Position numbers and translations under genes: made by a program. Below are positions 1-64,000 of a DNA stretch of 64,000 nucleotides, in pieces. This stretch comes from Klebsormidium nitens (lineage: Eukaryota; Plantae; Klebsormidiophyceae): positions 1 through 64,000 of the forward strand of contig DF237353.1 in the NCBI GenBank assembly GCA_000708835.1, read 5' to 3'. The notes under the pieces were generated by a model that was not told the DNA's origin, did no database searches, and saw only the letters and a list, made by a program, of their open reading frames with translations. Numbering within the stretch: position 1 is the stretch's first letter; the number at the start of each line of letters is the position of its first letter.

Positions 1-1190
1 TATAGAAGCCTAGGCTTTGCATACAAATTCCACAGAAAAGCAGACTGACCGATTTACAAGCCAGCTTCTGCAAATCCAATCTGGTATAGTGGGATGTAAG
101 CATTTTCAGTATTTTCAATATTGGCTTCACGCATCTTGTACCACAGACCGTTCTTTTGAAAGAAGAGGCCTAAGTACTTATAACTGCGCACATCGTGGAT
201 TACTTGGCCACCTATTTCCCAAGAACGCATTTTGAGGCCACGGGTTTCTGACTTTCCACAGGCAACGACTTGTGTTTTCTTTGCGCTCACTGAAAATCGC
301 CATTTTTTGAAGAAAAGGGTTGCCTCAGACATCATTTCTCGCATTTCGACTTCGGATCCGGCAACCAAGACCAGGTCATCGGCATACAATAGGCAGCCAA
401 GAGTCGCATGCATGCCGAGAGCAACCCCCAGACCTTTCTCTCTCATAAGTTTGGCCAAGGGGGATATGAGGAGCGAGAAGAGAAATGGGGACAAAACTGC
501 CCCTTGCCTGGTGCCCAGGTCCGAAACATACCAATCGGTTAAACCGTAAGGGGTGAGGAGGGCTGAGCGACAAGAATGATACATCGATTGGATGCTGCGG
601 AATAGCTTCCCTTTCACACCTAACTCTCGAAGTCGATACCACATCCCATGGACTGCCAGGTACTTGGGAACGCGTTTGTCAAGTCAATAAAACACAGAAA
701 AGTGGTCTGATCAGCAGCCTTACGTGAATCAAGCGTCTCTCGAAGTATGTACGCCTGGTCTCGAGTCGAGCGGCCTTTGCGGAACCCGGCTTGCTCCTCT
801 TCTAGGAGCCCCTTGTCTTCAGCTTCCTTGTCAAGCCTGTTCAGAATCACACGTTCAAACACTTCAGAGATACAGGATGTCAATGAAATAGGTCGGTAAG
901 CAAGAGGATCAAGGGGGTCGGCTCCTCGCCCTTTGAAGATCAAATGAACAAGGGCTTTGGACCAAATACTTGGGCACTTTCCAGTCTTGAGAAGGATATT
1001 GAAGAGCGTACTTAGCGCAGGTGTAAGAGCAGCAGCTCCATACTTCAACGGTTCGTTAGCAATCCGATCAAAACCGCAGGCTTTGTGATTTTGAGCTTCA
1101 GCAAGTGCTGCCCGAATTTCTTCACAAGAGATTGCATCTTCACAAAAAGACGGACCGAGCTCCAATCCAGATATTGCCTGCACCAAGGTG
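1..1190 (-). mobile_element. Degenerate non-LTR retrotransposon (LINE) reverse transcriptase fragment; continues past the window start
   Basis: ORF 620..1288 has RT motifs (YRPISLTSC, EQAGFRKGRS, FIDLTNAFPS). ORF 54..644 has RQGAVLSPFLF, LLYADDLVL and YKYLG. The two are separated by a frameshift near 645-655 (TWQ / GMWYRL). There is an in-frame TAA at 54-56, after which the frame continues IGQSAFLWNLYAKPRLL. No endonuclease domain was recognised upstream, so it is probably 5'-truncated. Confidence 0.93.
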
Positions 1191-2108
1191 GTGATCCGAC
1201 CGCCAGTAATGTCCTTTGTGAGTTTGTGAACATGGTGCCGATCAGCAGACAGCTTAGCAGCTCTGACACTGCCCGGGATTGCTGGCAAGCTTGGGTGTTA
1301 AGGTTAGCATACATCTAAATAAGTAATCAGGTACCCATTAGGTGCACACCGAATTTGAGGCTGCCGGCGAGCAACTTGATTCCAAAACTTGCAAGTTGCA
1401 GTCCCGTTGCAGTCTGTTGGCACTTGAATGCAACAAGGAATGTGCCGCGCGCATGCTCGCGCATTGTAATGGTGCTCCCCCTCGATCATGAAGGTCCCGA
1501 TTTAGATTGGTATTTCAGGGACAAGCCATCAACCTGGAAGAGCCTTGCGATGCGCCACGCGGCATCCTTCAGGGGCACGTCCGGTTGGCGCTCAATTTCC
1601 AACCGTTCTTCAATTCAAAAATACCCAAGTGTCCGCCGGAGTCTGGCGCCACGCTGCACCAGTTCAAGCAACCTCTTCTGACCTCTTCCTCGACTCTTTC
1701 AGTCTGCAGCCTGCATTCTCCAGCTTGTCAGTTGCCCGTGCAACCGAAGGACAGAGGGTGGCAAATACCTACCGTACCTGAGTAGGTACGCCAGAGAGGG
1801 CATTGCATGCTGTTCCTGACGGGCTTTAGGGGAGCACAGCAAGGGCGACTGAGATCAGGAAGGCGCAAGGGCCTTGCTTGATATGCGCATGCTCCAGGAG
1901 GGCCACAATTCTCGTTTGTAACGCTAGAAAGGAGAGGGGTCTGGGTTGCGTTTTATTGCAAAAGTCGTTGACAAACCAAAGCACAGCCATCAGGACTAAG
2001 AGTCGTCAGAGCGCGCTGACAATCTGGCACTGACAAGGGCCCTGCGAAAATTGACGACCAACATTCCTGCTGAAGGTTGATAAGAGGCTGAAAACAGGCA
2101 TACCTAAG

Positions 2109-4946
<2,838 letters not shown>

Positions 4947-6157
4947 TTCGTTGGGAAGGTATTTAGTAGTATGTGCACTAGAATCTAGAAAGAGAGTAGT
5001 GAGGCGTCTCCTTCGATTGAAGGAGCTCAACCATTGGTCGAAAGTGGTGACGGACAATTCCTAATTGTCTTAGGAGATGGGGTGCTTTCAACGAGACCCA
5101 CTAGAAAACCTACCTGAATAAAGCGTAGCATCTTGACGAGAGAGCCGGGTTTATCGGACTGTGGACGGCTGCAAACGAGTGAGCATATGTGCATGGCTGA
5201 TATCCTCAAGGATGGCCCATCTTTCTGTACATTCAACATCAGAACATCGTCCAGATTTTTGGAGCAGAGCGTTCTTATTCTCGCAAAGAGCAACTTCAAA
5301 AACCATCCGTTCATGCGAAACTGACTCTCGTTTACAAGGCATGCTTGACACGATTGTCTGTTCTCGCTTCGACCATGAGGCTGGTCGGACGGCTGGATCC
5401 TAGCCGTTCAAGTGCCTGATGATGTAGATTCCTGCAATAGACTTCCAACAGACACGTCAACTATGCAAGGGCTTATCTTGCGCAGGCCCAACGCCATGCC
5501 TCATTGGTGGCCCATGTTCGCACGCTCCATGCAGTATAAGCTTACTGATCAGATGACCTTCGAAATGTTCTATATGGTACCTGCACAGCGTTTGGGAACA
5601 CCTAGCTTGCAAGCATGATGCATACCGTATATATATGAGCCTGATTCAGCATGCAAGTACCTATGATGTGTGAGTCGTAGTATAGGTACATGGAAGGCAG
5701 CGCACTTATATAAAAAAGTCGAAGCGGCACACTGATGTTTAGACAGCTTGCTAGAGCCAACTTAGCGATCTAATTAGCATCGTCTGGTGTTGGTCCCATG
5801 AATGTTCAAAACCCAAAAGTTCTAACTTAAGAATATCAGACCCATACCGATCAGAGCACAATGGTTTTTAACTGCTGCATATAACTGAGTCGTTAGTTTC
5901 TTTAGCAGTAGAAGTGAGTACCTACTGCCGCCCGCTAAGAGCACAAAAGTTCCGATTCCGTCCTGCAGTGACAGGCCCTTCGGACGAAGTCTGCAGCGCT
6001 TCGCCACTTTCTCGCATGATATACGTAGACGAGCTTGATGCAGCACATAGTAGATGTGTATGGCTTCAGAAGTAGGTCTGATGCCTAGCGAAGTAGGTCC
6101 GAGCTCGCCTAGTTGCTGAAGCGCTGAAGGCCCTAAGACGCTTCTAGTTTGCAATTG

Positions 6158-9100
6158 ATGCCTTCAATGGCAGGCAAGAAGTATCCACAAAGTCCGCTGG
6201 CTTCGAAGAAGACGACTCTTCAAGCAATATTCTTCATTATGTCTTCCGTTCTGGCGCACCACCTGACCGCAGGCGATCCACAGCAGCTCCCAATGGAACA
6301 GTTCGTGAAGTCAGCAGGACAGCGCTTTGAGCTGGAAGATGGAAGCCCCTTTTACATGACAGGTACAACGCTTCATCCGTCTTCTTAGCTAGCAATCTGC
6401 TCATGCACAGCCACCAAGGCTCAGCCGAAGAAGCGGCTTGGATCCGGTTGTCGCTTGCAAGATACAAAGATTGTGCGCGTGGCCAAGCTGGAAGCTCATA
6501 AGCAAAGTGCCTGAATGCTTTGGTGGTCAAAATCCTAGTTTCTGATAAGTTGGAATAATTACGTTGCATTGCTTTACGTCAATAAGGACAGGTTACTGCA
6601 AGCTGCAAATAAAACTCCAAGACGATTCTTTGAATGCGGCCTTCAAAGCCAGGACGCCAAAATTGAAACCCTTCACTCTCAGTAGTATTTGAACACTAAG
6701 CCCTATTGATTGCAAGGGCGTCAGAAAAGTTGCATGTATCTTAACTTGGTCTGAGCTTCGTGACAGATGTGTCTCATAACAAAAATTCAAGAATCAACAA
6801 ACAAATTTTCGAGCAGGAACGAACATGTGGTTTGCGGCTCAGCTGGGCATGGAGGATGAGCAAGGAGGTCAACGAGCGCGCTTGGCACGAGATCTAGACC
6901 GTCTGAAGGTTTGCTTAATCAAGATCATACATGTTTGGCGAATCCAAAATCAGGAACCCCTACGGAATTGGAGGCTTCGGTATCCCAGTTTACGGGTGCT
7001 AGTGCTAATCAATATCAAAACAAAACGATCGACTTGCTTGCAAGCACCATCATGAGGGTCACCCAGCCGAACAGAGTCGACTTCTGTTTTGTTATTTCAA
7101 AGTCTGCCCTTGATGCCCTTCAAGCACCTGCACGAGGAAGCGATCTGGCAAAATTTTGCTTGGTGCTTCACGTTTGAAAGCTTCGTCAGTGTGCTCATAT
7201 GCCTACAATCACATGCAGGACCTCGATTTCAACACCATCCGGACGATCTCCTTGACTTTAGGACCAGATGATATGCCTTACAGGTAAGACTATGCAGCAC
7301 ACAAAAGTTCAGAGTTTGAACCCTTTGCAGTGTACTGCGTTTGTCTTGTAGCCTGGTTGATTACTTTGATTAAGGTGCGAAGCTTTTTCTTGGATCATGA
7401 AAGCGCTGATGAATTGTTGCCATAATGGCGGGCCGCTGCCTGCATGATATGCTCCGAGGCTTCGGAAGATGAAAGTAACTTGAAAATGCAACAGTACCAC
7501 CCATTATAGCGATCAGTGATTCTCTTATTTACAGGGTCACGCCCTCCCTTATGCCCAGTAGTGGTATCTATAACGAGGAAGTGTTCAAGGGCCTCGACTT
7601 CTTTCTCGATGCTTTGAGGAAGCGCAACATGCGGTGAGATGTGTTCTCAGAGCCTTTTCTAGGAGAATCTACAACACTCTCCATTTTTGAGAGGCATTCC
7701 GATCGACGAGTTTACAAGTCAACTAAGGCAGAACGAGCTGGCTGAGTGTTGCAATGGTCAAGTTGATGCTTGCGGTGCGCTAAAAGGCTTGCTTACAGAG
7801 CCTCATGGAAGTAACGTTGGCCCCCATGCAGAGCAATCCTGGTCTTTATCGATTACTGGCACGACACAGGGGGCTTTTCGCAGACTGTCGCATGGGCAGA
7901 TCCAACGAGTGATCCGGTACTCTCCTTTCCCTCCTACCCGGACTGGAAAGGGGACTTCGACAATTTTACGAATTATGCAGGTTGGTCTCAATGTCTCTTT
8001 AGACCAAGTCTGTATGATTAAGAAGCTCATCAAGCGGTTTGCAGCTTGCAAGGGGATCTAAGGTCCTGACAATCTGAAATTTCCAAACTAGCACGACATC
8101 AGAAGCAGATTTTCAAAGTGTCCAGCCCGCCTAATCTTGCACAAGCACGTAGATTGAATCACGAGTTGATTCCTCTTGCTTTTTTTCTGCAAGGCGCTTC
8201 TACAACGACACCAGTATTGCGTTGAAGTGTCAGAACATGTTGCAAAGGTGAGATTCTGGGTATAACGTCGATCAGAAATGATTGCATCGAACATGTCGAC
8301 AACATCCTACACAGTTTCACATTCATTTGCAGTGCTTTGCAGATGCGTCGACCGTTCGTATTGAAGCATCTTAAGAACGCTAACCTGCTTTTCAGAGTTG
8401 AGCTTTACAGGGGCAGTTATCATCATAGCTTTTCTTCGCAGCCACATCAAGACTCTTCTGACTCGAAGGAATACGATCAACGGCATCATCTACAAGGAGG
8501 ACAATAGCTGCATGGGAGATCTGCAACGAGCCGCAGAAACCTCCTGTGTAAGTTCGCTCGCCTTCTTGTATGATCCCGGCCTGGTTGAAACGACTTTCTA
8601 CTGTCGTAAGGGACTAGAAGGGCAGATGAGATGCATTTGCTTTTCCTTCTAGGTGGAGCGGCATTCTCCTGCATGATCAGCATGACAGGATAGCTTGTGG
8701 CGACAGCAAACGGCTGTTCTGATGGAACAGCTTAGAAAGTTTGACGCAGAGAACATACAAGTAGAGTGTGAGCACCTGATCACTTTTCATTGCACGTTAT
8801 GCAGAACATGGATCGAGGCGACCGCATCCTTCGTGAAGGATATCGACAGCAGGCACATGCTGACAACAGGCTCGGAGGGCAAGGAATTTGTTGAGTACGA
8901 AGATGAGGGCAAGTAAGTTCTTGCTTAGGCGCTTGACTTGCTTATAGTTCGAGGCAGAATCCAAATTTCATCTTGATTGCCTTCTCAAGTGCCGACTCAC
9001 TGGAAGACCCAGAATCATCAAGCGAATCAATGAAATGAAGTATCAGCCGATAAAAATTCATCCGTTCTATTTTTTTCCAGGGCCTTCTTCGAGAGAGTCC

Positions 9101-10347
9101 ACTCGAGCCAACACATCGACTATGCTACAATTCATCTGTAAGTCGGACGTAAATAGCTTTCAAGATTCCAGACAAATTCCTTACTTCTACGATTCCGCTT
9201 GCCCTCAGCGTACCACTATATTGAGGAGATTGTGTCGAATACACCCGAATGGATCAAGTCTTGAAGCTCCCTCAAGGACCGATTTCTTCGTGGCCATGAT
9301 AATTTTTGTTGAGAACGATAAAGGAGAGCAGAAGCTCAGAGACTACCGCAGCTCTTCAGAATCATCGAAACGGACTCTTTTCATTGCCACTTGCTTGCAG
9401 TTGGGTTGAGAATTGGGAGATCTACAAACCGTACAACGGGAGCGACTCTAACCTTGAAAGTGGTAAGCTCCCGCGTTTCTTTTTCTTTTTTCAAGTGAGA
9501 TTGATTTGCTTGGGGTTTCGCCAACAGCGTTGATGACGTAGGGGCTGATGGTCTCGTGTGAGCTTGTACTCCAAGCGCTCCGCCGACGCGAGCATCAGAT
9601 GTTAAGCTGTACTCTTTTTTCTATGATCCTACAGCCATCAACTTCGCAAGGAGATTCTTGAAAGCACACAACGAGTTCGCTGCCAGCTTTGGCAAGCCGC
9701 TCGTCCTGGAAGAATACGGGTTGGCGCGCGACAGTTTCCCGATCAACATGAATCGCTACGATCCGAAAAGCCCAGTCACACACAGAGACAAGTACTTCCG
9801 TGCAGTTCTAGACCAGGTAAGCCGACTCTGTTGGACTAACTCCTTTCCGCGTCACAGCTACGTCAGTTGCACAGCTCATGTATCTCGTAGAGCTGAAGCT
9901 TCCGAAGTGGCACGCGTCTTCCTAAAATAGTTTGACCTCGCCTTTCTCGCCCACCTTTTACTTGATTTCAGTTTTCGATTACTCGAGAAGGATCCTCAGA
10001 AACGGCTCCTTTTGAGAAAGTTTGCTCTTTTTCGGAACGTGCTCGATTTGAGAGCTATCCAGTTATCAGTAAAGCGCTTGGCGGACCTTTCCTAGTGCTC
10101 CGGGGGTGCTACCAATCAGCATATGGTCCCCGTCCGACAGGTGTCCGCGCTTTCTAGAGAGGGTTACATGGCTGGGCAAATGTTTTGGGCGTGGGCTGGC
10201 GAGGGGCGTCCGCAGTGCAAGATGCCGGTGGGCGACCCGCCACACGAGAACCCCGGCTGGTATTCCGTGTACGACATCGACGAGAGCACCATGGCACTCT
10301 TCGCGTCATTCAATAAGCAGCTGCAAACAGATGGTCGAAAGTGTTAG
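6158..10347 (+). pseudogene. GH5 (subfamily 7-like) beta-mannanase/mannosidase; apparently disrupted (pseudogene or assembly error)
   Basis: Exons include 6158-6362, 6817-6908 (GTNMWFAAQLG), 7219-7283, 7535-7633 (KGLDFFLDALRKRNM), 7832-7980, ~8193-8247 (RFYNDTS), 8442-8547 (TRRNTINGIIY / WEICNEP), then WIEATASFVKDIDSRHMLTTGSEG, IDYATIHLWVENW, KPLVLEEYG, and 10141-10347 (GDPPHENPGWYSVYD). There is a frameshift at ~8503 just before the catalytic NEP, and AA instead of AG at the expected acceptor 8191-8192. Family call is confident; pseudogene status less so. Confidence 0.75.
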
Positions 10348-11403
10348 GGAAGCGGCCAGCTTGGTCTAATCGGTTCACCTTGATGAATCTTATAAACGAG
10401 TGCAGCTAAGGGTGGGCCTATAAGAAGACTGACCCAGAAAATGATGCTCAGTATTCCCGACATTTGCAGACCGTCCATGAAACATCGATGGACTTGACCC
10501 TTTCCGAACGTTGTGCCAGTGTCTCAGTGCAAATATCTGTCGGCAGCTTAATCGAAAAGCGCCTTAAGCCGAATCGCGCCGGACGTACGCCTAGCTTATG
10601 TGCATAGCTTTTGCATATGCGCGCGCATCAGCGAATCATTTACATGTATATTATGCACGTAGTACATGTTTAGCTGCATATTCGGAAGACTCCATATATT
10701 TGCAGGTATTTCTCATGGCCATCTAGACGCCGAATCGAACATGATTGCCGCCTCGAACCGCGACTCACATGACATACTGATCGGTCACAAACGATCGATC
10801 ATTGGGAAACTGGTTTCCCAATGACTTAAGTTTGTGGTTGCTTCTGATCGACATGCCCAAAAAAAACTTGTTAAACCACGGCCCGGGCGCGGGGCCCGAA
10901 TGCCAGTCATGCAACGGGTCAGATATGTCTGTACTCGAGCTTCTCAATCATGCGCTGGTTAACTTATCTGGATCGATCATGCAGGCTCGTATATGCAGAG
11001 CCTGTTGGCATGCTGAGCGTACATGCATTGACACAATTAATGTAGACCGACGGTCTCCAGCTGCAAGCATATGCACGTTGGCCCATGGTCTTTCTGAATG
11101 CAAATCAACGCTTGCAGTCATGCGGGGATCAGTAAGAGAATAATCCTGCATGCTTCTAGCGGTGCTGAGTTAACTCACAAGTAGATTCCATGGTGTAACG
11201 GGTTTCAACGTCGATCACCCAGGACCTAGTAACCTGGAGAGGCTATCATTGATCCGGTTGAATACAAAAGAGTCGGATGATATCGCCTGTCCGGACATGG
11301 CTTGCTCTCAAACTTCTCGTGTTGGCAACTTCTAGGTTGAGCATATCAGAACTCACCAAAGAAAAACTTTTCTGGCAAACTTCTCGTGTCTACGGGCGAA
11401 ACT

Positions 11404-13430
11404 TTAGAATACAACACCAGCTTCCCGAGCTGCATCAGCAAGAGCCTTAATCCGTCCATGAAACACGAAGCCGCCCCTGTCGTACTTAACAGCGTTGATA
11501 CCTTTTGCAAGGAGCTGCTCAGCAATGTCTTTGCCCACGGCCGCTGCGTGTTCCTGCAGAGTACAACAAGAGATATGTTGGCTGGCTGCCTGATTCCTTC
11601 TTTCAAGCGTGTCCTGTCGATTCTCAGTGGCCCGACCAAATTCGGCCTTGCTTTTACAGAAAGGTGCGCTCACCAACATAATACTGCCTAGCATAATTGC
11701 ATGAGCCATGTCAAGTTGAAGCAACCAACACGGGGGGGGAGAAAAACGTGAGGAATTACGTTGGGACTGAGAGATGAATGTCCTCCCTTGCGATATCAGC
11801 TTTATACATCAACACAGCAGCAGAGCGACAACCTAGACTAGATTCCGAATTTGAAATGCGTGACCTGATCTGCCGCCGGTGTGCAGTCACACCCACACAT
11901 GATGTAAGCGGCACCCCCAGCAGAGACCAAGTAGACACTTACGCAGGTCGCGCCGGCAGTCTTCTCGAGGGTCTCCCTAAGGCCCTTCTTCACTGTGGAA
12001 GATGCTGCAATGGTGCACTGGTTCTCGTCATCGATCACTTGGACATAGATGTGCGCGTTTGACCTGTAGACAGCCATCCGGGGGCGATCCGATGTACCGG
12101 AAATCTGCAAAGTAAGGTGCAATTTGAACATCCACGCATCTACCAATTCCTTTGCCTACTTCTACGCAAAAACCACCTGCGGGCAACCAGGGCCCGCCTG
12201 GACATTAACCTTTCAGAGTCGGCATGCCTTCACATCAGGTTGTGATTGTTCGAACAGAGACACCAGAAGAGGGGTGATAAGACATACAGACTCTTGTGCA
12301 GCTGAAAGGAGGTCTTCAGGTCAAATTTCTGTTTTGCTCTCTCCGTCACGAAAGCGTGACTCAAGCAGTAACTTTTCATCATTAGACCTCCAAACTGCAC
12401 TTTTCGTAAGCAAAGTATCAAAACGACACTGGCGAAGGAAAGACGGAGCAAAACCTTGACAAGAAAAGCAAAGAATGTATCAATCAACAAGCGAAAGTGG
12501 CGCTCAGGTCACAACGCATGGCTTTCCAAAACACTCGGAGCCTTCTGAGCAGGGTACAGCGGACGAACCAACACATTAACTAGCCAACAGGCTTTGGCCC
12601 GAACTTGCTTTTGCCGGTGGTTTGCCATGAAACAAGGCGTGATCACCAGCAATGGTTGCAGAAAGCATCAAGGACCAGTCCTGCTGGAGAGCCTTACTTT
12701 CTTTCTAATGCGCCGGTGCCTCTTCAATCGCAGTTCCTTCCGGTTGATCAGCTTCGCTTCTACCAACAACCCTATTTGCAGCGGAGCCACTGCAATGATG
12801 CAGAAGAAACGTGTTCAGTGAACATGTTCAGTGCCTTGACAACTCAAACCTTCTCAAATCATCAAGATTTAAAACAGAATCATCGCCCCCTCTGTAACCC
12901 AAGTTAAATGGAACAGCGACGTGCACCCAGCAAGCTCCTACTTGCTACTGATATCTGTACTAGGACAGTCTCGGTGTCGGCTGATGTGCCAGCATTCAGA
13001 GTCCACCTTCTGCTATCTTGCTCAAGCTTGTTCTTTGTAGTCGGAATGCAGGTTAATTACAATATTACCGGCGCCCTGGTTTGTTGCTTGGCAAGCGACA
13101 TGCCAAAGATGCACTAATCTCCGCGCTTTGCCTCAGTAAGTGCAGAGGGTCTTTCCTGAGCACAGTGACCATTACCAAGCCCGCTCGTTAGGAGTGCACA
13201 CAGGGTAGCAATGCAGCTTGGCATGTGACCAGCACCTAGAGGTCAACTGTCTCACCCTTCGCCGCTGTACTTCTCAACGCAGGCACACTCTGCTCCATCT
13301 TTTCACTCAATGTGAGCCCCGAAAAGCTGCGGAAGACCGCATCCCTGCTAGAAGTGGACGCTGACGGAATGGCAGGTGTCCTGATGGCAGCGCCGAGGCA
13401 GGAACCCTTTGCCAAAGCAACGGCTGCCAT
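11404..13430 (-). CDS. RPL18: Plastid 50S ribosomal protein L18 with N-terminal transit peptide, 4 exons
   Basis: Exons ~13430-13257 (Ser/Ala-rich transit peptide [19 protein letters not shown]...), ~12772-12699 ([21 protein letters not shown]), 12104-11943 ([26 protein letters not shown]), 11554-11404 ([22 protein letters not shown]). These are bacterial-type uL18 signatures. Confidence 0.95.
12308..12391 (-). ncRNA. Candidate intronic C/D-box snoRNA, putative 18S rRNA 2'-O-methylation guide
   Basis: Minus strand reads GGAGGTCT-A-ATGATGA...GTCACG-CTTT-CGTGAC...CAGAAATTTGA-C-CTGA-AGACCTCC. It has a perfect 8-bp terminal stem, box C (12382-12376), box D (12319-12316) and canonical k-turn spacing. 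The 11-nt guide is complementary to UCAAAUUUCUG, recalled from conserved 18S rRNA. It lies on the same strand as the host RPL18, in intron 2. Confidence 0.8.
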
Positions 13431-14063
13431 CCTGCCTGCCTTCTCTACAAAATGGGACTGCGACCCCCCCTAATTTCTCTGCTCCCCTGACACTGATGTG
13501 GCAATGCGCCCCCTTGGGAAGGTCACCTGAACAGCTGCTCGTCAGTACATGCATATCACTCCGAGTCTTCACCTTGAGTCCCTTGCGTACCGCGCGCGAA
13601 TAGCCGGAAAAGCTCACGCGCGTAAACGTGGTTAAAAATCTGGTTAGTTCGATGTGTCCATAACCATGCATTATAAGCCGTCCGATCATGATCGTGTCAT
13701 CCGAAAACGGACCAACTTGTTTTCGAATTTGCAAATCGTGCATTTCAACAGTGCAGAACAGCTCTGAACAGCTAGCGCCTCTCCATTGCCATTGGCATTG
13801 TCCAGTGCCACAGCCGATCGAGCTTCTTGTCAAAAGCTGCTTGTGCTGGGAAGGATCTGTGTCCATCTAGCTTGATGTCATCGTCAGAGGTTTGTAGGAT
13901 ACCGCAAGCCCTGACGAGCCTTGGGGCGTAGGTAGGAGCACGCCTGCAGTTGAATCGGCACCTCGCATGAATGGCCGGGCATAGAGTAGAAGGTGGTCGG
14001 ACTTGAACAGAAAGGGTGAACCCAGGGGAGGCTGATGAATCAACATCTGGCTCTTCATTGCTG

Positions 14064-17000
14064 ATGGCTCCTCATGAGGAAATGTATGGAGGGATAGGTC
14101 TCAGTCGACTGCCTCCCTCCATGCAGTCTTTGCGAGAGAGGATAGGAGGACTCAAAGCCGCAACCGAGTTAGGGTCCTCCGGAGAAACAGCGGTGGCAAT
14201 CAGCAGCCAGCACCAGCGGCCTTCTGACACCTTTGAGCGACTTAGAGATAGGGCACTCAACACGGAAAAAGCAGCCAGGGTTGCAGCAGCATCTCAACAG
14301 TCCCTGACGAATGAAAGTCCGTCTCTTCAAAGGAGGAGGAGCAGCTGGGAAACTGAGCTAGACGAATACCTTAGCATCAGCTCAGATACTGCAGCGGGGT
14401 TAGAATTGAGAGGCAGACTGCAATCGCCGGAGGCTTGGTTGAGGTTTCTGCAAGAACACGAACAGCTCCAGGGGTCTTGCAAGTACTCAGAAGCAGCATC
14501 CGAGATAGGCATCAGCCGCCTTTATGAATGGGCTACCAAGGCCATCCCAAGGTCTCTGAACATCAGCAACGAGGACTATGTCAGGATATGGACTGGTTAT
14601 GCCAAGCACCAAATGTAAGCTTTATACTCAATCCAGGATGAGTCCTTTTGATAACAAAGTCATGTCTTTGTTCAAGGGTTTCCCCCAAGATACCCAAGAA
14701 GCTTGAGGAGGTGGTGTCCTACTGTTGTGGATGAGATTCGGTGAGGTGCTGTATCCGTATCCAAGCATCCGCGCGAAGTTGGGTGTGCCTTTCACTTGAA
14801 GATGGACACACAGGTCTCGAATGGCCCAAGCTTCAACTTGGCTCTCTTCAAGCTCGACCACGCTAACTTCTGGACAAAACTGAATGCGCAGGGAAACGAG
14901 CGAGGAGGATGCAAGGCAGATCTTCAAGTACCTGAAGAGCCATCATATTGGCCACGGGCTGGCCTGTCTTTATGAGGAATGGGCTCTCTTCGAAGTTGCC
15001 GCTGGTGCGTTTACAGAGTATAGGAAAAGCTTTCAACTCTAGATCGAAGGGTTGGTCGTGTGCCTCAGTGGTTTGTATGTGATGCATTTTGCCATTGCTG
15101 GGTATGCCAGTTTAAGGATTGGACCCGAAATCGATCGATCAGCTTTGGGCTTTGTCCAAATTGACAATCTGTAGCCGTCCTCTTTTCAGTCAGAGTGGAG
15201 CAGATTGGTTGCCCTTGCCCTTGTAACCTCTGCTTATCTCAGTTATCTCAGGTTAGACTTTTTTGCCTGCAGGCCAGCCTCAGAAGGCTCTGCAGAAGGT
15301 GCAAGAGGGCATCCGGCAGCAGGCAACACCAGCCGGGCATCTCGAGGAACTGCAATCCAAACTCCTCACCTCCCTTCAGAGCAGAAGCGAGAGCAACCTG
15401 CCAGCACATCCAAGTCCCATCCCTGCACCCCATTCACTGGAAAGACTCTCCTGGCCTCGATCGGCTAGCGCTTTCCAGCCCTCAGCACCACCCGTCGAGC
15501 AGCCAAGCCCTCTTCTTCGCTCTCACTCTCTAGACAAAGCCGGGCTGGCATTGCCGCCTCAGTCTACTCCCTCCACCCACCAAATCAGGCCGCAACAGGG
15601 AACCCCTTCCGCATACCGGCAGCAGCCTTTCCAGCCTTCTCTGCAACCAATCCCTTCACCCGCTGACGCCGAGTCCCTCACCACCCCGAGCAGAGAAGCC
15701 GTCCGAGGAACCCCTCGTTCCTTCCCCTCACAACGCCCTGAGTCCAGCAAGCCTTCTGCGGCCGAAGAACGGTGGCGACCAGACTTGACGGCAACGTCCG
15801 TGCAGTCTGTAGTCGAGCCAACTTCGGCCAGCGTGCTCGCAGGGCAGGATGCTGCCAAGGGGGACTTCAGCACTCCGTACGGGAAAAGTAGGGGGAGCAG
15901 CTCTGGTGGCGTGCCTGCAGATGGAACCACAACTTTTGGCATGCCAACGCCTAGCTTCGGTCTAGGGACGAGCACCTTAGGCAAGAGCGGCCTTCCCGGG
16001 GGGTTCAAGTTCGACGACACGGCGCACTCAGGCGCGGGGTCGTGCTATGTCTCTCAGGACAACGGGAGAGAAACCGGGTACGGTCATACAAGTCACTCTG
16101 TAGGGGGGCGCAGCAGCATTGGGAGCAGTTTCCGGTGGCAACCGAGCCCCACCAGTGTGACGACGCGCCAGTTGACTACGGGTGTGAGCAGCATGGGGGC
16201 ACCGGATCGGAGTCAGAATGCAGAGGAGGGCCCTGACGAGAGCCAGGTGGTGTTGGGAGGTGCTGACGTGGCAGGAGCACCGGGGAGGCAGTCGGAAAAG
16301 GGTGCAGACCACTCTGCGGGGCAGTCTGAAACTGTGGTTGGGGGTAGGGAACCTGCGGGCCTGGGTCAGGAGCGGATTCGGGACTTGAGGGAGAGTCTTG
16401 GCCGACCAGGAGTTCCTAGAGAGTGGCCTCCTGCTATCCGGAGGAATGTACAAACAGCAGGGGTAGCGGAAACAGGGGAAGCCTCGGCAGGGGGGAGTGT
16501 GAGTCCGACTGAGACGGTAGAGCTGCCAAAGGGCCAACTGCCAGACGTTAGCCTGCCAGTGCAAGCGACTAGAGGGCGGGAGGACGGTTTGCAGAGCAGA
16601 GTAGGGACTCCGCGGCAAGGGGGTGGAGAGAAAGCGGACCGGTCCTGGCCAAGCTTGGAGGAGCTGGCTGACAGACGAGGCTTAACCCCTGGGGACCAGA
16701 GAGGGACTGTGGTTGCAACCTCTGCAACCGCAGCAGGTGGCCAGTCTCTCACGGAGAGGAATGGCCCTTCATCCGGGCCACCGAAAAGCGCACCCCCACC
16801 CCTCAAAATGGAGCGGCCTGCTCTTTCTCGGGGAAACCAGCCAACGGGAGTGGCTCTCGAGCGGCCACAATGGATGCGGGAGCCTGCCAAGAAGCTGGCC
16901 CCGACGCTGTCCCCGGTGGAGGAAAAATCGAGGGAGCGCGCTTCTAGCAACGCCACAAGCGCCAAGTCTGGCAGCAAGAGCAGCGGGAGCAGCAGTGTCA

Positions 17001-20000
17001 AGAGCGCGGTCACGAGCAAGGGGGACGAAGAGACGGTGAGCCTGAGCAAGCCTGTCGGGGAGAGTGCGCCCGAGAAGGAGAAGGGGCTGCCTCCAGCGAG
17101 CGCTGCAGTGGAGAACGGTGCGGCAGCGCCAAAGCAGGGCAAGCAGCTGCGGCGTTTGGGTGAGTAGCAAAGGACTTTGAGCGCAAGCGTCGTGTTAATC
17201 GGTCAATGTTCTGCCCTGCCGTGGGTTTGTGGAGATTCGAAAAGCTGTGCCTTCAGGGGTCTAGCGTCTATGTCCTCGATCAGTCGGAAGTGAACGGTTC
17301 GTTTACCTCCGCAAAATTCGCAGCAGAGGAACCACATGAGCCGAGTGTTTGGATGTTAGCGTTACAAGCGAAATTGCTTGATTTCTACCTGAGGAGACCT
17401 TCTATGTCTTACATCTGCACCCTTCTCTCACCTCTCGCAGCCAGGTCTTGCAGAAGACGTTGGGCCTTGTCATAGACTTTCTCTCCCTGTCGGGTGTCTA
17501 CAGAAGCGTGCTGAAAACCTTTTCTCATTTATCCACTGCAGGTTTGAGCGGTCGGGCGCGGCGTGTGGCCGGTGCTGAGGACGCCCCAAGCTCGGCAGAG
17601 TCCACCGAGGAGCTTTCCCCAGCGGACGAGCAGCCAAAAGATCCGCTCCCGGTGGTGATACGGCAGCCTCGAGAACTCCCGAGCGACGAAGAGCTGCTGC
17701 AGAAGATGGATGAGGGGCGGGGGGCTTTTAGTAGCCAGGCGGAAAAGGGGGCTGCAGACAGCATCCGGGGCAGTAAACAGGGGCAAGAAGTGCTCGGAAC
17801 GGAGCAGTCCGGGGGAAAGGGCATTACGGGAGGTCGGGAAGGCGGAAGCAAAGAGCCCGACGTGGCGATGGTCGAAGGGAGGGAGGCAAGAGAAGCTAGC
17901 AGAGGCGGAAAGGGGACACTCGACGAGAGGCGGGGTTCAGAATGGATGGACACGAAGGGTCAGGCGGTTCATACAAAGGCAGCGCTCCCTGCTGCCACGT
18001 CAGCAGTTTCGGCCTACACCCAAGCTGAGCTTGCGTTGCCAGTAACCGAGCGAGGTCACGAGAGCCGTTCCCCTAGACCCGCTCAACAGCCTGGGGTACC
18101 TCGCACGGATCTACCAAGCCTTGGCACGAACGGACCGACCCCCTCGCTACAAACTTCCGGATCAGCCGCCCCGCAAACCAGCCGGCCTACAAAGCCGGTG
18201 ATTTCGAGCACGCAAGCCGCCTCTCCTTCTGAAAACGCCCGTCAAGCTGAACCATCGCAACCCGCCCTCAACAATCCTGCTCAGCCTCAACCAGTCCAGC
18301 CACAAAACCCCTTACAACAAGTCACCCCCGCGTCGAGCAGGCCCCGTTCGGAGCCTCGAGCGCCAGAGAAAGACCAGCAGCGGGGCCACGGAGCCCCTCA
18401 ACAGGGCCCCGGCCAGGCAACGCCGAAGCAAGGCTCGTCCCGCGTGGCAAGCAGCCCCGCGCCGCAGGCGCCCGCGAGCGCTAACTCCAGGGGGAGTGCC
18501 CATCAGGGCGCTCGCGAAGACGATGTGGTGTGGCTGAACGGGAAGCGGTACCAGAAGCTCAAGACCGTCGGGAAGGGGGGCAGCAGCAGGGTCTACAAGG
18601 TGACAGAATTTCCAAGACTCTGTTTCGGTTAGACGTCTGAACTTATCGGGTTTGATAACGCGAAGTTGTCCGACAAATCTTCGTCCCCTCGAGAGTTGGA
18701 GACGGATTACTGCGTGTTGGAAAACCGTGTATCGTAATCAGGAGGAGGTGCAGCATCAAGAACCTCTCAAACGCTAACTGACACATGAAACTCTTAATCT
18801 CAGCTATTCGATGAGGTAAGCAGTGTTCGCGTATCAACACTCTATTCTCCCAGCTGGCGTCTAAACTGTGATGTCTTGTTGTCTTCGCGCAAGGACACAT
18901 CTGCCGACCATCTGTTTCACACCGTTGCATCCAGCGGTATTCCTGATCGCAACAGCGTGCCTCGCACTACCAAGGGCATCTCAGCTCCAAACTATTAAAA
19001 AGCATCATTCTTGCAGGTGATTGGGCCCGATCGCAGCGAGTTTGCGCTCAAGAAAATCCCTTTGACGGGTCCCGGTGTCGGCCCTGAGGCCCGGCAGGGC
19101 TTCATCGAGGAGATCGAGCTGCTCAAGCGGCTGCAGAAGCGGAGGAACATCATCCGCTACATCGACTCAGAGGTGCGGAACCCCGGCCACTTGAACTTTT
19201 CAGGCATACAGCACTCCTTGGAAGCTCGTCGGCCGTTCTCAATCTGCTCAAAAGCTCTGACGATGTAAATCTTCTGCAGCTTTTGACTTTGAAAGTGTCC
19301 GTTCGAGTACCGACTTCTGCGTCCTGGATGCATCCCCTGGCCTCTTTGCTTCCTCGTAGACTGCCACCTTTTCATACCTGGGACTTGGAGGTAGCAACTG
19401 ATCCCTGTACGTTCTGTATTTCTTGTCGAGCTGAGCACTAGCCAGCCCGCGACTTGATTCCAAGGTCTCGAGGTTCATAGCATTTCCCTTCTGCTTGTGT
19501 GTCAGCAGGTTGCTCACGTCAGGCTTTTCAGTTTCTTGAAAACTTTCCAGCTTAGCGGATCAAGAAGAAGGCTCCTTGAGACGAAGTCATGGTCGTGGTC
19601 GAATCAGGTTCTGACGTTTTCATAATCCTCAAGAAGTTAAACTTCTGAGCATAACACGCATGCTCGCCAGGTGCAAGAATCGACGATTTTGCAATGGTAA
19701 GTTTCAGGAATAGGAAGATTGCTAACCTGCACGAGTGGGATTGCTTTGGGGATTCCGGTACGGGTGCAGAGCAGGGGATCTATGGGTTAGGGTTTTTTGT
19801 GTCAAGGATTGAGTCTCATCTTCTTAAAGCTTATTCTCCCTAAACTGTCACGCCTTGCCAGGTGCGGGAGGACGTGGTGTATGTGCTGTTAGAGTACGGC
19901 GAGATCGATCTGGCCAGCCTGCTCAAGAAGGAGCAACAGAAGGCGATCGAAATGGGCTCCAAGTGCGTTGACGAAAACTTCATACGCCGCTCCTGGCAGG

Positions 20001-23000
20001 TAGGCTGCTAACTATCAGCTGCGAGCCGCTTTTCGTCGTTTTGTCTCCCTTCACTCGGACTCCGGTGTTCACGAATACTCAATGCGGCTTCGCTCTGGGG
20101 GTAATAATTGGACCTTAGTGGTGGTTGGCACTGTGTTCTGCAATTGCGAGCCTACTGCTGCCCTCGTACCCGAAACTACAGTAAAAGGCCGTCGTAAGGT
20201 CCCTAATTCCAGCGCCCATTATTGAGATCTCGATGCAAGAGCCGTTTCTCTGCGATTCAAACGGCAGTGTCGACAGTTGCCTATGTTCTGATGACCTGCG
20301 ATTTCCAGAGGCTGCTGAGAGTTGGTGATCCAGGCTTTTGGGGGAGCTGTGAGAGCAGGAGCTTTACATACGGCTTTCCGAATTCGCACCCCCTGCTTCG
20401 TGCAGAGAAAGACTCCGCCGTTATCCTGTTTAGTTGCAGGGCTCCTAGGGGCGTTGCAAAGGAAGATTTCGTCCCTGTTCTGCACGGCTGAAGGCACTTG
20501 ACTTCACAAAGGATAGACGCTCACCCACGGACAAACAACACATAACCGTTAAACAGTCCTTTCTAGGTGCGCACAAATACCGGAGGCGGCACTACGAGCG
20601 TGCACAACGAGCGCACTCGTAGACAGGAAGACTCCGTTCGTTGATTCTGCCCTTGACGGACATCTAATTCGACTCGTCTTAGCTTAACCAGGGATAACCA
20701 CGCCTAGTTACTGGTCAACGCTCACCAGTTTGATTGATATGCAGCAAATGCTGGAGGTGGTGCACAGCGTGCACCAGGAGCGCATCGTACACATGAGAGC
20801 CCGCCTTGATTCTGACACCTAACTGAACGAACGTTAAAATCCCAAACCCAGGGTTAACTTGGTCGCTTCGTTTCTGGTGTGCAGCAAATGCTGGAGGCGG
20901 TGCACAGCGTGCACCAGGAGCGCATCGTGCACAAGGACCTGAAGCCGGCCAACTTTCTGAGCGTCCTGGGCGAGCTCAAGCTGATCGACTTTGGCATCGC
21001 CAAGTCCATGGTCGACGACGCCACCTGCATCGAGCAGCAAAGGAACCACGTAAGCCTTCCTGCACTTTCCCGGGTTCTGGTAGAGATTGTGTGACTGAAG
21101 AGCGGGTTGACTCAAGAGAAGCGCCCGGGGGACCGGTTGGGTTGGTTCGGTGGTTAGGGTGTGAAGCGCGTGCTTGTTTAGATCAGGATTCTCGTTTGTT
21201 TGTGTGCTCAAGCACACAAATTCAGGTCAACCTGCTCTTAAGGTATCGCTAAGTTACCAGTATCTTTCCCGGGTGCCGCTCGCTGTTGCAATCAAGCCCG
21301 GTGAATCATGCCGAGGCAGACGGCAGCTATTGTCAAACAAAGGCTTGCCGAGTCCGTTCATCGGCAGCCGACGTGCCTTGAGGCTAGACTTGCGCCTGGA
21401 CTGGAATCGACTGGATCCGAAGCGCCAGTTCCCCCAAGCTAACAGCCTTGCAGGAGGGTGTGTGCAACCCGCAAATTCGACGAAGTGGACGATAGTTACA
21501 AAACAGGTCCACCTCCTTCAACTTGAGTGATTTTAATAACCCACCCACTTACAAACGTGGTTCAACGTCTTCACCTCCCCTTTGCTACCCTCCAGACAGA
21601 GTGAACCTTCTTTGAATCGCCTCAATACTGCCACGTGTCCCGAGATGGACACAGGAACTCAACCGACTCGGCCTGTTGCACGTGTCCGCAGATGGGCACC
21701 GTGAACTACATGTCCCCCGAGGCCATCAAGTCCGCCACCACGGACGTCCGCGTGAGCCGCCCGTCCGACGTGTGGTCCCTGGGTTGCATCCTGTACCAAA
21801 TGGCGTACGGACAGCTGCCCTTTGCGCACGTCCCCAACCAGCTCCACCGGATGTATGTCGTGGCTGACCCCAACACAAAGGTGGGCGGTTATTTCTTAGT
21901 TAGTAAGTAACCCGTGGGCAAAATGTGGATTGCCCACGGCCCTTGCTAAAGGCTGCTCAGCGCGCTCTACGGAAGCGCACTTTCAGACGCGCGGAAGCAC
22001 CATAACCGTCGTGAGTTGCGGAAGCTGACTCGTAATGTGAAGTGCCACGTGGGCCGACGATCTTTGTCCATGTCCGGGGCAGGAGGGAGCGGGAGAGCGG
22101 CTGCAACCTTTTTACCATCCGTCTCAACTCCCTGCCGTTCGCACCTGCGCCAAACCTTGTGCCCCCTCCTTTGTAACAAAACTGAGAGACGAGCATTCAT
22201 TCTCAAGCTTCCCTCTCGCAACCAAAAGCGTCGTGACGCAAGGATTTGTCACGCGTGAATCCGTCCTCAACTTCCTTCCGTCCTTTTCCCCGCCAGATCT
22301 CGTTCCCCCCGCTCCGCAACCCCCACCTGCGGGACGCCATCCAGCGGTGCTTGACGTACAGCCCCGAGGGCCGCATCTCAATCCCCGAGCTGCTCCGGCA
22401 CCCATTCCTCAGGCCTGACGTGCTCCCGGCGGTTCCCCCGACACCCCCCGGCCCGGCTGCGACAGGTTTCGCCCTCAGCGAACAGCAGATACAGGTGCGG
22501 TGTCGAAATCTTTTTCAGACTTGGGTCTTCCGGGAACGATCGAGTGTTTCCTGGGCTGTGGCCATGGTTGCCAGGGTGAAAATGTACGGGGAGGGTTTGG
22601 AAGGCGGTCTAGTACAGACCTTTGCTAATGGCAGAGACGTGTTCTCATAGCGCGGCTCTCTTGGTCGGTGGGTCCGAAAATGTTCGCGTCCGTTCGAAGC
22701 GCCACTTGTGGAACCACCACGAGCCGTGCTTCCTGGTTCGAAGGCGCCCTGAACGTGTTGTCTTCGAAAGTGAGCACTAGATGCCATTTTACCACCATTT
22801 TTTCTGACCACGAAAGCAAGCCTCGTCAGCTTCGGTCTTTGGCAGACTTCTGTCGCGATACCATGCCTCTTCGTGGCGTGTTTATTTCCTCCTGGAAATT
22901 CAGACCTTTGATCGTGGCCGCTGAAATCCTCGTAAGCCCTTGCAACCTTGTTGTCTGCAGTCAATCCTGGCTGCGGTCGCCACCGCGGCTCCCGGGAGCA

Positions 23001-24141
23001 AGCTGGACTTACAGGAGATGCTGCGACAGCTGGCGGCCCACTCGGGGCCCGGGCTCGCGGCCGCCCTCCAGCAGGCGACCACGTCCAAGTAAGCCCGTCG
23101 ATATACTCCGGGTCTCTCTTGTAGTAAGAAGACGCCGCTTCACCTGAAGCCGCTCTGTTCCGCGTCCGTCTGCCTAAAAGCGAGGTTAAATGTTCGGAAT
23201 GTCTCGTCCTTTTGGAATGCTGGAGTGTCGCTAAGAGGGCTTCAGAAGCGATCGTTGGTGGCTGACATGGTTGAGGACCGACTTTAGCTCAGCCGGGAAC
23301 ACGAATGAGTCCCTTGTCTCGCTTGCCGGATGTTCCCCGCTACCATGAGCACCGAAAGTGACTGTGGCTTTACATAGGTTGAATGGATTTCGTCCTCAGT
23401 GCCAGAAGATCGAACATCTGCCACTCACAGGTTGACCTTGACTTCGGTACTGGCCAAGCAGCTGTTCCCCAGCCCTGCCTAGAGTTCCTCTCCACCTTCG
23501 AATGACGGCTGTTCTTCCTAAACTCCTCTTTTCTTTCCTCTGGCCCATCTTGTCTCCCATTGTCACGCCAATTTTAGGTCGGCCGTAGAGTTTTTGAATG
23601 GCTTTCCTAGGCCCCTATGTTCTTTTTATGGCTGACTCCTTTCTCGCCATTTTGAAACGCAGGCCTCCGCCTCCCCCCCCGGCCCCTCCGCGTGCTCCTC
23701 CGCCGCCCCCTCCCCCCCCTCCCTGCCGCGAGCAAGCCCCGCGGCCCAGTACGCGCACCCTTGCAGCTCGTTAAACGGGCACCGTCAGTTGACAGTCGAA
23801 AGCAGGGAGAGGGCTTGCAAGGCGACTTGGCGGCACAGGTAGCCAGAATCGCGGCCGAGCGGTCAAGGCGTCTTCAAAATGCGGCAAGTGACGGGTCGAG
23901 CACTCCCAAAGCAGGGGCCCCCAACGGCGGTTTGGCTCTAGGAGTTAAACGTGCGTTGGATGGTTCCAAACCGGAGAGCAAAGTGAGTCGGTTTATTGGG
24001 GGATCGGTGGGGACGGGTGAAGAGAATAAGGAGAATGCGGAGGGGTACCAGCGGTTGTTGCAACAAAAGCTCGCGAGCAGGCGAAAATTGGTAGAGGAAG
24101 ATGTCACGGGTGGTAGCACGGCAACTGTGAACTTCGACTAG
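14064..24141 (+). CDS. MPS1: MPS1/TTK spindle-checkpoint kinase with N-terminal TPR-like domain, 12 exons
   Basis: Exons 14064-14614, 14892-15004, 15273-17159, 17542-18599, 19017-19172, 19862-19999, 20885-21049, 21692-21880, 22297-22494, 22961-23088, 23663-24141 give 11 coding exons as I traced them (an additional small exon is not excluded). Kinase motifs: [92 protein letters not shown]. The start codon is uncertain (first in-frame ATG used). Confidence 0.93.
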
Positions 24142-25842
24142 GTTTCTTGCTGCCAAAGGGTTTTCTGTCTGGTCGTCTACCTGCAGACTACTTCTTCAGA
24201 AGAAGAGTGTTTGAAGTACAGATTATGAGCGTAATTCTTCAGGAATGAGGATCATGCGTCCAAAGATGTCGGGTCATCGGGTCATATCATCCGCTGTTGC
24301 TACAGCCGCGCAGTCTTCATTCCTGAACCAAGCATGAATGGGAACCGGCCATGTCTGCTTGCAGCAGCGAGCCACGAATCTGTGAATGCAAGACAGCGCC
24401 AGGTTCTGATGATTATTAGAGCGTGTTCTTAAAGAGCTCCAAGGCTTTCAGCTTGCGACTGGTCATTTGGGCGCCATGTTCTAATGAGTACGGTCCTTGC
24501 AATGCTGATTCCTGCGACACTGCAACTTATTCGGTGCAGCCCGCAAAGCTTTTGCATGCAAAAGCTTGGATGGACCTAGCTCATGAATTCAAACTAGAGA
24601 AATCATGTATTTGTAATTTGTGCGGCATAGCTAGCTCCGAAAGTAATAGCGGCATTAGTATGCATGCACCGAGTCACAGTAAGTGATCTACTCAACCCAG
24701 CTCATGAGTCCTGCCGCGGAATACATGCATTCAGCGTAGGTATGTATACAGGACCATGCCAACCGTAATTAGCATGCGATGCAGGAGTCGCGTGTGCAGC
24801 TATTGCATGCTTTCTTACACATACAGCTCACAATGAACAGTAATCGAGTGAGGCTGATGTGTACTTCAATATAGCCAGATCAACTTGCCTTTGACCTTAT
24901 AATACGTCCTTCCCATTTCCCCTTTGTTATGCCCTTACATTGTAAAATCGTCCAACCAAAGAGTGCATCCGCAGACCACTCAAAACCTCTCTGTCGTTTT
25001 ATCCTTCCCATCGCCCTTTTGGTTCACCACCACGGACTCCGCTTTTGCTGCTCAGAGTCCCGTCTCTTGAAGTAATCGTCATGGACCTCCGCTTGTACTG
25101 CTCAGCCTCAGAATCCCTTCCCTCAAGAGTTTTTCTCGTCTGAACTCCTCCCACAGCCCTCTCCCGATGTTTACCCCCATATCCCTCCACCACGCTCTGA
25201 ATTGCTTGCTGCGGGATAACTGTTGCTCTGCCATTTGAGCCACTTTGAGACTTCAGACTCCCTACTTTGAGTTGCCCTAGATTGTTTTTTGGTGCTACGT
25301 ACAGGCCTCCTGAGTCTGTGCTTGGACCCTTAAGACTCGGGCAAGCTGCAGCTTCAGACCTTCCCAGACCACGACAGTTCTCAGACCCTGGTCAACACTG
25401 CTCCTTTTTAACCAACTACAAGCTAACCTGCTAGGACGACCAACAATTGCTTCTGACGCTTTGACGCAAGCAGGCACCAATTGCGGCTAGGCTCGTTCAG
25501 TGGGCTGCAACACTCAAGTCTAACTCCTAGCATATGTACACTGACGAAAGACTCTAGTGTGCCAAGCAGCGCTGATGCAGAACAAACAGTTGGACCCTAG
25601 CAAAACCCCCGCACTAAGCTCCTCTTGCGGAGGCGCGAGGTGGAGGGCTGTGACCTCTATCGACTCAACCAACAATGTTCCTGGCCATGCGCCGCTGCGC
25701 TGCCAAGCACGCTGCCCCTGTCTAGCTAGAATACAGTGGCACTTGACGCGACGCCGAACCTTTATTACCTACCCACCCAACTCAATGTATACGCACCCAA
25801 TAATTTCTACCCATCCAGGTTAAGTTCCGCGAGCCCGCGCTC

Positions 25843-28213
25843 TCAAGCCAGCTGCAGCAGCCTCCTGAGGTCCCTGGTCGCAATCGACGACTCAGACAGA
25901 TCCAAAGGCGCCGACACCGGCGCAGGTGGCGGCGTCCCCAGTTTCAGCAGCTCCTGTAGCGCCAGCGTAGCCTGCTCAGCGCTCACTTGCAGGCCTTTGC
26001 TTGGGCCGCCCCCTGCGGCTGTTAGCAGCTGCTCGGGGGTGCTGGGAGCGCGCAGCAGGGGGGCATTGCCAGAGGTGAGCAGGCCCCCCCGGACAGTGGG
26101 TGCGCAGGGGGGCGTGAGGAGACCAGCGTGAGGGGGCGGAGGCCCCCGTGGCTCGCGAGGGGGGGACAAAAAGAGGTTGAGCCGAGCAGGAGCAGAGCTG
26201 TCCTGCACTTTCTGCAGCAAAGAACAAAGGATATGATAAGCTTCCCTGGATGAACAGGATCAAGAGACAAAGCAGGCTCCTGTCCCAAATAAGATGCATA
26301 AAAGTGATCACAGTAGCAGCTTGGTAAGATGGCGATGAAAGTCACAGAGGTAAGAGGGCGTTGAAAGTTGGGGACAGGCAATTGCTTTTCATGAAGAGTA
26401 GGCAATTGCTTGTGAATTCTAAAATAGACAAATTCAGCAAAAGATGCATCGATTTTACCCTCAACTAAGAGAGCGAACAAAACAATTCCAAGCAGCAATG
26501 CCACGGAGGGAAGACATGCAGGCCGAGCACAACCGATGCAATTTTCACTGAGCACCCACCTGCAGTGCAAAGGTAGGCAGCGGCAGGCAACTAGGGGCCG
26601 GAGAGTTGTGGAATGCTGCCCCTGCGAACCGCTCGGGAGGCTGGCTCCTAGCTTCAACAGAAACCTGCGGCGCTCGCACGACGTCCTGACGAGCTTGCGG
26701 AAGCGCGGAGGGGGTTTGGCCCTTGCTGCTGCCCTCAGGCTGCGGCTGACTAGTCTTGACTGATCCCTTTGGAGCCCCAGAAAGAGAGGCGCTCGCTCCC
26801 TTGCTGTGTGGCTTGGGGGCCCGTTTCTTGGCCTTGAGCGGGCTCTTTTGAAGCTCCTCCTGCTGCCAGGTGGGGCCTTGCCCGACGAAGACGGAACGAT
26901 ACTTTTGCTGAGAGTCGGAATCTGTTGCGTCGCTGTCGGAGGACGTCGTCAACACAGTAGGGTCGTCCAGGGGAGAAGTGGGAGAAGACACTTCCTCACT
27001 CTTGCGAGGGCCCGCCTTCTGCTTCAAAGAAAACAGGAATCTTTTCAAAGAAGTGTTTCATCCCTCTTTTCACTCAAAATTCCCATGCCCGCCAAGCAGT
27101 CATGCACTCAGTAATGCAAAAAGAGCTGACCATCACACTGAGCACATTGCAACTGGCAGACAACATTCACAAAGAGTCAGAAAAGAGGGCACTTAAAAGA
27201 ACTTACAAAGCACCACTCCTTTAATCAGCAAGTGCATTCCTTGCAAGCAACCTTCCCACAATTGAATCGTCAATGCTGGAATGTATGCAGCCAACCCTAC
27301 ATTGTCATGATGACCATGACTCTGAGCTGTGAAGAGTAAGAGATGAGCAGCTTCACTAATGAGACTAAAAACCCAAGCACTCCAAAGATAATGTGCTTAC
27401 CCTGCTCTTTGCACCCGCTCCTCTCTTTCGCATCTTGAGGGGCTCACTGCCAGTCATACTGTGGCTCTCCGCAGCCAGTCTTGAGCTCTTTCCCAAGGCA
27501 ACTAAGGGTCCAGCATTGACAAATCCTGCGCCCTTCGAGGCAGGTTCCTTGCTGGCCTCTGGTGAGGGGATGTCAAGGATTGAAGCACCGTCTCTGCAGA
27601 AACAAAGTAAGAACAGTAGGGTCAAGTTTGGGAGCCAAGTGCATATGTTGATTCTGAAAGCAACAGCATGTGAGCAGAAAGTAGCAGCAATTTAAGAGAC
27701 AAAGATTATACAGATGGAAACACAGTGCTCATCAAGACTACCTGCTGCCCGCAAACTCCAGCAACAATGCAGGAGTGTCAACACAGGTGTGTTGACTAAC
27801 CTGCGGTAGGCGTCCAAATCTGTCTTGATATTGATGTCATCCTCTGTAGGATTGTCCGACCTATTGGGACAGAAGTAGGGGACCAAGCTGCAGACCAGGG
27901 GGAAGAAACGTCAGCCCTTGATATACACGAAAGTAGGAAAGAGTTCGATGTAACCAGAACCAAGGTGACCTGAACGCTCTGCTAGACCACTGGAAGGGGT
28001 GTGAGTCTAACACTGTCAGCAATAAAGCCCTGCGGACAATTGAAGAACCCCTGAACTTCTGGACTAATGGAGATGTCAAGGTTCTGAAGGACTACAGAAA
28101 GGACCTACCTGCGGCCGAAACTTGGTAGAGCAGGGTTCTCCTTCTCTCCCCTGCTTGCCAGAATCATACTATCGACCACAATTTCATCATCGGTGACTCG
28201 AATTGACTCCATG
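25843..28213 (-). CDS. Low-complexity protein with PNRC/Edc1-like motif and C-terminal leucine-rich helices, 5 exons
   Basis: Exons 28213-28109, 27887-27801, 27593-27402, 27018-26560, 26211-25843 splice in phase with GT-AG. Motif FAGAAFHNSPAPSCLPLPTF at ~26569-26628; C-terminal ATLALQELLKL and ATRDLRRLLQLA*. The start codon is uncertain; a probable upstream exon ends near 28520. Confidence 0.75.
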
Positions 28214-29145
28214 CTTGTTGCCGATGGTTCTGCAAAGATTAGGAGCAGGCATAAGCATCTCTGCAGATTCAGAGTCCCCCTGCCTAAGAATGTCAAGAGG
28301 TTTCCAACCACAAACCTTTCTACTTGTGCCAAGCCCAAGGAAACTATTTCAAAAAAGACAAAGCTTTCTGACATGCTCAACTCAGGAGGAGAAACCCCAA
28401 GAAATCCACCCTCCACAGTGGCAAAGCTTGGACAGACAACACGTCCCATTCTCACATACATGCATCCCAAAGCGATGGCAAGAGTTGTTGGTTTGGAGCA
28501 GATTTCACTAGCGCTTACCTAAAACTTGGAAGGTCTTTAGATATGTGCCAGTATGCGACGCCGCTCCTCGCAATTCCTGTGAAACCTGGCCGTGCCCGTT
28601 CTTGGCCGCCTGACCATGCGCACTTCGTGAGTAGAGTGTCTGAATTTCTGAATATTGGTGAACTTTCTTCTTGTCCCTTTCTTCCCACTGCCCAGCCGTC
28701 TTTCTTCCTCGCTTCTCCACCTTGTTTTCCAGATCTTCCAGCGGGGATTTTGGGGGTGCGAAAGCTGACGTGTCGTGACTTGCAAACGGTCAGGACCGGT
28801 CAAACCGGGGTATATTTTGAGGACTTCGCACTTGGCAATGTCTTTTGACACACAGACAACTAAAAATATTTCGAGTCTCTTTGGAAACCCTAGGAGTGTC
28901 AAGTATAGTCGCTGGCAAAAGGCCCTGTTTGTTGCCACGTTTCCAGAGACTGGAACAGAGTCTGTTTCCTGCATGATCAGAAATTCTAGGGTTCTGTGCT
29001 TCGTTTTGCAGCAGCAACTTGAGCAGGCCCATGGAAGAGCCTGCTCAGACTCTGAGCGCGCGCTTGTGAGCGGCCAGCTGACATTCGTTGTGTTGCCACA
29101 TTGGTGTTTGCTTTCGCGTTCAAACACACAAGTAGAGCACCTGCT

Positions 29146-32100
29146 ATGCCAGGCCCAATGGAGTCCCTGGACGGTGCGCCCACGTCGGACAGGCATGTCA
29201 ATGCAAATCACGGCGCTGCAGTGGGACAAAATGGCGCCCATTGGGGTGAGATCATAACACCAGCAGCAAGCATGGAAACGGGAACAGGAAGAGGGTTCAA
29301 TGAAAGCACAGGAATGGGGACGGTGGCTTCAAAGTTGGAACCAATAGAGCTGGAAACGGAAACAGACGCCGATTCCGAAACTTATCACTCTAGTGATGAG
29401 GCAATTGAGAGCAGCTTACAGGATGTGGTGGAGGATGTATCTCTTGATGAACGCGGAAGCGCTGGAGAAGATCATGAGAGCAAGTCGAATGGCGAAGCTG
29501 CGACCCTTGCGAAGATGGATCTGGAAGATTACAAGGTGAACCAAACTTCAATCGAGGCAGAGTTGGGGTTGAATGTTGGGCAACTGAAAAAAGTCACAGA
29601 GAGAGGGTTGGAAGCAAGCACCACATTGAAAGAAGACTTGATGGCGACAGACGTTGAATCGGAAGCCAAGCAGCTGAATGGTCCAGCAGTTGCAGCCAAT
29701 GCAGGGTTGGAAGCAGGAACAGAATCAAACGAGGGTTTCATGGAAATTGACCTGGATTTAGCATCTGAGCAGCCTGGTGATGCAAATGATGGAGGGTTGG
29801 AAGCAGGCAGCACTTTAGTGGACTCCACGATGGCCCTTGAGCAAGCTGGAGACGGGAGTCGGATTGAACAGGATCAGCTAATAGTTGCACCGGAGGTTGC
29901 TTCTGGAGCTACAGCAGGAGTAGCCCTCCAGAACGAAGAGCATCAGCCAAGACTTTCTGCTGATGACAGGTCGGGCGCTGCCACAGAATTGGTTTCTGAG
30001 CAAACAGGAGAGGAACAGCGTGCTGAATCTCGGAGACCTTCAGCAAGCGGGGCTGGTACCCATGGAATCCTGCAGAAAGCCACAGATCTGACAGAGAGGC
30101 GGGAGTCGGAGCCAGCTTTGGTGCCATCAGAACCTCCCCCTCTTGGAAGTGTTGATGAGCAGTCACAGCAGGGACCTACAGAGGAAGCTGATACTGGGCG
30201 CATCCCATTCTTTATCATCACGAACACCGGTCGGGTAAGGCCATTAAAAACCCAATATGTGGCAGAATTGGACGAGAGCTCGCACTGATGAATGCTAGCA
30301 ACGTGCAAATTGCTGCATTGAGGAAGCTACAACAAGCAGCAGTATGGGAGGATGTGAATCGATACATTATTGGCGCGTTTGTTGAAAGGTGCAACTCAGA
30401 GACTTTGAGTGGGTTTGATGTAGTTTTAGAGGAAGCAGCGAGCCTGCAATGAAAGGCCGGCTCAATGTCGCTTGGGAGTTGTACTTCCCATGGTCAGCTT
30501 GATTGTGCCACGTCAATGTTTTTGAGTGGTGCAAAACCCTTCGCAACCAGCCTATTGACGAAGTGTCCTTCCAACCTCTGCAGAAAGCCGCCTCCCCCAG
30601 GCTCTCCAACGAGACCATCGACTTCCCGGGAGCCCGAATCTCTGCCGACAAATTTGTCGGTCTGCGATATGTCAGGGAGGGGGGTGACGTTTCCCAGAGC
30701 GGTTCGGCAAGCCCCGGTGTGCGTCTTCTCGGCGCCATCCAGGACTTTCCATCCAGGACTGCAGTGGCAGCGGGGAAGACTGTGACAAGCCTGCTGTCAG
30801 TTCTGCCATCTCCAAGAAGGAGCTCAAGCGGAGGGGAGAAAGCTGTGGCGGATCCAACAGAGGCAGGCCGAGGGGGCCAGGAAAAAGAGACATCCACACC
30901 CCGTGACGGCAGTGCGTCTGCGGCAGAGGTAAGCTTGTTGAGCCTGATTTTCAGTCTCGCCGGATCATCCGATTCACCATCACCTCGGCCATTGAGAGTG
31001 CAGTTGAAAATCGCTTGACACCCCTCAGCTTCGACGGTCCATTGAGGTGACACTTGATCTGTTTCAAAATTTGCAATCTGGTAGTAATGAACCAGTGGTT
31101 TGCAAGTTTAAGCTAAGCAATGGACGAAGCTGTTCTGTCTTTGCGGGACGACCTAGGTGGACCACCAAGTGGTGACCAGGAGGCACTTGGTCGCCAGGCA
31201 CCGACGGGCCCCTGTATGCCCTCCCTAACATCGATTTGAGGTGTCAAAATCTGCTCCCACCTTGCGTGCATCCCCTGTCCTGTCCAGAGATCTTTCAGGC
31301 GTTTTAGAAGTGCTCTTAGCAGACGGCGTTCGTTTCGCAGGGGCCAGCCAGCACCAGTGGCTCTGGCAGCAGGCGCCAGTCCGTCGACAGCCCCGAGTTG
31401 CACGTGTGGGAGATTATCTGGAAGGACCACAGCAAGCACACGCAGGACCGGCCTGGCGGAACCCTGCAGCAGGTCCAGTTCGAGACGACGAAGGCAGGGT
31501 GAGCGATTGTTGGTTCAATCAGCGGTGTCTGTCGACTGAGCTTTTGTGCGTCCGTCAGGCACCATTCAGCGGTAGGTACGGTGTTTTGGAACACAGCGTT
31601 GCGCTCTGGAACCTCGCTGCCGCGACAGCCAATTAATCTGAGCTGGACCGACGTTTGTGGTTGCCCCTGCGGTAACAATCGCTCGATGGGTTTGCAGTTT
31701 TAGAACAGGACAAACGCTCAGGCGACAAGAGGTGCTCTGGAGACCCAACGAAAGAGTTCTTCAGGACCCCACTTTCAGTCCAGTCGGATTTCTGTGCCCT
31801 AGCACAGAAATTGTGCTTTAAGACCGGCTCTGCAGACCACACTTCCACGCAGCTCTGGCAGCCACTTGTTTCAGAACCAGGGTGGAAAATTTCACCAGCA
31901 GCCCCTCACTCAGAAGCTTCTGCGTAACACCTTCGTCTCCGACAATTCCGCTTCCTGTATACGAGTCCAATCCTGCTCTTAGTCCTCGCAGCTCCTCAGG
32001 ATTCTATGCTTTCGATGGGGTGCAGGACTTGCGCATCCTTCTCGCAAACATGGTGCACCCTTCTCAAAGTTCGAGGAGCGTTTGCCTCTGGACGATTGTC

Positions 32101-34946
32101 GATTGAATTCCGTTGTTCGTTGGAACCCGCTTTGTTGCCTATGGTAACCCAACCGCGTTTCTTTCCCCTCGCAGCTTCCGCTTCATCCAGCGCATCATCG
32201 ACATCTGGTCTCTCGAAGCCACTGAGACGTCCGCCATGACCGAGGCCGCCAAAGCCGCACTGAAAGCCCAGGATCTGCTTGACACCAACACGGACTACCC
32301 CTTCTCTAAGCCGGAAACCCTTACTGCTGCCAATAATATCTTTCCCCGAAGTCTTTTCGGCAAGGTGCGGGGAACCTCGAACGGCACACCTAACCAGCCT
32401 GAGGCGCTGTCGCGCGCCGCAAGCGAGGACTTGCAAGCGAGCGCCTCCGAGGTCGAGCGTACAAAGTCGGGTTTGTCGGTTGCCGAGCGGACGGAGTCGG
32501 GGGTGTCGGTTGCAGAAAGCGTCGAAAGTCTTTCGTCAGCGAAAAGTGGCGCGTCTGCGGGCGGCGTGGCGATTGCGTTGGTTGCGAGCGGGACCAAAAA
32601 TGGTTATGGCGGGGGTTTGCAGCACGTTATGATTCCTGAGTCGGATCCGGTTGCGGGGCTCCCCCCTCCGGAGAAGCCGGGGGCGCCGCTCGTGGAGGGG
32701 CGCTTCCTGCCGAACATGTCCCCGCACTCGCACGTGCTGCAGCAACCGCACATACGTGCGGTGAGAAAGTCTCCTCGCAGTCACCTTGTGATGGCCTTCT
32801 TCTCTTCCTCTCTTTAGATCTCGGTCCGATCCACCTTTTCAACGAGCTGACGCCATGACAAGTTCGAAAGCTCATCGACATCGTCTGGCAGCAGGTTAAG
32901 CTGTTGGTATCTGGTCAAAGGTCCAGCAAGTGAGCCTTACTAGAGACCTCTAAGTGATAATACAGTTTACTGCCAGGGGTTGATTTGAGCGAGGAGCTTG
33001 GTCTTGACCGGTAGTAACCTCCCGTTTCTTGGACACTTCTCGCTTCCGCAGTACGTTTTCCAAAGGTGACGATCCAACTACGTCTGACCTTTCTTTCTGG
33101 TGCGCTGCAGCTAGCCGCGGCCTTGCCAGTCCGCTTCCGGTTGTCGCCCTGGGTGCTCTTGTATAGTACGTGGCGGGATGGCATCAGGTGAGCTTATGAT
33201 TTCGCACCCATGACTTACGTAGCCGGCTTCTTGGTTCCAATTCCACGAAGCGCATCTTAGGTTCGGGGACTGAAGATTGAGCCGAGCTCTCAAACAACCT
33301 GTTCAGATCGTCTGCGGACACGTCTGCTAAGTCCCCTCGCATCATCAACCCCAGTCGTGCCTCTGACCTTGCAGCTTGCAAACCATGTACCGGAAAGCCG
33401 CCAAGAAGGGGCCCTGCGTCCTGGTCATCCTTGACACGAAACACAACGTGAGCACCATCCGATTCTCCCTTATTGCACCCATTGTCTTTCTGGTCTTACT
33501 GCAATCATCCTCTCTGATCATCTCGTCTCCTCATTGTCTCGCTGACACAACATGACCGCAAGCATCATTGGTTGTCTGCAACTAAGAGCTAAGCACGTAA
33601 GGGTTGATCGACGTCAGAAAGTCATGATCAGTTCGGTCCAGGCTCAACCACAAAGAGGAGCGTGGTTAAGGTTGGGCAGGTCCCTGCACGAGGACTCCGC
33701 TTTACCTTTAAAACCTGCAATTTGCGCCCTGCAGGTGTTTGGTTGTCATACCTCGGAGAGCTGGAAAGTCCACCCGCGCTACTATGGCAGTGGGGAGAGT
33801 TTCGTCTTCCAGGTATGACCCTCTCTTTCCCAGTATCTCGTACTCGATGATAAGGAGGTACGCTTCCGCTCGGCCAGCTGATCGTCAACATGAAACAGAG
33901 CAGGACCTGGTATAGGGTCGAAAACTTTGCCGCCGCTTGTCCCCTGCCAGACGCGCCAACTGGCCTGAACCGACGCGAAGGTCGGACGTTCTGAACACCG
34001 TCAGCGGACCTACTCTTAAGCCCAAAAACCAGCCTGAACCCCCATCTGTGCTTGTTTTCGGTCTCTGCAGCTTTACCCCGAGATGCGCATCTACCGATGG
34101 ACGCGGGACAACAACTACATCATGTTTGGCACGCCGGACTCCATCCACATAGGCGGCGGGTGAGTGCTGACTTCGTCCGCTTTTATGGAAACCCGTGCCA
34201 ATCTTTACTCGCTGGAAAGGCTGAAAGTGATGAGCTTGGCGTAAGCTTCCAACTTTTGCGTACTTCAGTCGGACATGGGGTCAAAACCGACGTCCTTATT
34301 TCCATCGCCGGAGTGAGGCAGTCCAAAGCGACCAGCCGTTTCGTTTCCAATCTCGACAACGTTGCGCTGCTTCTTGAAGCTGCTCGGGTTTTTCTTTCGA
34401 TGTCCCTGATTCGCAAAGGTCTAGCTGAGGAAATACGACCTCTTCGAACCGCCCTGACTAGCGTTTTCCGCCGCAGGAGCCACTTTGCGCTGTCGGTCAG
34501 GGGCGACCTCCTCAGCGGTTGCACGGGCGCCTGCGAAACGTTCGGCAACGGCCCACTAGTCAAGTAAGTTGCCGGCCCCGATTGAAGAGAAGTTTATTTG
34601 GCTTTTGCAAAAACTTGGTATCGAAAAATTCGTCCCTGTTTGCGTTCAAGCCTTTGCTGTTCCTGGACGGCAGTGTGTTTCCTGTGCCTGTCCGCTGAAA
34701 GTCGCAAGATCCGTATGACGGAATCCGGAGAGCGTCCGATCTTAAGAGTGGGCCCTCGGCTCCTTAAGGATCTCGAGGACTATCTCACAAATAGCTCTGT
34801 CGCTCTGAGCACCGTCTTGGGACCAGTCTGCGTGCTGCATAATGCGGAAGATTCAGATCTGGAGGGTTCTTAACCACTGACTGGAAAGCCAATGCAGGCC
34901 TGAGGAGTACGGGATCCTGCACGTGGAGCTGTGGGGCTTTCAGTGA
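29146..34946 (+). CDS. TLDc-domain (OXR1/NCOA7-like) protein with long acidic disordered N-terminus
   Basis: The C-terminal exons give a clear TLDc domain: LAAALPVRFRLSPWVLLYSTWRDGIS (33111-33187), LQTMYRKAAKKGPCVLVI, VFGCHTSESWKVHPRYYGSGESFVFQ, YRWTRDNNYIMFG, HFALSV...CETFGN, HVELWGFQ* (stop 34944-34946). The upstream long ORFs 29101..30288, 30503..31018 and 32113..32817 end in GT donors and are joined by inference. Confidence 0.85.
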
Positions 34947-36983
34947 CACCACGGGGAGCTGCCGCCGTGTGCTGTCGTTGTGAAGCGCATTGACGAGGTA
35001 AGACAACACAGATCTGGTGGCATAGTCGCCTACTGTAGGATTCCGGGAGCTTTGGTGGTCATGAGCTTGCGTGCGGTCTGCTGGCCATGGTCTATATTGT
35101 CAAAAGGATTCTTGAGAGTCAACCGGACTGCGCCCCGAACGCCTGTGGAGTCGGCTCGGTATGGAGATCTCTCAGAACGCTTTTGACGTCGATCGAGCAT
35201 GCTCCTTTTCCACCCGTTACAGGTTTGAGTCGGTGAGCACCGGAAGGTCCTCCGTTGTTTTCAGTACGCTCTCAGCTTGACGGCCCAGGGTGTTTCTTTG
35301 TTGCAGATTGGGGTTCGCCCTGTGTTCAGGGAGCAAGGTGCTACCGCGTCAGTACAACCTGAGGTCCAGAGCTTATCCAAAAGCACGCCTAAGTTGAGCA
35401 CGCTGTAGGTCAAACGGATCCACCGGTTGTCAGCAGTCTGCTGGCCTCCGACTCTACTTCACACCGGTTAGTGATGTCAGATTCGATCAGATCAAACTGA
35501 CCATGCCCGATCCGTACCCGGATGTTGCACCAATACCTTGGAAGTACTTGATCTGATTGTTTCTCGCATCTGAGTCCTGCCGAAGTCGAGGTCAAAAAGA
35601 TGCACAGAAATTTTTCGCGGCGAGCTAAGTAGCTCGTTTCCGCCAATGAAGGCCGACACGACGGTCAAAGAGATTGCCAAGTTTGTGTGAAGCCCAAAAT
35701 TGACTCAGGGATCCGACATGCCGCCCAATCAAGGTGTAAGTCCAGGCTTCTCTAACTCTTCTCGACTGTCCGAATAGAGCGCGGGCCTTGATACCAGGTC
35801 TCCGGGTGTATCCGGTTGGTGATGCAAGGCTGAACTCTTTCCCAACCAAGCCTGGTTTCAGCCATGAGCCGATGGAGTCGCGCGAGCTTGGATCATTCCT
35901 TCAAAAACACGAGGCATTGACTTGCTAGGTGCACGTGAATCATTTGACCATGCTCTGCTCTTGATATTACGCTCTGCTAGTAACTTACGTTTGCACATGA
36001 AAATATGAACCGTCCAAACTGCTTCCTGTGCACTTCACATGTGCTTGATTGCAGATGATTAATCATGCTCCCGCGTTTAGATGTGACATTCGGCACATGC
36101 ATTCATGAATGATTCGGCCTGGCAACGCGTGCAATCTCCACAAGATATCTGGATACGAACCGCGCGGCCGCGCCATATTGGATTCTCAATCATGCATGTG
36201 TCAGCGAGCCTGTCATCATGCATGAAATGCTCTCTAAAACTCACACACGTTTATGACCGTCTCGTCGACGCGCCGCCCGATTCAATTTGTATAAGCGACC
36301 ATGCAAGTGACTTCAAACGACAGACATCGTGGCTACTAGCTAGCCTGTGTGCAATCGGTTCCATCACATGTGCATGCGCAGGTCATCGTAAACTCAAGCT
36401 GGCGAACTCTAATGACCATTGTACGTGACACATAATACGGTACTAAAGGTGCATATAAACAGCACGCTTCGTCAAGATCACGAATCGAGCTGTTGCATGA
36501 TCAATAACGCGTCATGTTTTCAAGAAGGGCGCTGGCGCAAGAACAACATGTAAATACTTGCTTGTACTTGAAGCTAAGAGGATAAAAGTGACGTCTGCCA
36601 TGCAATCTTAATTGAATGATGTACCGTTAATCTCCGCAATGAAGCTTGGATATGTTGATCTACTTCACGAAGTTCCTGTCTGTCTTGACCTTTATGAATA
36701 GCTGGTCTATAGTGGTCTTTACAAGGAGAGACTGCCATCAATCTACGAGATTCAAGGCGGCTTGGCGGCTGTGATACGACAGTGTTGCCCGGGTTTCGAC
36801 AAGCTCAAAAGTTTATCGTCCTGTGCCAACTTGCGTAAACATCCGTTCAGAGGCACCCAGCCAACGACTTGAAGTCCAGCTATTATTCTTTCCTGTTCTG
36901 AAATGTATCAGCACTTCGTCCTACAACGAACGAACGAAAGCGGCCTCTGATTTCCTGATCGTGTCACCATTCTGCGTATCAGC

Positions 36984-38304
36984 TTAGTCAATCTGGACGT
37001 CAATCACCTTCGGCTGCGGTGGCTTTTCCTTTGGCACGGTCACAGTGAGCACGCCTGCAAACACAAATCCCCCATCAGAATTCCACAGTGTACCAGGAAA
37101 CTCGCTGCGAGGTTAACTCTGGGCAGAGGTTCCTCTCAGGCATCTTTTAAGATTCCAGGTTTGACAATTCTGAAGTCGCTCTTAGAATGAGCATCGTGAA
37201 TATGAGCATCACACCCCTGTCCTTGAAAACCTTGGGCCGTGCAATGGCAGCCCGCTTCTATTCGAGCCTGATCTTAGAAGCCTGAATTTGAACAACTTTG
37301 GCGAAGAGAGGTCACTTACCGTCTTTGACTGCTGCGCTGATCTTCTCTCCCTTGGCATTTTCGGGCAGCCGGAAGCGTCTCTGGAATTTGCCTCGTCCTC
37401 TCTCCTGCCTGCACACCACATAAAGCAATCTTCAGTAATTTCTAAAGTTTACTTCGTCCTGAACAAGCTCGGATCGTGTGAAAACAGAAGAGGTAGACGT
37501 CTTCTTAAAAAATTGCTTCCGAAGAAGAATGACGTTCCATCATTCATTTGAAAAGGGGATGATGTGGGTGAAGTGACAAACTTCCTATGCAGGACGCAGC
37601 AAAAGTGTGGTCAACGTCTTGAGATATTGCCAATGCAATTTCTCAGTTGCCTACTTATGGCAGTCGAGCTGGATGATTTGGCAGCTCGAGCTCCAAATGA
37701 AGGATTACTGACAACTCAACCCTTCTTGACCAAGCTATTCCTTTGAAATTTTCGAGTTGCTGATTGCACAAAGTTCCCACTCCTTATTAGAACAGGAGAA
37801 AAAACAAATCAAAAGTCACTGACTTTTGGGCACGGAGCTCAGACCCAGTGCTTTAATTACTGTAGACACTTCTACTCTACCACAGGACTGTGGAAGAAAG
37901 AGCTACTCGTTGAGTCAATGCGCATTCGGACCTTACAACCTCAGGATTGCTCAATGAACTTCAGACTTGCAAGCCACCAGGTGCACTCACCTGTGATAGT
38001 TCTTCTTCTGATCGTGCTGCCGCTCTCCGCTGATGTTCAAGGTCTTGCCGTCGTCCTCCAATTGCACCTTGACGTCACCCTTTGTCAGCCCAGGGAGGTC
38101 CGCCTCAAAAACGTATGCAGTCTCGTTTTCGTGCACATCCACCGGTGCTCTGGTGAAGGCAGAGGGCCTTCTGGCACCCTCCCTGCCCCTGCCCTGAGCT
38201 GGAGTCAGAGATGAATCTACAAGCGTGCTGAAGTTGTCCAGAATGTTGAACGGGTCCGCTGAGCCGAGCCAGGGGTCATCGAAGAGGGAGGCAGAAAGTG
38301 CCAT
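36984..38304 (-). CDS. Small heat-shock protein (HSP20/alpha-crystallin domain), cytosolic type, 3 exons
   Basis: Exons 38304-37991 (PVDVHENETAYVFEADLPGLTKGDVKVQLEDDGKTLNISGER), 37408-37320 (ERGRGKFQRRFRLPENAK..ISAAVKD), 37055-36984 (GVLTVTVPKEKPPQPKVIDVQID*). All in phase. Confidence 0.95.
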
Positions 38305-38600
38305 CTTCTGCGCTGAGCTGGGAAGCCACAAGCTGACCCCAAGCTGATAGCTGATTGAGGGTGCCGGAAAGATTAACGCGGTTGCAAGTCGTTTCGGCTA
38401 GCTGTGTGCGTGAATATGAAGTTTTGATGTGTGCGTTTTTGCTGCAGAATGACGCTCAAATGCGAGATTGATGCGTTTTAAGAATCCTGAACTGAGTCTG
38501 AGAGCTAGCGAGGGGGAAAGACGCACATGTGCAGAGCTTACAGTCTGCTAACATGTTTGCCCAATGATTAGCATGTTCGCACACTTAAGTTCGGTCTCTC

Positions 38601-38715
38601 TGGAACATTCTCGAAACGCGTTTCGAACCGCCGATATACAACTTCTACTCACTGCACTGCTATCGGACGACACAGAAGATTCTAGAAAACCTGTCGGCGC
38701 CGAAGCTTCTCGACA
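38601..38715. promoter_or_regulatory. Cluster of heat-shock elements upstream of the sHSP gene
   Basis: Two perfect nGAAnnTTCnnGAAn elements, gGAAcaTTCtcGAAa (38601-38615) and aGAAgaTTCtaGAAa (38674-38688), plus a near-perfect cGAAgcTTCtcGAca (38701-38715). They lie ~300-410 bp upstream of the HSP20 ATG. Confidence 0.85.
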
Positions 38716-41337
38716 TATCGATCGGCAACCGTCCGTTAAGATGCTGCTTTCATCGACGGTCGAGATGCGGCGGCACTAGTCAGAGTCCGTAAGTCGTGTC
38801 GGAGTGTGAGGAGTGACTGGAGGGCGCACCGGATACGAACGGTAGCCAGTGAAGCTTTCGCTCAGGCTGAAGGGTTTAAGGACTGCTGGCTTTCATCCGT
38901 CAGATTGTCAACACATCATTGGGGCTTGGCGTCTTACCAGTTAGTACGGTGGGTTGAGTCAGGTTGAGAAGAAGTTAAAGGCGCGCACGCACCTTAGCAC
39001 CTGGATATTTCGATGTCATGATCATCAGCACGTCTTTTGCCGACAGTGGCAAGGAGGAAACCGTACCCTGTCTCAATCAGAACGGCCGTTTGAAAATTAA
39101 GAGAACCAGAAAAGGCGAGCTAGCAGTCGACTGCTCGTACTGAATGAGGCGTGACCCACTTCTTATCGAATTCACAGAGTCTAGGGACAAACGCCTCTAG
39201 CTGTGCAAACTACGTCGCTTTTTCTGTGCACCTGCCAGTGTTTCATGGAGCAGTTGATCATTTCCGATCTCAATCAGGCTTCACGATCAGATCATTTCAA
39301 ACTTCAATCTGGACGAAAAGTACGACTTGGCACTTCAACGATATTTCGAAGTAGACTCATCAAAGCTGACCTTTTTGCTTGGCGAGTCGCTGAGCCGTTT
39401 GACTCTGACTCTTGCCATCTTGATCACTTTCGTCTAGAGCCCCATCTCATGACCTTATCTCACCCAGTCCCAGAGGAACGCACGTGGGTCTTAAAACGGT
39501 GCCAGCATGACCGAGCAAGTCTCTTTGATTGCCAATCTTGTCGGTTGTCTGTCATATGCAACGAAGATTGTTTAGCACTGCCTTTCTCGCTTCAGTTATT
39601 GGCGGTGTAGAAACATCGTCGGAAGCGTCGACCGAAGCGTAATCGAAGAGCTTTTTAGTATTATAATGCAATTTATGTGGCACCACTTTTGACGTGTGTG
39701 CTTCGAGGGCTTTAGCAAATGACTTGTTACACACTTGTCAAAATGGTGAGCTGCAGGCTATGACAAACCCTCTGCCGTGGTTATAAAGTGACTCGACCGC
39801 TCGATATCATCGGATCAAGCGCTCTTGAAGCGGATATCAGGGTACGTTTGTCATGGGCTTGAATTTATACTATTCCACGAGGTCTGCATGAGTCTCGGGT
39901 CAAGTTTCCGGCAGCTTCAAAGCGCGTACGTCTTTATGAACACTGGCTGACCGGTTTTGCGCCGCAAAGAGATTCTAATGTGTACTGCAGTAGCTGAGTC
40001 CTGATGTGATGAACGTTGCTTGTCTCTAGTACGGCAAGTATCTCTTCTGGCGCGGCACATCGAACCGTCCTCTGTGCTGAGTCAGGTAAAGCAGAAGTTC
40101 CAGAGACTCAGAATGACTCGGCCCCGTTGAACCATGCGCTCTTTACCACGGCGCTGTGCGGATTGAAAAATCTGATCCGTGGGCATCTGTGAAACTGTCC
40201 ACCGTAGCGAACTTCGTCGCTGAACTTTCGCATGGCCTGTAATCATTTCGGATGCCCTTGATCCAGAAATTGCTCGGATGGATGTCTAGCTGAATGTGGA
40301 CATAAGATCCCGGCCCAGACCTCGACTAGCTCCCCTACATGCCTCCGCTTGCTACTCTGAGTCCCTGCACTTGGACCAGCAGTACTGCCGCATCGGTCAC
40401 CTACACGAGGGTGAATGAGCTACCAGTTTTTTGCATGCCAGTTTAGCATCGTTGAGTGGGTGGCGAAGTTCGTCAAAAGTCAGAACGATGTTGGGCCAAT
40501 CTGTGCAAGGATTGCTTCCGAACTGATTCTCATGCCACGAGGAAACCAGTGGTATCTACGACCAACACCTTCTAAGGCACTCCTCTAATATGATAATATG
40601 TATGAGGCGCCCCGCTTCCATCTTCAGTTCTTCAATTTCCGGCAGCAATACTACTACCTACTGTAGGCACAGTACCAGGGGACTGACCCAGAGCACACGA
40701 AGCCAGTCAATCGGAGCCGGAAAGCCCAACCTCTGAGCCTTGGAGAGACCTCCGAAGACAGAGAAGACGGTCGTTTCCCAACAGTATCCTTGGACAAAGC
40801 AGTTGTTGGTCCAAGGACTACCACGTGGCTTTCCCCCAAGTCGTTACAACATTGAACACACGCTTACTTCCCAAGGTTGACGAAAATCTTTGTGTGCGGA
40901 CTCAATCGCGGCCGTTGCCTCCGACCAGCAGTTGAACCACGATCGTCGATGCTAACAACCTGAGGGCCGACAAGATCTGCTGACGCCATGAGGGTCCAAA
41001 ATTGAGCTCTTGCAATCATGCATATGCCATGTGGCAGCTTTTCGGCGTCTCAAAAAGCTCTCTGCTCACGAATCTGGTAGGACTAGTAGTAGAAGTTGGA
41101 CTGGGCGCTGTGACTCGCGTTGCGTTGTAGTTTGATATTGTAGCTGCTGCACCAGTGCTGGTGCCAGCTCCTCTCTGCTCTTCACTCGCTCATCACTCCA
41201 GTCTCTCTCACTCTCCACTTTTGTGATAGAAGGCAAGGCCGCAGCATCGCAGGCATTCTCGTGTAACCAAGGCCTTTTCATTGTCAGCTAGCTGTGGATC
41301 GCAACCGCAAGCTTCCGTGAGAAGAAACAGACACAAG

Positions 41338-43642
41338 ATGGCGCTTCTGGAGCAGAAAGAAGCTCTGGTGCAGAGGCTGCTGGCTGCCAAGGCCAAGTCT
41401 GGTGAGTCTATTCGTTGCATGCAGTGCCTTCATTGGAGCGCTTCTCTCTGCGTAGTGCAGCTGATCCAGGGTAGCTTGTCAACTGTTGACGTTCAATGCA
41501 ATCCACATTGTGTTCGCAACATATGCAACTCAAGCAGGAGCTCTAACTCAAAGCCAAGCGCTGAATGGCACAATGCTGCAAGTAACGCTGACAATATCCT
41601 GCAATGCACACACAGTGGTTGTCTGAATGAGTCCCAGGAATCTGCACTCTTCTGCTCTTGATGATCTCTTACCTGCTTTCAGGGAAGACGTATGATCAGA
41701 TTGCGAAGGAGGTTGGGCTGACAAATGCATACACTGCGCAGCTCTTCTTCAACCAGGTAGGCCAGGCACTGTCTCACATGCACGAACCAGCTCGTTTCTG
41801 AGCTCTGAATCGGAACCCTCTGTTGTTGTGCTTCCTTTAACCTCATGCGCTTTGCTGTGAAGTGCTGGTGAGTTACAGTATGAATGCAGCATCGTTGCGT
41901 TCTCTCTTAGCTCAGGATCTCGTGCATTGCAACACTTCCTTGCCGCTGGTTGTAGGGTAGGTCTAAATGATTGCTGATGAATGCAGTGTGGTGGCTTTCC
42001 GGGCTTTTGTATTCAGGACCAGATTGTTGAGACGAAGTCGGAGTGATTTCTCGTGATTGTTTGGCGCTCGAACCTCAGAGTCATATACCGCAAGAATGTG
42101 GTCAACTGGGATCTGCACTTCTTTGAAATGGTCTTTTTGGAGGATGCCCCCATGTGATTTGACCACAATATCTTGATTCAAAGGACAACCGATTCTGACC
42201 TGCCCAGTATAGACAAGTGCTTCTTCTAGTGTGGTGATGAACGTGTTGCTCTTTCCTCAGGCTCAACTGAAATCCGACACCGCACCCAAGCTCAAAGCAG
42301 CAGTACCAGACCTCAGCGATGCTGATGCCGAGGAGATGAAGAAGGAACCCATGAGGTCCTTCGACCCGACCATCATCCAAGAGCCACGTGAGTAACTCGC
42401 TGTTTGGTGGATTTGATAACACGCCCCCACCAATACGATGATGCAAGACATTTCAAAGATGCTCAGCAGAATACAGCAAAAGCAAGTAGAGGTATATGAG
42501 CTGAGCGATTATGAAGCTGACTTGGGCTCCCTCCGCCCGCCACTGCTCAGCCTATCCGAGGCGCACTAGCAGTGCCTGCTTTGGCTAGAGACAGAACATA
42601 TCTTGACACTTAATGATTATTTCGCATTGCCAAATATAGACGGACTTTTAGTCAAGGAGTTAATTGGGCACAGCTTCCTGTCCCTTCATTGGTGGCGGGT
42701 TGGTTCACTTGCTTGTAGTGATCTGCTTGTCTGCACCTTTCAAAGAGCGTCTGAAGAGAAAACTCTGATTGACTCCCTTGACCAGACAGCCAGAGGTTTG
42801 TTGCATTTTCCCTTGATTGGGCTCCGACTCTGGTCACCTTACTCTTTAATGCGACCCTCAGATGCAGTGAGTTCGATTATCCTGTGGCTGCTGATTTTAA
42901 GGAACCTGTTATGGCCTGCCGTTTGGCCTGCCTTTCGAGGATTGCGTACTTGCCGGGCCCTTGAAAATGCATCCTTCTAGCTATTGCGTCTGGAAGCCTT
43001 TTCACACGTGGGCTTCTTGTGTGCAGTCATCTACCGTCTGAACGAGGCCGTGATGCACTATGGGAGGGCCATTAAGGACATCGTGAACGAGCAACAGGGC
43101 GACGGCATGTAAGAGCTTGCACAGCTACCCAGCCTTGATGCCTTGATTGCCGATGAATTTGTTTTCTTGTCCACTGTAGTGCATTTCAGACAGTTTGAAG
43201 TAAGCCTTCAATTGAGCTCTGCAAGCCCAAGTCGAGGGAGGAGCCAGCACAAGACCGTGTTGCTTGACGCTGGTGTGAACAGCTTCTTTGGAGATCAATC
43301 GTTTGAGCTGGCAAAACCTGACGGCAACCATGTCAGCACATACGCCTCTGCACACCTGGCTGCGCCAAAGTTAGTCTGGGCTCTGTAGAAACACCCACTG
43401 AGGACGCAAAATCGTTGAATCAAACAGCTCGTTCTACAGAATTGCGAGAACGTGAACGAGGTACTGATGGGGGTGACTGACTGGCTGTACCTTGCAGTAT
43501 GTCTGCCATCGGCTTCTTCATGACGGTCGAGAAAGTCAAGGGCAAGGAGGGGGAGCCACGTGTCAAGATCGTATTCAACGGCAAGTTCCTGCCCCACGTC
43601 GAACAAAAGGTCGAAGACAACGTCATGGAGCCGGTGCAGTAG
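41338..43642 (+). CDS. CYN: Cyanate hydratase (cyanase), 5 exons
   Basis: Exons 41338-41401, 41683-41756, 42261-42387, 43027-43108, 43498-43642, in phase. Motifs: [33 protein letters not shown] (catalytic R and E), GDGIMSAI (catalytic S), GKFLPH. Confidence 0.96.
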
Positions 43643-44947
43643 CTCGTAGCAGGCCATAGATCAAATAATGGGCCGGAGGCACATGTCAGCGGATGGCATC
43701 TGAACGTCGCACGCAGTCAAGTCGTAGTCTATAAATTTTGCAGGTTTGTCAACAGATTTTGCGCTAGGTTCAATCTCAAAGTGGTAAAGTGGCAGCTTAG
43801 CTGGTGGTTCTATGCGATGGCACCGGGATCGACCTGACAGAGAGTTTTCCATGCAACAATATAAAAGGAAAATCAGGAGGATAGGAGCCACAGAATACTT
43901 GCACGGCATGCAGATTACCATCGCCAGGCTCATTGATCAAGACCAAATGTACAAGGTTGGCGAAGCTGGCGAAGCTTTAAAAGGAATCACAGCTGTTTTT
44001 TCGCAGAGCACTCTCTATTTGGCAACTATATCAGAATCCTCATGACTCATCGAATCCGACACGGTATCTGCTGACGTCCGGAGGTAGCTTCTACGGCCTC
44101 CGAGTTGGAAGCAGGCCCGGTCGCGACTTTTCCAACAGCGCCATATATGTGTGACTGGACGAATGACATGTGACATCTTTACTAGCTCCACTTTTTAGAA
44201 AAGCTAGTGAACATACGTTGCTCTTGTCCGTTCATATGTGCGTGTGCACATGAGTGTTCATCGAATACATTCGTTTCCAGCCAACTATTCGCGATAAACA
44301 AACTGAGTATTTGTATACCCGTTTAGAAAGCTAAGTAAACGTAAGTGAACAGCGCAAAATTGTAAGGTCTAGAAAATGCATGAAAATGCATGCATGCGTT
44401 TTCACATCCGCATTTTTGAGCCGCATGCGCAAACATTGGCAGCAATATCACATCTGATCCATTCTACCGATGCAGCCAGTACCAAAGAAACATGCAACGT
44501 TGGCAAGCCAATTCAAAGCTTATCTTCAAAGAGTTTCGAAGTAATTGAGGACACAAGCAAGGTTACTCACGCATCGTGAAAATCGAAACGTTTTTTCACT
44601 TTTGGAAATCGACTTTTCAAGCAATGATGCTTTGACATGCAAGAGTCCTAGAGTCTATTTGTTGCAAAATCGTGCCGGTAATAAGTGTTCAGCCGACACC
44701 AGGTTCAAGAAGCCGGCCACTTCACAATCTATGCAGGACGCACTTATCCAGGCGAAGGCAAACTGTACAAGTTTGGGCAGATAACATCTGATCTACGGGA
44801 AATTTCAGCCAAGCCAATTATTAAGTTGTGGAACGACAAAATTGCATCTAGATTTGCCTCTAGACTTGCCTCGCTTGCGCTAGCTTATGCACGGCCAAAA
44901 CTTTGTTTGGTCTTTACTCTGCACGTATCAAACTTCACCGACTCAAT

Positions 44948-47900
44948 TTAAGACTCGGGGGACAAATCCTTGTGGGTCCCGGCCGTCTGCCGGCTGTACA
45001 ACTGCTCCAGGGTCTTCCTCCCGACATCCATCGAGCTCTTGAGGTCCAGCCCCAAAGCCGCGGCCAGCTTGTTGCCCAGGTCTTCGTCCACCCGGGCAAA
45101 GTTGTACAGGTTGATCTGCTGAATCAGCTCGGGGACCGGCTCCGAGTTTACCCCGGCTTCGGTACCCTCCTTCATGGAGCGCGCCATGTTCGCAATCACA
45201 CGCTCCTGCTCGTCCGGCTCGAACATCTCCCACATGGCCTTCGCCTGCGCACACACGTAGCTTCCAATTTGAGACTGCGTTTCATAAAATGCATTTTTTG
45301 TGGAAGGGGGTGCTCCAGAACTCTTGTCAAAATCTTTAAAACGCTCGCAGGTTTCAAAGCAGAAACGGTGAGGGTATCACTGAATGTGGAACTAAACATT
45401 ACGGACCAAATGCGGAAAGGCCAAATTCAGAACCTTGGACCAGAATAGCAACTCCCCAGTGCACGAGCAACTTGTGACCATCATCAATAAAAGCCGGGGG
45501 TAGACGCCCGTACAACTCAGCAGGAATGGAAAAATCATCTACTTTTAATGACGTACAATGGATTGTTTCTGTCAACTCACATGCATGAAGTCGTCCTTGC
45601 CGTAGTGGTTCTCGTAGCGCATGCCCGGGCCGGTCACGTTGATTGGGATCGCCGGGTCGGCGTACTTGGGGTCCGGCTGCGGTCCGCCGAAGCTGTTGGG
45701 CTCGTAGTGAGGACCCATCTGAGGAAGCCGCGAAAACGAGCAATGAGTGCAAGATCGAGCCAGAAGATTGACCGAGGGGAGGTCGACGAGATCAATGATC
45801 CACCGTCTGTCAGAAGATTGTTCGAGGGGAAGATCGACGAGACAAATTATCCAAATTTACCAACCAGAAGGAAGTCCTCTACTCTTGACCGGGCAACAAA
45901 AGAAGCACGTTCAGAGAACGTAGTATCACTACTGTAACTCTCTGTATAACCCAGACACCCCCATATCCTATAAGAAAAAGTCCCAAAGATTCACGAAGCA
46001 GTCTTTTGAGTATTCCTGATCCACAAAGTGTACGCCTTACCCCGCCGTTGCCGTCCATTCTGAAGGCTCCGTCGCGGTGGTAGGTGTGGATGGGGCACCT
46101 CGGCTGGTTCACGGGCTGCAACACAACGCGAGTTGAGCATTTCAAAGTTCGTACGTCGTGACCAAACACGAAACGTACAGACGTGCAGGAAAGAAGCAAT
46201 CCAGAAAGAGGCAACATATCTTGCGGAATACCTCTCAAGATAACTCTTGACAGAGGATAAAAAGACTGTGGATCAAAAGAAAAGAATGTGGATTGGCAAG
46301 CCCCTGCAACCATAGGTGGGGCTACAATACTGCAGTGTAGCGGGGCGAACTGCCGCGCAATTCTCACCAGCTGGAAACCGTTGATGCCTAGACGGTGGTT
46401 GTGTGCATCGCGGTAGGCGAAGAGCCGTCCCTGCAGATTAGACCAGTTCTGTTAAGAGGTACAACAGATTAAGGTCCAACTTGCGGACATCACCAAGCAA
46501 GCAGCTGAAAGAATTTCATATGAGAGACGGCGATAACAGCCAGCGTGCAGAGAAAGACATCCCTGAACATTCGGAGGCCTTTGAATCGATCTAAGATTGG
46601 TCAAAACAACTCAGCGCGAGAGCGGTAATAGTGAAAGCGAAGCTACCCACCTGCAGGAGTCGGTCGGGGGAGAAGCCCAGCCCCGGAACAATGTTGGCGG
46701 GGGCGAAAGCTGCCTGCTCGACGTCCTGGAAGTAACTCTCCGGGACACGGTTGAACTCGAGCTCACCCACCTAAGCACAGAAACACCTTCGTTATTCTGT
46801 AACAATCAAGAGATCGACGCCCTAACAGGATTGGTGTATCGGAAAGCACCCGCTTATCAATCCTAAGAACCGATTTCAGACCTGAACTGATACGTTTACT
46901 TCGCTAAAACATGTTTACTTCGCATAACATGTCGACTTCAGTTATCTGTCGCCCCGAATCGTGACTAAACACCCTAGAGATCCCAATCCTCACGCAATCT
47001 GTTCCTGCCAATCCCACACCAAGCAATCCGGCAAAAATCGTTCTCAAGACTCCGGAACTCGCAGAGCTCATTGCAACCGGATCCTTTCCAGCGGAAGATT
47101 CTTTAGCAGCATTAAACTTGAGCAGATCTTAAAGCTGCCTTTCGTACCTCGATGAGCGGGAAGTCGTGGCGGCTCCAGACTTTGGTGACGTCGAAGGGGT
47201 CGTGCGACAGCTGCTCCGCCTGTTGCTCCGTCATCACCTGGATGTGCATCTTCCACTTGGGGTACTCGCCCGACCGAATGGCCTGCGAGAAACCAGCAGA
47301 TTTTACTTCCAGGAACCGATGAGAACCGATTAGCACTTCTAACAAAGGAATTCTTGAGGCATTCCCGCCTGCTAGAGAACTGCCAGAGCGCAATGAACCA
47401 ACCCGCAATCGTTTCAAATATGTCAAAAGTGCCCGGACGGGGTGTGGGGAAACGGGGGGGCAAGTTGTGCATGAGTTGGAAAAATAGAGATGCTTCTTTA
47501 GCTGCCAAATGAACGCGATCTGCGGCGCAAAAAGGATATGGCAGACACATCTGATGCTACACCAATCGCATTCCAAATCAATAGAACTCCCAAGCTTGGG
47601 GAACAAAAGCGTATTATCTCAACACTTTCTATCGGTACACCACCAGTCTATAAGTAGATATGGGAACGAGAGCGTACTATCTCAGAACTTTCTATCGATA
47701 CACCACCAGTCTATAAGTAGATATGCAAGACATTAGGAAGATAAGGAAGACACAGGCAATATAAAAATAGGTGCCAACCGAACGTTGCTTACATTGATCA
47801 TGTCTTTGTTGAAGAAGTCGGGATCCTTGCCCGACAAGTCGATGCCCTCCTCGGAGGTCAGATTCTTAATCTCCTGCTGACTGTGGAAGTGGTACTTGAC

Positions 47901-50686
47901 CTGCAATATGGAACGCAATGGATGCGGTGGTGTGGAAGACCTACTATAAAAAAGGACCTACATGCTCGAGAACAACCTTTGAATGACTTATCAAGCATTT
48001 GGGATTTGGATACGATCATAAAGATGGAAACGAAAACCTTGCTCATCATCTCGACATTACACACATGGGTTGCCGACAACCCCCACGGATACGCAATGCC
48101 TGATGGTCCAGATAAACGAGAACGCTGCTCGCTCAAATTAAGCTTACCCAGACACGCTCCTTGTCCTTGTTGATCATGGAGAAAGCGTGTACTCCGTAAC
48201 CGTTCATGTACCGATAGCTCTTAGGAATACCGCGGTCCCCGAACAGCCACAGCACCTGGCAGGACAAAGATCTCACGGCATCGGAACCCGTTGCGTATGC
48301 CCAACAGAGCATGACCATCACACTTGTTGGCCTCTGGCTCATGGGCTCGGCTTCCTTGTTTGTAGGGAAAGGCCAAGCTTCGAGGAGAGGCATTCACAGA
48401 CGAAGCAGTTTCAAGGAGAAAGCCGAATCAAGATGTAACGAAAGGGCACACCGTCGCGGTATTGCATTCAGAAGTGCCAGTATCGCGGTGAAGCAAATTT
48501 GTGGAAAAAGGAAACGGGGAAAAAGGAAAAGACAACGACACAGAGTCCATACACAGAACCTCCCCCCGTGTTTGAAGTGAGGTCAAATGGTGAATTGGCC
48601 GCGTACCTGGTGGACTGACTCCGGGGTCAGCCCCCAGAAGTCCCAGCGGTGCACCCACGACTTGAGGCCGCGAGGGTCGCGCATCAGCGAGTGGACCAGG
48701 TCGGGGAACTTCACGGGGTCCCTGAAACATGACGGCAATCATCATTAGGTCCGATTGGATCAGAAACTTGCGGACTTGATGGAGTCTGGACAACGGACCA
48801 GAGAATATCAAACTCGTCAATAGAATTCTGTTCTGAAGGTGCTGGGATCGTCCGCTCGTCAATATTCTGGGCAAGCAAGCATTTTGAACGTACTTGCATC
48901 GCGATTAACGCGAAGTTTCACATGCGTGATATGTCCTCACCGGAAGAAGAAAATAGGGGAGTTGTTGCCAACGAGATCCCAGTTGCCTGCAGACAAGGGC
49001 AGATAACAGTGAGTGAACAAATGCACGAAGGGTAAAACCAACACATGAAATGCTGCGCTGACGTGACTCTATCCAACTAGAATGATAACATGAGTGACAT
49101 TAAGAACTTCTGAGAATACTACAAAGAATCCAATGTGAACCAGCATAGAGTAATCTCGCTTTAATACTTAGCTTCTAGACTTTCGGCACTCGCAGGGCGT
49201 TAAGCTGGACATCGCCTTGGCCTTAATCTTCTATAACTTTCAAAACCTTCCTAGTAAGGTTTCCTCTTGCTCACCGTCCTCGGTGTAGAACTTGAGGGCG
49301 AATCCCCTGATGTCACGGACCGAGTCCGAGTTACCGTGCTCAGCAGTGACTCCACTCCACCGACAGAAGATCTCAGTCGACTTGCCAGACTCAAAGACCT
49401 GCCAGGAAAAAAAGAGAGCAAAACGAACTTGGTGAGGGTGGGAATCGAGCGGCTTGATAAGAAGCTGACCGTCAGCTTTGAGAAGAACTTTCCCTGAAAA
49501 CGCCCCGTTTTCGATCCTCGGAACGAACTACCAACGTGTGTGCTTACCAGAGTACTCAATACGACGTCACTTTAACCATCAATTGAGCTTCGCCAATACA
49601 TAAGCCTGTGGCATTTACAAACTTCAAACCCCTGTGCGTTGCGTCTTTAACACCGACGAACCAGCATTTGAACATCGCTTCTCGAGATCAAGATTGCGGC
49701 GAAGAAGAGAGAAACGAAACGAAGCTTACCTTGGCTTCGGTGTACTTGGCCATGTCTGAGTTGGTCACGGTGAACTTTCCGAACGCTCCAACGCCCTTAG
49801 CGTGGACGACCCGCGGTACAACACGCTCCCTGTTCAGGGCAGCCTGCGCAGACGCACGAGTGACGACCATAAGATACGCTTTCAGCCCCACAAATCCTTC
49901 TAATGAGCAAACCTGTTCAGTCACCGACGAAATGATCGAATGTGAAATAGCAGCACAAAATTCTCGGACGCAAAAGAGGACACTCCTGCAACTGAACAAT
50001 GGCGACACACCAATGAAGACACAAACAATATCCCGTGTGTAGGGACAAAATGGACCTGTCAACAATCACTACGGAAGATTGTCAGAACCAATCGAAGGAC
50101 ATTATTTAAATGAAGATATACACTGACGACACAGTAAGATCTGGACAAGCTGAATAATCAAAAAAGGAAGTATACTCGACGAAGAATTTAGACTCTTGAG
50201 TTAAGCAGCTGCCAAAAACCGAGCCACCGACCAAGTTCGACTGACTTCGATTAGCAGGCGCAAAAAACTGAGGAAGTTGATGAAGAGCTGGTACAGTATT
50301 CATTCACAGATGCAGGCTTTACTCCCACCAATTTCTGAGCCGCAACTTCTGAGCGGTTCGAAATGTCGACCTGAAGAAGCTCGCAAGGAACTCACGTTCT
50401 TCTCGTACAGGTTGATGTCCTCTGTCAGCAGCAGGGGCCCCTGCTTCCCCGCCGAGATGCTGTTGTAGTTGTCCCCAAGGGGACGGCCGTCCAGGGTGGT
50501 CATAATGTCAGGATTGATCTTCTTGGCAGTGGTCTCCGCCAGCTCGGCCCCCTTCTCCAGGCCCTTCTCCATCTTTGTCCCCAGGCTAGTTCCTGGGCGG
50601 CTGGCCGCTTCGTGAACATCTGGGTCTTGCACGGCCAGCTTGACCGACTCGATGCCCTGTCCCACGGCGTTCTTCACCCTGTCCAT
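44948..50686 (-). CDS. Monofunctional heme catalase of clade-3 (bacterial KatA-like) type, 13 exons
   Basis: Exons 50686-50396, 49843-49730, 49398-49275, 48986-48941, 48721-48607, 48255-48148, 47900-47793, 47282-47148, 46770-46651, 46430-46368, 46115-46041, 45718-45581, 45244-44948. Distal His in RVVHAKG, Asn in WDLVGNN, proximal Tyr in [10 protein letters not shown]. Confidence 0.96.
47599..47724. repeat. Two-copy 63-bp tandem duplication in a catalase intron
   Basis: gggaacaaaagcgtattatctcaacactttctatcggtacaccaccagtctataagtagatat at 47599 and a near-identical copy at 47662. Confidence 0.9.
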
Positions 50687-51176
50687 GGTGCCCTCCGCTC
50701 TAGTTGCGTGGTATCCTGCGAGAAAAGGATTCCGAAAGTGTTATCAGGAAGTGGAAATGGAAGAATTGCAGTCGATAGTAGACATCCGGACGCAAGTTCA
50801 TAATTTGTGAACGAATCCTGCAATTCTGCAATGAAAGGAAGGTGCCATGGTGTGCTTGTTTGATTGTTGTCGATTAATTTGTAGGTAATTTGCGTTAGTT
50901 TAAGAAGGAAAGACCAGATGGTGCCAGACGGATCTCACTATCCCAGAAACACTTGCACCTAGGTACAAGATGGAGCTGTTCAGAATGCTTGCTCATTGTT
51001 TTCGCCCTCTTCTGCAAAGCTAATTGCTTGCGACTGTCGTGTGTGGCAACAAAACGGGTTGGTCTTCTGGGGACTCACACGAATTTTTGAGGGCTCGAAA
51101 TGGACTTCTGACTGCCAAAGCTGTCAGGTCGAAGTGGGAAACTAACTTTAACACTGAACTCAAGTTTCGAAATGAG

Positions 51177-51273
51177 TTTCTCAAAATGCTGTTTCTGACG
51201 CGGGTGAATCTTCTCAGAATGCTGTTTCTGACACCACACAATTTTTCAGGATGCTGTTTCTGACACCACCACC
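51177..51273. repeat. Three-copy ~33-bp tandem repeat upstream of catalase
   Basis: Core atgctgtttctgac starts at 51186, 51219 and 51251. Confidence 0.85.
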
Positions 51274-51773
51274 AAAGATCTGCTTGCCCCACAAGGACGT
51301 GTTCCCAGACTTTACATCAGGTACCCTTGTTGAGGAGGTGAGCTGGTGAGAAAGGCCTTTGCTCACACCCTCATCTGCCCCTTCAACTGCCTTCTGTCAC
51401 ATGGTGTGTTCATCCCAGAACAAAAACTCAGAATAGGCAACCTCAGCTGAGACATGCGGCATCCCTCCAATATGAAAGGTTCAACAACAGCAGCACCAGC
51501 AAACATAGACGAAAATCCTTGCACAGGCAAGGAAGCACATAATGTGGGCGGATCCGATCAATCTGTGCATGACCCCCTCGCACTCACTCTTTCCTGATGT
51601 AGAGAAGATGGCAGGGAATCCGAATTGCCGCAGCGGCGCACTTCCTGCGTAACTTGAGCTGCTCCTCAAAGCGCTGATGCAAGGTGAGAGGCTTAAACGA
51701 ACAGAGGACGCAGACATTGTGCACTTGTCGTTCTCTCTCACGTAAATCCGTCCAAGCGGCGGATTTCTTGGCT

Positions 51774-51825
51774 ACGGTACTTCGTTGACAACGGTACTTC
51801 GTTGACAGAATCTCAGCTCTGTCAA
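51774..51825. repeat. Perfect 17-bp tandem repeat overlapping an 8-bp inverted repeat
   Basis: acggtacttcgttgaca at 51774-51790 and 51791-51807. TTGACAGA (51802-51809), an 8-nt spacer, then TCTGTCAA (51818-51825). Confidence 0.85.
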
Positions 51826-52752
51826 ACCGCAATCAGAGAAACTTCGACAAACCAGCGAGGAAGGAGGGAGCTCCTCTGTTGACAGACAAGCTTCGGAGCT
51901 GGAAAACGATCAAGCTCGTCCGTTTCAATCTTCCAGCACTGATCGAACGGAACGGCTGCCTTTGTTGCAGGATATGCATCAGCATGCACCTGTGTGCTGC
52001 ATGCAATCCTGTCTAGGCAGTGCATCAGCAGAGTCGACAGACCTCTAACCGCCAGTGAGGCGGCAGACCACGTCCGCCGGCCCCGCGGCTTGCTCACGAT
52101 TTTCGTCATTGCTCCCTCTGCCGTGGCCCTCCACGTCCTGGAGACATTATGTTGGCTTGTCTCTCTGCGCATGCATTGCATCCCCGCATGGGGGGGCTGT
52201 TGTCAGTGGTGCTTGATACCCCCCGGGCTCTTATCTCGTTGCCAAAGCATCCGGCGCCGCACGGAGCTGCATGCATGTGACAGAAGACGACCAGCTGCAT
52301 GCAGTGTTGCGCGCGAGCCGCACCTGTCACGGGTCTACTAAATATGATTCCCGGGGTACAGCCTGCGGCGGGCCGCGGCCGCCCGTGACGCCGGTTAGCC
52401 TCGGCCGGCCCGCCCGCGGCCCGGCCGCACAAAAGCACCGCGCGCGCGGAAACGACTGAGCATGCTCGTGTGCAATACCTATGACCGTACATGAGAGACT
52501 TGAGCAGAACCGCGCGAGCACACCGTGACTGTCTCAGACTTCAGCAAGATAGTGTACGCGAGCCCAATCGCGCGTGCCCTGACTCGGGTGATCATCCAAA
52601 ATCTGGCGGGAATGGCATGCCAAGTCTCGATTAATGAAGCAATACTAGACGCCAGTCACGATGCCCGAGCCGGTGGGCATGTCTAGTTTTGATTGCAAAC
52701 CTGGTGCCTAAACTAGGTAAATGGTAATGCTGGAGCTGCTGAAGACAGGGAC

Positions 52753-54153
52753 ATGGTGCGCTCAGCTGGTCCCTGCACTGAAGCCTGCCTCTCCAAGGTC
52801 AACGAAGGTCGAGTGCAACTCACCGACCGCGAAAACCTGGAGATGCTTCAGGCGCCAGCGTCCTCTACCTTTCTGAAACACTCTCTGAAAGGCGCACAGT
52901 CCAAGAATGCAGTGGATCGCCTGGTGGCTCTGCGGGAGTTCACACACGTCTTCCTGCCTATCGTGTTCAGCGTCTCAGCAGGGCAACATGCTGTGAACGT
53001 CGCCACATTCATGCTAGAAGGGGGTTTTCTGGCACCAATAGTCGAGGGGTTGAAAGCAGCGGCTGGGGGTGACTGGGTGGTGGTTCCAGACCTTTCCGGT
53101 TCCGAATATCCGGCAAAGTGCAAGAAGCATGGCAGGGCAGTGCGAACTCATTTGTCGCAGGCCCTGGTCGCGATTCATGCTCTTTGCTCCCTGGCCTTGG
53201 ACGTCAGGCTAGTGCGCTTTATCCTGAGGACTAGGCCGGACCTGTTGAATATCCTAGAGCTCTTGTACATTGCGGCAGAGAAGCCTAGAGTTCCGGACGG
53301 GGTACTGATCCGCACAGAGGTTGCTCGCACGCTGACCCGCATGACCGCCTTTTCGGAACCTCTACGAAAGGAGCTTGCTATGCAGAACCCCAAGTTTGTC
53401 CTCAGACTGGTTACCTTTGCGTCAGAAAACGTTGAGGAAGTCACAATCTTCGAGGGGCCCTTCTGTCTTATCGCGAATCTACATCATTACCTGGAATTGG
53501 TGGATGTTTCGACGGCGATGGTTGAGCTCACAGCAAAGGTCCTGCTTCACTCCCAACGCGCGACAGACATTACAATGGGTTGCAGGATCTACAACCATCT
53601 GAGGGAGAAGGCAGCGTGCAGCACCCTGCCAGATTCCAGATTGTTCAAATCTGCTGTTCTGGCTCTTGCCATCTGCGAAGCGGACTCTCTGGAGCACGAT
53701 GCCAGATTGTTTGGCTTCAAACTATCAGGGCTTTACTGGTCAACTCTCGAAGATATCCCTAAAGGTGGATTTTCCAAAAATCCACGTATATGGCTTGAAG
53801 CTCCAAAGCTCGTTCTCAAGTTGAAACGCTTGGCACAAGACCATTCTCCAGTGTCACTTCAAAGGGCAAAGGAGTTGGAGGCTATCTACTCCACTGGATT
53901 CTCCGCCCCCAACTTCCGAACCGTGCGGATGTCTGCAAGTGCTGAGGCCAGCTTGGGACAGGGAGCGAACTTACCTGGTGTCGAAAATATAGACCGTAAA
54001 GCTTTGCGGAAGTGCTGTTGGGCTAGTTGTGGGAAAGCCGAGTTAGTGACGGGGCAGTTCAAGGCGTGCTCCAAATGTAAGCTTGTGGTATACTGCGGGG
54101 CAGCTTGTCAAAAACTCGACTGGAAAGCAGGACACAAGGTCGTTTGCTGTTGA
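52753..54153 (+). CDS. Intronless 466-aa protein with C-terminal MYND-type zinc finger
   Basis: Single ORF ending in RKCCWASCGK...FKACSKCKLVVYCGAACQKLDWKAGHKVVCC, matching the MYND CxxC..CxxC..YC...CQ..DW..HK..C pattern. The N-terminal region is leucine-rich and probably helical. Confidence 0.88.
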   Translation: MVRSAGPCTEACLSKVNEGRVQLTDRENLEMLQAPASSTFLKHSLKGAQSKNAVDRLVALREFTHVFLPIVFSVSAGQHAVNVATFMLEGGFLAPIVEGLKAAAGGDWVVVPDLSGSEYPAKCKKHGRAVRTHLSQALVAIHALCSLALDVRLVRFILRTRPDLLNILELLYIAAEKPRVPDGVLIRTEVARTLTRMTAFSEPLRKELAMQNPKFVLRLVTFASENVEEVTIFEGPFCLIANLHHYLELVDVSTAMVELTAKVLLHSQRATDITMGCRIYNHLREKAACSTLPDSRLFKSAVLALAICEADSLEHDARLFGFKLSGLYWSTLEDIPKGGFSKNPRIWLEAPKLVLKLKRLAQDHSPVSLQRAKELEAIYSTGFSAPNFRTVRMSASAEASLGQGANLPGVENIDRKALRKCCWASCGKAELVTGQFKACSKCKLVVYCGAACQKLDWKAGHKVVCC

Positions 54154-54989
54154 CGTCCTAGATTGATTGATAACGGTGTCTGCATTGATGCCTGGTTGGT
54201 TGTAAACCACAAAATGCCTCTTCCAAAAGTTCAACTTAATTTTCTGATTGTCTAAGTTGAAGTTCCTTGCCAGTGACAGCTTTTGGTTACCAATGCATGG
54301 TAACCAATGCATCATCTCTTGCATTCATGAACTGTGTGTCTATGTAAGGTGGACTCTTGCTTTGAAGTCGGCTTGGCCTGCAAATTGTACAATCAATGCG
54401 ATCTCACCACATGACCAGATGGCATACACAATTCTGCAGCCATGCTAGTCAACCATGTGCCTATTATATGCTCAGTTAAGGAACATACAACACTGAAAGG
54501 ACTTCGGTTGAGGTCTTCTTTGCGATATCTCCGCGGCCGTCTATCTTAACAAGTAGTGCAAGATCTTGATACGAACGTACACATACAAACCAGCTGCGGC
54601 ATATGAAAGCTGGCTGGATTGATGTGTAGTGCACAAGAAGGATATTCGCGATTTGAACGCTTAGTTGCAACTGCGCAGCCTGGCCCAAATATTACCGTCG
54701 GCCCAGTCTGAAAGCATCCAACATGGGGACGTCGTGACAACTGGCGCGTGTATGAGTGCACCTTCGAAGATGTTCAGATTGATATGCACAATAATATGTG
54801 CGATCAATTCACATGATGAACAATAGATAGGATAGTATACGGCAAGGGCAGAATGGACCGGACAGAATTGCCGCATGCATACCGTCTTTAGGTGAGTGAG
54901 AACTACAGACCTGCGAGGACGTGGATGTTGCTCGTAGCCTGAGTCAAGATTTCAAGGTCAACAATATCGAAGCATGGGCAAACCCCGTC

Positions 54990-57900
54990 CTAAGAAGCTT
55001 TCTTCTTTCTCGTGCGTGGCTTCTCAGCTGCAGCTGCCTTACTTTCGGGCTTCGCAACTGAAACTGCTGGAGCATCTTGAGGTTTTGCAAAGAGGGACTT
55101 TGTGCTCTCTAAGCCACCCGACTTTAACAGAGGCTCGACTTCCTTCCGAACCGCTTTGGAAGTTGCTTCATGCCCGCAGTGATAAAGAGCGGCCACCACT
55201 TTGGCACTGCATAGAAGAGTTCGAACGTCAGCTTTTGCCGCGTGTCAAAGACTCTCGGGGTTCGACATCTTCCTTTTCAACAGGAGCGAATGTCGAAAAG
55301 GTGTTTCAAGTGCGAGCAAGCAGGACAAAACGGGTCATGTACTGAAAAGGGTCCCTAACCCGTGCACTCGTAAAGCAAAGGAAATAGCAAGATGTCAATC
55401 AGGTGCTGCAAGCTCTGGGTCGCAGTTCGGCAAGCGCCCTTTCAATCTGACGTCCATTGCTCATCACCCAAGAGAGACTTGCTGAGGGAAGTCACACCTA
55501 GCGACTTGACACCAGGGCCGGAGATCGGCACTGGGCTGATCGGTTTCGCCCTCAGCCCGTACTGAAGGCAACATTCGATTGTCCTTGAGCATTCCCTGAA
55601 CGGAGCAATCAAGGGGATGGTCAAACCCGGACGGCCCACCTGTGCTGCCCGGTGGCTAGCTTTTTACACCGCCCCTTGATGGCCTGGTACAGCACCGCTG
55701 CGAAGGGCTGCGCGCTCGAGTCGCCCTCGGGGGCCGGTACGTCGACCAGCTTCTTTATCGTCCGATTGGCGAACATCTGGTCCAGCACATGCTGCGAGAA
55801 CGAGGAGCCACGTCACTGAGGGTTGCAGTGGAACGATTCAACAAGTGAAGTCGGTATGGGCGAGAAGGAACTTTGGTCCGAAGTGAAGAAGGTCGTTGAG
55901 AGCCAGCCTTCAGAGCCATTATGACTGCGAGACACGAACGGCGACGCAAGGCGTACTTAATTAGGATTTATCGAGACAACAGGAAGCAGTTTGGCTTGAG
56001 GGAATAGAAGCAAGGATGCTGCTTGCAAGAAGCGCTCGAAGTCACAGCGGCCAGCAACGAAGACGGGCTGCAACAACGAGAATCAAACCATATAGAACAC
56101 TCTAGAAGCAAGGATGCTGCTCGCAAGAAGCGCTCAGAGTCTCAACCGGGTCAAAAACGAAGACGCGCTGCAACAACAAGAATCAAACCACAAAAACGAC
56201 ACGTACCTCCTCCGTCTCGTCCCCGCTTGTACTCTCTTCCGGGGTTGCCGGCCATGGCTCCGCAGCCTCGTCCGCAATCGCCTGTTGCACCGACACCACG
56301 GACACGCCGTCTACCCGGTGCAGGATCCCGTCGGCCCCGCCGCGCGCCACCTCGAAGATGACGTCACAGGCCCACTGGGAACGGAGGAACTCGCCCGCGC
56401 TCGCTGCGCACGTGGCGACCAATTCCTGCAAAGGAGTCGAAGAGAAGACTCAGTTGAAGGAGGCGAGGGGGGCGCCAAACTATCGACAAAAAGGGCAGCT
56501 TGGCAGGTCGGGGGGGGGGGGAGACAGTTGGTAGCTCGGTCTGAACGAACTCTTCGGTTTTGAAGAGCGCCGACATCCTTTCGGGCTTCGAATCAAGGCA
56601 CTCGGACCAAAAGCATATGTAAGACGGTGACCCCTCTGACAACCGAAGCTGCCTTTTAATGGACACAAGAACAGTTGGCCGACTGAATTCAACACCCTGC
56701 GTCCAACCGTGACGGATGACAGAACTGAACGCGCCCGACCTCAATTCGAATCCCAACCTAGTTCAGTACGACCAGCCTATAATTCCCCCACCTTTGCTAG
56801 CCCGCTCCCTTGCAGCAGCTCCAGCCTGCGCAGCGCCGGGTCCTTCTTACTCGCCCCCACCATCGGTCCGTCGTCCACAAACTCCTTCTCCGCCGCTTTC
56901 TTCTTCTCCGCAATCGACACCCCCCCGCGCTTCCGCTTCTTCTTCCCGTCACCCTCCCCCTCCCCCGATGGCCCCGCGGCCTCCTCCTCACCATTACCGT
57001 CACCCATTACCGCGTCGGCTTCCTCCCCTTCCTCGTTCTTTACCGGTTCCATATGTGGAACCGTCGGTTGCGCCCCGGAAGGCTCCGCGAACTGCGCCTT
57101 AAACGCCTCCGCACGCGCTTTCGCGGCGGCTTCTTCTTTGGGAGTCGGAATTCTAGGGGGCTGGAGCAGCGAGACGACCATTTGGGGAAAGTAGCGCGGA
57201 GAGAGGGGGGCCAGAAGGTGAAGAAAGACGCGGCGGGCGTACTTGTGCAGCACGAGGTCTTTTAGATTGGCGCCCAGGATCTCGGGCATGACACCCTGCA
57301 GTGAAGGAGTGTCGTTCATTGATGGTCCAGAAACCACACGCTCCAACGTTTCCAACAACTACGGAGTCGGGCAAGCGATCTCACAGGCCAAAATGCTCAA
57401 AACGATTGAACCTCCTCCCCTCCACTTCTGTCCCCCCGAGAGTCAAGAGCTCTCTTACGTTGTCACAACCCTTCTACCGCAACATCATGAGCCAAGCATC
57501 TAGCATAGGCTGCGGCACGATAAAACCGCAAGTAGTGCCGGACCCGGTTCAACGGTAGAGGATGAACAACAATCAAGAGCCTATATATCTCTTAGTCGTG
57601 ATAAATAGCAGAATAGCGTGAAGTGGGAAACTCGCGAGTTCAACTTTCCGCAACCCAAATCAATCGGAACGTTTTCATGCCCTCATGCCAGATGCTAACC
57701 CAGTTCCTAACCCGGTTCCTCACCTTGTTGATGAGTGTCGTGTCGTCCGTCAGCTCCAGCAGCCGCAGCAGCACCACGTTGCCGTACTCGTCCTCCAGCA
57801 CTTTGCCGACCGTCCCCTTGAGCGCCTTCACAATCTTCTTGCGCTCCTTGGCACCCCCCGCAGTGACCACTGCCACGCCGACCTCTGCGCCGTCCTTGGT

Positions 57901-60465
57901 GTGCACCATGCGGAGCAGCAGGGGGCCCGACAGGTTCTCGACGATGTCCTCTACCATGCTCTGGGGGGTGGAAAGGGTGGGTCAGGCTGAGCAGAGGACG
58001 AGAAATGTCTGAAGAAGGTAAACTGCTGCTCTCAACGATGTCCTCTATCATGTCTTGAGGGTCCGAGAGGTAAAACCGGACGGTCGAGGTTTCAAACATG
58101 TAGAATTCTCGGTGGAGGACCAGACAGCGTCTCAAAAATGGTCATTTACCGTGCTCCAGGGAGATCAGAAAGAGAGGATCGAACAGGAGAACTGGAAACA
58201 CATGTTGGAATTGTCGGTGCAGGAAAGCAGACGTTTGACAGGACCAGAAGCTTCAAAGGGCTTTATGACACCTACCTTGGGGGGCTGCGCTCCCAGATAC
58301 TCGGCGAGGACCCTGTGCAGGATGGAGTGGTCCACGATGCCCTTTTCTAGGATCGGCTGGAGTGCCAGGAATGTGTGCTTCAAGATGGCTGCCTTCTTGG
58401 ACGGGGGCGCGGTAGCCAGGATGTCGGCCAGCCTGTATGGTTGGGAAGGATCACAATACAATCAGCACTTCAACAAATAGGGAGAATCAGCACTTCGCTT
58501 TTCCAAGAATAAAACACAGGTCAGCATGAATGGAGATTGGACAAGTGTGCTGACAATCCCTGCTTTGTAAGGAAGTTATCAATTCAATGCAGAGAATGGC
58601 AGTCTATGCAAGACGCGAATACTCGTTGCCAAAAAGTACGCACTTGCCTTTTAAGGTCAAGGGGCACCACCACGCTCAAGACATTAAAACCATTGTTCGG
58701 ATGATACATAGCCCGATATTGAAGTAAGCAGTGGATCAGAGGAACACTGGGGCTCACTTTCCCTGGCCCCCCGTCTCCACCCCCTTGAACCTGCGGTACT
58801 CTTCCGCGTAGAACTCGGAGACCAACTCCGCCTTCTGCTTCCCAGTGGCCACCGTGCTGAAAGCATGCTCCACAACTGCACACCCAAAGCAAAAATTTTA
58901 GAAACTCTGGGTTAAAAAGGCTACCCAGATGCAAAGCCGCGTTTCTTCTACGCACACTTTAGCATCTTGTATGCTTTAGCCCCCATCTTTTCATCAAACG
59001 CCAATAGATTCAATCTAGTCGATTACTTTTACGAACACTGAATCAATGAGGCCATGATAGTGCCACCACGCCTTGCCTTCTCAGTAGATCAATCCAAAAT
59101 CGTTCATATTACGTTGGCTTGCTCAAGTAGTTCCTTCTTTACCCCCAGGCGTTCCCACCATATTGACTCTATGCTGATTGCGCCTCCATCTTCTACATCA
59201 GCGAAACAGCGAACCTCACCAGCAGAGCCGCTGGGATGCCTGAGCAGCGAGACCACATGCCCATGCAGAGCGTTCATGATGTGCTGCAGCTGATCTTTGT
59301 TGGCGCGGTCCAGCATGCGCAATATGATGAAGTGGCCGTACGTGTTGCGCGCCAGCTCGAGAATGTGGGTCCGAAGCTCGTCAAAGACGGCGGCCCGCTC
59401 AGTTTCTGAGCCAAACTTGACCAGCGCCTGCAAGTCAGTGCAGAGGATGGGGGTAAGCATCACAGGACTTTAAATCACAGGACTTTCGATGCGATTGGCA
59501 CTTAATTAAGCGAAGGTCCCAGCCGAACGCTGATCCTGAGAGGGTGCACAGCACGAAGTCTCTACGATGTAACTTGTAATTTCCGAGCAGGGGTGGTGTG
59601 CCCTGCCGCTAGCTTATGAGCAATGAGGTCGGCAAAGTAATACAGTCATTGCAAGGTAAGGAGAAGCAGTTTAAAACTTCATGAGAAATGGGCCCGGTGT
59701 GATGGCTTACCTGCACCACTCGGGAGGCGGTATGAGAGAATGCGACCTCCGCAATCTTCCCCTTGATGCAGGCGAGCAGCCCGCCAGCTAGCTCGTTCCG
59801 CTCCTTGGCTTTCACGTTCTTCTGAATCATCTTGTTCCATATAGCCACTGCGTCCTGCACGGATTGCAAGAAATTCGTCAAACAGCTTATCCACATTTCG
59901 ATCACTGGCCATGAGGATTTGAACGGAGGCAAGGCACGATCGAAGGAAAGGAATGAGACTCTCCTTTTAAGTACACAGCGGAGATTTTGCACCATTACCA
60001 AGAGACTGTGATGAAATTGGTGGGCGTCCTACAAAATGCCATTGAAATATCTTGTTTCTTCTGAATTTAAGCCTAGAATTGCACGCAGCTACTTACCCTG
60101 ATCATGTCATAGTTGGTATTCCGCGCTTTCTTCCTCTCCTCTGTGAGCTCCTTCCTGTCTTTCCTACTCAAGAGAACCTTCTCTTCTTCTTGCTTTGCAT
60201 CCCCCCCCGGCTTCGGATACTTTGCAAACTTCGAAGCCTTGCTCAAGGCCTTACCACCGCTCGCATGCGCCCCATCGTTCTTCCTCCCTTTGAACTCAAA
60301 GCCTTTCCCTGCTCCGGCCTTATCCGATTTGTTAAAAACTTTCACGCTTGTACCTTCCTTGAAATTCTTACCAATCTGCCTGCTTTGGTCAACCTTTGCT
60401 TTTTTGGGGCGGCCCTTCTCCCCACCGACCGCACCACCCGCTTCCTTCCTCTTCATAGCGGCCAT
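54990..60465 (-). CDS. PUM24: Pumilio-family PUM24/Puf6/PUM3-type nucleolar RNA-binding protein with CPL domain, ~10 exons
   Basis: Lys-rich N-terminus (60465-60097), then HTASRVVQALVKFG, ELARNTYGHFII, GHVVSLLRHP, ILEKGIVDHSILHRVL, LLRMVHTKDGAEVG..AKERKKIVKALKG, DEYGNVVLLRLLELTDDT, LHKYARRVFLHLLAP..RYFP, SKKDPALRRLELL. The last exon ends ...KPRTRKKKAS* at 54990. Confidence 0.92.
56005..56190. repeat. Two-copy ~98-bp tandem duplication in a PUM24 intron
   Basis: tagaagcaaggatgctgct(t/c)gcaagaagcgctc...aacgaagacg(g/c)gctgcaacaac(g/a)agaatcaaacca starting at 56005 and 56103. Confidence 0.9.
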
Positions 60466-60960
60466 CTTCTTGAAGTTGAAAGATGAGTGCATCATCTGTA
60501 GCCTGTACCACTGCCATCAATGTATGAATCAGATGATCCTACCTACCTATCCGCATTGCTCACGTTGTGCGGAGCATTACCGTACGGTAATGGTTCATAC
60601 CTCCGGGGACCACGATTCGCAGCCCCGGGTCGTTGCGAAAAAATAGAGCTTGGAGCATTCTACAGGCTAGAGCCAGGGGTCCATGCCCGGGGAGCTATCC
60701 TCGCCGAACTAGATATGGCAACATGCTCCTCTACGTAATTAAATTTGAAAAATTTGGTGTCATGCAAGGCACAGACTTCCTGGCGTGCTTCACTGAGGCA
60801 GTGTGGGCATTGTGGCGCCCCAATTCTGAAAAGGTATACCTTCCAGCGTGCTCTGGGTATCAGAATACCGCTTCCTCTTGTACATGTGTTCAATTGTAGG
60901 AAGGATTCCGGGGGAGAACAAGTTTCCAGGGAGGTTGGGCAATGAGCTCGATGCCAAACC

Positions 60961-63509
60961 ATGAATGTGGGCCAATCCTCGAGGGGTCTGTCGTATGTTG
61001 CATTCAACCAGGATAGCACGCGGGTTGTCTTTGCTACCCGACACGGCCTCAGGATTGTTGACTGCAACACCTGCAAGACTGTTTTCGAGCAGTTCGATGG
61101 AGCTGTCGGCATTGTGGAGCCGCTCTTCTCGACTAGCATACTGGCGCTTGTTGGTGCTGGTGAACATGTAAGTAGGAGAAGTCGTCTTTCCTGATGGAGA
61201 TGCATAGAATGAAGACTTGTATGCATGCTGTCTGGTTTCTGTGTCCCTCTTTAGCCTTGCAATCGAGATCCTCCCTCCTTTCTGGTTTGTGTGCCCCTCT
61301 CTAACCTTGCACTCAAGATCTTCCCTTTTTTTCAGATCTCCCAGTTCGTGATGCCCTAGACTTTCACTTTCACGGGGGCCGAGCTCTGCCGCTAACGACA
61401 ATCCGTCCACAATTCTTTGTATTTTACATGCTCCTAGTAGCATGTGAAGCTGGTGGTAAAGTTGGCCTACTACGAATGGCACTTTTCTGCTGCTAGCAAT
61501 CTTACAATCTTCCTTGTTCTGCAGCCTGCGCTATCCCCCAGGCGCCTTGGCATTCTGAATATCACCACGGGTGCTCCAATCGCTGACCTCAGCTTCATCT
61601 CGTCTGTACTGGCAGTACGGATGAACAGGAAGAGGTAAGCTCACACCTGTCCGTTGGAGTTGTTTCTGCTGACATCAAGTCGATCAAAAGATACTGAATT
61701 GAATCCACCCGTTGTAGTCCGTACTTGGCAAGACGGTACAGTACATAGAGTGTGCCTTGCCCCAGTGTTCAGGCTTCACAGGAGATTTTTCTTTGTAAAG
61801 TTTGAACATTCCCAGCCATCAGGCCCGACAAAAGCGAATGCAGACGGGTAGTGTTTCGAATCAAGCAGTCAGGACAGAAGCTCGCACCGTGCTGCGTGGC
61901 TCGAGTTCATTTGCTTCAACAAGATTTGCTTCTTCAACTATGCACAGCCCCATCCTCAGGCATGATCTACCATCTTGAATCTAACTCTCCTCGATAAGCT
62001 GGCGACTAAATGTGACCGTGTCAAATTCATGACTTATGAGCTTCTCCACCTTCGCAGGCTGGTTGTGCTTCTTGAGCGCAAGACTCACATCCACGACCTC
62101 CAGACCCTCCAGATCCTGGATACCCTTGAGACCGCTCCTAATCCGAAGGCCATCTGCGCCTTCTCCCCCAGCACGGAAAGTAGCTATCTGGCCCTTCCTG
62201 CGAGCGCGACTGCAGGGGAGATCGTTGTGTATGATGCCATGCATCTAACGGCTGTTTGCCAGGTAAGCAATCCATCCCTGACTCCGTTACAGAAGCATTT
62301 CAAACCACAATGGTATGTTGGATGTTATCAGTCAGGGGGACGAATAAGGTTCAGTGCCATTCATAGAGCGGGTAGTAAATTGTTCCGCTGTCTGTTTCTG
62401 CTCGTCAAGATTCACAGTCTCACTTGAACTTGAACTTCCGTTTTCCGGTCCGCTATTAGACCTGCCAGAGCCCTTGAAAGCTGCATCCGACCCGTCTGAT
62501 GTTTGCTGGTACCCAGCAATGCCTGCGTCAGTGCCCCAAGCCTGGAAGCAAAATCTCTGCACTGCAAGTTGCAAGGTGGTCTTGTGGAGACTGCAGCAGG
62601 ACTTGCAACGAGGTGTAAATTCTTTCAAATATTGGAGGTCTGCAGATCCAGGCCCATAAGGCGCCACTGGCGGCGCTGGCCATTAATTCGGACGGGTCCC
62701 TCCTAGCGTCCGCGTCCGAAAGGGGCACCGTCATCAGGGTGCACACATTGCCCAGCGCTACCAAGGTAAGGTTCCACGAATACAGCTCGCAGGAACGTAT
62801 CGTTTTGTAACTTGCGGAAGACCAAGTGGAGCTGGATACTCTCTTGGGTATCCGACGATAGTGGAGTCAAGAACGAGTTCAGTGCCAAGATTGGCAGAGT
62901 TGAAAGAGTCTCCCAGAAGTATTTGAATCTCGTCACATTCGTTGTCTGTCGCATCGAACTTCGTCGAACATGTGAAACGAAAGTATGAGCATGGAATCTC
63001 CGTCCTAGTTTCATTGCTGGGACTGCGGTTGAGCTCCGGACTGGCGCGACTATTAGTCAGAAAGTACAAGCAGCTGGAGGTCAGGAACGGCCCACGTCAA
63101 GATTCATCGCTCTTATATCGGTTCCTCTCTCTTTTGAAGTAAAGACCCCATCAACTCCGACTCTGCCAACCAAAAACCTGTCTTTTCGACTTTCCCCTAC
63201 TTGCTGTAAGTTTGGCTGCGTTAACTGAGCCGTCCCTTCCACAATAACCAGCAACTGACCAAGTCACACGTTGTTCGACTTCCTCTTCCTGGTTGCAAGT
63301 TCACACTCTCGAGCTTAGATCGTAATCACCATGCCACAAGGCTGACGTGCCTTCTGTTCTTGGCAGGCTTTTACTCTTCGGCGGGGCACGTATCCGGCTA
63401 CCATATATTCGCTGGCCTTTAGCCCCCCCGAAACAGTTCCTCCCCTTCTGGCTGCCGCCAGCGACACCGGCACGCTGCATCTGTTCAGCTTAGCACCCAG
63501 ACCCCCAAC
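60961..63509 (+). CDS. ATG18: ATG18/WIPI PROPPIN autophagy protein (ATG18b-like); 3' end unresolved or beyond the window
   Basis: Exons 60961-61167, 61525-61634, 62058-62262, 62646-62765, 63367-63509. Motifs: AFNQD, IVEPLFSTSILALVG, PALSPRRL, VLAVRMNRKRLVV, IQAHKAPLAALAINSDGSLLASASERGTVIRV, TLRRGTYPATIYSLAF, SDTGTLHLF. Confidence 0.93.
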
Positions 63510-64000
63510 GTGAGCATATTCCCTTCCTCTTCTTTGGAGGATACTCTTTCTTTCTTCCGTTTTTGTTTCGAGTGCTTCGCATTTTGTGAGCGAACAACCC
63601 AGACTCTCGTCCCAGGAGTTTTAACGCTTCGTAGTTTCTTGTCAGCACAAAGAGACGAAGAACGAGCGCTTTCAGAGCCGGTCAATTTGTTCCTGGGATC
63701 TGCAACCCGCAAATTTGGCTTCGTTAGGTCCTCTGCGTGAACCTCGTCTCGTTTGATGCCCCCGGCAAAGTCTGGCCAATCCAATGTGCGACAGGTCCCC
63801 GTGTGACAGAAGGAGGAAGAGGAGCATGCCCTGACAATGTTAGGGCTGCGAACTGATTGACTTGACCTTTCGGACATCGACTCTTCAGCAGAGATCGCCG
63901 GAGTTTGAATGCGGAGACAAACGTGCCTTGGCAAAGAGAAACTTGAAGCGAGCAACCGCGGATTGGTCGACGCGAGAAGCATGCAGAGAGCTCGCAGGCG

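Follow-up and report, generated by a model that had tools for sequence, protein, structure and literature searches.

The minus strand of Klebsormidium nitens contig DF237353.1 carries, between positions 12308 and 12391, an 84-nt element with the outline of a box C/D snoRNA, lodged in an intron of a gene for ribosomal protein uL18. The question raised by this locus is whether the element is a genuine guide RNA gene and, if so, which nucleotide it would select. We analysed the 64,000-nt stretch of DNA that contains it (positions 1 to 64,000 of the contig, referred to as the window), together with orthologous genes from two relatives and with 18S rRNA sequences. The reading we favour is that of a single-copy intronic box C/D snoRNA that guides 2'-O-methylation of the middle A of the 18S segment UCAAAUUUCUG, and we put the probability of this full chain at about 0.75. 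Taken alone, the claim that the element is a selected C/D snoRNA gene is highly probable.

The minus-strand sequence from 12391 to 12308, as quoted in the original prediction, proved to be exact. Its parts are as follows, in the order in which they would be read in the RNA.

12308..12391, minus strand: whole predicted box C/D snoRNA, 84 nt (from sequence, chance statistics and conservation)
12384..12391, minus strand: 5' arm of the terminal stem, GGAGGUCU, pairing with 12308-12315; the inner seven pairs are invariant in three species
12376..12382, minus strand: box C, AUGAUGA, invariant in three species
12365..12375, minus strand: upstream (D') antisense region, AAAGUUACUGC, 11 nt, without a convincing target
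12361..12364, minus strand: box D'-like UUGA, matching CUGA at three of four positions, invariant in three species
12345..12360, minus strand: internal hairpin of 6 bp with a 4-nt loop, lying between D' and C'
12332..12344, minus strand: degenerate C'-like region and spacer, GGAGAGAGCAAAA, 13 nt, purine-rich
12321..12331, minus strand: D guide, CAGAAAUUUGA, 11 nt, complementary to 18S UCAAAUUUCUG
12316..12319, minus strand: box D, CUGA, invariant in three species
12308..12315, minus strand: 3' arm of the terminal stem, AGACCUCC, pairing perfectly with GGAGGUCU

The element thus has an RUGAUGA box C near its 5' end, a CUGA box D near its 3' end and a closing stem. As originally described, this stem is a perfect 8-bp helix (12391-12384 with 12315-12308) with an offset of one nucleotide, a single unpaired A separating the 5' arm from box C, and one base (C) separates the guide from box D. 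Registers of the stem that were slid against each other were only 29-49% paired, in contrast to the perfect pairing of the observed one. The span of 67 nt from box C to box D was correct when counted inclusively, and so was the 6-bp hairpin (12360-12345) preceded by a D'-like UUGA (12364-12361). The C' region reads GGAGAG and is degenerate, a clean UGAUGA being absent from the element. The fold z-score of the element RNA was -3.2, and the terminal stem was retained in the fold.

With regard to the surroundings, the element had been placed in an intron of a ribosomal protein L18 gene, and this placement was borne out by spliced contigs from four studies and by Pfam family PF00861, which gave E = 6e-15 for exon 3 and E = 9e-17 for exon 4 when the exons were searched separately. 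The gene is built as follows.

11404..13430, minus strand: host coding sequence, bacterial-type uL18 with an N-terminal extension (from Pfam and the joints of spliced contigs)
13430-13256, 12789-12698, 12104-11943 and 11553-11404 (stop included), minus strand: the host exons
12790-13255, minus strand: intron 1, with an exact GT..AG joint
12105-12697, minus strand: intron 2, 593 nt, with an exact joint 12104/12698, GT..AG
about 11553-11941, minus strand: intron 3, with an exact GT..AG joint

All three introns were seen as joints in spliced contigs of four public runs, and depth was 30 to 850 in exons as compared with 1 to 6 in introns. The exact joints and the difference in depth indicate that the host gene is expressed and efficiently spliced; in its intron 2, 306 nt separate the element from the 5' splice site and 203 nt from the 3' splice site. 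Over the element itself there was no coverage peak; the contigs are assembled and apparently derive from poly(A) libraries, which are blind to an 84-nt RNA. The low-depth intron contigs of one run (X9) stop at 12299 and resume at 12387, leaving a gap that nearly matches the snoRNA body, and one contig of another run (X11), 12273-12470, crosses the element; depth was too low and the contigs too coarse for these patterns to be interpreted, and holes of this kind prove nothing. Within intron 3 an insignificant match resembling a mir-9209 hairpin was also seen (11809-11885, minus strand; 16.3 bits, E = 9.8), which blastn did not find conserved in the more distant of the two relatives described below (L002).

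The N-terminal extension of the host protein is rich in alanine, serine and threonine and looks like an organellar targeting peptide, as judged from its composition. The host is probably a nuclear gene for an organellar uL18, that of the plastid, and we take the protein to be similar to plant plastid PRPL18. The original prediction had suggested that a cytosolic rRNA guide hosted by such a gene would couple two ribosome systems. Nothing in the analysis supports this idea. SnoRNAs commonly reside in introns of ribosomal and translation genes, and translation-related hosts are the rule for them.

To follow the element in other species, relatives were found by a word search with an open reading frame spanning exon 3. 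Two were obtained, both on long genomic contigs: L001, from a Logan assembly, and L002, from a JGI metagenome. When the exon-4 peptide was used to look for more distant relatives, the matches were confined to bacterial ribosomal-protein operons in which the L18 call is split. Both relatives have the same four-exon uL18 gene and carry the element in the orthologous intron (L001:3604-3686 and L002:2572-2653). A GH5 mannosidase-like gene adjoins uL18 in the window (about 9650-10350, plus strand) as well as in L001 (5867-6034), indicating that local synteny is conserved. Blastn aligned the exons and one non-coding island in both relatives; the island is the element, and the remainder of intron 2 could not be aligned. 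The degree of conservation was as follows.

L001: third-codon identity over the four exons 0.82; element 80/84 identical; P = 4e-4 under that neutral rate
L002: third-codon identity over the four exons 0.57; element 75/84 identical; P = 1e-10 under that neutral rate

The changes are unevenly placed. Both boxes, the UUGA, the seven inner pairs of the stem and the 12 nt that precede box D are unchanged across the three species. The base between the terminal stem and box C varies between A and G. The hairpin at 12345..12360 is 100% paired in all three with a variable loop, and its closing pair has changed on both sides from G-C to A-U in L002, which is one compensatory change. Two substitutions fall in the C'-like spacer in L001, and in L002 the fifth base before the UUGA has changed from A to U. 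With only three sequences the covariation statistics do not by themselves reach significance; even so, the substitutions are distributed as one would expect in a functional guide RNA. Conservation in related algae had been set beforehand as a check on the prediction, and the outcome, with boxes and stem kept in a flanking intron that cannot be aligned, speaks for it. By this comparison purifying selection is shown on the boxes, the stem and the D guide, and the element is almost certainly a genuine, conserved box C/D snoRNA.

To determine what the RNA would guide, the 18 nt before box D were scanned against two complete rDNA units annotated by Rfam. One strong match was obtained, in which guide positions 2-12 form 11 contiguous Watson-Crick pairs with 18S UCAAAUUUCUG; among shuffled guides, 12 of 3000 reached 11 pairs (0.4%; P about 0.004). 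The claim of an 11-nt guide complementary to a conserved 18S segment was thereby supported for green-lineage 18S, also with regard to the conservation of the target. When metagenome contigs were scanned with a green-lineage 18S anchor located 49 nt downstream of the target, the target itself being excluded from the anchor, TCAAATTTCTG was present in 75 of the 78 green-lineage 18S loci with enough upstream sequence, and in 74 of these 75 the offset was identical and the flanks were invariant. Of the three other loci, two showed a one-base difference and the third had unrelated upstream sequence. The target segment also occurs in Arabidopsis 18S and in a yeast 18S probe. A search for 18S in viral contigs gave no match. 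The metagenomic green-algal rDNA units L005, L044 and L049 contained multiple group I introns in 18S and 25S, and L044 showed a tRNA-like match within the LSU region.

Guide position 5 stands opposite the middle A of UCAAAUUUCUG, so that the fifth-nucleotide rule selects this A as the predicted site of 2'-O-methylation, the same nucleotide as in the original prediction. The A, at about position 302 of the Rfam SSU model, belongs to a long-range helix of the 5' domain; it is on the 3' strand, and the strand it faces occupies about 106-125 in the same model. We take it to be yeast A300, as counted along the yeast sequence and cross-checked against the known yeast sites A100, C414, A420, A436, A541 and U578, in agreement with the earlier estimate of roughly nt 300; the Arabidopsis equivalent is then about A304, and the human one about A348.

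Modification at this position appears to be without precedent, since the nucleotide is unmethylated in Arabidopsis, and yeast and human 18S are not known to carry an Nm at the equivalent position. The Arabidopsis RiboMeth-seq map gives 35 Nm for 18S with none between G246 and G392, and the homologous position (about A304) is unmethylated (PMC8053127, Table 1); the remark that no assigned site was known here thus holds for this map. A guide for A300/about A304 is likewise missing from the Nm map and the snoRNA list in the accessible parts of that source. The string AGAAAUUUGA was absent from the Arabidopsis snoRNAs in the accessible part of the supplement of PMC8053127, from the accessible Ostreococcus supplements and from the first 200 of the 621 supplementary files of a plant snoRNA family survey. 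In the literature, covered as partial texts and not as snoRNA databases, the guide string matched only unrelated primers and no snoRNA. No literature on Klebsormidium snoRNAs was found, and there is no published snoRNA catalogue for this alga. Taken together with the absence of a known site in yeast and human, these negative results from partial texts make the guide specificity appear undescribed. For a streptophyte alga, the locus would then provide a guide RNA that is well supported and apparently not yet described, along with a new 18S methylation site as a prediction. The guide itself is textbook-like, its interior being conserved and its rRNA match unique, and involves no new mechanism.

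The upstream antisense region behaves differently from the D guide. AAAGUUACUGC had no 8-mer complement in the accessible portion of the Arabidopsis rRNA text, and the D' region gave only weak matches to algal rDNA, of 9 pairs including 2 G.U. One of these is to GCGGUAAUU of the 18S 530 loop, in which the fifth base falls on the U of GCGG-U-AAUU. We take this U to be the conserved site known as Um578 in yeast and U582 in Arabidopsis, for which snR77, SnoR77Y and SNORD65 are the guides, so that these 9 pairs, two being G.U, would be made with the segment targeted by those snoRNAs. In comparison with them the pairing is weak, and the U at the fifth D' base of L002 creates a U-U mismatch at the GCGGUAAUU target. 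Several equally weak rRNA matches of the D' region exist. Because the pairing is weak, equal matches arise by chance and L002 carries the mismatch, we treat the D' guide as orphan or inactive and its likeness to the snR77, SnoR77Y and SNORD65 targets as a coincidence; with no convincing target, this guide may be inactive.

An orphan D' guide fits a first alternative, in which the element gives rise to a real C/D snoRNP that pairs with 18S without methylating it, acting as a chaperone of the 5'-domain helix, or that has some other RNA target and matches 18S only incidentally. The target strand is base-paired in mature 18S, the guide-18S duplex is short (11 bp) and AU-rich with 3 G-C pairs, and no Nm at the site is known from Arabidopsis (PMC8053127); these points favour it. 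Against it, the register is canonical, with guide positions 2-12 paired and a Watson-Crick pair at position 5, exactly as predicted for a methylation guide; precisely these 12 nt are invariant despite saturated synonymous sites; and the 18S match has a P of about 0.004. On these grounds we regard pairing without methylation as unlikely.

For the favoured methylation guide, RNA accumulation, snoRNP assembly and methylation are what we infer from the sequence. The snoRNA would be transcribed as part of the uL18 pre-mRNA, and its terminal stem and boxes C and D would form a kink-turn recruiting Snu13, Nop56, Nop58 and fibrillarin. Exonucleases would trim the excised intron or the pre-mRNA until the protected particle of 84 nt is left. 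Once in the nucleolus, the 11-nt guide that stops one base short of box D would pair with UCAAAUUUCUG of pre-18S rRNA, and the middle A, which faces the fifth base of the guide, would be 2'-O-methylated by fibrillarin. A more far-reaching version, in which klebsormidiophycean 18S carries a lineage-specific Am at the yeast-equivalent A300 and the host links the regulation of cytosolic and organellar ribosomes, we consider very unlikely. If it were true, an Am absent from Arabidopsis, yeast and human would sit in the long-range helix of the 5' domain, and the output of the snoRNA would depend on transcription and splicing of a gene for the plastid ribosome, that of the organellar uL18.

A second alternative would make the element a dispersed member of one of the orphan families of box C/D-like repeats, with a coincidental rRNA complementarity. 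The element is, however, single copy within the window and has no paralogue there, and in two other species it occupies the corresponding place in the intron, with an interior, guide included, that is conserved and not fast-changing. Under relaxed criteria the whole window yielded eight C/D-like candidates, and none but 12308..12391 matched rRNA over 10 bp or more. Membership in such a family is accordingly a very improbable explanation. Two of the other candidates can be described briefly. The one at 40006-40080 (plus strand) is weaker, with GTGATGA followed by CTGA 71 nt later and a 5-bp perfect stem (6 bp with G.U), and is without rRNA complementarity of at least 10 bp in two algal rDNA units; the one at 30127-30221 (minus strand) was found under the relaxed criteria, with a 6-bp stem (G.U allowed) and without an rRNA match.

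Thirdly, the element might be a conserved cis-acting structure of the intron, for example a protein-bound kink-turn, that regulates splicing or expression of uL18. Ribosomal protein genes often contain autoregulatory RNA structures, and apart from the element no non-coding part of the gene forms a conserved island. This explanation leaves unaccounted for the perfect C/D boxes and an invariant single-stranded 12-mer in the register of an 18S guide, and intron 2 was efficiently spliced in all runs. We rate it as slightly less probable again than membership in a repeat family.

The remaining alternative, a chance look-alike, can be judged from how often such an architecture arises at random. Both strands were scanned for RTGATGA followed 40-120 nt on by CTGA, with a perfect closing stem of 5 bp or more, and the scan was calibrated with 60 first-order Markov simulations of the 64-kb window. 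The expectation was 0.08 such sites per 64 kb, both strands included; a stem of 6 bp was reached in 0 of the 60 simulations, as compared with the 8 bp observed, and for an 8-bp stem the expectation falls below 0.01. A functionless look-alike, in favour of which one could cite that no Rfam family scored above threshold, is effectively refuted by this expectation and by the conservation P of 1e-10 against neutral divergence. The element at 12308..12391 is a real feature.

As for known families, a scan of the whole 64-kb window at the Rfam gathering threshold found no family and no rDNA. The Rfam search of the interval that the original prediction had proposed as a check therefore gave no family above gathering, and what it did give came from a permissive scan, in which the plant C/D snoRNA snoZ223 (RF00135) was the best match; it scored 17.8 bits, where 45 is the gathering score, with an insignificant E of 9.1. 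No other Rfam model touches the interval, and snoZ223 resembles the element in overall length and in the placement of boxes and terminal stem. Since the score lies far below gathering and the guide regions are unrelated, the element is not a snoZ223 member and this assignment was rejected.

Compared with canonical intronic C/D snoRNAs (the Arabidopsis set of PMC8053127 and vertebrate SNORDs), the element has the same boxes C and D and terminal stem. Likewise shared are an antisense stretch of 10 nt or more that stops one base short of box D and places its fifth base opposite the target, and the arrangement of one snoRNA per intron of a translation-related host; a small hairpin parts the candidate D' and C' boxes, as it does in the canonical snoRNAs. 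It differs from them in that D' and C' are degenerate and in that the host encodes an organellar and not a cytosolic ribosomal protein. The distance to the 3' splice site is typically roughly 70-80 nt in vertebrate intronic snoRNAs, whereas the element, at 203 nt, lies farther away.
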